This document shows positions 1 through 34,824 of a stretch of DNA of 34,824 nucleotides, piece after piece (positions within the stretch are counted from its first letter, which is position 1; each line of letters starts with the position of its first letter). Below the pieces are notes generated by a model, which was not told where the DNA came from, searched no databases, and worked only from the letters and a program-made list of their open reading frames with translations. Both the position numbers and the translations under genes were made by a program. This DNA comes from Betaproteobacteria bacterium (GTDB taxonomy: Bacteria > Pseudomonadota > Gammaproteobacteria > Burkholderiales > SG8-39), in NCBI GenBank assembly GCA_031409355.1, contig JANNXB010000427.1, forward strand, positions 1 to 34,824, read 5' to 3'.

Positions 1-1
1 A

Positions 2-712
2 GGCGAACCGGTGATCCTGATGGGGCCGACCGGCACACCGACCGAGATCACCGGCGGGGAGACCGTGGTGCTTTGCGGCGGCGGCCTGGGCAATGCCGTG
101 CTCTTCTCGATCGGTGCCGCCTTCCGTGCCGCCGGCTCGAAAGTTCTCTACTTCGCCGGCTACAAGAAAGTCATCGACCGGTACAAGGTTGCGGACATTG
201 AAAACGCCGCCGACACCGTGATCTGGTGCTGCGACGAGGAGCCGGGCTTCAAGCCCGGCAGGCCGCAGGACCGCAGCTTCGTCGGCAATATCGTCCAGGC
301 GATGGATGCCTACGCCGAGGGCAGGCTGGGTGCGCCCTCGATCCGGCTGGACGATGCCGACCGTCTGATCGCCATCGGCTCCGACCGTATGATGGCCGGC
401 GTGGCGAAGGCGCGCCACGACGTATTGAAACCGCACCTAAAGCCCGGCCACTTCGCCATCGGCTCGATCAACTCGCCGATGCAATGCATGATGAAGGAGA
501 TCTGCGCGCAGTGCCTGCAGCCGCACCGCGATCCGGTGACCGGGGAAACCAGCTACGTGTTCTCCTGCTTCAACCAGGACCAACCGCTCGACAGCGTGGA
601 CTTCAAGGGCCTGCACGAGCGCCTAAAGCAGAATTCGCTGGCCGAGAAGTTGAGCGCGGGCTGGCTGCGCCACTGCATGCCGGCGCTCAGGAAGCAAAGG
701 ACTTTCGTCTAG
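2..712 (+). CDS. FAD/NAD(P)-binding electron-transfer oxidoreductase, PyrK / sulfide-dehydrogenase-like, C-terminal part (5' end lies outside the window)
   Basis: The reading frame is open from the window edge. It has a glycine-rich nucleotide-binding motif (VVLCGGGLGNAVL). The C-terminal Cys cluster (PMQCMMKEICAQC...FSCF) resembles the 2Fe-2S site of PyrK-type reductase subunits. Third-position GC is high. Confidence 0.6.
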   Translation, partial: GEPVILMGPTGTPTEITGGETVVLCGGGLGNAVLFSIGAAFRAAGSKVLYFAGYKKVIDRYKVADIENAADTVIWCCDEEPGFKPGRPQDRSFVGNIVQAMDAYAEGRLGAPSIRLDDADRLIAIGSDRMMAGVAKARHDVLKPHLKPGHFAIGSINSPMQCMMKEICAQCLQPHRDPVTGETSYVFSCFNQDQPLDSVDFKGLHERLKQNSLAEKLSAGWLRHCMPALRKQRTFV

Positions 713-713
713 C

Positions 714-1520
714 ATGCCGGCAGCCGGAACGCTGTGCCTGACCTTCGACAACATGGGGCGGGCGCGCGAGATCGCCGAAGGCACCGCGAGCAAGCCCGAT
801 GCGCTCGAACCCGGCCTTGCGATCGGCTATCCGCGCCTGCTCGGCCTGCTGGATGAACTGGACCTGCGCGGCACGTTCTTCATCGAAGGCTGGAACGGGC
901 TGCACCACCCTGAACGCGTGCAGGAACTCGCCGCGCGCGGCCACGAAGTCGGGCTGCACGGCTGGGTGCATGAAAAATTCGACGCCCTCGACAAGCGGCG
1001 CGCCGAACAGCTGCTGCATGACGGCACCGCGTCACTGATGCGCCTCGGCATTCGTCCCGCCGGATTTCGCGCGCCAGGCGGCGTTCGCGGCAAGCACACC
1101 ACCGCGATCCTGCAATCGCTTGGGTATCGCTACGACAGCAGTTCCGAGACCGAAGCGGACATCGCCGCTGCCGACGACTTCTCCGTGGCGCCCGGAATGC
1201 TCGCGCCGGGCCTCGCCCATATCCCCTGGCGCCATGCGATGGTGGACTCCATCCAGTACCTGCGCCATCCGGTGCAGCCGCGCACACCGGCCGAACTCGA
1301 AGCAAGCTGGCTCGCCGCGATCGACCGCACCGCCGAAGCGCGCGGCACGACCACCGTGGTGATCCACGCCTTCGTCAGCGGTGTGGATGACGCGCGTTTT
1401 GACGTGGTGCGCAAAGTACTGACGCATGCACGCAAGCGCGGCGACATCGAGATCGTGACCGCTGGCGCCCTCGCCGAGCGTGTACTCTCCCGACAACACC
1501 AGGAGGATCAGCCATGCTGA
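714..1520 (+). CDS. polysaccharide deacetylase (NodB-homology) family protein
   Basis: 268-aa ORF. TFDNMGR ... FFIEGWNG ... GHEVGLHGWVHE matches the NodB-type deacetylase Asp/His motifs. The ATG lies 1 nt after the upstream stop. Confidence 0.7.
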   Translation: MPAAGTLCLTFDNMGRAREIAEGTASKPDALEPGLAIGYPRLLGLLDELDLRGTFFIEGWNGLHHPERVQELAARGHEVGLHGWVHEKFDALDKRRAEQLLHDGTASLMRLGIRPAGFRAPGGVRGKHTTAILQSLGYRYDSSSETEADIAAADDFSVAPGMLAPGLAHIPWRHAMVDSIQYLRHPVQPRTPAELEASWLAAIDRTAEARGTTTVVIHAFVSGVDDARFDVVRKVLTHARKRGDIEIVTAGALAERVLSRQHQEDQPC

Positions 1521-2461
1521 AGTACGTTTTTCCATTCACCCTGGCATTGCTTTCGGTTTCTGCTCAAGCGCAAACCTGGCCCTCCAAGCCCGTGCGCGTC
1601 GTCGTCGCTTTCGCCCCCGGCGGCTCGCTCGACTTTGTCACCCGCATCCTGAGCGAACGGCTGTCGCAGGACCTTGGCCAGACCTTCCTGGTGGAGAACC
1701 GCGCCGGCGCCAACGGCAACGTCGGCGCCGACCTCGTCGCCAAGCTGCCGGGCGACGGCTACGCCATCCTCGCCTCCGCCGACGCTCTGACTTCCGGCGC
1801 GCAGCTGTACAAGCTGAATTACGACCCGATGAAGGACCTCGTGCCGGTGATTCAGTTCACGCGCCAGCCGCTGGTGCTGGCGGTGCACCCGTCGCTGAAT
1901 GTCGGCACGGTAGCTGAGCTCATCGCGCTGGCGAAGACCAAGCCGGGGATGGGCTTCGCCACTTCCGGCGCGGGCTCGGGCCAGCATATGGCCGGCGAAT
2001 GGCTCGCCAAGCTTGCCGGCGTCAAACTCACGCACGTTCCCTACAAGGGCGGGGGCCAGGCGATCACCGACCTGCTCGCCGGACAGGTGCAGATCGGTTC
2101 GCTCGGCTCCACGCCGGTGATGCCGCACCACAAGTCCGGAAAACTGAAGATCATCGCCCAGACCACCGCCACCCGCTCACCCTCGCTGCCGGAAGTGCCG
2201 ACCTACCAGGAAGCCGGCGTGCCCATCCTGCTCGACCAGTGGCTGGGTTTCCTCGTCCCGGCCGGCACGCCGCCCGACATCATCAAGCGCCTAAACGCGG
2301 CCACCGACAAGATCCTCGCCCAGCCCGCCATCCGCGAGCGCCTCGCGCCGCAGGGACTGGAAGCCGTCGGCGGTTCGCCCGAGCAGTTCGCGAAGCTGTA
2401 CCGGGACGACTACGAGAAGTACGGCAAGCTGGTGAAGGAACTGAACATCAGGATCGACTGA
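1514..2461 (+). CDS. Bug-family (TctC-like) tripartite tricarboxylate transporter substrate-binding protein
   Basis: Signal peptide MLKYVFPFTLALLSVSAQAQ is followed by WPSKPVRVVVAFAPGGSLDFVTR and HVPYKGGGQA, both hallmark Bug-family motifs. AGGAGG lies 8 nt upstream of the ATG. The gene overlaps the upstream stop by 7 nt. Confidence 0.85.
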   Translation: MLKYVFPFTLALLSVSAQAQTWPSKPVRVVVAFAPGGSLDFVTRILSERLSQDLGQTFLVENRAGANGNVGADLVAKLPGDGYAILASADALTSGAQLYKLNYDPMKDLVPVIQFTRQPLVLAVHPSLNVGTVAELIALAKTKPGMGFATSGAGSGQHMAGEWLAKLAGVKLTHVPYKGGGQAITDLLAGQVQIGSLGSTPVMPHHKSGKLKIIAQTTATRSPSLPEVPTYQEAGVPILLDQWLGFLVPAGTPPDIIKRLNAATDKILAQPAIRERLAPQGLEAVGGSPEQFAKLYRDDYEKYGKLVKELNIRID

Positions 2462-2475
2462 CCAAGGGTGATGCC

Positions 2476-3564
2476 ATGAAGAAAACGCGGCAACCGCGGG
2501 TCGTGAAAGGCATGCCCAGCGTCGAGCTGAGCCGCAAGGAATTTGTAATGCGCTTCCATCAGCGGCACGACGACCCGGCCTTCGACGCGGTCGCCAAGCC
2601 GCTGGACGCGGTAACCGAGGTGGCCTGGAAGAATTACATCGAGTATCACAAGAGCCCGAACACCCGCAAAGCGGGCAGCGCCTTTGCCGTTCCCTCATTC
2701 GAACTCCCGCGCGAGTGGCTCGAGACTCGCGCACGCATCCAGGTGGCGGAGCGCGCCCAGCGGCGCAAGGGCGGCGTCTCCCGGATCCTCGTCATCAGCG
2801 GCTCGGCGCGCAGCGACCAGACCTGTCCGGGGGAGATGTCCAAGACCTACCGGCTGGCGAAGATTGCCCAGCGGACCATCGAGTCGGCGGGACGCTTCGA
2901 AGTGGATTTCCTCGACCTTTCGCTGCTCGCCTCCGAGTACGGCCGCGTCATCTATCCCTGCAAGGCCTGCGTCTCCACCGCGCAGCCGCTTTGCCACTGG
3001 CCCTGCTCCTGCTACCCCAACCACGCCCTCGGCCAGACCCAGGACTGGATGAATGAGCTCTACCCGCGCTGGGTCGCTGCCCACGGCGTGATGATCCTCA
3101 CGCCGGTGAACTGGTATCAAGTGCCATCGGTGCTCAAGCTGATGATCGACCGCCTGGTCTGCGCCGACGGCGGCAATCCCGACCAGACAACCACGCGCGG
3201 CAAGAATCCGAAACTCGCCAAGGAACTGGAACTGAAGGGCTGGGACTACCCCAAGCACCTCGCCGGCCGTGCGTTCGCCGTCGCAGTGCACGGCGACGCG
3301 GAAGGCGTCGACAATGTCCGCACCGCCTTATGCGATTGGCTCACCACGATGGGACTGGTGCGAGCCGGCGAATCCGGCGCCGTGGGGCGCTATCTCGGCT
3401 ACATGGAACCCTACGCCACCAGCCACGATGCCCTGGACCGCGACACCGCGTTGCAGGAGGAAGTCCGCAATGCCGCGCGCAGCCTGGTCGAAACCGTGCG
3501 GCAGATCAGACGTGGGAAGCTGAAGCAGCCGGATGCAGGGCAATCTACTCCGCGCCAGAAGTAG
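2476..3564 (+). CDS. flavodoxin-fold NAD(P)H-dependent FMN reductase-like protein with Cys-rich insertion (iron-sulfur flavoprotein-like)
   Basis: The start was chosen at the internal ATG (MKKTRQ) because the 5' part of the 1999..3564 ORF overlaps the Bug gene and is Arg/Pro-rich shadow sequence. ILVISGSARSDQTCPGEMSKT is the FMN_red-type N-terminus. The Cys cluster is YPCKACVSTAQPLCHWPCSC. ILTPVNWYQVPSVLKLMIDR matches the family. Confidence 0.6.
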   Translation: MKKTRQPRVVKGMPSVELSRKEFVMRFHQRHDDPAFDAVAKPLDAVTEVAWKNYIEYHKSPNTRKAGSAFAVPSFELPREWLETRARIQVAERAQRRKGGVSRILVISGSARSDQTCPGEMSKTYRLAKIAQRTIESAGRFEVDFLDLSLLASEYGRVIYPCKACVSTAQPLCHWPCSCYPNHALGQTQDWMNELYPRWVAAHGVMILTPVNWYQVPSVLKLMIDRLVCADGGNPDQTTTRGKNPKLAKELELKGWDYPKHLAGRAFAVAVHGDAEGVDNVRTALCDWLTTMGLVRAGESGAVGRYLGYMEPYATSHDALDRDTALQEEVRNAARSLVETVRQIRRGKLKQPDAGQSTPRQK

Positions 3565-3573
3565 GCCCCGGGC

Positions 3574-4188
3574 TTATAGCTTGACCCCCTCATCCGCCAG
3601 CACCCGCTGCACCGCCGGGCGCTTGAGCATGCGGTCCTTCATTGCGGTGTAGTTCTTCAGCTCCGCCACCGGCTCGCCGCGGCGCGCGTGCCAGAAGTAA
3701 AAGATGAAAGCGTAGGGATCCAGCACCGAATACTGGTCGGCAAGCCACTCGCGGCCGGCGTACATGGCGTCGATCTGCTTCATGTACTCGCCGTAGCTCT
3801 GTTTCGCCTTCGCCTGAATGCCGGGAAATGCGGCCTTTTCGTCGGTGTAGCGCTCCGCGCGGCCGATGTGGCCATTCGCCGGGTGCACCGTCGCCGCGAA
3901 AAATCCGATCGCCGACAGAGCCCGCGCCTCCTTCACCGGGTCCTTCGGCCATAGCCCGAAACGCTTGCCGAGGTACGGCAGGATCGCCGTGTTCTCCGTG
4001 AGCGGCGCGCCGTCATCCAGCAACAGCGCCGGCACCCGGCCGAGCGGGTGAATCTTCATGTAGTCGACGGTCCTCTGCTCGCCCTTGGCGAGGTCCAGCT
4101 TCTTCGGCTCGTACTTCTCGCCGCCTTCCTCCATCACGATGTGCGGCGCCATCGAACAGGCGCCCGGGGCGTAGAACAGCGTCAGCAT
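3574..4188 (-). CDS. beta-class glutathione S-transferase
   Basis: MLTLFYAPGACSMAPHIVMEE...HPLGRVPALLLDDGAPLTENTAILPYL closely parallels E. coli Gst-type beta-class GSTs, including the N-terminal catalytic Cys. Confidence 0.85.
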   Translation of the reverse strand: MLTLFYAPGACSMAPHIVMEEGGEKYEPKKLDLAKGEQRTVDYMKIHPLGRVPALLLDDGAPLTENTAILPYLGKRFGLWPKDPVKEARALSAIGFFAATVHPANGHIGRAERYTDEKAAFPGIQAKAKQSYGEYMKQIDAMYAGREWLADQYSVLDPYAFIFYFWHARRGEPVAELKNYTAMKDRMLKRPAVQRVLADEGVKL

Positions 4189-4322
4189 GGGGCTTCCTCG
4201 CGTGCGTGGGAGAGAGCGGCGATTATAGTAGTGACATGGTGGCCAGGGTCCTGTGCATCACGACGCGTATGCTGGTCGTGTCAACCTGAGGTACGGTCCG
4301 CGCGCTAAGTGTTGGAACACAG

Positions 4323-4829
4323 ATGAGCACCCGGACGCAGAATGAGAAAAAGTTCGGTCAGTGGGCCGAAATGCCTTTGGGCGGCCGCCGCTATTGGATC
4401 GACGTTCTGGGCCGGTAGGGATGGCGGGCGCGCTACGTGAAGGAGGTGGATGCGAACGAGGCGACCCTACGGTTCTGGCAAGAGGTCTACGACGATCAGG
4501 GCAGGCTCTCGGAAATCCACGAAAAGTACCCGCTGGATAAGGGCCATCGGAAAGCGAAGGATGGGCAAATGATCTTGACGAAACAAGATGTTACGGAACA
4601 AATTACGGCGCATCTCCAGCACCGCGTCACCCTGCCTCAGCTCGTGGATTGGGCGGAGAACGCGATGATGCACGACGCATACGACGAGAAGGACGCTGCG
4701 ACGATCTCCGCCGTCGTCGCGCGCCTCGGTGTGGCCGACGTGCGCGCCTTCGGGCTGACCTGGACCGATTGCGAGGAACTGCTCACGAAGCTCGGCTTCT
4801 CCGCTCGGGTCGAGATCATTGCCGCCTGA
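4323..4829 (+). pseudogene. small ORF of unknown function interrupted by an in-frame amber codon (TAG 4416-4418); the intact distal ORF is 4437..4829 (GTG) with an internal ATG at 4569
   Basis: ATG 4323 opens 31 codons (MSTRTQNEKKFGQWAEMPLGGRRYWIDVLGR). They end at a TAG that is in the same frame as the following 130-codon ORF (..GWRARYVKEVDANEATLRFWQEVYDDQGRLSEIHEKYPLDKGH..). GC is locally low (about 42% over 4561-4610 by hand count). I recognise no family. Confidence 0.35.
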
Positions 4830-5039
4830 CTAGGCAGCCGCGTCCCCGAAGACGCTCGCGCCGTCGCCCTGGTAGGCCTTGGGGTCATCGATGCGCAGGA
4901 AGATCAGGCCGAGGACCGACCCCGAGTACTCGCCGGCCTTAAGGCCGGAGTTGGCGCGGAACTGGTCCGCGGCGGCCCAGAGGCGCTTTTCGAGCTGGTG
5001 GTTGGCTTCGTCTTTTTCGGTTGGTGCGACCCAGCGCAT
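4830..5039 (-). pseudogene. hsdM: N-terminal stub of a type I restriction-modification methyltransferase subunit (HsdM-like), truncated after about 50 residues
   Basis: [50 protein letters not shown] matches the conserved HsdM N-terminal helix motif (LWxAADxLRxxxxxxEYxxxVLGLIFLK). The frame then departs from family sequence and stops after 19 more codons. No methylase catalytic domain, hsdS or hsdR follows. Confidence 0.6.
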
Positions 5040-5103
5040 GCGGCTCTCCGATTCGGGTTCCTTTGAGCACCTGATACCTGCCGAGTATTGCATAATCGAA
5101 CCG

Positions 5104-5496
5104 ATGCTCAGACTTGCGCTTTCCCTCTTGCTGCTTCTATCCGCCAGCGCGGCGATAGCGCAGTCCAAGGCGATCGAAGTGTTTTATCTGGGCACGCCAG
5201 ACTGCCCCTATTGCAGGAAATGGGAGTCGCAGACTCGCCCCGGCTTCCTCGCTTCGCCTGAGGGTAAGGCGGTGACGTATGTCGAGATTCGCGGCGAGAC
5301 GCTGCGCCAGCCGATCGTGGCGCGGCACTATCCGGCAAAATACCAGTGGGTGTACGAGCAGATTGGCGACAGCCGCGGAGTGCCGCGATTTCTGCTGGCG
5401 GAGGACGGCAAGGTGCTGCACAGTGCGTTCGGCACCGATGGCTTCGACAAAGTCCTTCTTCCGGCTCTGAAAAAGGTTCTGGCCCGCCGCCGCTAG
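5104..5496 (+). CDS. secreted thioredoxin-fold protein with CPYC redox motif
   Basis: The start was chosen at the ATG giving a classic signal peptide ([21 protein letters not shown]). A CPYC dithiol motif lies near the mature N-terminus. The longer 4879 start would overlap the hsdM stub. Confidence 0.55.
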
Positions 5497-5532
5497 TGGC
5501 TTATCCGGTCCGCTTAGGACGACATTACTGTC

Positions 5533-6360
5533 ATGATTTACCTGCGCCCGAGTACCACCGGCGAGGCCCTCGAGGCGCTCGGCGCCCGCCCGTTGGTGGT
5601 GCTTGCCGGTGGCACCGATTTTTATCCCGCCCGCGTCGGCAAGCCCCTCGCCGACGACATACTCGACCTGACCGCGTTGACTGAACTGCGCGGCATCGCC
5701 GGGAAATCCGATCATTGGCGCATCGGCGCAACCACCACCTGGAGCGGGATTATCCAGGCGAAACTGCCGCCGCTGTTTGACGGACTCAAGCTCGCGGCGC
5801 GCGAAATCGGCGGCCTGCAGAACCAGAATAGCGGCACGATCGCCGGCACCCGGAGCAAAGCCACGCCCCCCGCCGATCGCGTCCCGCCGCTGCTGGCGCT
5901 CGATGCCGCGGTAGAACTGGCAAGCTTCGATGCAGTGCGCCGGCTACCGCTGGCGGAGTTCCTCCTCGGGCCGCGCAAGACCGCGTTGCGGCAAGGCGAA
6001 CTTCTGACCGCGGTATTGATTCCCAGATCCAGGCACATGGCGGCAAGCCATTTTCTCAAGCTCGGCGCGCGCAAGTACCTGGTGATTTCCATCGCCATGG
6101 CCAGCGCAGTCATTGAGCACCGCGCAGGACTCGTGGCGGAAGCACGGATTGCTATTGGCGCCTGCTCGCCCGTGGCAGCGCGACTGCCCGCGTTGGAAGC
6201 CGATCTGCGTGGCCAACGCTTCGATGCATCGCTGGCAGATCGGGTTTCGGCATCCCACTTGGCCGGCCTTGCGCCGATTGCGGACGTGCGGGCCAGCGCC
6301 GGCTACCGGGCGCAGGCGGCGCTGGAACTGTTACGCCGGCTGCTGCGGGAGATGGCGTGA
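5533..6360 (+). CDS. xanthine dehydrogenase family FAD-binding (medium, CoxM/XdhB-like) subunit
   Basis: LAGGTDFYP ... LTELRGI ... GTIAG ... LALDA ... LKLGARKYLVISIA ... DVRASAGYR are the FAD_binding_5 / CO-dehydrogenase flavoprotein C-domain motifs. Confidence 0.8.
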   Translation: MIYLRPSTTGEALEALGARPLVVLAGGTDFYPARVGKPLADDILDLTALTELRGIAGKSDHWRIGATTTWSGIIQAKLPPLFDGLKLAAREIGGLQNQNSGTIAGTRSKATPPADRVPPLLALDAAVELASFDAVRRLPLAEFLLGPRKTALRQGELLTAVLIPRSRHMAASHFLKLGARKYLVISIAMASAVIEHRAGLVAEARIAIGACSPVAARLPALEADLRGQRFDASLADRVSASHLAGLAPIADVRASAGYRAQAALELLRRLLREMA

Positions 6361-9134
6361 ACCGCCCGCGCGCCGAGTTCCTTGCGGGAACAGATCTCAC
6401 GCGGTTCAAGGTCAATGGACGCAAGGTGGCAAGCCGGTCGCCGCGTATTTCGCGGCTTGCCGATGTGCTGCGCGACGAACTTGGGCTGACCGGTACCAAG
6501 ATCGGCTGCAACGCCGGCGATTGCGGCGCCTGCACCGTCTTGCTGGACGGGCGCCAGGTCTGCGCCTGCCTCACCGCGCTGGGCCAGGTCGCGGGAAGAA
6601 GCATCACCACTGTGGAGGGACTGGCGAAGCGCAAGCAGCTAGCGCCGCTTCAGGTGGCCTTTCAGAACCACGGCGCGGCGCAATGCGGCATCTGCACGCC
6701 CGGCATGCTGATGGCGGCGACCGACCTGCTCGCACGCAATCGAAAGCCGAGCCCGGACGATGTAAAGGACGCGCTAGGCGGCGTGCTCTGTCGCTGCACG
6801 GGTTACCAAAAGATCATCGAAGCGGTGCTCGATGCCGCCAGACGGCCGGTGCTTGCGATCCCGCCCCCCGCAGGCCACGCGATCGGCGCTCGTGCCGGCA
6901 AGGTGGATGGCATCGCCAAACTGACAGGCGCCGAAAAATTCGGCGCCGATGCAATTCCCACGGACGCGCTCTGGCTGCGCGTCGTGCGTTCGCCGCACCA
7001 TCGAGCGCGCTTCCAGTTGGGCGATCTCAAGGACTACCTGCGGCGCAATGACGGGCTTCGCCAGATCCTTACCGCGCGCGATGTCCCTTCGAACGGATTC
7101 GGCATCTATCCGGACATCAAGGACCAGCCGGTGCTGGCCGATGGCGAGGCGCGTTTTCGCGGCGAAGCCGTCGCCGCGGTGATCGGCACGCGTGCCGCGC
7201 TCGAGACTTTCGATGCCGCGGGATTCCCGGTGACCTGGACGCCGCTTGAGCCGGTAATGGGTCTTGATGCGGCGATGCGCGAAGGTGCCGCGCTGGTGCA
7301 GGCGGACAAACCCGGCAACCTTCTGCTTGACGGAGGCGTCAGGCGGGGCAATGTCGACAACGCGTTGCGCGCCTGCGCAGCGATCGCGGAGGCAGATTTC
7401 GAAACGACGTTCGTCGAGCACGCCTACATCGAGCCCGAGGCTGGCTGGGCACGCGCCGTGAACGACCGGATCGAGATCCATGTCAGCACGCAAACGCCCT
7501 ACATGGACCGCGATGAAGTCGCACAGGTGATGGGGTTCGATGCGCAAAGGATCCGCATCGTGCCGAGCGCCTGCGGCGGCGGTTTTGGCGGAAAACTCGA
7601 TATCGCAGTGCAACCGCTGGTCGCACTCGGCGCGTGGCTCACCCGTCGCCCGGTGGCATGCGTGTACGATCGGACCGAAAGCATGGCCTCGACAACCAAA
7701 CGCCATCCGGCGCGCATCCACGCGCGCTTCGGCTGCGATGCGCACGGCAAGCTCCAGGCAGCCGACGTCGACGCGGTGTTCGACACTGGCGCTTATGCGA
7801 GCTGGGGTCCCACGGTAGCAACCCGGGTCCCGATCCACGCCACCGGCCCCTATTTCGTTCGCCACGTGCGCACGCGCGGGCGCGCTTTCTTCACGCACTG
7901 CCATCCTTCGGGCGCGTTTCGCGGCTTTGGCGTGCCGCAGGGCGCGGTCGCCCATGAAGCGATGATGGATGCGCTGGCCAGCGCACTGGGCATGGACTGG
8001 CTCGAGTTCCGCCGTTTGAACGCGCTCAAGGCCGGCGACACGACGGCGACCGGGCAGCGGCTGGCGCATTCCGCCGGGCTTGTCCAATGCCTCGACCGGC
8101 TGAAACCGCAGTGGCAGCGCCTGCGCGCGGCAGCCGAGCGATTCAATGTCAAATCGACCAAATCAGGCACGGCATTGCGACGCGGCGTCGGTGTCGGGTG
8201 CATGTGGTACGGCATCGGCAATACTGCGCTCGCGAATCCGTCGACACTGCGCATTGCGCTCACCACGCAGGGCCGTCTCGTGTTCTACAACGGCGCGGTG
8301 GACATCGGGCAAGGTTCCAACACCACCCTGACGCAAGTTGCCGCGGACGCACTCGGCCTGCCGATGGCACAGTTCGAGCTGGTGACGGGCGATACCGACC
8401 GGACCGCGGACGCGGGCAAAACTTCGGCCTCCAGGCAAGCCTTCGTTTCAGGCAAGGCGGCGGAACTGGCTGGATACGATCTGAGGCGAAAAATATTCGC
8501 CGCCGCCGGCGCACCGGAGGGCGAATACCTCGATCGGGATTACACGCTCGTTCTAAGCGCGCGCAGCGTCGTCTTCAGAAAAAAGGACATTTCGCATCGC
8601 TGGCAAATCGACCGCGACCTCCTCGGCGAAGGCCGTTTCGATCCGCCAACGCAAGCCCTGGACGCAGACGGCCAGGGTGTGCCCTACGCGACCTACGCAT
8701 TCGCCGCGCAGATCGCGCAGGTCGAAGTGGACGAAGCGCTTGGCACGGTCAAAGTGCTGCGCATCGTCGCGGCGCATGACGTGGGCAAAGCACTCAATCC
8801 GATCCAGGTCGAAGGCCAGATCCAGGGCGGCGCGGTGCAAGGCCTCGGTCTCGCGCTGATGGAAGAGTACGTTCCGGGCAAGACCGAAAACCTGCACGAC
8901 TACCTGATCCCGACCATCGGCGACGTGCCGCAGATGGATTGCTTCCTCGTGGAGGATCCGGAGCCGCTCGGTCCCTCGGGGGCGAAAGGCGTGGGCGAGC
9001 CCGGCCTGATTCCCACGGCGCCCGCGATCCTCGGCGCCATCGAACACGCAACCGGCGTGCGCATGCGGCAATTGCCGGTGCTGCCGCACCGGCTGAAAGC
9101 GAAACTGGATGAGAGACCCGGAAGACGCGCCTGA
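6357..9134 (+). CDS. xanthine dehydrogenase family protein, fused [2Fe-2S] small-subunit domain plus molybdopterin-binding large-subunit domain
   Basis: The N-terminus has GCNAGDCGACTV...CACL and QCGICTPGMLM...CRCTGYQKI (two 2Fe-2S sites). The a/b-hammerhead and Moco domains follow (FRGFGVPQG, EPGLIPTAPAI, GVGEP). The GTG start overlaps the upstream TGA (GTGA). Confidence 0.85.
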   Translation: MNRPRAEFLAGTDLTRFKVNGRKVASRSPRISRLADVLRDELGLTGTKIGCNAGDCGACTVLLDGRQVCACLTALGQVAGRSITTVEGLAKRKQLAPLQVAFQNHGAAQCGICTPGMLMAATDLLARNRKPSPDDVKDALGGVLCRCTGYQKIIEAVLDAARRPVLAIPPPAGHAIGARAGKVDGIAKLTGAEKFGADAIPTDALWLRVVRSPHHRARFQLGDLKDYLRRNDGLRQILTARDVPSNGFGIYPDIKDQPVLADGEARFRGEAVAAVIGTRAALETFDAAGFPVTWTPLEPVMGLDAAMREGAALVQADKPGNLLLDGGVRRGNVDNALRACAAIAEADFETTFVEHAYIEPEAGWARAVNDRIEIHVSTQTPYMDRDEVAQVMGFDAQRIRIVPSACGGGFGGKLDIAVQPLVALGAWLTRRPVACVYDRTESMASTTKRHPARIHARFGCDAHGKLQAADVDAVFDTGAYASWGPTVATRVPIHATGPYFVRHVRTRGRAFFTHCHPSGAFRGFGVPQGAVAHEAMMDALASALGMDWLEFRRLNALKAGDTTATGQRLAHSAGLVQCLDRLKPQWQRLRAAAERFNVKSTKSGTALRRGVGVGCMWYGIGNTALANPSTLRIALTTQGRLVFYNGAVDIGQGSNTTLTQVAADALGLPMAQFELVTGDTDRTADAGKTSASRQAFVSGKAAELAGYDLRRKIFAAAGAPEGEYLDRDYTLVLSARSVVFRKKDISHRWQIDRDLLGEGRFDPPTQALDADGQGVPYATYAFAAQIAQVEVDEALGTVKVLRIVAAHDVGKALNPIQVEGQIQGGAVQGLGLALMEEYVPGKTENLHDYLIPTIGDVPQMDCFLVEDPEPLGPSGAKGVGEPGLIPTAPAILGAIEHATGVRMRQLPVLPHRLKAKLDERPGRRA

Positions 9135-10533
9135 AAGCACCGCGCCGCTGACCAGCGAGGTGATCCGCTGCGATGCCTGCCCGGTGCTGTGCCGTATTCG
9201 CAGCGGCCAGAGCGGCGCCTGCGACCGCTACGCCAACCACGAGGGCAAGCTGGTGCGGCTCGATCCCCTGCTGGTACTCGAGCGCGGCGGCAAGGCGGTG
9301 CCGTTCCTCGAAGGCGGCAAGCCTTGGGATGGAGAATTCGTCGCGCCATTCGTCACCGGGATCGGCGCGACGACCACCTATCCCGATTACAAGCCCGCGC
9401 CCTTCATCGTCTCCTCGCAGGTCGAGGGCGTGGACATGGTGACCGTGGTCACCGAGGGCATCTTCAGCTACTGCGGTCTCAAGGTAAAAATCGATACGGA
9501 CCGGTTTCTCGGCCCCGAGCAGGCCGCGGTACGCGTCAACGGCGAGCAGATCGGCCATGTCACCACCGCCGAATACGGCTCGCAGATGCTCTCGCTGGGC
9601 GGCGTGCGGCACCTGACGGGTGGCTCGAAGAAGGAAGGCACCGTCACCTGCGAAGCCATGCTCAAGCTCGCCAACAAGGAAGGAATCGAGGTGCAGGTCG
9701 ACGGCGGCGCCAGGGTGCAGCTGCAGGCCGGCGCCGCGCCGGTGGTGAACGGCGAGCGCGAAGATCGCATGCGGGTCGGTTGCGGTTCCGCCACCATCGG
9801 CATCTTTGCGCAGCAGTGGCGCGGGCATTGCGACGAAGTCATCGTCGTGGACGACCACATTACCGGCGTGCTGACCGAGCACCAGGCCGGGCGCTTCCTC
9901 GAGATGCGCCCGGGCGGCATTCGCGTGCGCGGGCGTAAATCCACGCCGGGACGCTACTTCAAGGTCGCCGAGCCGGGCATGGGCTGGGGCGGCACCAACA
10001 TTGAGGATCCGCTTTCCATCATCGAGAAGATCGATGCGAAGACCGCGTGGCCGGGCATGCGCCTGCTGATGGTGTCCACCACGGGCGAAGACTCGGAGTG
10101 GTTTGTCCTCGACCAGGACCTGAAACCGCAGAAAGCACCGATGCCTCAACCGGTACGCGCGGTAGTGGAGCGCATCGCGGAAAACTGCGAACCCGCGCTG
10201 TGCACGGTACTTTTCATGGGCGGTGCCGGCGGCAGCCTGCGTGCGGGGGTGACCGCGAACCCGGTGCGCCTCACGCGCTCGGTCAAGGACCTGATCACGC
10301 GGGTCACCTGCGGCGGCGCGCCGGTCTACGTCTGGCCGGGCGGCGGCATCACGGTGATGGTGGACGTGCTCGCCATGCCGGACAAATCCTTCGGCTACGT
10401 GCCCACGCCCGCACTGGTGCTGCCGATCGAATTCACCCTGCCGATGGCCCAGTACGCGGCGATGGGCGGTCACATGGATCGCGTGGTCAGCTTGCAACAG
10501 GTCCTGGAGGGCACGCGATGGCGCAGCGCCTGA
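9109..10533 (+). CDS. 6-hydroxynicotinate reductase-like Fe-S protein
   Basis: The N-terminal Cys cluster is CDACPVLCRIRSGQSGAC. Overall length and sequence match my memory of proteobacterial proteins annotated as 6-hydroxynicotinate reductase (Hnr homologues), which usually sit next to a UPF0280 gene. The start is uncertain: ATG 9109 overlaps the upstream gene by 26 nt. Confidence 0.5.
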   Translation: MRDPEDAPESTAPLTSEVIRCDACPVLCRIRSGQSGACDRYANHEGKLVRLDPLLVLERGGKAVPFLEGGKPWDGEFVAPFVTGIGATTTYPDYKPAPFIVSSQVEGVDMVTVVTEGIFSYCGLKVKIDTDRFLGPEQAAVRVNGEQIGHVTTAEYGSQMLSLGGVRHLTGGSKKEGTVTCEAMLKLANKEGIEVQVDGGARVQLQAGAAPVVNGEREDRMRVGCGSATIGIFAQQWRGHCDEVIVVDDHITGVLTEHQAGRFLEMRPGGIRVRGRKSTPGRYFKVAEPGMGWGGTNIEDPLSIIEKIDAKTAWPGMRLLMVSTTGEDSEWFVLDQDLKPQKAPMPQPVRAVVERIAENCEPALCTVLFMGGAGGSLRAGVTANPVRLTRSVKDLITRVTCGGAPVYVWPGGGITVMVDVLAMPDKSFGYVPTPALVLPIEFTLPMAQYAAMGGHMDRVVSLQQVLEGTRWRSA

Positions 10534-11342
10534 GCGATGGCCGGCTGCATTTGCAGCAGGGCCCCATTGACCTGGTGATCCTCGGTTCCGAGGACGAATA
10601 CGCGCGCGCCGCATTGCGCTTTCGCACCGTGCTGGAAGAGCTGGTGGCGGAACTGCCGCTGTTGCGCTCGCCGCTTGGCTCCGCCTATCCCCTGGTGCGC
10701 GGCCGCGTCGCGCGCCGCATGGTTGAGGCCGCGTGGCCGCATCACGCGGTATTCATCACGCCGATGGCGGCGGTGGCAGGCGCGGTAGCCGACGAAATCC
10801 TGGACGCAATGCAACCCTCGGGCAAGGCCTACGTCAACAACGGCGGCGACATTGCTGTTCATCTGCCAGGCGGCGAAAGTTTCGACGCCGGCATCGTCAA
10901 CAATCCCGTGCGGCCGATGGTCGATGCGACGATCCGGCTGGCAGGATCCTGCGGCGTCGCCACTTCCGGCTGGCGTGGGCGCTCGCAGTCCCTTGGCATC
11001 GCAGACGCAGTGACGGTGATCGCGCGCAACGCCGCCGAAGCGGATGCCGCCGCCACGCTCGTCGCCAATGCGGTAAACGCCGAACATCCGGCGATCCGGC
11101 GGCTTGCGGCACGCGCTGTCAAGGAAGACAGCGATCTTGGCGACCTTCCGGTTACGGTGGCCGTAGGCCAGTTGCCCGAGAATACCGTCCGTGCCGCGCT
11201 AGAAGCGGGCGCGGTGGTCGCACGATCGCTGCTTCGGCACAAGCTGATCCTCGCGGCCTACATGGCGTTGCAAAATCAGGTTGTGGCGGTCAGACCTGAA
11301 GTACACTTTCCGTCGTTCAACGCAGTCAATTCACAGGCCTGA
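10518..11342 (+). CDS. UPF0280 family (ApbE-like fold) protein
   Basis: The start is at the internal ATG (MAQRLSDGRLHLQQGPIDLVI), overlapping the upstream stop by 16 nt. The 5' part of the 10047 ORF is shadow sequence. The assignment is from memory of the Hnr-like/UPF0280 gene pair. Confidence 0.45.
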   Translation: MAQRLSDGRLHLQQGPIDLVILGSEDEYARAALRFRTVLEELVAELPLLRSPLGSAYPLVRGRVARRMVEAAWPHHAVFITPMAAVAGAVADEILDAMQPSGKAYVNNGGDIAVHLPGGESFDAGIVNNPVRPMVDATIRLAGSCGVATSGWRGRSQSLGIADAVTVIARNAAEADAAATLVANAVNAEHPAIRRLAARAVKEDSDLGDLPVTVAVGQLPENTVRAALEAGAVVARSLLRHKLILAAYMALQNQVVAVRPEVHFPSFNAVNSQA

Positions 11343-11356
11343 TCCAGGGAGACGCA

Positions 11357-12544
11357 ATGAAGCTCAAACTCGCATTGGGGATCGCCGCCGCGGCGTTCGC
11401 CACGTTCGGCGCGCAGGCGCAGACCATCAAGATCGGTGAACTGAACAGCTACAAGATGTTTCCCGCCTTTCTCGATCCATACAAAAAAGGCTGGGAGCTG
11501 GCGCTCGAAGAGATAAACAAGGCGGGCGGCATCAATGGCCGCAAGCTGGAGGTGGTGTCGCGCGATGACAACGGCAACCCGGGCGACGCGGTGCGCGTCG
11601 CCGAGGAGCTGCTGTCGCGCGAGAACGCGAGCCTGCTGATGGGCACTTTTGCCTCGCACATCGGCCTGGCGGTCGCCAACCTCGCCAACCAGAGGAAAGT
11701 CGTGTTCGTCGCCGCCGAGCCGCTCACGGACAAGATCGTGTGGGAGAACGGCAACCGCTACACCTTCCGCCTGCGCCCTTCGACCTACATGCAGGTGGCG
11801 ATGCTGGTGCCGGAGGCCGCCAAGCTCAAGAAGCAACGCTGGGCCATCGTCTACCCGAATTACGAGTACGGACAGTCCGCCACCGCGTCGTTCAAGAAAC
11901 TGCTCTCCAAAGCGCAACCGGGAGCGCAGTTCGTCGCCGAGCAGGCGCCGCCCCTGGGCAAGATTGAAGCCGGTGCAGTGGTGCAGGCACTGATCGATGC
12001 CAAGCCAGATGCAATCTTCAGTTCGCTGTTCGGCGCCGACCTGCAGAAATTCGTGCGCGAAGGCAATACGCGCGGATTGTTCAAGAACGTCGCGGTGTTC
12101 AACCTGCTCGCGGGCGAGCCCGAGTACCTCGATCCCCTCAAGGACGAGACGCCCGAGGGCTGGTGGGTGACCGGCTATCCCTGGAACGAGATCAAGACCC
12201 CCGCGCACCAGAAATTTCTAGCCGCCTACCAGGCCAAATGGAAGGACTACCCCCGCCTCGGTTCGGTGGTCGGCTACTCCACCATGTATACGGTGGCCAA
12301 CGGTATCCGCAAGGCCGGCGGCGCCGATACGGAGAAGCTGATCGCGGCGCTCAAGGGCCTGGAGATGGACACGCCGATCGGGCCAATCGTGTACCGTGCC
12401 CTGGACCATCAGTCCACGATGGGGGCCTACGTCGGCCAGCTGGCCAAGAAAAATGGCGTCGGCGTAATGGTCAACTGGCGCTTCGCCGACGGCGCCAATT
12501 TCCTGCCGCCGTTCGAGGAAGTACGGGCAATCAGAAAAGATTAA
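11357..12544 (+). CDS. ABC transporter substrate-binding protein, Leu/Ile/Val-binding (LivJ/type I periplasmic binding) family
   Basis: Signal peptide MKLKLALGIAAAAFATFGAQA. IKIGELNS..., VVSRDDNGNPGDAV and a size of about 395 aa are typical of the family. GGGAGA lies upstream of the ATG. Confidence 0.8.
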   Translation: MKLKLALGIAAAAFATFGAQAQTIKIGELNSYKMFPAFLDPYKKGWELALEEINKAGGINGRKLEVVSRDDNGNPGDAVRVAEELLSRENASLLMGTFASHIGLAVANLANQRKVVFVAAEPLTDKIVWENGNRYTFRLRPSTYMQVAMLVPEAAKLKKQRWAIVYPNYEYGQSATASFKKLLSKAQPGAQFVAEQAPPLGKIEAGAVVQALIDAKPDAIFSSLFGADLQKFVREGNTRGLFKNVAVFNLLAGEPEYLDPLKDETPEGWWVTGYPWNEIKTPAHQKFLAAYQAKWKDYPRLGSVVGYSTMYTVANGIRKAGGADTEKLIAALKGLEMDTPIGPIVYRALDHQSTMGAYVGQLAKKNGVGVMVNWRFADGANFLPPFEEVRAIRKD

Positions 12545-12595
12545 ATTAATCAGTGAGTTTTAGCTCACTTCTAATCCAGTTTCTTAATGGATTAG
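12539..12595 (+). promoter_or_regulatory. AT-rich cluster of three perfect inverted repeats spanning the binding-protein stop and the permease start
   Basis: GATTAA-A-TTAATC (12539-12551, contains the TAA stop). GTGAG-TTTTAG-CTCAC (12553-12568, begins with the GTG start). CTAATCC-N11-GGATTAG (12571-12595). The flanks are strongly GC-rich. Confidence 0.4.
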
Positions 12596-14433
12596 CCAGC
12601 GCCTCCTCGCTGTTCCTGGTGGCCGCGGGGCTGTCGTTGATATTCGGCGTGACGCGCATCGTCAATTTTGCGCACGGATCGCTGTTCATGCTGGGGATGT
12701 ACCTGGCGGTGGCGCTCGCGCCGCATCTCGGCTTCTGGCTCAGTGTTCCGCTCGCCGCGCTGGCGGTAGCCGTTCTCGGCGTGCTGGTGGAAGCCGGGCT
12801 GCTGCGCCGGCTCTACAGCGCACCCGAACTGCTGCAGTTGCTGGCTACCTTCGCGCTCGTTCTGATCATCAAGGATTTCACGCTCTGGGCCTGGGGACCC
12901 GAAGACATCCTCGGACCAAGGGCGCCCGGGCTGGCCGGAGCTGTAAGCATTGCCGGCCAGCGCTTCCCCGAGTACGACTTGTTCCTCATCGCCTTCGGAC
13001 CGGCGGTGCTCGGCGTGCTGTGGTTCCTGCTTACGCGCACCCGCTGGGGCACCCTGGTGCGGGCCGCCACGGAGGATCGCGAGATGGCCGGCGCGCTGGG
13101 CGTGAACCAGCAATGGCTGTTCACCGGGGTGTTCGCGCTGGGGTCGCTCCTGGCCGGGCTCGGCGGATCGGTGCAGATCCCGCGCGAGCCGGCGAACCTG
13201 TTCATGGACCTGTCGGTGATCTCCGATGCGTTCGTCGTCGTGGTCGTCGGGGGCCTCGGCTCGATCGGCGGGGCGTTCCTCGCCGCGCTGCTGATCGCGG
13301 AGATCAAGGCGTTCTGCATCGGCATCGGCGACGTGACCTGGCTCGGCCATGTGTTCTCGTTCTCCAAGCTAACGCTGGTGGTGGAATTCATCGTCATGGC
13401 GGTGGTGCTGGTCATCCGGCCCTGGGGATTGCTCGGCAGGCCGCAGTCGTTGCCGCGCAATTCCGGCGCGGCTGAGGCGCCGCTTGCCCTGCCCTCGCCA
13501 GCCGCGGTCCGTGCGCTCGTGGCGATGCTGGCCGGCCTGGCCCTGGTGCCGGCGTTCTTCTCGGGCTACGCGCTGGTGCTGCTGATCGACATCATGGTGT
13601 TCGCGCTGTTCTCGGTAAGTCTGTACTTCATCATGGGTCCCGGCGGGATGCATTCCTTCGGGCATGCAGCCTACTTCGGGTTGGGCGCGTACGGCGCCGG
13701 GCTCATCGTGAAGAGCGGCGCTGCCATGGAAATCGGCCTGCTGGGCGGGCCGCTGCTCGCGGGGGTCGGTGCACTGGTGTTCGGTTGGTTCTGCGTGCGG
13801 CTCTCCGGGGTCTACCTGGCGATGCTCACGTTGGCGTTTGCGCAGATCGCCTGGTCCATCATGTTCCAGTGGGATGCGGTCACAGGCGGCTCCAACGGTC
13901 TCATTGGTATCTGGCCCGCGCCCTGGCTCGCTTCCAAGACGGCCTATTACTACCTGTCCCTGGCCGGTTGCGCCACGGGCATCCTCGCGCTGTGGCGCAT
14001 CCTGTACGCCCCGTTCGGCTACGCATTGCGCGCCGGGCGCGACTCCCCGCTGCGCGCCGATGCGATCGGCATCGACGTCCGCACGCGCCAGTGGGCCGCA
14101 TTCGCCATCGCGGGCCTCGCGGCGGGCGTCGCCGGTTCACTCTCCGCCTTTTCCAAGGGATCCATCTCGCCCGAATCCATGGCCGTTCCCCGTTCCGTCG
14201 ACGGCCTCGTGATGGTGCTGCTCGGCGGGATGCAGAACCTCACCGGGCCGGTCTGGGGGGCGGCGATCTTCACTTGGCTCCAGGACGCCATCGCGCGCGA
14301 AATCGACTACTGGCGCGCCGTGCTCGGGGGGGTGATCCTCGCGCTGGTGCTCGTGTTCCCGCAGGGTGTCGCCGGATACGTCGGCGGCCTGTTCGAATCG
14401 CGCCGGGCGAAGGCTGGGGCGGCCGCGCCATGA
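12553..14433 (+). CDS. branched-chain-amino-acid-type ABC transporter permease, fused LivH-like plus LivM-like halves
   Basis: 626 aa. The N-terminus LIQFLNGLASASSLFLVAAGLSLIFGV is the LivH signature start. The second half (about aa 310 onward) has the LivM-like pattern (GHAAYFGLGAYG, SNGL). It is highly hydrophobic throughout. GTG start with no obvious SD. Confidence 0.8.
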   Translation: MSFSSLLIQFLNGLASASSLFLVAAGLSLIFGVTRIVNFAHGSLFMLGMYLAVALAPHLGFWLSVPLAALAVAVLGVLVEAGLLRRLYSAPELLQLLATFALVLIIKDFTLWAWGPEDILGPRAPGLAGAVSIAGQRFPEYDLFLIAFGPAVLGVLWFLLTRTRWGTLVRAATEDREMAGALGVNQQWLFTGVFALGSLLAGLGGSVQIPREPANLFMDLSVISDAFVVVVVGGLGSIGGAFLAALLIAEIKAFCIGIGDVTWLGHVFSFSKLTLVVEFIVMAVVLVIRPWGLLGRPQSLPRNSGAAEAPLALPSPAAVRALVAMLAGLALVPAFFSGYALVLLIDIMVFALFSVSLYFIMGPGGMHSFGHAAYFGLGAYGAGLIVKSGAAMEIGLLGGPLLAGVGALVFGWFCVRLSGVYLAMLTLAFAQIAWSIMFQWDAVTGGSNGLIGIWPAPWLASKTAYYYLSLAGCATGILALWRILYAPFGYALRAGRDSPLRADAIGIDVRTRQWAAFAIAGLAAGVAGSLSAFSKGSISPESMAVPRSVDGLVMVLLGGMQNLTGPVWGAAIFTWLQDAIAREIDYWRAVLGGVILALVLVFPQGVAGYVGGLFESRRAKAGAAAP

Positions 14434-15194
14434 GCGTCCTCCAGATCCGCAATCTCTCGAAAGCCTACGGCGGCGTGCAGGCCGTCTCCAACGTTTCGTT
14501 CAGTGTAGCCGCGGGGGAACTGCTGGCGCTCATTGGACCCAACGGCGCCGGCAAGACCACTTGCTTCAACATGCTGAACGGCCAGATCGCCGCCGACGCC
14601 GGCACGGTCGAGTTCGAAGGCCGCAACCTCGCCGGGATGAAACCGCGTGAGATCTGGCGCCTTGGTGTGGGCCGCACGTTCCAGATCACAGCCACTTTCG
14701 CCTCGATGACCGTGCGTGAGAACGTACAGATGGCCCTGCTCTCTCACCACAAGCGCCTGGGCTCGTTCGCGTCCATCGCGACGCGGGCCTGCGTCGCCGA
14801 AGCCGATGCGCTGCTCGAGCGGGTCGGCATGCTCGCGCAGGCCGGGCGCAGCTGCGCCGTGCTGGCCTACGGCGACCTCAAGCGGATCGAACTCGCCGTG
14901 GCGCTCGCGAACGAACCTCGCCTGTTGCTGATGGACGAGCCGACCGCCGGCATGGCGCCGCGCGAGCGCAACGCCCTCATGCAGCTCGCTGCCGACCTCG
15001 CGCGGGATTCCAACATCGCGGTGCTGTTCACCGAGCACGACATGGACGTCGTATTCGCGCACGCCGACCGGATCATCGTATTGGCGGGCGGCGAACTGAT
15101 CGCAGAAGGCAGGCCGGACGAAGTGCGCGCGCATCCCAAGGTGCGCGAGGTGTATCTCGGCACCGGGTCCACGTTCGGAGCCGCCCATGCTTGA
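14430..15194 (+). CDS. ABC transporter ATP-binding protein (LivG-like)
   Basis: Walker A GPNGAGKTT, LMDEPTAGM Walker B. ATGA overlap with the permease stop. The upstream part of the 13785 ORF is an alternative-frame shadow of the permease. Confidence 0.85.
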   Translation: MSVLQIRNLSKAYGGVQAVSNVSFSVAAGELLALIGPNGAGKTTCFNMLNGQIAADAGTVEFEGRNLAGMKPREIWRLGVGRTFQITATFASMTVRENVQMALLSHHKRLGSFASIATRACVAEADALLERVGMLAQAGRSCAVLAYGDLKRIELAVALANEPRLLLMDEPTAGMAPRERNALMQLAADLARDSNIAVLFTEHDMDVVFAHADRIIVLAGGELIAEGRPDEVRAHPKVREVYLGTGSTFGAAHA

Positions 15195-15888
15195 GGTGCG
15201 GGGGCTCAACACGGCCTACGGGCAGGCGCAAATCCTGTTCGACGTTACCCTTGAAGCGGGTCCCGGCGAAGTCGTGGTGCTGCTCGGCCGCAATGGCGCC
15301 GGCAAGTCGACCACACTCAAATCCATGATCGGCCTGGTGCAGCCGCTATCGGGGGAGATTGAATTCGCCGGCCGGCGCATCGACCGCCTGCAGCCCTACC
15401 AGATCGCACGCCTGGGCCTGGGCTACGTGCCGGAGGACCGGCGCATCTTTGCCGACCTGAGCGTGATGGAAAACCTCGAGGTCGGCCGCCAGCCGCGCCG
15501 CGAAGGCGCGGCGTACTGGACCCCGGCGCGATTGTTCGAGCTCTTCCCCAACCTTGGCCGCATGCAGGATCGTGGCGGCGGGCGCATGTCGGGCGGCGAA
15601 CAGCAGATGCTCACCATCGCCCGCACGCTGATGGGCAATCCGTCTACCGTACTGCTCGACGAGCCCTCCGAGGGCCTCTCGCCGCTGATCGTCGAGCAGA
15701 TGGCGGCCACGATCCGCGACCTGAAGCGCGAGGGGCTGTGCGTCCTGCTCTCCGAGCAGAACCTGCATTTCGCCCAGCTGGTGGCCGACCGTGCCTACAT
15801 CATCGAGACAGGCCAGATCCGCTACAGCGGAACCATGGCCGAACTGGGCGCCGACGCCGCGGTCCGCGAGCAATACCTGTCCGTATGA
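15187..15888 (+). CDS. ABC transporter ATP-binding protein (LivF-like)
   Basis: Walker A GRNGAGKST, signature SGGEQQML, Walker B LLDEPSEGL. It overlaps the upstream gene by 8 nt. Confidence 0.85.
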   Translation: MLEVRGLNTAYGQAQILFDVTLEAGPGEVVVLLGRNGAGKSTTLKSMIGLVQPLSGEIEFAGRRIDRLQPYQIARLGLGYVPEDRRIFADLSVMENLEVGRQPRREGAAYWTPARLFELFPNLGRMQDRGGGRMSGGEQQMLTIARTLMGNPSTVLLDEPSEGLSPLIVEQMAATIRDLKREGLCVLLSEQNLHFAQLVADRAYIIETGQIRYSGTMAELGADAAVREQYLSV

Positions 15889-15912
15889 AAATCAGCGCAT
15901 GAGGCACGCCCG

Positions 15913-17964
15913 ATGAATGCCGCACAGCACCCGGTCTGGATTGCCGGCATCGACGTGGGCGGGACCTTCACCGACCTGATCGCGATCGACACCGCGACCG
16001 GGGCAGTGCGCCTGGCAAAGGTGCCCACCACGCCGCAGAACCAGGCATTCGGGGTGCTCGCCGCGATCGAATCGGCGGGCCTGGACCTGGCCGAACTCGC
16101 GTTGATCGTGCACGGCACCACCACCACCACGAACGCGGTGCTGGAGCGCAAGCTGGCCAGGACCGGCCTCGTCACAACCAAGGGTTTTCGCGACGTGCTG
16201 GAACTCGGCCGCCGCACCCGGCCGAACTCGTATGGCCTCACGGGCTGGTTCGAGCCCCTCGTGCCCCGCGAATTGCGGCTCGAAGTCGCCGAACGCGTAG
16301 ACGCCGACGGCAACGTGGTGACTGCGCTCGACGAAGCCGCCGTGCGGCGCACCGTGCAGCAGCTGAAAGAGGCCGGGTGCGAATCGCTCGTGATCCATTT
16401 CCTGCACAGCTATATCAACCCCTCCCACGAAGCGAGGGCGCTCGCCATCGCGAGGGAGATCTGGCCGAACCGGTACGTGACCGCGGGCCACCTGATCCTG
16501 TCCGAATACCGCGAATACGAAAGGGGCGTGACCGCCGCGGTCAACGCCTCGGTCCAGCCCATCCTCGACCGCTACATCCGGCGCCTGGTGGACGAGCTCA
16601 AGGCGCGCGGCTTTGCCCGCGACCTCCTCGTGATGCAAGGCAACGGCGGCACGGTAGCCGCCGCGCTGGTCGCCGAGACGGCGGTGAACACCGTCATGTC
16701 CGGCCCGGCCTCGGGCATCATCGCCGCCGCGTATTCCGCCACCGCCTCCGGTGTCGCCAGCGTGATCACCTATGACATGGGCGGCACCTCCACCGACGTG
16801 GGGCTCATCAAGGACGGCGTGCCCACGGTCTCGGCAGAGCTCGAGATCGAATACGCCATGCCGATCCACGTGCCCATGGTGGACGTGCACACCATCGGCG
16901 CGGGCGGTGGCTCGATCGCTTTCCTGTCGGAGGCCGGCATGCTGCAGGTCGGCCCGAGGAGCGCAGGCGCCCTGCCGGGTCCGGTCTGCTACGGACGCGG
17001 CGGCACCGAGCCGACGATCACGGACGCCAACCTGCTGCTCGGCCGCCTCAACCCGGACAAGCTCCTCGGCGTGGACAGCCCAGTAAGCCTCGAGCACATC
17101 CGCACGATCTTCGAGGCGCGAATCGGAAAGCCCCTCGGCCTGGACGCGATCGACGCGGCGGCCGCGATCATCCGCATCGCCAACGACAAGATGGCCGGCG
17201 CGATTCGCATGGTGTCCCTTGCCAAGGGCCATGACCCGAGGGATTTCGCGCTCTTCCCGTTCGGCGGCGCGGGTCCGCTGCATGCCGCCGCCCTGGCCAA
17301 GGAGCTGGGCATCCCGCGACTCCTGATCCCGATGCGCCCCGGCATCACCAACGCGCTGGGCTGCGCCGCAGCGGACCTGCGCCACGACTACGTCAACACC
17401 GTGAACAAACCCCTGCCATCGCTCGATGAGTCGCTGGTGAAGCGCACGCTGGAGGCGCAGATCACCGAGGGCCGAGCGACGCTCGCGCGCGAAGGCGTGG
17501 CCATCGAGGGCGTGAAGCTGCTGCATTTCGCCGACATGCAGTTCCAGGGCCAGAGCCACATCCTGACCGTGACCCTGCCCGACACCGAAGTATCGCGCGA
17601 GCAACTGCAGAAGCGCTTCGACGCCGCCTACTGGGAGCGGTTCGGGGTCGAACTGCCCGAGATACGGGCCGTGCTCGTCAACCTGCATACCGCGGTGATC
17701 GGACTCAGGAAGCGCTTCGACCTCGCCGTGCTGGGCCGCAGCGACCGGGCCGGCGTCCTGGACGGCGCGAAGAACGGCGCACGCCAGGTGTGGTTCGACG
17801 GCGGCTTTCGCGCCACGCCCGTCTACCAGCGCGAAAAGCTGCCCGCCGATGCGCGATTCGATGGCCCCGCGATCATCGAGCAACTCGATTGCACCACGGT
17901 CATCGAACCCGGCAACAAGGTCCGGGTCGATGCGCTCGGAAATTTGCTTGTGGAGATCGCATGA
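15913..17964 (+). CDS. hyuA: hydantoinase/oxoprolinase family protein, A (HyuA-like) subunit
   Basis: IAGIDVGGTFTDL, HGTTTTTNAVLERK, DMGGTSTDV and GAGGGSIA are the hydantoinase A / acetone-carboxylase-beta ATPase-fold motifs. GAGG lies 9 nt upstream of the ATG. Confidence 0.85.
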   Translation: MNAAQHPVWIAGIDVGGTFTDLIAIDTATGAVRLAKVPTTPQNQAFGVLAAIESAGLDLAELALIVHGTTTTTNAVLERKLARTGLVTTKGFRDVLELGRRTRPNSYGLTGWFEPLVPRELRLEVAERVDADGNVVTALDEAAVRRTVQQLKEAGCESLVIHFLHSYINPSHEARALAIAREIWPNRYVTAGHLILSEYREYERGVTAAVNASVQPILDRYIRRLVDELKARGFARDLLVMQGNGGTVAAALVAETAVNTVMSGPASGIIAAAYSATASGVASVITYDMGGTSTDVGLIKDGVPTVSAELEIEYAMPIHVPMVDVHTIGAGGGSIAFLSEAGMLQVGPRSAGALPGPVCYGRGGTEPTITDANLLLGRLNPDKLLGVDSPVSLEHIRTIFEARIGKPLGLDAIDAAAAIIRIANDKMAGAIRMVSLAKGHDPRDFALFPFGGAGPLHAAALAKELGIPRLLIPMRPGITNALGCAAADLRHDYVNTVNKPLPSLDESLVKRTLEAQITEGRATLAREGVAIEGVKLLHFADMQFQGQSHILTVTLPDTEVSREQLQKRFDAAYWERFGVELPEIRAVLVNLHTAVIGLRKRFDLAVLGRSDRAGVLDGAKNGARQVWFDGGFRATPVYQREKLPADARFDGPAIIEQLDCTTVIEPGNKVRVDALGNLLVEIA

Positions 17965-18602
17965 CTGCCAATATGGGTTTGCTGCTGACGCTGACCGAGC
18001 CGCCGCCGGCCATGACTGAGGAATTCAACGCATGGTACGACACCGAGCACATGGGCGAGCGCCTTTCGATCCCGGGTTTCCTCTCGGCGCGCCGCTGGGA
18101 GCGTGAGTGCAAGCCCGGCGAAGGCCGCTACCTCGCCACTTACGAGCTGACCTCGCCCGGCGTGCTCGAAACTCCCGAATACCTCGCCCACGTCGGTGAC
18201 AACCAGACCCCCTGGAGCAAGCGGTGCCTCGGCAAGACCACGGTATTCCGTCGCTGGGCCTGCGAACAGATCGTTCCCGGCAACCGCTCGCCCGACGAGA
18301 AAGCCAGGGCCCTTTTCCTCGCCTGCGGGGACGTTCCCGCCGCCCACGAGGAGGAGTTCAACCGCTGGTACGACATCGAGCACCTGCCGCTGCTCTTGCA
18401 GGTCCCGGGCGTGCTCGGTGCACGGCGCTTCCGCGCATCGAGCGGCTCGCCCCGCTACATCGCGCTGTACGACCTCGCCGACGAGGGCGTCCCGCAGCAT
18501 CCGGCATGGCAGTCCGCCGTGCGCACCGAATGGACGCAGCGCATCGACGAGCTCACTGCGGATTGCGAATGGATTGTTTCGGTGTGGCGTGAATATCGCT
18601 GA
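17961..18602 (+). CDS. unknown protein made of two tandem ~100-aa repeats (EthD/DUF4286-like dimeric alpha/beta-barrel guess)
   Basis: ATGA overlap with the hyuA stop. The two halves align to each other: LTEPPPAMTEEFNAWYDTEHMGERLSIPGFLSARRW..GRYLATYEL versus CGDVPAAHEEEFNRWYDIEHLPLLLQVPGVLGARRF..PRYIALYDL. Confidence 0.6.
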   Translation: MTANMGLLLTLTEPPPAMTEEFNAWYDTEHMGERLSIPGFLSARRWERECKPGEGRYLATYELTSPGVLETPEYLAHVGDNQTPWSKRCLGKTTVFRRWACEQIVPGNRSPDEKARALFLACGDVPAAHEEEFNRWYDIEHLPLLLQVPGVLGARRFRASSGSPRYIALYDLADEGVPQHPAWQSAVRTEWTQRIDELTADCEWIVSVWREYR

Positions 18603-19782
18603 GCGCCCCGCCCGCAGGCCTCGCCGCCGCCTGGAGCACGCGGTTGCGGCCGGCGTGCTTGGCCGCGTACAGGGCGGCATCGGCAGCGGCGATCAGCGTA
18701 TCCGCAGCCATGCCATGGAGCGCAAATGCCGCCACACCGCCGGAAATGGTGATCGACAGTCGCCGCCCGTTCCACTCGACGCCGTTCATCTGCACTTCGA
18801 CGCGGATGCGCTCGCATACGCGCATCGCCATGCCGGCATCCGTATCCGGCATCAGCAGTACGAACTCCTCGCCGCCGTAACGCCCGAGGATGTCCGGCTG
18901 GCGGACGGTGGCCTGCATGCAGGCGGCGATCCCGCGCAGCACTTCGTCCCCGGCCTGGTGGCCGTGCGCGTCGTTCAAATCCTTGAAATGGTCGAGATCG
19001 AACATCGCGACGCTCAGCACCGTGCCTCCCCGCCGCACCCTGGCGAGTTCCCGGTCCAGCTCCAGCATGAACGAGCGGCGGTTGAACATTCCGGTCAGCG
19101 AGTCACGCGCCGCCTGCCTCGCGAGTTCGAGATTCAGGGCCTGGATCTGCATCCAGAACATGCCGAAACTGGCCGCCGTCGCGAGCAGCAGTATCGCGAG
19201 GAAATAGCTGCTTTGCCCCGCACTCGGTGCCATTACGTCGGTGACTCGCACCTGCAGACTGAACACCAGCCTGGCCACCATCAGTGCGGCCACAATCCAG
19301 AACAGGCCGTGCATGAAACGCTGCGACGTGCGCACCTCCGGCGGCATCTCGCCGCGCAGCTCCAGCGCATTGCGTGCGAAGAAGAAAGCGCTGACGGCGG
19401 AGATCATCACGAGCCGCGCCTGCAGGCTGGGCGTGATGTCGGAAAAAACGTAGACCAGGATTACCGTGGCAGTCAGCACAGCCGCACCGAGCGGATCGTG
19501 CACCGAGCGGCCCTTGAAGATGCGGATCGCCCGGTAAAAAAGCAGGTTCGACCCGACCGCGATGGCGTTGGCCACGGTGATCGACAACAGGTCCGGCACC
19601 GTCCCGCGCAACGCGATCCCGCCGAGCCCGGCCGCCATCATGAGCAGGCCGATGCCCCAAGTGCCCACAGCGCGCGTCCCGGGCTGGCGAAAGCTGAAAT
19701 AGATCGCCAGCACACCGAGGAGCGTTACGTGCACGAGCAGGGTGATGACGAGGGTGCGGGTATCCATGACAGGGCGGATCAT
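18553..19782 (-). CDS. membrane-anchored diguanylate cyclase (multi-TM N-terminal domain plus GGDEF domain with I-site)
   Basis: DSLTGMFNRR, FDLDHFKDLNDAHGHQAGD and GGEEF active site. RQPD lies exactly 5 residues upstream of GGEEF (RxxD inhibitory site). There are about six hydrophobic helices N-terminally. The start was chosen at ATG 19782 (GGGGAA upstream); 19767 and 19860 are alternatives. The 3' end overlaps the convergent upstream gene by 50 nt. Confidence 0.8.
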   Translation of the reverse strand: MIRPVMDTRTLVITLLVHVTLLGVLAIYFSFRQPGTRAVGTWGIGLLMMAAGLGGIALRGTVPDLLSITVANAIAVGSNLLFYRAIRIFKGRSVHDPLGAAVLTATVILVYVFSDITPSLQARLVMISAVSAFFFARNALELRGEMPPEVRTSQRFMHGLFWIVAALMVARLVFSLQVRVTDVMAPSAGQSSYFLAILLLATAASFGMFWMQIQALNLELARQAARDSLTGMFNRRSFMLELDRELARVRRGGTVLSVAMFDLDHFKDLNDAHGHQAGDEVLRGIAACMQATVRQPDILGRYGGEEFVLLMPDTDAGMAMRVCERIRVEVQMNGVEWNGRRLSITISGGVAAFALHGMAADTLIAAADAALYAAKHAGRNRVLQAAARPAGGALSDIHATPKQSIRNPQ

Positions 19783-19844
19783 GACCGGCTTTTCCCCAGG
19801 CCTCAAGCCCGGCTGCGCACCCGGCCTTTGCCACGAGGATAGAC

Positions 19845-21599
19845 ATGCCCGAAACGACAATCGCGCCGCACATAGACCCGATCACGCTGGCCGTGATCCA
19901 GAACGGCCTGCAGCAGGTCTGCAACGAGATGGATCTCGCCTTCTGCCGCGCGGCGTTTTCCCCGGTGATCTCCGAGGCCATGGACCGCTCCGACGGCATC
20001 TACTCCAAGGAGGATGGTTCGCTGATCGCGCAGGGCGAGCTCGGCCTGCCCGTATTCGTCGGCACCATGCAGTTCTCCACCCGGGCCGTGATCGAGCGCG
20101 TGCGCGAGAACAACTGGGCCGTCGACCCGGGCGACGTGTTCATCGTCAACGACCCCTACCTGGGCGGCACGCACCTCATGGACGTGAAGTTCGTGAAACC
20201 GTTCTTCTACCAGGGCAAGGTGTTCGCCTGGCTGGCCAACACCGGCCACTGGCCGGACACGGGGGGCATGGTGCCCGGCGGGTTCTCGGCGCATGCCACG
20301 GAGTCCGAACAGGAAGGCCTGCGCCTGCCCCCGGTCAAGCTCTACAAGAAGGACGTGCTGGACCAGGAGATCCTGTCGATAATACTTTCCAACATTCGGA
20401 TCGCCGACCAGCGGATCGGCGATATCAAGGCGCAGGCGGCGGCGCTGTCCATCGGGGAAAAGCGCCTGGAGGCGCTGCTCGACCGGTACGGCGCCGGCAC
20501 GGTCGAGGCGGCGATCGCCGAGCTGCGGAAGCGCGCCGCGCAGCAGATGCGCGCCAAGATCGCGACAATCCCCGACGGAACCTATGAAGGCCGTGCCGTC
20601 GTCGACTCGGACGGCGTCGTGGACGAGCCGCTCGTCATACGCATGCAGGTGAGGAAGAAAGGCACCGAGCTCGAATTCGACATGACGGGATCTTCGCCGC
20701 CGTGCGCCGGGCCAATGAACTCGGTGATCGCCACCACGCGCTCGTCGATCTACCTCGCCATGAAACACATTTTCCCAGAGGTGCCGATCAACGCCGGCAC
20801 GTTCGAACCGCTGCACATCAGGGATCCCGAAGGCACCTTCCTCTACGCGCACTACCCGCGCCCCGTCTCCGGCTGCGCGGCGGAGGTCAGCCAGCGCATT
20901 GCCGAGGCAGTGTTCTCCGCGCTCACGCATGCCATCCCCGACCGGCTCTTCGCCGCGCCGGCGGGCAGTTCCGGGAACCTGGCGGTCGGCGGCCGCGATC
21001 CGCAGCGCAACCGCAACTACGTGATGTACGTGATCTCCGGCGGCGGCTATGGCGGCAGCCCGCTCGGCGACGGCATCTCCAACGGCTGCTCCACCATCGG
21101 CATTTCAAAGACCCCGCCGCTTGAAGTCATGGAGCAGTACTACCCGATCCTGTTCGAGGAGTACTCGCTGCACGAAGGCTCCGGCGGTGCCGGCGAGCAG
21201 CGCGGCGGGTTCGGCGTGAACTACACGATCCGCCTGCGGCGCGGCGATGCGCGCGCATCGATGGTGATGGACCACGGCCGTGTCGGCCCGCAGGGGGCCC
21301 TGGGCGGCTCCGACGGAGGGGTGAATACCGTGGCGATCGACCAGCGAGGCATCGAGTACCGCCCGCCGCACCTGTCGAAAGACCAGGACATCCAGCTCGA
21401 GCCGGGAGACCGCATTCGCGTCTCCACCCCGGGCGGGGGCGGCTTCGGCGATCCATACAAGCGCGATCCGGCGAAGGTCGCAAAGGACGTGGCGCGCGGT
21501 TATTACACGGCGGAACAGGTCGAGAAGCTCTACGGCGTGAAACTCGCCGCGGGAGGCGAAGTGGATACAGCGGCGACCGCGCGCCTGCGCGCGCCCTGA
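19845..21599 (+). CDS. hyuB: hydantoinase B/oxoprolinase family protein (HyuB-like subunit)
   Basis: DPITLAVIQNGL, AFSPVISEAMD and NDPYLGGTHLMD are classic HyuB/OplB motifs. GAGGA lies 6 nt upstream of the ATG. Confidence 0.85.
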   Translation: MPETTIAPHIDPITLAVIQNGLQQVCNEMDLAFCRAAFSPVISEAMDRSDGIYSKEDGSLIAQGELGLPVFVGTMQFSTRAVIERVRENNWAVDPGDVFIVNDPYLGGTHLMDVKFVKPFFYQGKVFAWLANTGHWPDTGGMVPGGFSAHATESEQEGLRLPPVKLYKKDVLDQEILSIILSNIRIADQRIGDIKAQAAALSIGEKRLEALLDRYGAGTVEAAIAELRKRAAQQMRAKIATIPDGTYEGRAVVDSDGVVDEPLVIRMQVRKKGTELEFDMTGSSPPCAGPMNSVIATTRSSIYLAMKHIFPEVPINAGTFEPLHIRDPEGTFLYAHYPRPVSGCAAEVSQRIAEAVFSALTHAIPDRLFAAPAGSSGNLAVGGRDPQRNRNYVMYVISGGGYGGSPLGDGISNGCSTIGISKTPPLEVMEQYYPILFEEYSLHEGSGGAGEQRGGFGVNYTIRLRRGDARASMVMDHGRVGPQGALGGSDGGVNTVAIDQRGIEYRPPHLSKDQDIQLEPGDRIRVSTPGGGGFGDPYKRDPAKVAKDVARGYYTAEQVEKLYGVKLAAGGEVDTAATARLRAP

Positions 21600-22447
21600 T
21601 GCTGGCGGAGCTCGTCCCCGGCATCGTCGCCGCCCTGGCCTTCGGCGCATCCAACGTTTTCGGCAAGATCGCCTTTGCCGCCGGAGCGGACGTGCTGACG
21701 CTGGTCACGTTCCGGGGCTTCGTCGGCATCGCGTTCGTCTGGGCCTGGCTGCACTTCTCGCCGGCACCCGTCCGGCACACGCAGCGGGCGCGGGCGGTGT
21801 CGCTCGGTCTCGGGGTGCTGTTCGCCGCCAACGTGTTCTGCGTGTTCAAGGCGATCGAAGCCATTCCCGTGCCGATCGCGGTGCTCGCCTATTTCATCTA
21901 CCCGCTCCTCACCGGCATCGGCGGTGCACTGACGGGGCTGGACAAGCTCAGCTGGCGCGGGGCGCTCGCCGCGGCGGTCGCCTTCGGGGGCCTCGCGCTG
22001 ATGATCGGGGCGCACCCTGAAGACCTCGGGATCGCCGGGCTGGCGTTCGCCTTCGGCGGCGCCTGCTGCCGTACCGTTATGCTGCTGGTGACGCGCGCGG
22101 AACTCGGCGGCGCCGATTCGCGCCTCACCAGCGGCTACTCGCTGCTCTCCTCCACCGCCGTGCTGGCGGTGGCCTGCCTCGCGACCCAGACCTGGAACCT
22201 GCCGCACGGGCTTGTCGGATGGGCCGGGTTCCTCGGCACCAGCCTCGCCACCACCGTGGCAATCCTGGCCCTGTTCGCCTCCACCGCCCGCATCGGTCCG
22301 TTCCGCACGGCGCTCACCATGAACCTCGAACCCGTGGTCTCCACCGTGCTCAGCATGCTGCTGCTGGGCGAGTCCATGGGACCGTTGCAGGCCTTGGGGG
22401 CGGCGATCATGATTACCGCACTCTGCGCTTTCCAGCTGAAGCGCTGA
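21599..22447 (+). CDS. DMT superfamily (EamA-like) transporter
   Basis: 282 aa with about 10 hydrophobic helices in two EamA-like halves. The ATG overlaps the hyuB TGA (TGATG). Confidence 0.7.
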   Translation: MLAELVPGIVAALAFGASNVFGKIAFAAGADVLTLVTFRGFVGIAFVWAWLHFSPAPVRHTQRARAVSLGLGVLFAANVFCVFKAIEAIPVPIAVLAYFIYPLLTGIGGALTGLDKLSWRGALAAAVAFGGLALMIGAHPEDLGIAGLAFAFGGACCRTVMLLVTRAELGGADSRLTSGYSLLSSTAVLAVACLATQTWNLPHGLVGWAGFLGTSLATTVAILALFASTARIGPFRTALTMNLEPVVSTVLSMLLLGESMGPLQALGAAIMITALCAFQLKR

Positions 22448-22490
22448 GTCGCCTCGCCATGCATAAATGTACCGGTAACAGTACACAAAC

Positions 22491-22507
22491 TGGCGGGAGA
22501 GCCGCCA
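22491..22507. terminator. weak GC hairpin (TGGCGG-GAGAG-CCGCCA) between convergent genes; possible terminator for the minus-strand C45 gene
   Basis: 6-bp perfect stem with a 5-nt loop. On the minus strand it is followed by GTTTGTGT. There is no clean U-tract on either strand. Confidence 0.25.
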
Positions 22508-22543
22508 CCCGACTTGTGTTCTGGAAGAAAAGTTTAACTTTCC

Positions 22544-23686
22544 TCAGGCAGGAACCGGCTCGGCCGCCAGTGCCACCGGCTCGTACCGCGTGAGCGATGG
22601 AACGTCCGGCGCGACCTGCATGACCCGCGCGCCGAGATCCATGACGACCGAAGCCACGGTCTCAACGCGCGCCTCCAGCGGGATAGACGGATCCGGGCGG
22701 CGGCAGATTGACAGGAACCCGGCGCTTTCGTCGCGCAGCATCCTCTGCAGGTCCTCAGGCGCGAACTTGCCGCGCTGCGCGCTCACCAGGCCGCCGATGC
22801 GCTCGAGGCGCTCGAAGGTCGACAGGTTGGGAGCGAGCGAGGCCTGGTGGACCGCGGAGGCCGGCGCGACGAAATGGTTGGTGTGGCAGAGCGCGGCCTG
22901 CGCGCCGCGCACGACCTCGAGGCCCCGCGGCGAGAACTCCAGCGCTGCGGTGTCGCCAGACGCGTCCGCGCACAGCACGTTCGACGAAGCGCCGAAGGCG
23001 AGGGCCGAAGCGAATTGGGTCGCCGCCTCCACGCTGTCGCAATCGAGCAGCGCGCGCAGCAGCACGTGCACCGGGACGCCGGGCCTGGAGCCGTCGTCCT
23101 TGGAACGCAGGATGTTGAGGCAGACGCCGAAGCCATGGCTGTTGAGCCCGATCTTGGCCAGCATGCCGGCCTCGGTCAGAGTGAGGTACGCCGTACCGTC
23201 CGGCAGCGAGCAGCGCAACAGCACCAATGCCGCTCGCTGCGTGCCCAGCCAGTCCCAGTTCTGCGCGAGCAGCGTAGTCCCGGTGGTGCTCTGCGCGGGC
23301 TTGACCGCGATCGAAGTGCACTCGCCCCAGTCGGGAACGCCCGCAGCCACGTTGCCCGCGGCGATGCGCTGCCAGTCGCCGTGCGGCGCACCGGGGTAGC
23401 TCGGAGGCAGGATCTCGGTGCGCGTGTTGAGGGCGAGGATCTCGTCAAGGCGCCGGCCCGAGCCTTCGGCGATGCCCTCGATCTCCGCCAGTAACGAGGG
23501 ATCCAGCTCGCCGACCAGGTCGCGGTAGCCCGCGCCGAGTTTCTGCGCGCCCTGCCAGTCGATCCCGCAGTAGGCGAACAGCCGTGCGTAGGTGGCGATC
23601 GAAAGCTCGATGCGCGAGCGCGCCTCGCTGCCGTGGATGCGGCCGCGCTCGCGCGGGCTGCCTTGCACTTCGATGATCGGGAACAT
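22544..23686 (-). CDS. peptidase C45 family protein (acyl-CoA:6-aminopenicillanic-acid acyltransferase-like autoproteolytic acyltransferase/hydrolase)
   Basis: The start is at ATG 23686 with AGGAGG 8 nt upstream (MFPIIEVQGSPRERG). The nucleophile context is GECTSIAV, with LLAQNWDW, TEAGMLAKIGLNS.G and CHTNHF. The 5' extension of the 568-aa ORF is shadow sequence over the divergent crotonase gene. Confidence 0.7.
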   Translation of the reverse strand: MFPIIEVQGSPRERGRIHGSEARSRIELSIATYARLFAYCGIDWQGAQKLGAGYRDLVGELDPSLLAEIEGIAEGSGRRLDEILALNTRTEILPPSYPGAPHGDWQRIAAGNVAAGVPDWGECTSIAVKPAQSTTGTTLLAQNWDWLGTQRAALVLLRCSLPDGTAYLTLTEAGMLAKIGLNSHGFGVCLNILRSKDDGSRPGVPVHVLLRALLDCDSVEAATQFASALAFGASSNVLCADASGDTAALEFSPRGLEVVRGAQAALCHTNHFVAPASAVHQASLAPNLSTFERLERIGGLVSAQRGKFAPEDLQRMLRDESAGFLSICRRPDPSIPLEARVETVASVVMDLGARVMQVAPDVPSLTRYEPVALAAEPVPA

Positions 23687-23762
23687 GGACACCTCCTGTG
23701 CGGATTCTACGCCCGGGCGTGGCAAGATGCCGCACCCTGCCGAAACCTCCCGGAGACACCCG

Positions 23763-24563
23763 ATGACCCCTGACGCAGCGCCGCCCGAAGGCCGGATCAC
23801 GACGGCCAGGGACGGCGACATCCTCCTGATCGGCTTCGACCGCCCGAAGAAACTGAACGGGTTTTCCCTGAAGATGTACCGCGAGCTGTTCGAGGCGTTC
23901 ACGGCGATGGAAAACGACGCGGCCGTGCGCGTGGGTCTCGTATATGCGCACGGGGCCAATTTCACCGCCGGCCTGCAGCTCGACCAGTTCGCCCCGCTGA
24001 TGGCGCGCGGGGAGTCAGCCGCGCCGGCCGGCAGCGTCGACCCGTTTTCGCTGCGCGAACCGATCCGCACCAAGCCCGTGGTGTGCGCCGTGCAAGGCAT
24101 CTGCTTCACTCTTGGCATCGAGCTCATGCTCGCGCAGGACATCGTCATCGCGGCCGACGACTGCCGCTTCGCGCAGATCGAGGTCAAGCGCGGCATCATG
24201 CCCACGGGCGGGGCGACGCTGCGCTTCGTCGAGCGCGCGGGCTGGGGCAACGCGCAGCGTTACCTGCTGACCGGGGACGAGTTCGATGCCGCCGAGGCGT
24301 ATCGCCTGGGCTTCGTGCAGGAGGTGGTGCCGACCGGCACGCAGTACGCACGGGCCCTCGCCATTGCGCGTGCGATCGCGGAGCAGGCGCCGCTGGCCGT
24401 GCGGGCGTCGCTCGCCTCGTCGCGCCGGTTCGCCGAGAAGGGGCCCCTGGGCATCAAGGAAGAGATGGAGGCGGTGCAGCGCGGGCTTGCGCGCACCGAG
24501 GACGCCGCCGAGGGATTGAAGTCATTCACCGAACGCCGCAAGGCGATTTTCAAAGGACGATGA
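23763..24563 (+). CDS. enoyl-CoA hydratase/isomerase (crotonase) family protein
   Basis: ILLIGFDRPKKLNGFS, FTAG, CAVQGICFTLGIELMLAQDIVIAADDCRFAQIEVKRGIMPTGGAT and the C-terminal EGLKSFTERR are crotonase-fold motifs. Confidence 0.8.
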   Translation: MTPDAAPPEGRITTARDGDILLIGFDRPKKLNGFSLKMYRELFEAFTAMENDAAVRVGLVYAHGANFTAGLQLDQFAPLMARGESAAPAGSVDPFSLREPIRTKPVVCAVQGICFTLGIELMLAQDIVIAADDCRFAQIEVKRGIMPTGGATLRFVERAGWGNAQRYLLTGDEFDAAEAYRLGFVQEVVPTGTQYARALAIARAIAEQAPLAVRASLASSRRFAEKGPLGIKEEMEAVQRGLARTEDAAEGLKSFTERRKAIFKGR

Positions 24564-25057
24564 GCATGCAGATTCCCGCCCCCTTCGACGACGCGCGCGA
24601 CGTGGTGCGCCCCGAGTGGATCGACTACAACGGCCACATGAACGTGGGCTACTACCAGGTGGTGTTCGATTTCGCGGCCGACGCGTTCTTCGACTTCCTC
24701 GGCCTCACGCAGGAATTCCGCAAGCGCCACGGCTCGACCACCTTCGCGCTGGAATGCCACGCCAACTTCCTGCGCGAGGTGAAAGAAGGCGACCCGCTTC
24801 GTTTCGAGGCGCGGCTGCTCGACTTCGACGCCAAGCGCATCCACTTCTACCAGGAGATGTTCCACGGCACCGAGGGCTACCTCGCGGCATCGCAGGAGTC
24901 GTTGTCCTCGCATGTGTCGATGACCACGCGGCGCACGGCGCCCATGCCCGCCGAACTACTCGAGCGCCTCGCCGCGGTCAAAGCAGCCCATGCGGTCCTG
25001 CCACGCCCCTGGCAGGTCGGGCACGTGATCCGCGCAGCCGGCCTTGCCATGAGGTAA
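24560..25057 (+). CDS. hotdog-fold acyl-CoA thioesterase (4HBT/YbgC-like)
   Basis: ATGA overlap with the crotonase stop. VRPEWIDYNGHMNVGYYQVVFD matches the 4HBT-type N-terminal catalytic region. 165 aa. Confidence 0.7.
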   Translation: MSMQIPAPFDDARDVVRPEWIDYNGHMNVGYYQVVFDFAADAFFDFLGLTQEFRKRHGSTTFALECHANFLREVKEGDPLRFEARLLDFDAKRIHFYQEMFHGTEGYLAASQESLSSHVSMTTRRTAPMPAELLERLAAVKAAHAVLPRPWQVGHVIRAAGLAMR

Positions 25058-25127
25058 ATTGCACCAGGCGGTGCGCACCAGTGTGCCGTGTTTTATCCCG
25101 AAGTCTTGCGCAAAGAACCTCACCGCC

Positions 25128-26392
<1,265 letters not shown>

Positions 26393-26396
<4 letters not shown>

Positions 26397-27049
26397 GGCG
26401 TGCGACCCGGCGGCTGTGCCGTCCGCGCCATCACGACGCGTCGCACGAGCACAATGGCGGCGATCGCGGCGCAAACGATTCCCGCGGCCAGTCCCACATG
26501 CGCCTCCATCCACCGCAGCGCGTCGCGGCCAAGCCAGACAACCAGTGCGACCACCGGCATCGCACCGATCACCGTGCCCAACACGAAGGTGCCGTATTTC
26601 GCCTGCGACAGGCCGAGGACCCAGTGGGTCGGCGCGCCAAGCTGGAACACGAGCCGGTAGAGGATCACGCCGCCCACACCGTGCGCGGTGAATCGTTCGT
26701 CGATGCGCCTGACGCGGGCTGGCAGGCGCGCGGAAACCCAGTCGCGCGCGACGTGGCGCGCAAACAGGAAACCGATGCTCGAGCCGCCGGCCACGGCGAC
26801 GAGGGACAACGGGTACGCGACCCAGAACGGCCACAGCGCGCCTGCGGGCAGGACCCAGACGAAAGCGGGTATCCCGAATGGCATGAGCAGGACGAAAGTC
26901 ACGACGTAGAGGACATAAGCCCAAGGCCCCCAGGTGTCCAGCAATGCCCGCACCCCGTCCGGGTCGCGGAACACCTCGAGCGCGCCGAACCGCCAGGCCG
27001 CCGCGAGGATCGCCAGTACTAGCAGGAATACCCCGAGGCGCCAACGCAT
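26393..27049 (-). CDS. DedA / TVP38-TMEM64 (SNARE-associated) family membrane protein
   Basis: The start is at ATG 27049 (MRWRLGVFLLVL). LLMPFGIPAFVWVLPAGALW and GSSIGFLFARHVARDWV are DedA-type motifs. The stop overlaps the kinase stop by 4 nt on the opposite strand. Confidence 0.7.
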
Positions 27050-27096
27050 CAACGCTTTCTGCTGCAGGGACTGGGCCACTTTCCGCCCGGACCCGC

Positions 27097-27858
27097 CTAA
27101 AACAGCGAGCTCGAAAATCCCCCGTCGACCGGGATCGCGGTTCCGGTCACGAAATCGCTGGCACCGCTGCACAGGAACACCGCGATCCCCTCGAAGTCCG
27201 CGGGAACGCCCCAGCGCCTGGCGGGCGTGCGGTCCACCACCTTGTCATGCAGCGCAGGGATGATCTGCCTGGCGCGCTTGGTCAGGTCGGTGTCGATCCA
27301 GCCGGGCAGGATGCTGTTGACCTGGATGCTGTCCTTCGCCCAGGCCGAGGCGAGGCTCTTGGTGAGCTGCACCGCCGCGCCCTTGGTGGCCGCATACACC
27401 GGCGCGACGTCGAAGCCGAACAGGCTCGTCATCGAACCGATCGTGACGACCTTGCCGCCGCCGCGTTTCACCATCTCGGGATGGACCGCCTGGCAGCAGA
27501 AGAACATGCTGGTGAGGTTCGTATCCACCACCTGGTGCCATTCCTCGGCGGTGTAGTCCTGCGGCTTCTTGCGGATGTTGGTGCCCGCGTTGGCCACCAG
27601 GATGTCGACGCCGCCGAGCTGCGAGGCGGTTTCGGCCACTGCGCGATCCACGTCCTTGCGCTGCGTGACGTCGGCGGCGATCCCGATCGCGCGGACGCCC
27701 AGGGCCGCGAGCTCCTTTACCGCAGCCGCGTTCTTTTCGGGGTTGCGCCCGACGACTGCGATGTCGGCGCCCGCACGGGCGAGGCCCCGCGCGATGCCGA
27801 GGCCGATGCCTCCGTTGCCGCCGGTGACGATCGCGACCTTGCCTTTCAGGTTGAACAT
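27097..27858 (-). CDS. SDR family oxidoreductase (KduD / gluconate-5-dehydrogenase-like)
   Basis: TGGNGGIGLGIA cofactor motif, NAG, catalytic YAATKGA, PGWIDT. The start is at ATG 27858 (MFNLKGKVAIVTGG). Confidence 0.85.
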   Translation of the reverse strand: MFNLKGKVAIVTGGNGGIGLGIARGLARAGADIAVVGRNPEKNAAAVKELAALGVRAIGIAADVTQRKDVDRAVAETASQLGGVDILVANAGTNIRKKPQDYTAEEWHQVVDTNLTSMFFCCQAVHPEMVKRGGGKVVTIGSMTSLFGFDVAPVYAATKGAAVQLTKSLASAWAKDSIQVNSILPGWIDTDLTKRARQIIPALHDKVVDRTPARRWGVPADFEGIAVFLCSGASDFVTGTAIPVDGGFSSSLF

Positions 27859-27886
27859 GGGATCGTGCCTCGGTTCCGGTCGCTTA

Positions 27887-28072
27887 CTACGAAGTGCGGC
27901 GCGCGCCGGGGCCGGCAAGCGCTTCGAGCAGTTCCCACATCGTGTGGTCGGCCCAGTAGTCCGGGTCGGCATTGATCTTGGCCACGCCCTGGGCGACGAC
28001 GTCCTTGCCTACGTCGTGCCTTTTGCAGAAATCGAGCCAGAACTCCCTGACCTCTTCGCTTGAAAGTTCCAT
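27887..28072 (-). CDS. small hypothetical protein (61 aa)
   Basis: MELSSEEVREFWLDFCKRHDVGKDVV.... The ATG lies 1 nt after the stop of the upstream ORF (TGAGATG). GC3 is high in this frame. I recognise no family. Confidence 0.45.
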   Translation of the reverse strand: MELSSEEVREFWLDFCKRHDVGKDVVAQGVAKINADPDYWADHTMWELLEALAGPGARRTS

Positions 28073-28073
28073 C

Positions 28074-28460
28074 TCAGGGACGGCCCTGCCTGCCCATGTT
28101 CCTGCGGCCCTTGTTACGCGGGGGATTGTGCGCGCCGCCGCCCTCCTTGCGCGGCTGCTGCTGTTGCGGGCGTGGACGCGGGTTGGAATTCTTGTGCTCC
28201 GGATTGCGGTTGCCCGATCCGGACATTTGCTGCACTTTGCGGATCTCCACGGCAAGGGCGTCCAGGTTCGCCTGGTGCAGCGCCTTCGGCCCGGCCTCCT
28301 GGAGCGCCTTCTGCTCGCGGTCGCGCAGTTCGTGCAACTTGCGTAGAGCCTCGCTGCCCGAGGCACCCAACCCGCCGCCGTGCCGTTCGGCCTCATGCCT
28401 CAGCATCGCGATCAGGGCGATCTCGTCGATCACCTCGTCGCTTGCCCGTGCTCCTTCCAT
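28074..28460 (-). CDS. hypothetical protein (128 aa): helical N-half, basic low-complexity C-terminal tail
   Basis: ATG 28460 is preceded by GGGAG. GC3 is strongly biased in this frame. The C-terminal 50 aa are rich in R/K/N/P/Q/G (NRNPEHKNSNPRPRPQQQQPRKEGGGAHNPPRNKGRRNMGRQGRP). I recognise no family. Confidence 0.5.
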   Translation of the reverse strand: MEGARASDEVIDEIALIAMLRHEAERHGGGLGASGSEALRKLHELRDREQKALQEAGPKALHQANLDALAVEIRKVQQMSGSGNRNPEHKNSNPRPRPQQQQPRKEGGGAHNPPRNKGRRNMGRQGRP

Positions 28461-28656
28461 ATCCGCTCCCGATTCATGTGTTTGACGCGCAAAGGAGAAG
28501 GTTACAACGCGGGTGCCCCGCTGCCAATCGGCTTGCGCTCCCCGCCCCGGGACCCGCTCCCCTCGCGGAAACAGCCGCCGCCCCGAAATCGTGCATTGAT
28601 ACAATGGGATCGACGTGCAAATCGACTGGACGCACCCAAGAAAAGCGAGGTAGCGA

Positions 28657-29826
28657 TTGTCTGCATACGATGGCCCCATCCGCGCGCCCCTGCCTTCCGG
28701 CATCCGTTCCCGCCGAGTCGCGGGTGTCAACGGCCTCGACATGCACGTGCTGGAGGCGGGCGACCCCTCCGGCGCACGGCCCTTGGTCCTGCTGCTGCAC
28801 GGCTTTCCGGAACTCGCCTACAGCTGGAGAAAGGTGATGCCGCCGCTTGCCGAGGCCGGGTACCACGTGATCGCCCCCGACCAAAGGGGCTATGGCCGGA
28901 CCACCGGCTGGGACGACCGCTACGACGGAGATCTCGGCTCCTTCTGCATGCTCAACCTGGTGAGGGACGCCCTGGGCCTGGTTTCGGCGCTCGGCTATCG
29001 CTCGGTGGCCGGCGTGGTGGGGCACGACTTCGGCTCGCCGGTCGCGGCCTGGTGCGCGCTTGTCCGCCCGGATGTGTTCCGCTCCGTTGCGCTGATGAGC
29101 TCCCCGTTCGCCGGCCCGCCGGCCATCCCGTTCAACACGCAGGGCGTCGTGCAGCCCGCCTCCGCCGACCCGATTCACGCTGACCTCAGGGCCCTCGAAC
29201 CGCCACGGAAGCACTACCAGTGGTACTACTCAACGCACGGGGCCGATGCCGAGATGCGCCACTGCCCGCAGGGGCTCCACGCTTTCCTGCGCGCCTATTA
29301 CCACTGCAAGAGCGCGGACTGGAAGCAGAACGCACCGGTCGCACTTGAATCCTGGAGCGCGCGCGAACTCGAAAAACTGCCGCGCTACTACGTGATGGAC
29401 CTCGGCCTGGGGATGGCGCAGACCGTCGCTCCGCTCATGCCCTCAGACGAGGAAATCGCGGCGTGCAAATGGCTGCCCGACGCGGAACTCGCGGTCTACA
29501 GCGCCGAGTACGGCCGCACGGGGTTCCAGGGCGGCCTCCAATGGTACCGGTGCAGGACGAGCGGCCTGTTCAATGCCGGGATGGAGGTATTCGCCGGACG
29601 CACGATCGATGTGCCGTCGTGCTTCATCGCCGGGCGCAGCGACTGGGGCACCTACCAGAAGCCGGGGGATTTCGAGAGCATGCAGGCTGCGGCGTGCACT
29701 CGCATGACGGGCATCCACCTAGTCGAAGGCGCCGGGCACTGGGTGCAGCAGGAACAACCCGGGGAAGTCACCCGCCTGCTGGCGGGATTCCTGTCGGCGG
29801 AGCGGGGTACCTCCTCAGCCCGCTGA
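28657..29826 (+). CDS. alpha/beta hydrolase, epoxide-hydrolase-like
   Basis: LLLHGFPELAYSWRKVMP (HGxP oxyanion motif), nucleophile elbow GHDFGSPVA, C-terminal GAGHWVQQEQP. The TTG start at 28657 has GAGG 7 nt upstream. Later ATGs would remove conserved sequence. Confidence 0.75.
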   Translation: MSAYDGPIRAPLPSGIRSRRVAGVNGLDMHVLEAGDPSGARPLVLLLHGFPELAYSWRKVMPPLAEAGYHVIAPDQRGYGRTTGWDDRYDGDLGSFCMLNLVRDALGLVSALGYRSVAGVVGHDFGSPVAAWCALVRPDVFRSVALMSSPFAGPPAIPFNTQGVVQPASADPIHADLRALEPPRKHYQWYYSTHGADAEMRHCPQGLHAFLRAYYHCKSADWKQNAPVALESWSARELEKLPRYYVMDLGLGMAQTVAPLMPSDEEIAACKWLPDAELAVYSAEYGRTGFQGGLQWYRCRTSGLFNAGMEVFAGRTIDVPSCFIAGRSDWGTYQKPGDFESMQAAACTRMTGIHLVEGAGHWVQQEQPGEVTRLLAGFLSAERGTSSAR

Positions 29827-30993
29827 GGCCGCCCGGGAACGCGCCCCGGCCTGCCGGGGCGGGGCGTCGTCCACCACAAGCCCGGCCTCCGGGAGGATGA
29901 CCTCGCGCAGCACGCGCGTCATGAAATAGGGCTTGCCCGGGCCGGCGGCCTCGACCTCGACGTGCTCGAACTTGAACGCCCGCTCGAGCGTGCGCATCAC
30001 GCGGTCGATCGGCTTGCCCGCCTGGGTGGCGCTGGTGAAATACACGCCGCGCAGCATCAGCGGCTGGTAGTCCACGTGGGTGGAAAACCCGAGGCCGATC
30101 ATTTCCCCCACCAGCGGCCCGATTGCGTGGAACTGCTGCGGAAACCGGTAGATCGATGCGCGCCGCACGGGATCCGGCTCCTGCTCGAGGCGGCCCAGCA
30201 TTTCCGCGTAAAGCCTCTGCTGGAGCACCGCAAAGTCGGCGGCGTAGTTCCTCGAGGTTTCCATCGGGTCGACCCCGAAGTCGAAGGTCGTCCCCCAGAC
30301 CTGCTCGCGGGCCGTGTCGTCCATGGTGCCGAAGAACTCGGCAAATCCGGCGAGCAGGTCCATCTTGGTGACGAGGAGGTAGACGGGGAAACGCGTGCCC
30401 AGGCCGGCATACAGTTCGGCAAGGCGCATGCGCACATGCGCCGCGAACTGCTGCCGCTCCGGCTTGGTCCAGAGCAGGAGGTCGGTGACGCTCACCGTGA
30501 TTATCGCGCCGCTTACAGGACGTCCCGGACGGAATCGCCGGACCAGGCCGAGGAAACCGTGCCAGGCGGCGCTGCCCGTCAGCACGTCCCTGTGGTTCTT
30601 GGTTTCGTGGGCCACATAGCGGCCGGCGATGTCGAGGAATACCGCGGCGCCGGTAAACCACCACTCGCAGTAGCGCGACCCGCCAACCCCGGTCACCTGC
30701 GGCGGCCCGTCGCCGGCGTCGCGGGCGAGGCCCAGCCCGGAGTTCTTAAGCACGGTCGAGTTGCCGGAGCCGGGCGCGCCGATGACCACATACCAGGGCA
30801 GTTCATGCACGGATTTGCCCGCGCCCTCGAGGGCCGCGACGGTGGATTCGAACCGCTCGCGCAACGCCGCGATGTTCGCGGCCGCCGGGTCGTCGGGCGC
30901 GACCTGGGGGCCGAGATCGACCATCTGCCGGAACAGTTCCGCGCCGTCGCTGCGCCTGCGCGCCGGGTCAACCTTATCCTGGGGCGTGCTCAT
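29815..30993 (-). CDS. TssM/IcmF-like protein consisting only of the cytoplasmic P-loop NTPase plus ImcF-related N-terminal region. It has no transmembrane helices and no periplasmic domain, and its Walker A is GAPGSGNST
   Basis: ELPWYVVIGAPGSGNSTVLKNSGL, WWFTGAAVFLDIAGRY, RPVSGAIITVSVTDLL, FPVYLLVTKMDLLAGFAEFF, EQVWGTTF, IYRFPQQF and LRGVYFTSATQAGKPID are the diagnostic TssM cytoplasmic-domain motifs. ATG 30993 overlaps the tssL-like stop (ATGA). The ORF stops 18 codons after the ...VILPEAGLVV motif, the point where I recall TM3 following in full-length TssM. The 5' part of the 675-aa ORF is shadow over the upstream gene. Confidence 0.8.
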   Translation of the reverse strand: MSTPQDKVDPARRRSDGAELFRQMVDLGPQVAPDDPAAANIAALRERFESTVAALEGAGKSVHELPWYVVIGAPGSGNSTVLKNSGLGLARDAGDGPPQVTGVGGSRYCEWWFTGAAVFLDIAGRYVAHETKNHRDVLTGSAAWHGFLGLVRRFRPGRPVSGAIITVSVTDLLLWTKPERQQFAAHVRMRLAELYAGLGTRFPVYLLVTKMDLLAGFAEFFGTMDDTAREQVWGTTFDFGVDPMETSRNYAADFAVLQQRLYAEMLGRLEQEPDPVRRASIYRFPQQFHAIGPLVGEMIGLGFSTHVDYQPLMLRGVYFTSATQAGKPIDRVMRTLERAFKFEHVEVEAAGPGKPYFMTRVLREVILPEAGLVVDDAPPRQAGARSRAASAG

Positions 30994-32555
30994 GGTTTCG
31001 ATCCGAGGATGATCACCACGCGCCGGTTCCGGGCGCGATTCTGTTCCGTGTCGTTGGGCGCGACGGGGTCGGCTTCCGCCGCGCCTTCGCTCGCAACCCG
31101 CTGCGGCTGGCTCAGTCTTGCCGCGAGCACCTTTGCGGCCGACTGCGCCCGAGCCGCGCTGAGTTCGAGGTTGGAGGCGAACACCGCGGAATTGACCGGC
31201 AGGCTGTCGGAGTAGCCCCTCACCAGGATCGTGCCGGGAACGCGTTCGAGCGCTTCGCCGACTTTCCCGAGGACCGGATCCATCTGCGCGCCATGCTCGA
31301 CGCGGCCCGAGCCGAACTGCTGCGCGTCGCGAAAGGCGACGATGCTGCGGCCGGCGTCCTCGCCCAACACGATGAGTCCGCCCCGGATTTCGGCAGCAAG
31401 CGCTGCTTCGAGCAGCTTGTGCGGCGTAGCGGCCGGCGCCGCCGGGACGACCGGCGGGGCGACCTCCGCCTTGGGAGCGGCAACCGCGAGCGGCGCCGCT
31501 GCGGGCGCTTCCGCTTTTGGCGCGATGACTGCGCTTGCCGCGGCCGCAGGCGGCGGCGGCGGCTGCATGGTCCGGTATCCGACCACTGCCGCCAGCAGTA
31601 CCGCAACTGCACCGCCGCCGGCGAGCCACGGGAACCCCCCGCGCGATGCCGCCCGTGCGGCGGGTTTCGAGACGGCGGCGATTGCTTGCTGTTTCATCCC
31701 TCGCCAGCGTGCCGAAAGTCCATCTGCCGGACGGGGCCTGCGGCGTGTCACCAGTGCGTGCAGGTCGGCGCGAATCTGGTCGAGCTGCTGCTGCCCTCCC
31801 TCCGTGCCCCGATAGCGCCCTTCGAACCCGAGCGCAAGGCACACATACATCAATTCGAGCAGGTCGGCGTTGTCCTCGGGCTTCTCGGACATGGCCGCCA
31901 ACAGCGTGAAAAACTCGTCGCTCCCGGTATTCTCGCCGCGAAGGTTCTCGAGCAACCCATGCTTCTGCCAGTCACGCCCCCACTCCGTGGATGAAGCGGC
32001 GTCGTCGGCCAGGCAACACAACGCGTAGACCGAGGCCTCGAGGATTTCACCCGGCGTCTGCGCTTTGCTGGCCCCCGCCTCGAAAGCCTCGATCAAATCC
32101 TGGAGCGTTTCCTTGAGCAGCGCCGGGTCGGGATGGTTTTTCGCCGCCCGGATCTGGGGCACTGCACTTAGGACGGGATTCGCGAACGCAATGAGCGTAT
32201 TGAGACCGCCCAGCGCGGCCAGGTTGGCCTGCAGCGCTTCGGGCAGCGCCCGGGGCGCAAACGGATTGGCGCGCCGCCGTGCGCCGCGGCCGGCGATTGT
32301 GGCGTCGGGGTCGAAGTCCGTGAGCGGTCCCGAGAACGTCGCGTCCGGGTCCTCGCCTCTGCGCGGCGCCGGCTTTAGGGTGTCCTCGGGATCCTGGTCA
32401 CCCATGCGCATCAACGCGGCCATGGGCCCGCTGAGCGTCGCATCGGGATCCATCGCCGCCAGCGGACCCGTGACGGTCGCGTCCGGGTCCGTTTCGGGCA
32501 CGGCGCTGCGACCCGGCGCTTGCGGGTCAATGGGCTTGTCGCGGTTGTCACTCAT
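30990..32555 (-). CDS. TssL/DotU-family protein, long form with C-terminal OmpA/MotB-like peptidoglycan-binding domain and an N-terminal extension carrying five DP[DE]xT repeats
   Basis: DotU core: ASVYALCCLADDAASSTEWGRDW..LL......GSDEFFTLL......DLLELMYVCLALGFEGRYR. A single TM follows (FPWLAGGGAVAVLLAAVVGY), then a Pro/Ala-rich linker with an APKAE repeat. The OmpA-like module has VRGYSDSLP, SNLELSAARA and NRARNRRVVIIL. Confidence 0.8.
   Translation of the reverse strand: MSDNRDKPIDPQAPGRSAVPETDPDATVTGPLAAMDPDATLSGPMAALMRMGDQDPEDTLKPAPRRGEDPDATFSGPLTDFDPDATIAGRGARRRANPFAPRALPEALQANLAALGGLNTLIAFANPVLSAVPQIRAAKNHPDPALLKETLQDLIEAFEAGASKAQTPGEILEASVYALCCLADDAASSTEWGRDWQKHGLLENLRGENTGSDEFFTLLAAMSEKPEDNADLLELMYVCLALGFEGRYRGTEGGQQQLDQIRADLHALVTRRRPRPADGLSARWRGMKQQAIAAVSKPAARAASRGGFPWLAGGGAVAVLLAAVVGYRTMQPPPPPAAAASAVIAPKAEAPAAAPLAVAAPKAEVAPPVVPAAPAATPHKLLEAALAAEIRGGLIVLGEDAGRSIVAFRDAQQFGSGRVEHGAQMDPVLGKVGEALERVPGTILVRGYSDSLPVNSAVFASNLELSAARAQSAAKVLAARLSQPQRVASEGAAEADPVAPNDTEQNRARNRRVVIILGSKP
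32283..32489 (-). repeat. five spaced copies of an acidic Thr-containing peptide motif (DPDATV, DPDATL, DPEDTL, DPDATF, DPDATI) encoded in the 5' part of the tssL-like gene
   Basis: Read directly from translation: residues 23-27, 36-40, 55-59, 69-73 and 82-86. Three copies are followed by xGP[LM] (TGPL, SGPM, SGPL). The DNA shows the recurring unit GTCGCGTCCGGGTC/GTCGCATCGGGATC on the plus strand. Confidence 0.85.
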
Positions 32556-32632
32556 CCTGGCGCTATTCTATTGAACCGTCGGGGGTCATGAGCGGGGCAT
32601 GATGATGTTTCAAACTCGGTTCCAAGCTCAGT

Positions 32633-33226
32633 TCAAGACTCTGCGGCCGGCCGGGTCCAGGTTTCCGACCACGCCAGGACACAGCTCGAGGCCGGCTTTC
32701 CAAAGCGGTCCTGCATGAACACCTTCGCGGTCGCGGCCTCGCCGTTGACGGCGAGCTGGGCGCCGCGCGCCGGCACGAACGTGCTGTATACCCCGATCGG
32801 GCGATCCATCGCGCCCGGCGGGACGGTCAGCACGAACGGCGCCATCAGGTCCCACCAGCTCATGATGATCTCGCCGTCGTCCGACGCGATGCGTTCCTCG
32901 ACGGTGCTCAGGCAGTCCCCCGCGCGGTCGAATTCGGCGTCCATCACTGGCAGGGATTCATCGCCGAACGGCTTGTGGAGCAGCGCTTCGATCGTCCGCT
33001 GCAGGAAGCGCGTCATGCCGATGTTGTCCGAATAGACCCGCGGCCCCTTGCCAGTAAGCGCGCTCTCGATGAACAGCGCGTGACCCTGCCCCGCCGGGGA
33101 CCAGAGCACGCGCCAGTGGCTCACCCGGTCGGAAATCGTCTTGCCGCCGTCATCCGACAGCCGGATGAACGAGTTCTCGCCCGTCATGACAACGTTGCCG
33201 GGATCTACCATTCGCTGCTCAGCCAT
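32633..33226 (-). CDS. hypothetical protein (197 aa), no recognisable family
   Basis: ATG 33226 is preceded by GGGAGGG. GC3 is high in this frame. There is no hydrophobic helix or signal peptide. The upstream part of the 378-aa ORF is Arg/Cys/Trp-rich shadow sequence. Confidence 0.6.
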   Translation of the reverse strand: MAEQRMVDPGNVVMTGENSFIRLSDDGGKTISDRVSHWRVLWSPAGQGHALFIESALTGKGPRVYSDNIGMTRFLQRTIEALLHKPFGDESLPVMDAEFDRAGDCLSTVEERIASDDGEIIMSWWDLMAPFVLTVPPGAMDRPIGVYSTFVPARGAQLAVNGEAATAKVFMQDRFGKPASSCVLAWSETWTRPAAES

Positions 33227-33305
33227 GAAGCCCTCCCTTTGGACCCGGAAGGATACCACCGCGACCCGTCGCGATGCCGGCTCCGATCGGTCGTGCAATC
33301 GAGCG

Positions 33306-34022
33306 TCAGGTGCCCGAAAGGCGCGCCCGCTGCGCCTCGCCGAGGTGACACCACTCGCCGGCCGCGAGGCCAAGCGCCTCCAGCGACAATGCGCCGATCG
33401 AAGCCCTGTGCAGCGCCACGCAATGATTGCCCGCCGCCGCCAGCATGCGCTTGACCTGGTGGTACTTGCCCTGCACGAGGACAATCTCGAGGCAGTGCGA
33501 ATCGATCCGACGGCAGCCCTCGACCGCGAGGGGCGCGGGCTCGTCGTCCAGCTGCACCCCCCCGAGCAACCGCGCGACCAGCGCGTCCGTCGCCGGCTCC
33601 TGCAAGGTCGCCAGGTACACCTTTGGCACGTGGCGCTTGGGCGAGGTGTGCGCATGGATGAACGCGCCGTCGTCTGACAGCAGCAGCAACCCGGTCGTGT
33701 CGTGGTCCAGCCGTCCCACCGGTTGCGTCTCGCGCCACGCAAACTGCTCCGGAAGCAGCGACAGTACACCCGGATGGTGGCTGGGCTTGCGCGAGCACTC
33801 GTAGCCGGGGGGCTTGTTCAGCGCGACATAGAGGTGCTCGTGGTAGGCCCACGCTTCACCGTGGACCGTGAACTCGAGGCCCTCGGCCTCGATCGGTGCG
33901 CCGATCTCGGTGGCGACCGTGCCACCGATCGCAACGGCCCCGTCGCGGATCAACGCCCGGCATCCCTTGCGCGTGCCGAAGCCCTGTGACTGGAGGATCC
34001 GGTCGAGCGTGAGTTTCCTCAT
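33306..34022 (-). CDS. rsuA: RsuA/RluB-family pseudouridine synthase (S4 domain plus catalytic domain)
   Basis: The N-terminal S4-like region is RKLTLDRILQSQGFGTRKGCRALIRDGAV. The catalytic motif is VGRLDHDTTGLLLLSDDG, with KVYLATL and GKYHQVKRM. Confidence 0.8.
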   Translation of the reverse strand: MRKLTLDRILQSQGFGTRKGCRALIRDGAVAIGGTVATEIGAPIEAEGLEFTVHGEAWAYHEHLYVALNKPPGYECSRKPSHHPGVLSLLPEQFAWRETQPVGRLDHDTTGLLLLSDDGAFIHAHTSPKRHVPKVYLATLQEPATDALVARLLGGVQLDDEPAPLAVEGCRRIDSHCLEIVLVQGKYHQVKRMLAAAGNHCVALHRASIGALSLEALGLAAGEWCHLGEAQRARLSGT

Positions 34023-34047
34023 GCGTCGCCGGTGCGGCGCGCGGCCC

Positions 34048-34824
34048 TTACGACGCTGGCCGCAGGACGATCACGACCCGGCGGTTCTTGGCGCGGTTCC
34101 CGGCCGTGTCGCTGGGCGCCACCTGCTGCGAATCGCCGGCCCCTTCGCCTTTGACGCGCTTGGGATCGCGCAGCTTGCCCGCGATCAGCTTCGCCACGGA
34201 TTCGCCGCGTGCCGCGGACAGCTCCTGGTTCGAGGGGAACTTCGGGTTGCTGCTCGGTTTCGCGTCGGCGTGCCCGGTGACGACTATCGATCCCGGCGCC
34301 TTGTCCAGCGCGGCGGCGATTCCGAGGATGGCCGGACGCAGCGGCGCCTCGATGTCCACGCCGCCCGAATGGAACTGGTTGGCGCTGCGCAGCGTGATGG
34401 TGGTCGCCCCGCGTTCTTCGGCAACCGCAATCACTCCGCGCTTGATGTCGTCCGCCAGCAGGGCCTTAACGCTCACTGCGCTGGCGGACGCCGCGGGCGC
34501 CGCGGGAGGCGTCACAGCGGGCGCCACAGCAGGCGCCGGCGCGACCGCCACGGCCGGCTTGGGTGCCTCAGGTGCGGGAGGTTTCCCGCCGCCAAACACG
34601 ATATACAGCGCCACCGCGAGCACAACCGCCCCGCCCGCGATCATTGGCATGCGCGAGGTGTCGGCGGATACGGGCGTCGCAAGCACGGCCGCAGCGACAG
34701 CGGGCGCGACAGCAGCGACCACCGTCGGCGGAGCGGCCGTTGGCGGCACCGCAGCCGGTTCAGGTACGGGTTCCGCCGGCTGGGCGCCGATTACCGTCGC
34801 GTCGGGATCATCGTCCCGCTGGAA
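34048..34824 (-). CDS. DPDAT-motif / single-TM / OmpA-MotB-like peptidoglycan-binding protein, paralogous to the C-terminal half of the tssL-like gene (5' end outside the window)
   Basis: The frame stays open to the window edge (FQRDDDPDATVIGAQP...). TM MPMIAGGAVVLAVALYIVFGG, then a Pro/Ala linker. The OmpA-like module (VTGHADAKP, SNQELSAARG, NRAKNRRVVIVL) aligns along its length with residues about 390-520 of the 30990..32555 product. Confidence 0.75.
   Translation of the reverse strand, partial: FQRDDDPDATVIGAQPAEPVPEPAAVPPTAAPPTVVAAVAPAVAAAVLATPVSADTSRMPMIAGGAVVLAVALYIVFGGGKPPAPEAPKPAVAVAPAPAVAPAVTPPAAPAASASAVSVKALLADDIKRGVIAVAEERGATTITLRSANQFHSGGVDIEAPLRPAILGIAAALDKAPGSIVVTGHADAKPSSNPKFPSNQELSAARGESVAKLIAGKLRDPKRVKGEGAGDSQQVAPSDTAGNRAKNRRVVIVLRPAS

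Follow-up and report, generated by a model that had tools for sequence, protein, structure and literature searches.

Gene content of the locus

The window (the whole 34,824-nucleotide stretch of DNA that was analysed) carries two adjacent genes related to tssL and tssM from the machinery for type VI secretion (T6SS). An ORF check found both on the minus strand, at the coordinates that the sequence-only reading had assigned to them. The features of the locus are:

30990..32555, minus strand: tssL-like gene, 521 aa, with an acidic/Pro-rich tail, DotU, one transmembrane segment (TM) and an OmpA/MotB-like domain, i.e. a 'long-form' TssL
32295..32489, minus strand: four D-P-D-A-T-[VLFI]-x-G-(P/R) copies in the cytoplasmic tail (Thr27, Thr40, Thr73, Thr86)
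31569..32195, minus strand: DotU domain including the TM helix (Pfam; TM residues 306-327 = nt 31575-31640)
31008..31412, minus strand: periplasmic OmpA/MotB-like peptidoglycan-binding domain of the type-VI type (TIGR03350, residues 382-516)
30990..30993, minus strand: ATGA overlap of tssL stop and tssM-N start, read directly as ...AAA CCA TGA / ATG AGC ACG
29815..30993, minus strand: tssM-N gene, 392 aa, solely the cytoplasmic GTPase-like/IcmF-related_N domain of TssM
30754..30780, minus strand: degenerate P-loop G72-A-P-G-S-G-N78-S-T80, Asn replacing the Walker A lysine
34048..34824, minus strand: OmpA2, a TssL-derived paralogue without DotU, its 5' end cut by the window edge (Pfam OmpA, E=1.2e-10)

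Pfam and NCBIfam profiles agree with the direct reading of the sequence that this is an ATGA-overlapped pair of T6SS membrane-complex genes, as first proposed from the letters. A promoter/terminator scan of positions 29400-34824 gave nothing informative. Each end of the window has one ORF of 233 aa and one of 521 aa. This prompted the idea of an inverted duplication of the window ends, which was ruled out: an inverted repeat is absent, the left-end ORFs (one without a family match, the other an FMN reductase) are unrelated, and the match in size is a coincidence. hyp195 was also rejected as a member of the module, its family being far larger (3965 matches) and showing much stronger conservation than the pair. 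The sole kinase of the window, a Ser/Thr kinase (STK) with a cNMP-binding domain (25059-26396), was dropped as a conserved partner since the other clade-A loci have no kinase in the vicinity of the pair.

The TssL-like protein and its tail motifs

Pfam recognises DotU (PF09850, residues 121-329, E=3.6e-51) and OmpA (PF00691, residues 428-511, E=5.7e-10) in the TssL-like protein, with a single TM (residues 306-327, Kyte-Doolittle peak 1.89) placed after DotU. With 153.9 bits the protein passes the NCBIfam model TIGR03349 (cutoff 89.95), and with 129.8 bits it falls just short of the 'TssL long form' model TIGR03350 (cutoff 139.8). Sequence matches in the PDB comprise the peptidoglycan-binding domain of P. 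aeruginosa TssL1 (4b62, E=5.7e-20) and the cytoplasmic domain of V. cholerae TssL (4v3i). The protein also passes the IcmH_DotU_IVB model (104 bits, cutoff 50), far under the 315 bits of the T6SS DotU model. A full T6SS membrane complex for this TssL was not found, the partner TssM being without membrane and periplasmic parts and TssJ not being found in the window.

Besides the four DPDAT copies, the tail contains a degenerate fifth one, DPEDTL (Thr59). When the whole window is translated in six frames, the pattern D[PAD][DE]AT[VILFM] turns up five times, four of them in the TssL tail and one in OmpA2, and a tandem-repeat search of the tail DNA found none, so the motif is repeated at the protein level only. 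Most complete TssLs of orthologous modules have 2-7 copies of the DPDAT motif, and most canonical TssLs examined have one related copy (DxRT[IV]xxPxPGGR). FHA domains often favour Ile, Leu or Asp at pT+3; this position is Gly in the window's clade. The DPDAT motifs are candidate phospho-Thr/FHA docking sites. In A. tumefaciens, phosphorylated Thr14 of TssL binds Fha (PMC3953482), and in Acidovorax citrulli the cytoplasmic domain of TssL is bound by Fha (bioRxiv 10.1101/2023.12.21.572528).

OmpA2, located 1.5 kb upstream of the pair, combines DPDAT motifs (with a copy of DPDATVIG at 34792-34809), a TM and a type-VI OmpA domain. Its full-length orthologue at the syntenic locus L001 (L001:6046-7080, 344 aa) has four motif copies, a TM and a TIGR03350-type domain, and OmpA2 is conserved upstream of the pair in at least nine clade-A loci.

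The TssM-N protein

The 392-aa product matches IcmF-related_N (PF14331, residues 141-383, E=4e-73) and aligns to positions 71-431 of the 1168-position TssM model TIGR03348, with 378.1 bits, below the equivalog cutoff of 388.15. Full-length TssMs align to it at their residues ~67-440, and it shares 40-50% sequence identity with the cytoplasmic loop that canonical TssMs have. No TM-grade segment was found in a Kyte-Doolittle scan (maximum 1.25). The TM1-2 hairpin is missing, with no hydrophobic segment and a model alignment that begins only at position 71; TM3 and the periplasmic domains are missing as well, since PF06761 and PF06744 are absent in Pfam searches and the protein stops at model position 431. 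In tblastn searches with the N-terminal 90 residues and the periplasmic part of TssM, these parts were not found in the window or in any short-type locus, and the DNA downstream of tssM-N carries no periplasmic-domain remnant. Profile and TM scans thus uphold the earlier description of the product as the cytoplasmic region only.

Among the motifs of a TRAFAC-class GTPase (G1 GxxxxGK[ST], G3 DxxG, G4 [NT]KxD), as defined for TssM (PMC3346141), TssM-N keeps G3 (D121-I-A-G-R) and G4 (T209-K-M-D), and its G1 (GAPGSGNST) is without the lysine. Of the 120 best homologues, 108 matched the motif regex, with N at the Walker A position in 37, S in 2 and K in 69; all those with N or S belong to the window's clade (≥57% identity), and those with K to the sister clade. 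Because the P-loop lysine is Asn, the label 'NTPase' is doubtful for the window's clade. Formation of a TssM-TssL complex does not depend on ATPase activity (PMC3346141). The AlphaFold2 (AF2) model of TssM-N has a pLDDT of 79.9 and a pTM of 0.82. A fold search gave weak Ras-superfamily matches only (E ≥ 2e-4, TM 0.2-0.5), and there is therefore no solved homologue of this domain to rely on; a PDB sequence search with TssM-N gave no match. TssM-N reaches 59 bits on the IcmF_IVB model, whose cutoff is 1000.

Other T6SS genes

Pfam scans of 31 candidate ORFs, a gap-ORF check and tblastn with canonical TssA/B/C/Hcp/TagJ/E/F/G/ClpV/TagF and a TagH as queries were all empty for other T6SS core genes in the window, in line with the sequence-only reading. 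That reading had missed the partial OmpA2: its statement on core genes holds, but the pair is not the only TssL-related sequence. An FHA or TagH gene was not found in the window either, and neither the window nor the flanks contain genes of a T4SS or other machine. Using tblastn, T6SS core genes were found neither in 682 kb around 42 pair loci (±10 kb each) nor in ~20 loci of the ~650-aa type described below nor in 57 TagH loci; as a positive control, the same queries detected core genes in canonical loci. Species-representative genomes were also scanned for TssC, and the 80 best matches listed include none from the MAGs of the pair's relatives. The syntenic locus L001, whose TssM-N is 75% identical, encodes housekeeping genes only for 10 kb on each side, so by this comparison no T6SS cluster lies just past the window edge. 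The word 'orphan' for the pair thus stands within ±10 kb of the loci.

Conservation and selection

TssM-N has 549 homologues, more than 500 of them of the short TM-less form (370-400 aa). The best 120 of the 549 are all 297-406 aa long and have PF14331 only; no full-length tssM was found in close relatives at this locus. All relatives are uncultured Burkholderiales, represented by MAGs or metagenome contigs. The TssL gene lies immediately upstream of the short TssM in 41 of the 41 related loci with upstream DNA, and neighbourhood analysis shows the pair to recur there without sheath or baseplate genes and in two unrelated housekeeping contexts. More than 100 clusters, with identities as low as 53%, have intact reading frames of constant length, and 53 sequences share 100 invariant columns. 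The dN/dS ratios are 0.16-0.33 for tssM-N and 0.23 for tssL, and those of flanking genes are similar. Gene order, reading frames and substitution rates show a two-gene module that descends from the T6SS membrane complex and is conserved under selection, and an evolved minimal architecture instead of decay is well supported by the same comparisons.

A 4-nt NTGA overlap is kept in most loci of the short type and of the ~650-aa type. Because the ~650-aa relatives share this overlap yet retain the hairpin, the coupled start of tssL and tssM is, from this comparison, ancestral and no product of truncation. The proposal that fusion of start and stop codon caused the loss of the hairpin therefore fails. 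The coupled start had also been taken as a sign of an evolved architecture, which is correct as to the architecture, given the 41 loci and the dN/dS values, but not as to the coupling itself.

Related reduced modules

In an NJ tree (without support values), the short clades A and B group together and are sister to a truncated TssM of ~650 aa; the nearest canonical relative comes from a complete cluster (L043). The ~650-aa TssM still has its three TMs together with ~190 residues of the periplasmic part, and its module reads cyclase-FHA / STK / Sel1 / TssL / TssM / TagF / TagH. A second reduced form is a recurrent TM-less single-chain DotU::IcmF_N fusion of ~598 aa (30 clusters of 592-605 aa and a few more divergent ones), whose gene lies between STK and TagH and adjoins cyclase-FHA. 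No sheath or baseplate genes were found near loci of either form. An AF2 model of the natural fusion, used as a stand-in for a multimer prediction, has folded domains and a pTM of 0.59, and therefore gives no confident interface or inter-domain geometry. Both forms resemble the window's pair in ancestry (NJ tree), TssL tail motif, NTGA coupling and the lack of core genes nearby. The ~650-aa form differs in its three TMs, its periplasmic residues and its kinase, TagF and TagH in cis, whereas the window's form is split and anchored only through TssL, with any partners in trans; the fusion is without a membrane anchor.

The ~650-aa module is also present in 14 of the 19 clade-B MAGs. In clade A, at least 5 of the 12 MAGs encode an orphan TagH on another contig, and a cyclase-like FHA gene adjoins TagH in three of those MAGs (L247-L249) and in L241. 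The TagH genes of these genomes are either orphan or inside core-less modules.

Proposed function and alternative explanations

The pair closely resembles the long TssL and TssM of Agrobacterium tumefaciens (ImpK/ImpL) in its gene order tssL -> tssM, in a TssL whose N-terminal tail contains Thr and which has DotU, a single TM and a domain that binds peptidoglycan, and in the hhhhDxxG and TKxD motifs kept in TssM-N. Unlike canonical TssM, TssM-N has no TM1-2 hairpin, no TM3, no periplasmic domain of ~700 aa and Asn in place of the Walker A Lys; the pair also differs from a canonical one in the four-fold multiplied tail motif of TssL and in having no TssJ, baseplate, sheath, Hcp, VgrG or ClpV nearby. 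By its predicted domains, the pair keeps only the cytoplasmic TssL-TssM sub-complex plus the inner-membrane/peptidoglycan anchor of TssL. All TssM regions that span the membrane or extend to TssJ and the outer membrane are missing, and the pair therefore cannot be a secretion channel; the earlier view that no canonical trans-envelope channel can form was right.

In relatives, the reduced pair travels with phospho-signalling genes, not with a machine, and it has therefore probably been re-used beyond secretion. We favour, as somewhat probable, a role as a T6SS-derived, envelope-anchored phosphothreonine/FHA scaffold. TssL would sit in the inner membrane, tethered to peptidoglycan through its OmpA-like domain, and its DotU domain would hold the soluble TssM-derived GTPase-like protein, assisted by co-synthesis through translational coupling. 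A Hanks-type Ser/Thr kinase may phosphorylate the four or five DPDAT-hydrophobic motifs of the TssL tail, and FHA-domain proteins would recognise the motifs once phosphorylated; candidate readers in related genomes are the T6SS-type TagH and the cyclase-like FHA protein encoded elsewhere. Such an assembly would be an envelope-anchored phospho-signalling or scaffolding platform, not a secretion machine. In the clade with Asn in the P-loop, the TssM-derived subunit is probably a pseudo-GTPase or adaptor, not an energiser, and cyclic-nucleotide signalling may be a lead for the output. The sequence-only reading had already suggested a repurposed NTPase/signalling module: the kinase, FHA and cyclase genes of the sister modules indirectly support the signalling part, but the NTPase part is questionable, given the P-loop Asn. 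Counting against a scaffold are the lack of FHA and TagH in the window, the non-conserved kinase, the Gly at pT+3, the low pTM of the fusion model and the finding of TagH in only 5 of 12 clade-A MAGs.

A close known parallel to such a scaffold is the threonine phosphorylation pathway of the T6SS (PpkA / PppA / Fha-TagH / TagF): the STK, TagF and TagH of the sister modules adjoin TssL/TssM, related genomes of the clade have orphan TagH, and the tail carries D-x-x-T-hydrophobic Thr motifs (compare DLPpTVVEI). The known pathway, however, gates assembly of the firing apparatus, of which none was seen here; in addition, the FHA-cyclase-like gene is an added constant partner, and no PppA phosphatase was identified. 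More tentatively, and as a possibility short of an expectation, an uncultured Burkholderiales lineage may have cut the T6SS down to the cytoplasmic part of TssL, the GTPase-like domain of TssM and TagH, and rewired these with a Hanks kinase and the FHA-cyclase-like protein. The result would be a device that signals through phosphothreonine (possibly cyclic nucleotides) independently of secretion. This device would exist in three stable architectures: the ~650-aa TssM with kinase/TagF/TagH in cis, the TM-less DotU::IcmF_N fusion, and the split TssL + TssM-N with the GTPase turned pseudo-enzyme.

Alternatively, the pair could be an accessory or regulatory subunit of a canonical T6SS elsewhere in the genome, maybe a decoy or buffer competing with the genuine TssL/TssM for kinase, Fha or baseplate contacts. 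The 40-50% identity to canonical cytoplasmic domains, a tail motif of the same kind as in canonical TssLs, and the presence of more than one TssL/TssM-derived module in clade-B genomes fit this idea, and the core-gene searches reach ±10 kb of the loci. It is nevertheless rather unlikely, as core genes are missing around the loci of the pair, those of the ~650-aa module and all 57 TagH loci, and TagH is orphan or in core-less modules; that none of the best 80 TssC loci is from these MAGs argues weakly in the same direction.

We consider it unlikely, too, that the pair localises or anchors another envelope machine. The precedent is Legionella Dot/Icm, where the TssL/TssM homologues DotU (IcmH) and IcmF work outside the T6SS as a pair of their own, whose role is not secretion but targeting of the Dot/Icm type IVB system to the poles; co-opted from the T6SS, they reach the poles by themselves (bioRxiv 10.1101/315721). 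TssL retains membrane and peptidoglycan anchors and exceeds the T4BSS IcmH/DotU cutoff. Yet the Legionella pair serves a T4BSS encoded alongside and its IcmF is full-length, with TM and periplasmic parts that TssM-N does not have, whereas the window's sequences are clearly of the T6SS type (59 bits on IcmF_IVB), no such machine is encoded in the window or flanks, and the DotU::IcmF_N relatives are without any membrane anchor.

A split tssM, with hairpin, TM3 and periplasmic domain supplied by separate genes elsewhere and reassembling to a working TssM, is very improbable: split genes are known to occur and inspection covered ±10 kb, but tblastn for the missing parts was empty in the window and the short-type loci, and the ~650-aa form and the TM-less fusion indicate progressive, stable loss, not splitting. 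Decay of a lost T6SS cluster into pseudogenes, to which the lost Walker A lysine and missing TM and periplasmic parts might point, is effectively refuted by the intact, constant-length frames, the invariant columns, a dN/dS of ~0.2 equal to that of neighbouring genes, the clade-wide fixation of Asn in place of scattered damage, and the lack of a periplasmic-domain remnant downstream.

Implications

To our knowledge, TssL and TssM are regarded as obligate structural parts of the T6SS channel, with the type IVB co-option in Legionella as the sole established exception, and we found no description of the present architecture in the literature on orphan, truncated or short TssM and on DotU/IcmF remnants. 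The pair belongs to a large family under purifying selection, in which the cytoplasmic halves of TssL and TssM are kept together with kinase and FHA genes and not with sheath or baseplate genes. If the proposed function is correct, the cytoplasmic sub-complex of TssL and TssM would function as a unit in its own right. What the TssM NTPase domain, so far poorly understood, and the phosphorylation of TssL actually do could then be studied in a minimal system provided by nature. It would also mean that annotation pipelines naming such genes 'TssM' or 'ImpL' over-count T6SS in soil and freshwater Burkholderiales.

A coupled TssL/TssM pair with a shortened TssM

The sequence-only reading described an ATGA-overlapped pair of a TssL(DotU)-OmpA and a TssM-like gene, and coordinates, domains, and the junction, at which the tssL stop and the tssM-N start share the ATGA, bear this out:

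30990-32555, minus strand: tssL-like gene, 521 aa
29815-30993, minus strand: tssM-N gene, 392 aa

The 521-aa protein consists of a 120-residue Asp- and Pro-rich N-terminal tail, a DotU domain (Pfam, E=3.6e-51), a single hydrophobic helix (residues 306-327), and, as the fourth part, an OmpA/MotB-like domain. It matches in sequence the solved cytoplasmic domain of V. cholerae TssL and the solved peptidoglycan-binding domain of P. aeruginosa TssL1, and is therefore a 'long-form' TssL. The tail carries four DPDAT[VLFI]xG(P/R) copies (Thr27, Thr40, Thr73, Thr86) and a degenerate fifth. A six-frame translation of the entire window contains five such motifs, four in this tail and one in the upstream paralogue OmpA2, which, with its motif repeats, TM, and type-VI OmpA domain, is essentially a TssL minus DotU.

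Canonical TssM has membrane and periplasmic features that the 392-aa TssM-N lacks. As had been proposed, the product comprises the cytoplasmic region only: its sole domain match is IcmF-related_N (E=4e-73), and it aligns with positions 71-431 of the 1168 in the NCBIfam TssM model, scoring slightly below the cutoff (378.1 vs. 388.15 bits). In an exhaustive search, full-length TssMs (~1170 aa) met it via residues ~67-440, exactly the TM2-TM3 loop, and no TM-grade hydrophobic stretch was found in the 392 aa, consistent with the claimed lack of TM segments. The P-loop reads GAPGSGNST. The motif regex matched in 108 of the best 120 homologues, among which the Lys position is occupied by N (37/39) or S (2/39) in the window's clade and by K in all 69 sister-clade proteins, and G3 (DxAGR) and G4 (TKxD) are retained throughout. 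The AF2 model is of good quality (pLDDT 79.9, pTM 0.82), and its fold matches solely Ras-superfamily GTPases, weakly.

tssM-N and the convergent alpha/beta-hydrolase gene (28657-29826) share 12 bp at their 3' ends (29815-29826), and L001, a syntenic locus, has the same convergent arrangement with an 18-bp overlap. A few short-family members are extended at the C-terminus (about 480 aa in L023), and a hydrophobic segment spans 370-393 in one representative of 405 aa; these cases (L023 9315-10763; P0121) are possibly intermediates keeping TM3.

Genomic surroundings in the window

The other candidate ORFs of the window encode metabolic, transport, and signalling proteins, with no further T6SS genes among them, and tblastn of the window with ten T6SS proteins of a canonical cluster and a TagH (T6SS-type FHA protein) gave no match, in agreement with the reported absence of other T6SS parts. 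Two neighbours of the pair deserve attention:

32633-33226, minus strand: 197-aa protein between rsuA and tssL
25059-26396, plus strand: Ser/Thr kinase of Hanks type with a fused cyclic-nucleotide-binding domain, 3.4 kb from tssM-N

The 197-aa protein has no Pfam or NCBIfam match and is 85-94% identical among the loci of clade A, the short-pair clade including the window, with a dN/dS of 0.04 and a conservation far above that of its neighbours. Its family is very large (3965 matches, nearly all ~195 aa, annotated 'hypothetical' throughout). The kinase could act on the TssL tail; its place next to the pair is not conserved in the other loci of clade A, and L001 encodes a SAM/Guanylate_cyc/AAA_16 protein nearby instead.

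Both window ends carry 233-aa and 521-aa ORFs on opposite strands (11-712 and 1999-3564 vs. 34048-34749 and 30990-32555). An inverted duplication was rejected, as an inverted repeat is absent and the proteins are unrelated; the equal lengths are due to chance.

Conservation of the short pair

A word-indexed search with TssM-N returned 549 homologues, the best 120 of which (down to 53% identity) all have 297-406 aa and PF14331 alone. In species-representative genomes, 38 loci were found, all in MAGs of uncultured Burkholderiales or Betaproteobacteria. A TssL gene lies immediately upstream in all 41 loci with upstream DNA, in most of them with a 4-nt NTGA overlap. The pair occupies two unrelated housekeeping contexts. 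In clade A the order is OmpA2 - rsuA - 195-aa unknown gene - tssL - tssM-N, with a hydrolase gene converging on it from downstream; in the second short-pair clade, B, it is glyoxalase - tssL - tssM-N, and an isc operon converges on it. Among the pair-carrying MAGs are CBDIHI01, CAMAXP01, JANMDK01, JBDTRN01, and JBBQCV01 of clade A and DATJYN01 and JADLES01 of clade B. Compared with clade-A orthologues, dN/dS of tssM-N is 0.16-0.33, and compared with L001 it is 0.19 for tssM-N, 0.23 for tssL, 0.22 for the hydrolase, 0.14 for rsuA, and 0.27 for VTT, all of these values being upper bounds because dS is near saturation. Selection on both genes is thus ordinary for working genes, and they are constrained as their neighbours are. 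The conserved short form, TssL adjacency, overlap, and purifying dN/dS uphold the earlier view of an evolved architecture over random decay.

The relatives come without exception from MAGs or metagenome contigs, read within ±10 kb around any match. Using the proteins of the canonical cluster holding the closest full-length TssM as tblastn probes, we detected no T6SS core genes over 682 kb of sequence surrounding 42 pair loci; the same probes readily detect core genes around canonical TssMs. In a TssC scan, a weak negative, pair-carrying MAGs were not among the best 80 matches.

Further reduced forms

The closest full-length TssM (50% identity) is encoded in a canonical cluster (tssL-tssM-tagF-tssA-B-C-hcp-tagJ-E-F-G-clpV). 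The probes also exposed a second reduced form, a TssM of ~630-665 aa (PF14331 and half of PF06761) in which TM1-2, TM3, and a GKT NTPase domain are present and the periplasmic part is down to ~190 residues. Its gene is in translational coupling with that of a TssL, and TagF and TagH come next; on the 5' side lie a Hanks kinase gene and genes for Sel1/coiled-coil and Guanylate_cyc+FHA proteins. No sheath, baseplate, Hcp, or ClpV genes occur within 10 kb of ~20 such loci. The third form is a TM-less single chain of ~598 aa, DotU::IcmF_N, in which the cytoplasmic domain of DotU breaks off directly ahead of its TM and continues into IcmF_N from just after TM2. Examples of both are:

L037, 316-7737: core-less module, cyclase-FHA - STK - Sel1/coiled-coil TM protein - TssL - TssM - TagF - TagH
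L196, 5391-7181: DotU::IcmF_N fusion (also P0152, P0271-P0299)

In L037, TssL has 5-6 DDDATVMIP repeats and the 664-aa TssM ends after ~190 periplasmic residues; this type of module is conserved in L024, L034, L039, L045, L047, L053, and others. The fusion is found in 30 clusters (592-605 aa) and a few more divergent ones, between kinase and TagH with a cyclase-FHA gene adjoining (Guanylate_cyc+FHA, 900-aa STK with Sel1 repeats, and TagH in L196), and its AF2 model has no confident inter-domain interface. By eye, SulA/ImuA-like and ImuB-like ORFs follow the L037 module, where fusion loci have a full imuA-like/dnaE2 cassette.

In a neighbour-joining tree built from cytoplasmic domains, without support values, clades A and B group and are jointly sister to the ~650-aa clade, and all three clades branch next to the canonical L043/L058 proteins. 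In the three reduced forms, most complete TssLs contain 2-7 motifs; the canonical TssLs examined mostly have a single related copy, DxRT[IV]xxPxPGGR.

The ~650-aa module is present on another contig in 14 of the 19 short-pair MAGs of clade B and in none of the 12 clade-A MAGs. At least five of these 12, including the window's closest relative, encode an orphan TagH (FHA + T6SS_FHA_C), with a cyclase-like FHA protein encoded directly before it in three of the five (L247-L249) and in L241. No T6SS core, TssL/M, TagF, or kinase gene was found within 6 kb of the clade-A orphan TagH loci, nor any core gene near the 57 TagH loci of this lineage. The orphan TagHs have their own 3-4 EEFDA(E/D)ATMVRRPG repeats between FHA and T6SS_FHA_C (L247 6001-7611; L249 4780-6576), of the same D-x-x-T-hydrophobic kind as the TssL tail motifs, which suggests mutual or auto-recognition by FHA domains.

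Possible function of the pair

The components are unmistakably TssL and TssM by sequence, and public annotation names these genes 'TssM' or 'ImpL', but the architecture lacks the membrane and periplasmic features by which TssM is defined, and has no T6SS context within ±10 kb. In full-text literature searches, neither TM-less TssM/TssL pairs nor the ~650-aa module nor the fusion turned up. A precedent for TssL/TssM homologues serving outside T6SS is the co-option of DotU and IcmF in Legionella (bioRxiv 10.1101/315721).

Canonical TssM has Walker A, hhhhDxxG, and (N/T)KxD motifs, and forms a stable inner-membrane complex with TssL independently of its ATPase activity (PMC3346141). In A. tumefaciens, Thr14 of TssL (DLPpTVVEI) is phosphorylated by PpkA and then bound by Fha (PMC3953482), and the Fha of Acidovorax citrulli binds the cytoplasmic domain of TssL (bioRxiv 10.1101/2023.12.21.572528). 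The comparative data show the architecture, its conservation under purifying selection, the local lack of core genes, and the gene associations; from these and the precedents we infer a physical interaction of the pair, its phosphorylation, and an output. Cyclic nucleotides recur three times, with the FHA-cyclase as constant partner of the reduced modules, the cNMP-binding domain of the window kinase, and a cyclase 5 kb away in L001, which may be coincidence. The pair would be an envelope-anchored complex of TssL and cytoplasmic TssM, in which the multiplied Thr motifs may be kinase targets and docking sites for FHA proteins (TagH, cyclase-FHA), and the GTPase-like subunit may have become a non-catalytic adaptor in the window's clade.

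What the first reader, a model, noticed from the sequence alone, without database searches (positions are those of the whole stretch)
32283..32489. Five DP[DE]xT repeats in the cytoplasmic N-terminal extension of the TssL-like protein: candidate multi-site phospho-threonine acceptor
- The first about 90 residues ahead of the DotU core hold five spaced copies: DPDATV, DPDATL, DPEDTL, DPDATF and DPDATI.
- A sixth copy (DDDPDATV) occurs in the neighbouring paralogue at 34795-34809.
- Each copy presents one Thr in an acidic, Pro-flanked, probably disordered context.
- As I recall, in Agrobacterium tumefaciens an N-terminal Thr of TssL is phosphorylated by the kinase PpkA, and the phospho-TssL recruits an FHA protein to activate the system.
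- A repeated acceptor-like motif could be a graded or multivalent version of that switch.
- No FHA-domain gene or PP2C phosphatase is visible in the window, so this stays a hypothesis.
Basis: inference. Interest (0 to 1): 0.7.

Follow-up and report, generated by a model that had tools for sequence, protein, structure and literature searches.

The report
Conserved threonine-motif array on orphan TssL-like protein
A membrane protein derived from a bacterial secretion machine, but no longer encoded with that machine, carries five copies of a short threonine motif in a floppy tail; relatives encode a threonine kinase and phospho-threonine readers right beside the same gene, so the array is probably a multi-site phosphorylation dock, though nothing has been tested.

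Summary
Residues 23-87 of the 521-aa DotU+OmpA protein (30990-32555, minus strand) hold five DP[DE]xT[VLFI] copies. None of 200,000 shuffles gave two or more.

The array is a family trait. The 120 best homologues (40-59% identical) carry 2-8 copies, usually 13 residues apart. The fifth position is Thr in 636 of 657 cases and never Ser. AlphaFold2 predicts this tail as disordered.

There is no type VI secretion system here. The gene forms a two-gene module with a soluble TssM-type NTPase domain whose Walker-A lysine is lost.

A sister clade supports the phospho-threonine idea. There, the same repeat-bearing gene lies between a Hanks kinase and TagF plus Fha, near an FHA-cyclase, again without secretion-system core genes. 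True T6SS TssL proteins carry one ancestral copy.

Support is weaker for the window's own clade:
- It has no kinase or FHA gene in the locus.
- None of its 11 genomes showed a class-B-type Fha.
- The hydrophobic +3 residue typical of the kinase-linked clade is gone.
- The nearby kinase is not syntenic in relatives.

Verdict: a new variant of the TssL phospho-threonine switch, biochemically untested.

The parts
30990..32555 (-). TssL-like gene (521 aa): disordered N-terminal tail, DotU domain, one TM helix, Ala/Pro linker, OmpA-type peptidoglycan-binding domain
   Evidence: ORF and translation. Pfam DotU E 3.6e-51 and OmpA E 5.7e-10. TIGR03349 scores 153.9 against a cut-off of 89.95. AF2 model.
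32241..32555 (-). Cytoplasmic N-terminal extension (residues 1-105), predicted disordered; carries the motif array
   Evidence: AF2 with a 91-sequence alignment: pLDDT 45-60 over residues 1-~105, with no docking on the DotU domain. No Pfam model matches it.
32472..32489 (-). Motif copy 1, DPDATV (residues 23-28)
32433..32450 (-). Motif copy 2, DPDATL (residues 36-41)
32376..32393 (-). Motif copy 3, DPEDTL (residues 55-60)
32334..32351 (-). Motif copy 4, DPDATF (residues 69-74)
32295..32312 (-). Motif copy 5, DPDATI (residues 82-87), followed by the RRRANPF junction to the DotU domain
31569..32195 (-). DotU (TssL cytoplasmic) domain, residues 121-329 by Pfam; the model's TM helix is residues 311-330
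   Evidence: AF2 pLDDT >95 for residues 120-270 and helix 311-330
31005..31424 (-). Periplasmic OmpA/MotB-type peptidoglycan-binding domain (residues 378-517)
   Evidence: Pfam OmpA 428-511. TIGR03350 scores 129.8, just under its 139.8 cut-off. AF2 pLDDT >90.
29815..30993 (-). Partner gene: soluble 392-aa TssM-type NTPase domain (IcmF-related_N only). Its ATG overlaps the TssL-like stop codon (ATGA).
   Evidence: Pfam PF14331 E 4.6e-73. TIGR03348 matches model positions 71-431 of 1168. Overlap shown. The pair is conserved in every class-A locus with sequence downstream.
30754..30780 (-). Degenerate Walker A of the partner: GAPGSGNST (Lys replaced by Asn)
   Evidence: all A2, B and C partners read GAPG[SA]GKTT. 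The window subclade reads GSGN[ST], GSGSS or GSGES.
34048..34824 (-). OmpA-only paralogue (N-terminus cut by the window end): motif tail, TM, TssL-type OmpA domain, no DotU domain. One visible copy, DPDATV, at 34792-34809.
   Evidence: Full-length relatives (318-387 aa) carry 3-7 copies of D[DEP]DATV[MTS][MIL].

Best explanation
The five DP[DE]xT copies are short linear motifs in a disordered cytoplasmic tail of an inner-membrane, peptidoglycan-anchored TssL-like protein. They are amplified copies of the single N-terminal Thr peptide found in secretion-system TssL proteins.

The most likely mechanism has two steps. A Hanks-type Ser/Thr kinase phosphorylates the motif Thr. The resulting phospho-threonines act as a multivalent dock for FHA-domain proteins.

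The module is not part of a type VI secretion system. It is a stand-alone derivative of the T6SS membrane complex: TssL-like plus a TssM NTPase domain. In the window's lineage the writer and readers are not encoded in the locus, so they would have to act in trans.

Shown here: the motif, its family-wide conservation, the predicted disorder, the gene contexts, and the loss of the Walker-A lysine.
Inferred: phosphorylation, FHA binding, and the downstream output.
For: 1. Conservation. The 120 best homologues are all DotU-domain proteins (PF09850; nearly all also OmpA) and 119 of 120 carry 2-8 copies; one 325-aa fragment has none. The commonest spacing is 13 residues.
2. Thr specificity. After DP[DE]x the residue is Thr in 636/657 cases and never Ser. 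FHA domains are known to be strictly specific for phospho-Thr (general knowledge; also stated in PMC3953482).
3. Gene context in the sister clade (class B, about 28 loci). The motif-bearing gene is flanked by a ~900-aa Hanks kinase, a short TssM, TagF and an Fha with a T6SS_FHA_C domain. Most loci also have an FHA-guanylate-cyclase gene upstream.
4. Class-B motifs read D[PDA][DE]ATV[MAV][MIL]P, with a hydrophobic +3 residue in 91% of copies. By general knowledge, +3 is the main selectivity position of FHA domains.
5. Ancestry. True T6SS clusters (VgrG, TssK, TssM, TagF, Fha, PP2C) encode TssL with one copy, DDPF..[DE]RT[VI][IF]xPxPGGR, at the same place. A. tumefaciens Thr14 (DLPpTVVEI) lies in the equivalent N-terminal tail.
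6. Genome co-occurrence. 11 of 20 genomes that hold the kinase-less pair (class A2) also hold a class-B module or its Fha elsewhere.
7. Multivalency makes sense. The single A. tumefaciens site binds Fha with only millimolar Kd. Fha and PpkA form condensates that recruit TssL (PMC13389060; PMC12607579).
8. The tail is predicted disordered and does not dock on the DotU domain.
Against: - The window's own subclade (A1: 11 genomes plus the window) has no kinase, Fha, TagF or PP2C in the locus. None of those genomes appeared among the 80 best hits of the Fha-profile scan.
- In A1 the +3 position is Gly 53%, Pro 17% or Ser 13% instead of hydrophobic.
- The A1 partner NTPase has lost its Walker-A lysine, so the module may be degenerate or repurposed.
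- Similarity to the proven A. tumefaciens site is limited to an upstream Asp, the Thr and hydrophobic residues after it.
- No phosphorylation data exist for any member.
Confidence: 0.45

Rival explanations
1. Phosphorylation-independent motif array. The DP[DE]AT[VI]xxP core is a docking peptide for the co-encoded TssM-type NTPase domain, or for the DotU domain of a neighbouring subunit. It would tether or cluster several partner molecules at the membrane.
For: The IcmF_N partner is the only gene that accompanies the motif-bearing gene in all classes, and it is translationally coupled to it. The motif core, including Pro at +4, is conserved whether or not kinase and FHA genes are present. The A1 clade keeps 3-7 copies with no class-B kinase or Fha detected.
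Against: - AF2 of the full protein shows no docking of the tail on the DotU domain.
- True T6SS TssL proteins make do with one copy although they also pair with TssM.
- A pure binding peptide would be expected to tolerate Ser or Val now and then, yet Ser is never seen.
- The DotU-less paralogue carries the array too.
Confidence: 0.2
2. The neighbouring cNMP-binding Ser/Thr kinase (25059-26396) is the dedicated writer of the array.
For: It is a complete Hanks kinase (Pkinase E 1.1e-49) only 4.6 kb away. Class-B loci link the system to nucleotide cyclases (FHA-guanylate cyclase), and this kinase has a cNMP-binding domain.
Against: It is on the opposite strand and four unrelated genes away (VTT/DedA, SDR, an unknown gene, an alpha/beta hydrolase). 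In syntenic relatives that keep SDR and VTT, the position is taken by other genes: a SAM-cyclase-AAA_16 gene, SBP_bac_3, or CofD plus pilins. None is a kinase. Its similarity to the class-B kinases is confined to the kinase domain.
Confidence: 0.1
3. Relic. The array was inherited from a kinase-linked ancestor and no longer has a specific reader in this lineage; it persists as a flexible acidic spacer.
For: The A1 clade has lost the Walker-A lysine of the partner. No class-B kinase or Fha was detected for it. The +3 position has drifted.
Against: Asp, Pro and Thr remain 100% conserved over the 60 A1 copies, although the proteins are only 50-60% identical overall. Copies differ at synonymous sites. 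Copy number stays at 3-7. A spacer would not preserve a six-residue pattern.
Confidence: 0.08

Closest known systems
A. tumefaciens TssL Thr14 - PpkA - Fha switch (T6SS threonine phosphorylation pathway; PMC3953482)
   Same: A long-form TssL (DotU + TM + OmpA-type domain) with a Thr in the cytoplasmic tail just ahead of the DotU domain. An Asp lies upstream and hydrophobic residues follow (DLPTVVEI versus DPDATV). In class-B relatives the gene is flanked by a Hanks kinase, TagF and Fha.
   Different: One site there, 2-8 here. The sequences are only loosely alike. No T6SS structural genes are present. In the window's clade there is no kinase, Fha or TagF in the locus. Phosphorylation is proven there and untested here.
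N-terminal peptide of TssL in true T6SS clusters (DDPF..[DE]RT[VI][IF]xPxPGGR)
   Same: Same position relative to the DotU domain. The last repeat of classes A2 and B still reads ..ATV[RA][IV]P[ST]PGR[RK]R.
   Different: Single copy (occasionally two) versus an array. In the window the last copy has lost the PxPG part (DPDATIAGRGARRR). I know of no established function for the canonical peptide outside Agrobacterium.
TssM / IcmF (T6SS inner-membrane NTPase)
   Same: The partner matches the cytoplasmic NTPase region (PF14331; TIGR03348 model positions 71-431) and is translationally coupled to the TssL-like gene.
   Different: The partner's only Pfam hit is the cytoplasmic IcmF_N domain: no TM region and no periplasmic domain (392 aa versus about 1150). 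Walker-A Lys is replaced by Asn. The score is below the equivalog cut-off (378 versus 388).
M. tuberculosis Rv1747 (ABC transporter whose disordered linker holds several pThr sites read by FHA domains and drives clustering); recalled from memory, not checked here
   Same: A membrane protein with several Thr acceptor sites in a disordered cytoplasmic segment. Multivalent pThr-FHA contacts give clustering.
   Different: Unrelated protein family. The FHA domains are in the same polypeptide. There it is experimentally shown; here it is an analogy only.

Membership tests
DotU/TssL family (PF09850, TIGR03349) | DotU cytoplasmic domain | tested here: met
   PF09850 E 3.6e-51, residues 121-329. TIGR03349 scores 153.9 against a cut-off of 89.95. 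AF2 pLDDT >95.
DotU/TssL family (PF09850, TIGR03349) | Single C-terminal TM anchor after the domain, with the N-terminus in the cytoplasm | tested here: met
   AF2 helix 311-330 (hydrophobic stretch GGGAVAVLLAAVVGY), preceded by Arg-rich segments. Topology is inferred from TssL and was not measured.
Long-form TssL (TIGR03350 type_VI_ompA) | TssL-type OmpA peptidoglycan-binding extension | tested here: inconclusive
   TIGR03350 scores 129.8, below its 139.8 cut-off. Pfam OmpA scores 39.9, above its 27.2 cut-off.
Type VI secretion system (as a component) | Encoded with T6SS core genes (TssA-C, E-G, J, K, Hcp, VgrG, ClpV, full-length TssM) | tested here: not met
   None in the 34.8-kb window. None within 10 kb in relatives L001-L005 and L167. 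True T6SS loci for comparison: L158, L160, L163.
T6SS threonine phosphorylation pathway substrate (Agrobacterium-type TssL) | Thr in the cytoplasmic N-terminal tail ahead of the DotU domain | tested here: met
   Five motif Thr residues at positions 27, 40, 59, 73 and 86.
T6SS threonine phosphorylation pathway substrate (Agrobacterium-type TssL) | PpkA-type kinase and Fha (plus TagF/PppA) encoded in the same cluster | tested here: not met
   Absent from the window locus and from all A1 and A2 loci. Present in class B relatives.
T6SS threonine phosphorylation pathway substrate (Agrobacterium-type TssL) | Thr is phosphorylated and the phosphopeptide binds the FHA domain | not testable with these tools
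   Needs mass spectrometry or Phos-tag and peptide-binding assays.
TssM/IcmF (partner gene) | Walker A GxxGxGK[ST] | tested here: not met
   GAPGSGNST at 30754-30780. The lysine is present in all A2, B and C partners.
TssM/IcmF (partner gene) | Three TM helices and a periplasmic IcmF-related/IcmF_C domain | tested here: not met
   392 aa with only PF14331. TIGR03348 scores 378, below its 388 cut-off, and covers model positions 71-431 of 1168.
Any curated repeat or domain family covering the motif | Match of the tail to a Pfam model | tested here: not met
   No meaningful Pfam hit at E up to 10 for three tails. phmmer of residues 1-96 against 1.84 billion representatives gave 8 hits; the two outside the family are spurious. 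No paper contains the motif strings.
Known anti-phage defence systems (PADLOC) | Match to a defence-system protein model beyond generic domains | tested here: not met
   Only generic hits: the OmpA domain to ZorB (MotB-like), the kinase to PD-T4-6, the cyclase to PycC.

The most novel reading that the evidence does not exclude
TssL-like/TssM-like pairs, and the fuller kinase - TssL - short TssM - TagF - Fha - FHA-cyclase modules of uncultured Burkholderiales, are a secretion-independent signalling hub that evolved from the T6SS membrane complex. The hub is anchored to peptidoglycan. An array of phospho-threonines on the TssL tail recruits FHA proteins multivalently, including a nucleotide cyclase, possibly as a membrane-bound condensate. 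The window shows its most reduced form, with a pseudo-NTPase partner.
Probability: 0.3. Interest if true: 0.8.

Novelty: new variant of a known kind. Interest (0 to 1): 0.6.

Why it matters
Phospho-regulation of TssL is known from a single site in one genus. There, Fha binds the site with only millimolar affinity.

A conserved array of 2-8 such sites would give a natural test of whether multivalent pThr-FHA contacts drive assembly or clustering. That question is now active for Fha and PpkA condensates.

The comparative picture also shows that the T6SS "regulatory" set (TssL, TssM, TagF, Fha, PpkA) exists as self-contained modules without any secretion apparatus in many uncultured Burkholderiales. 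This suggests the set has a function of its own. Genome annotation pipelines currently label these genes as T6SS or T4SS components, which is misleading.

Tried and rejected
1. AF2 of a TssL-cytoplasmic-part + linker + IcmF_N chimera with a paired alignment, to test motif-partner docking.
2. Word-indexed protein search with the paralogue's tail. It gave only 72 candidates and 3 weak hits, so it was uninformative.
3. phmmer of residues 1-96 against the representative library. It gave only 8 hits. The two non-family hits, an RTX/cadherin-like adhesin and a eukaryotic ABC protein with DVDSDNTILG repeats, are unrelated. Sensitivity for such a biased tail is low, so absence elsewhere is not proven.
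4. The conserved 195-aa protein upstream (32633-33220) as a possible reader. It occurs in more than 3000 clusters and in unrelated contexts without the module. AF2 failed (mean pLDDT 36). I rejected it as a module component.
5. Single-sequence Fha scan of genomes. It found only 2 loci and was replaced by a profile scan.
6. HAD-phosphatase DxDxT motif and Ca-binding readings. I rejected both by reasoning: Glu replaces the second Asp in about 45% of copies, and the segment is disordered.
7. Defence-system membership: only generic domain hits.
8. Literature searches for the motif strings and for T6SS-less TssL/TssM/TagF/Fha modules found nothing relevant.
Full report
**1. What is at the coordinates**

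The minus-strand ORF 30990..32555 encodes a 521-aa protein. Its parts are:
- a DotU domain, residues 121-329 (PF09850, E 3.6e-51);
- a C-terminal OmpA domain (PF00691).

TIGR03349 (DotU/TssL) is passed, with 153.9 against a cut-off of 89.95. The TssL "long form" OmpA model falls just short, with 129.8 against 139.8.

Residues 23-87 contain DPDATV, DPDATL, DPEDTL, DPDATF and DPDATI, at window 32472-32489, 32433-32450, 32376-32393, 32334-32351 and 32295-32312. The composition of the tail predicts 0.003 copies. In 200,000 shuffles none gave two or more copies. The copies differ at synonymous codon positions, so the pattern is maintained at the protein level.

The sixth copy, in the truncated paralogue, is real: DPDATV at 34792-34809.

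**2. The array is a family trait**

A search of the 5.8-billion-protein collection gave 462 homologues at E<=1e-10. The best 120 are 40-59% identical and all DotU-domain proteins (nearly all also OmpA).
- 119 of them carry 2-8 copies. The one exception is a 325-aa fragment.
- The commonest copy numbers are 4-5. The commonest spacing is 13 residues.
- The consensus is [FL]-D-P-[DE]-A-T-[VILF]-x-x-P.

A count that does not presuppose Thr was also made. After DP[DE]x the residue is Thr in 636 of 657 cases (Asn 10, Leu 5, Asp 4) and never Ser.

No Pfam model covers the tail. An exhaustive phmmer scan of 1.84 billion representatives found no unrelated protein with the array. No paper in the library contains the motif strings.

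AlphaFold2 with a 91-sequence alignment gave these results:
- pLDDT 45-60 for residues 1-~105;
- pLDDT >95 for the DotU domain;
- a TM helix at residues 311-330;
- pLDDT >90 for the OmpA domain;
- the tail does not dock on the DotU domain.

**3. It is not a type VI secretion system**

The gene's stop codon overlaps (ATGA) the start of a 392-aa gene, 29815-30993. That gene consists only of the cytoplasmic NTPase region of TssM (PF14331; TIGR03348 model positions 71-431 of 1168).

The rest of the window is metabolic or regulatory: TctC, a molybdo-dehydrogenase, a Liv-type ABC system, hydantoinase A/B, GGDEF, an SDR, DedA and others. It holds no T6SS core gene, FHA, TagF or PP2C.

The kinase at 25059-26396 (Pkinase plus cNMP-binding domain) is on the other strand, four unrelated genes away.

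**4. Relatives fall into four classes**

A genome scan returned 80 loci, nearly all from metagenome-assembled genomes of uncultured Burkholderiales or Betaproteobacteria. I classified them by phmmer with locus-derived seeds and with a neighbour-joining tree.

- **Class A1** (the window plus about 10 loci). Gene order: OmpA-only paralogue, RsuA-like pseudouridine synthase, conserved 195-aa protein, TssL-like gene with 3-7 copies, soluble IcmF_N.
- **Class A2** (about 21 loci). Only the pair is present, in various housekeeping neighbourhoods. Copy number is 4-7.
- **Class B** (about 28 loci). Gene order: Hanks kinase (~900 aa), TssL-like, short TssM (~640 aa, with N-terminal hydrophobic segments), TagF, Fha (FHA + T6SS_FHA_C). 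An FHA-guanylate-cyclase gene usually lies upstream. No T6SS core genes occur within 10 kb. One B subclade has a single motif (DDADATVVLPTPGRKR). The other has 5-7.
- **Class C** (about 21 loci). Gene order: Fha, a ~480-aa kinase, TssL, full-length TssM, TagF. There are 1-2 copies, for example DDRTLI..EPTILMPAPGG. In L076 the flanking genes encode caspase-domain proteins and an ECF sigma factor, not T6SS genes.

Class A is monophyletic and sister to B plus C.

True T6SS clusters were checked for comparison. They carry VgrG, TssK and full-length TssM; TagF and Fha were seen in all three, PP2C in one. They encode TssL with a single DDPF..[DE]RT[VI][IF]xPxPGGR peptide at the same position. The array is therefore an amplification of the canonical TssL N-terminal peptide.

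**5. Evidence bearing on phosphorylation**

The precedent is accurate. A. tumefaciens TssL is phosphorylated at Thr14 (STDNPSSWQDLPpTVVEITEESR) in a PpkA-dependent way. Fha binds only the phosphopeptide, with a Kd of 0.5-2 mM (PMC3953482). Fha and PpkA form condensates that recruit TssL (PMC13389060; PMC12607579).

In favour for this family:
- Thr is strictly conserved, with no Ser.
- Acidic residues lie upstream of the Thr.
- The tail is predicted disordered.
- Class B encodes the full writer and reader set in the operon.
- The class-B motif is D[PDA][DE]ATV[MAV][MIL]P. Its +3 residue is hydrophobic in 91% of copies. FHA domains are known to select at +3 (general knowledge).
- 11 of 20 genomes with an A2 pair also hold a class-B module or its Fha elsewhere, so action in trans is plausible there.
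- Eight of the ten Fha proteins aligned (all eight class-B ones) carry a [VIL]F[ED]E[PAS]T[FYL][VIM]G motif in the linker, with a similar make-up of acidic residues, Thr and a hydrophobic residue. This is suggestive only.

Against, for the window's own clade A1:
- There is no kinase, Fha or TagF in any A1 locus.
- None of 11 A1 genomes appears among the 80 best Fha-profile hits.
- The +3 residue is Gly 53%, Pro 17% or Ser 13%.
- The partner's Walker-A lysine is replaced: GAPGSGN[ST] in most A1 partners, and Ser (L014, L021) or Glu (L016) in related loci outside strict A1. All other classes read GAPG[SA]GKTT.
- In syntenic relatives that keep the SDR and DedA genes, other genes occupy the place of the window kinase.

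One A1-specific point cuts the other way. The A1 OmpA-only paralogue keeps 3-7 copies of the class-B flavour, D[DEP]DATV[MTS][MIL]. Some reader of that flavour is therefore probably still present in these genomes.

**6. Interpretation**

The best-supported reading (confidence about 0.45 for the window protein, higher for the family) is as follows. The motif Thr residues are acceptor sites for a Hanks kinase. Once phosphorylated, the array is a multivalent dock for FHA proteins. The whole sits on a peptidoglycan-anchored scaffold that derives from the T6SS membrane complex but works without a secretion apparatus.

The main rival (about 0.2) is a phosphorylation-independent docking array for the co-encoded IcmF_N domain.

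Three other readings are less likely:
- the window kinase as the dedicated writer (about 0.1);
- a relic spacer (about 0.08);
- chance.

**7. Novelty**

The single-site TssL pThr switch is known. I found no description of a conserved multi-copy array, or of T6SS-less TssL/TssM(/TagF/Fha/kinase) modules. I file this as a new variant of a known kind. No step of the mechanism has been tested experimentally.

Noticed in passing
window 30754-30780 (-): The TssM-type partner has GAPGSGNST instead of GAPGSGKTT. The Walker-A lysine is lost throughout the window's subclade (Asn, or Ser/Glu in L014, L021, L016) but kept in all other classes. This suggests a pseudo-NTPase.
   Followed up: partly
L004 4373-15365; also L019, L027, L037, L042, L050, L057 and others: A self-contained module without any T6SS core gene nearby: FHA-guanylate cyclase, Sel1 protein, ~900-aa Hanks kinase, TssL-like, short TssM (~640 aa), TagF, Fha. 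It recurs in about 28 species-level genomes. No PP2C was seen in these loci.
   Followed up: partly
L076 1943-16846 (class C; Piscinibacter/Rhizobacter-like genomes): A set of Fha, kinase, TssL, full-length TssM and TagF is flanked by two caspase-domain (Peptidase_C14) proteins, an ECF sigma factor, an OmpA protein and a Tll0287/HAMP protein. The usual T6SS sheath and baseplate genes are absent.
   Followed up: partly
window 32633-33220 (-): A 195-aa protein with no Pfam or NCBIfam match is 76-95% identical across more than 3000 database clusters. It is far more conserved than its neighbours and occurs in unrelated contexts elsewhere. AF2 with a 41-sequence but low-diversity alignment failed (mean pLDDT 36).
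   Followed up: partly
window 25059-26396 (+): A soluble Hanks kinase fused to a cyclic-nucleotide-binding domain. In relative L001 the corresponding position holds a SAM-SAM-guanylate cyclase-AAA_16 gene. Class-B loci carry an FHA-cyclase. This recurring cNMP theme may be coincidence.
   Followed up: no
alignment A4 (class-B Fha proteins from L004, L019, L028, L042, L050, L054, L026, L052): Each class-B Fha linker carries 1-3 copies of [VIL]F[ED]E[PAS]T[FYL][VIM]G. This Thr motif has the same acidic-Thr-hydrophobic make-up as the TssL array and may be a second acceptor for the same kinase.
   Followed up: no
window 30990-30993: The TssL-like stop codon and the partner's start codon overlap as ATGA. 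The same one-base-offset coupling is seen in most class A and B loci.
   Followed up: yes
window 18553-19860 (-): A GGDEF diguanylate cyclase gene lies between, and opposite in orientation to, the hydantoinase A and B genes. The maximal ORFs overlap.
   Followed up: no
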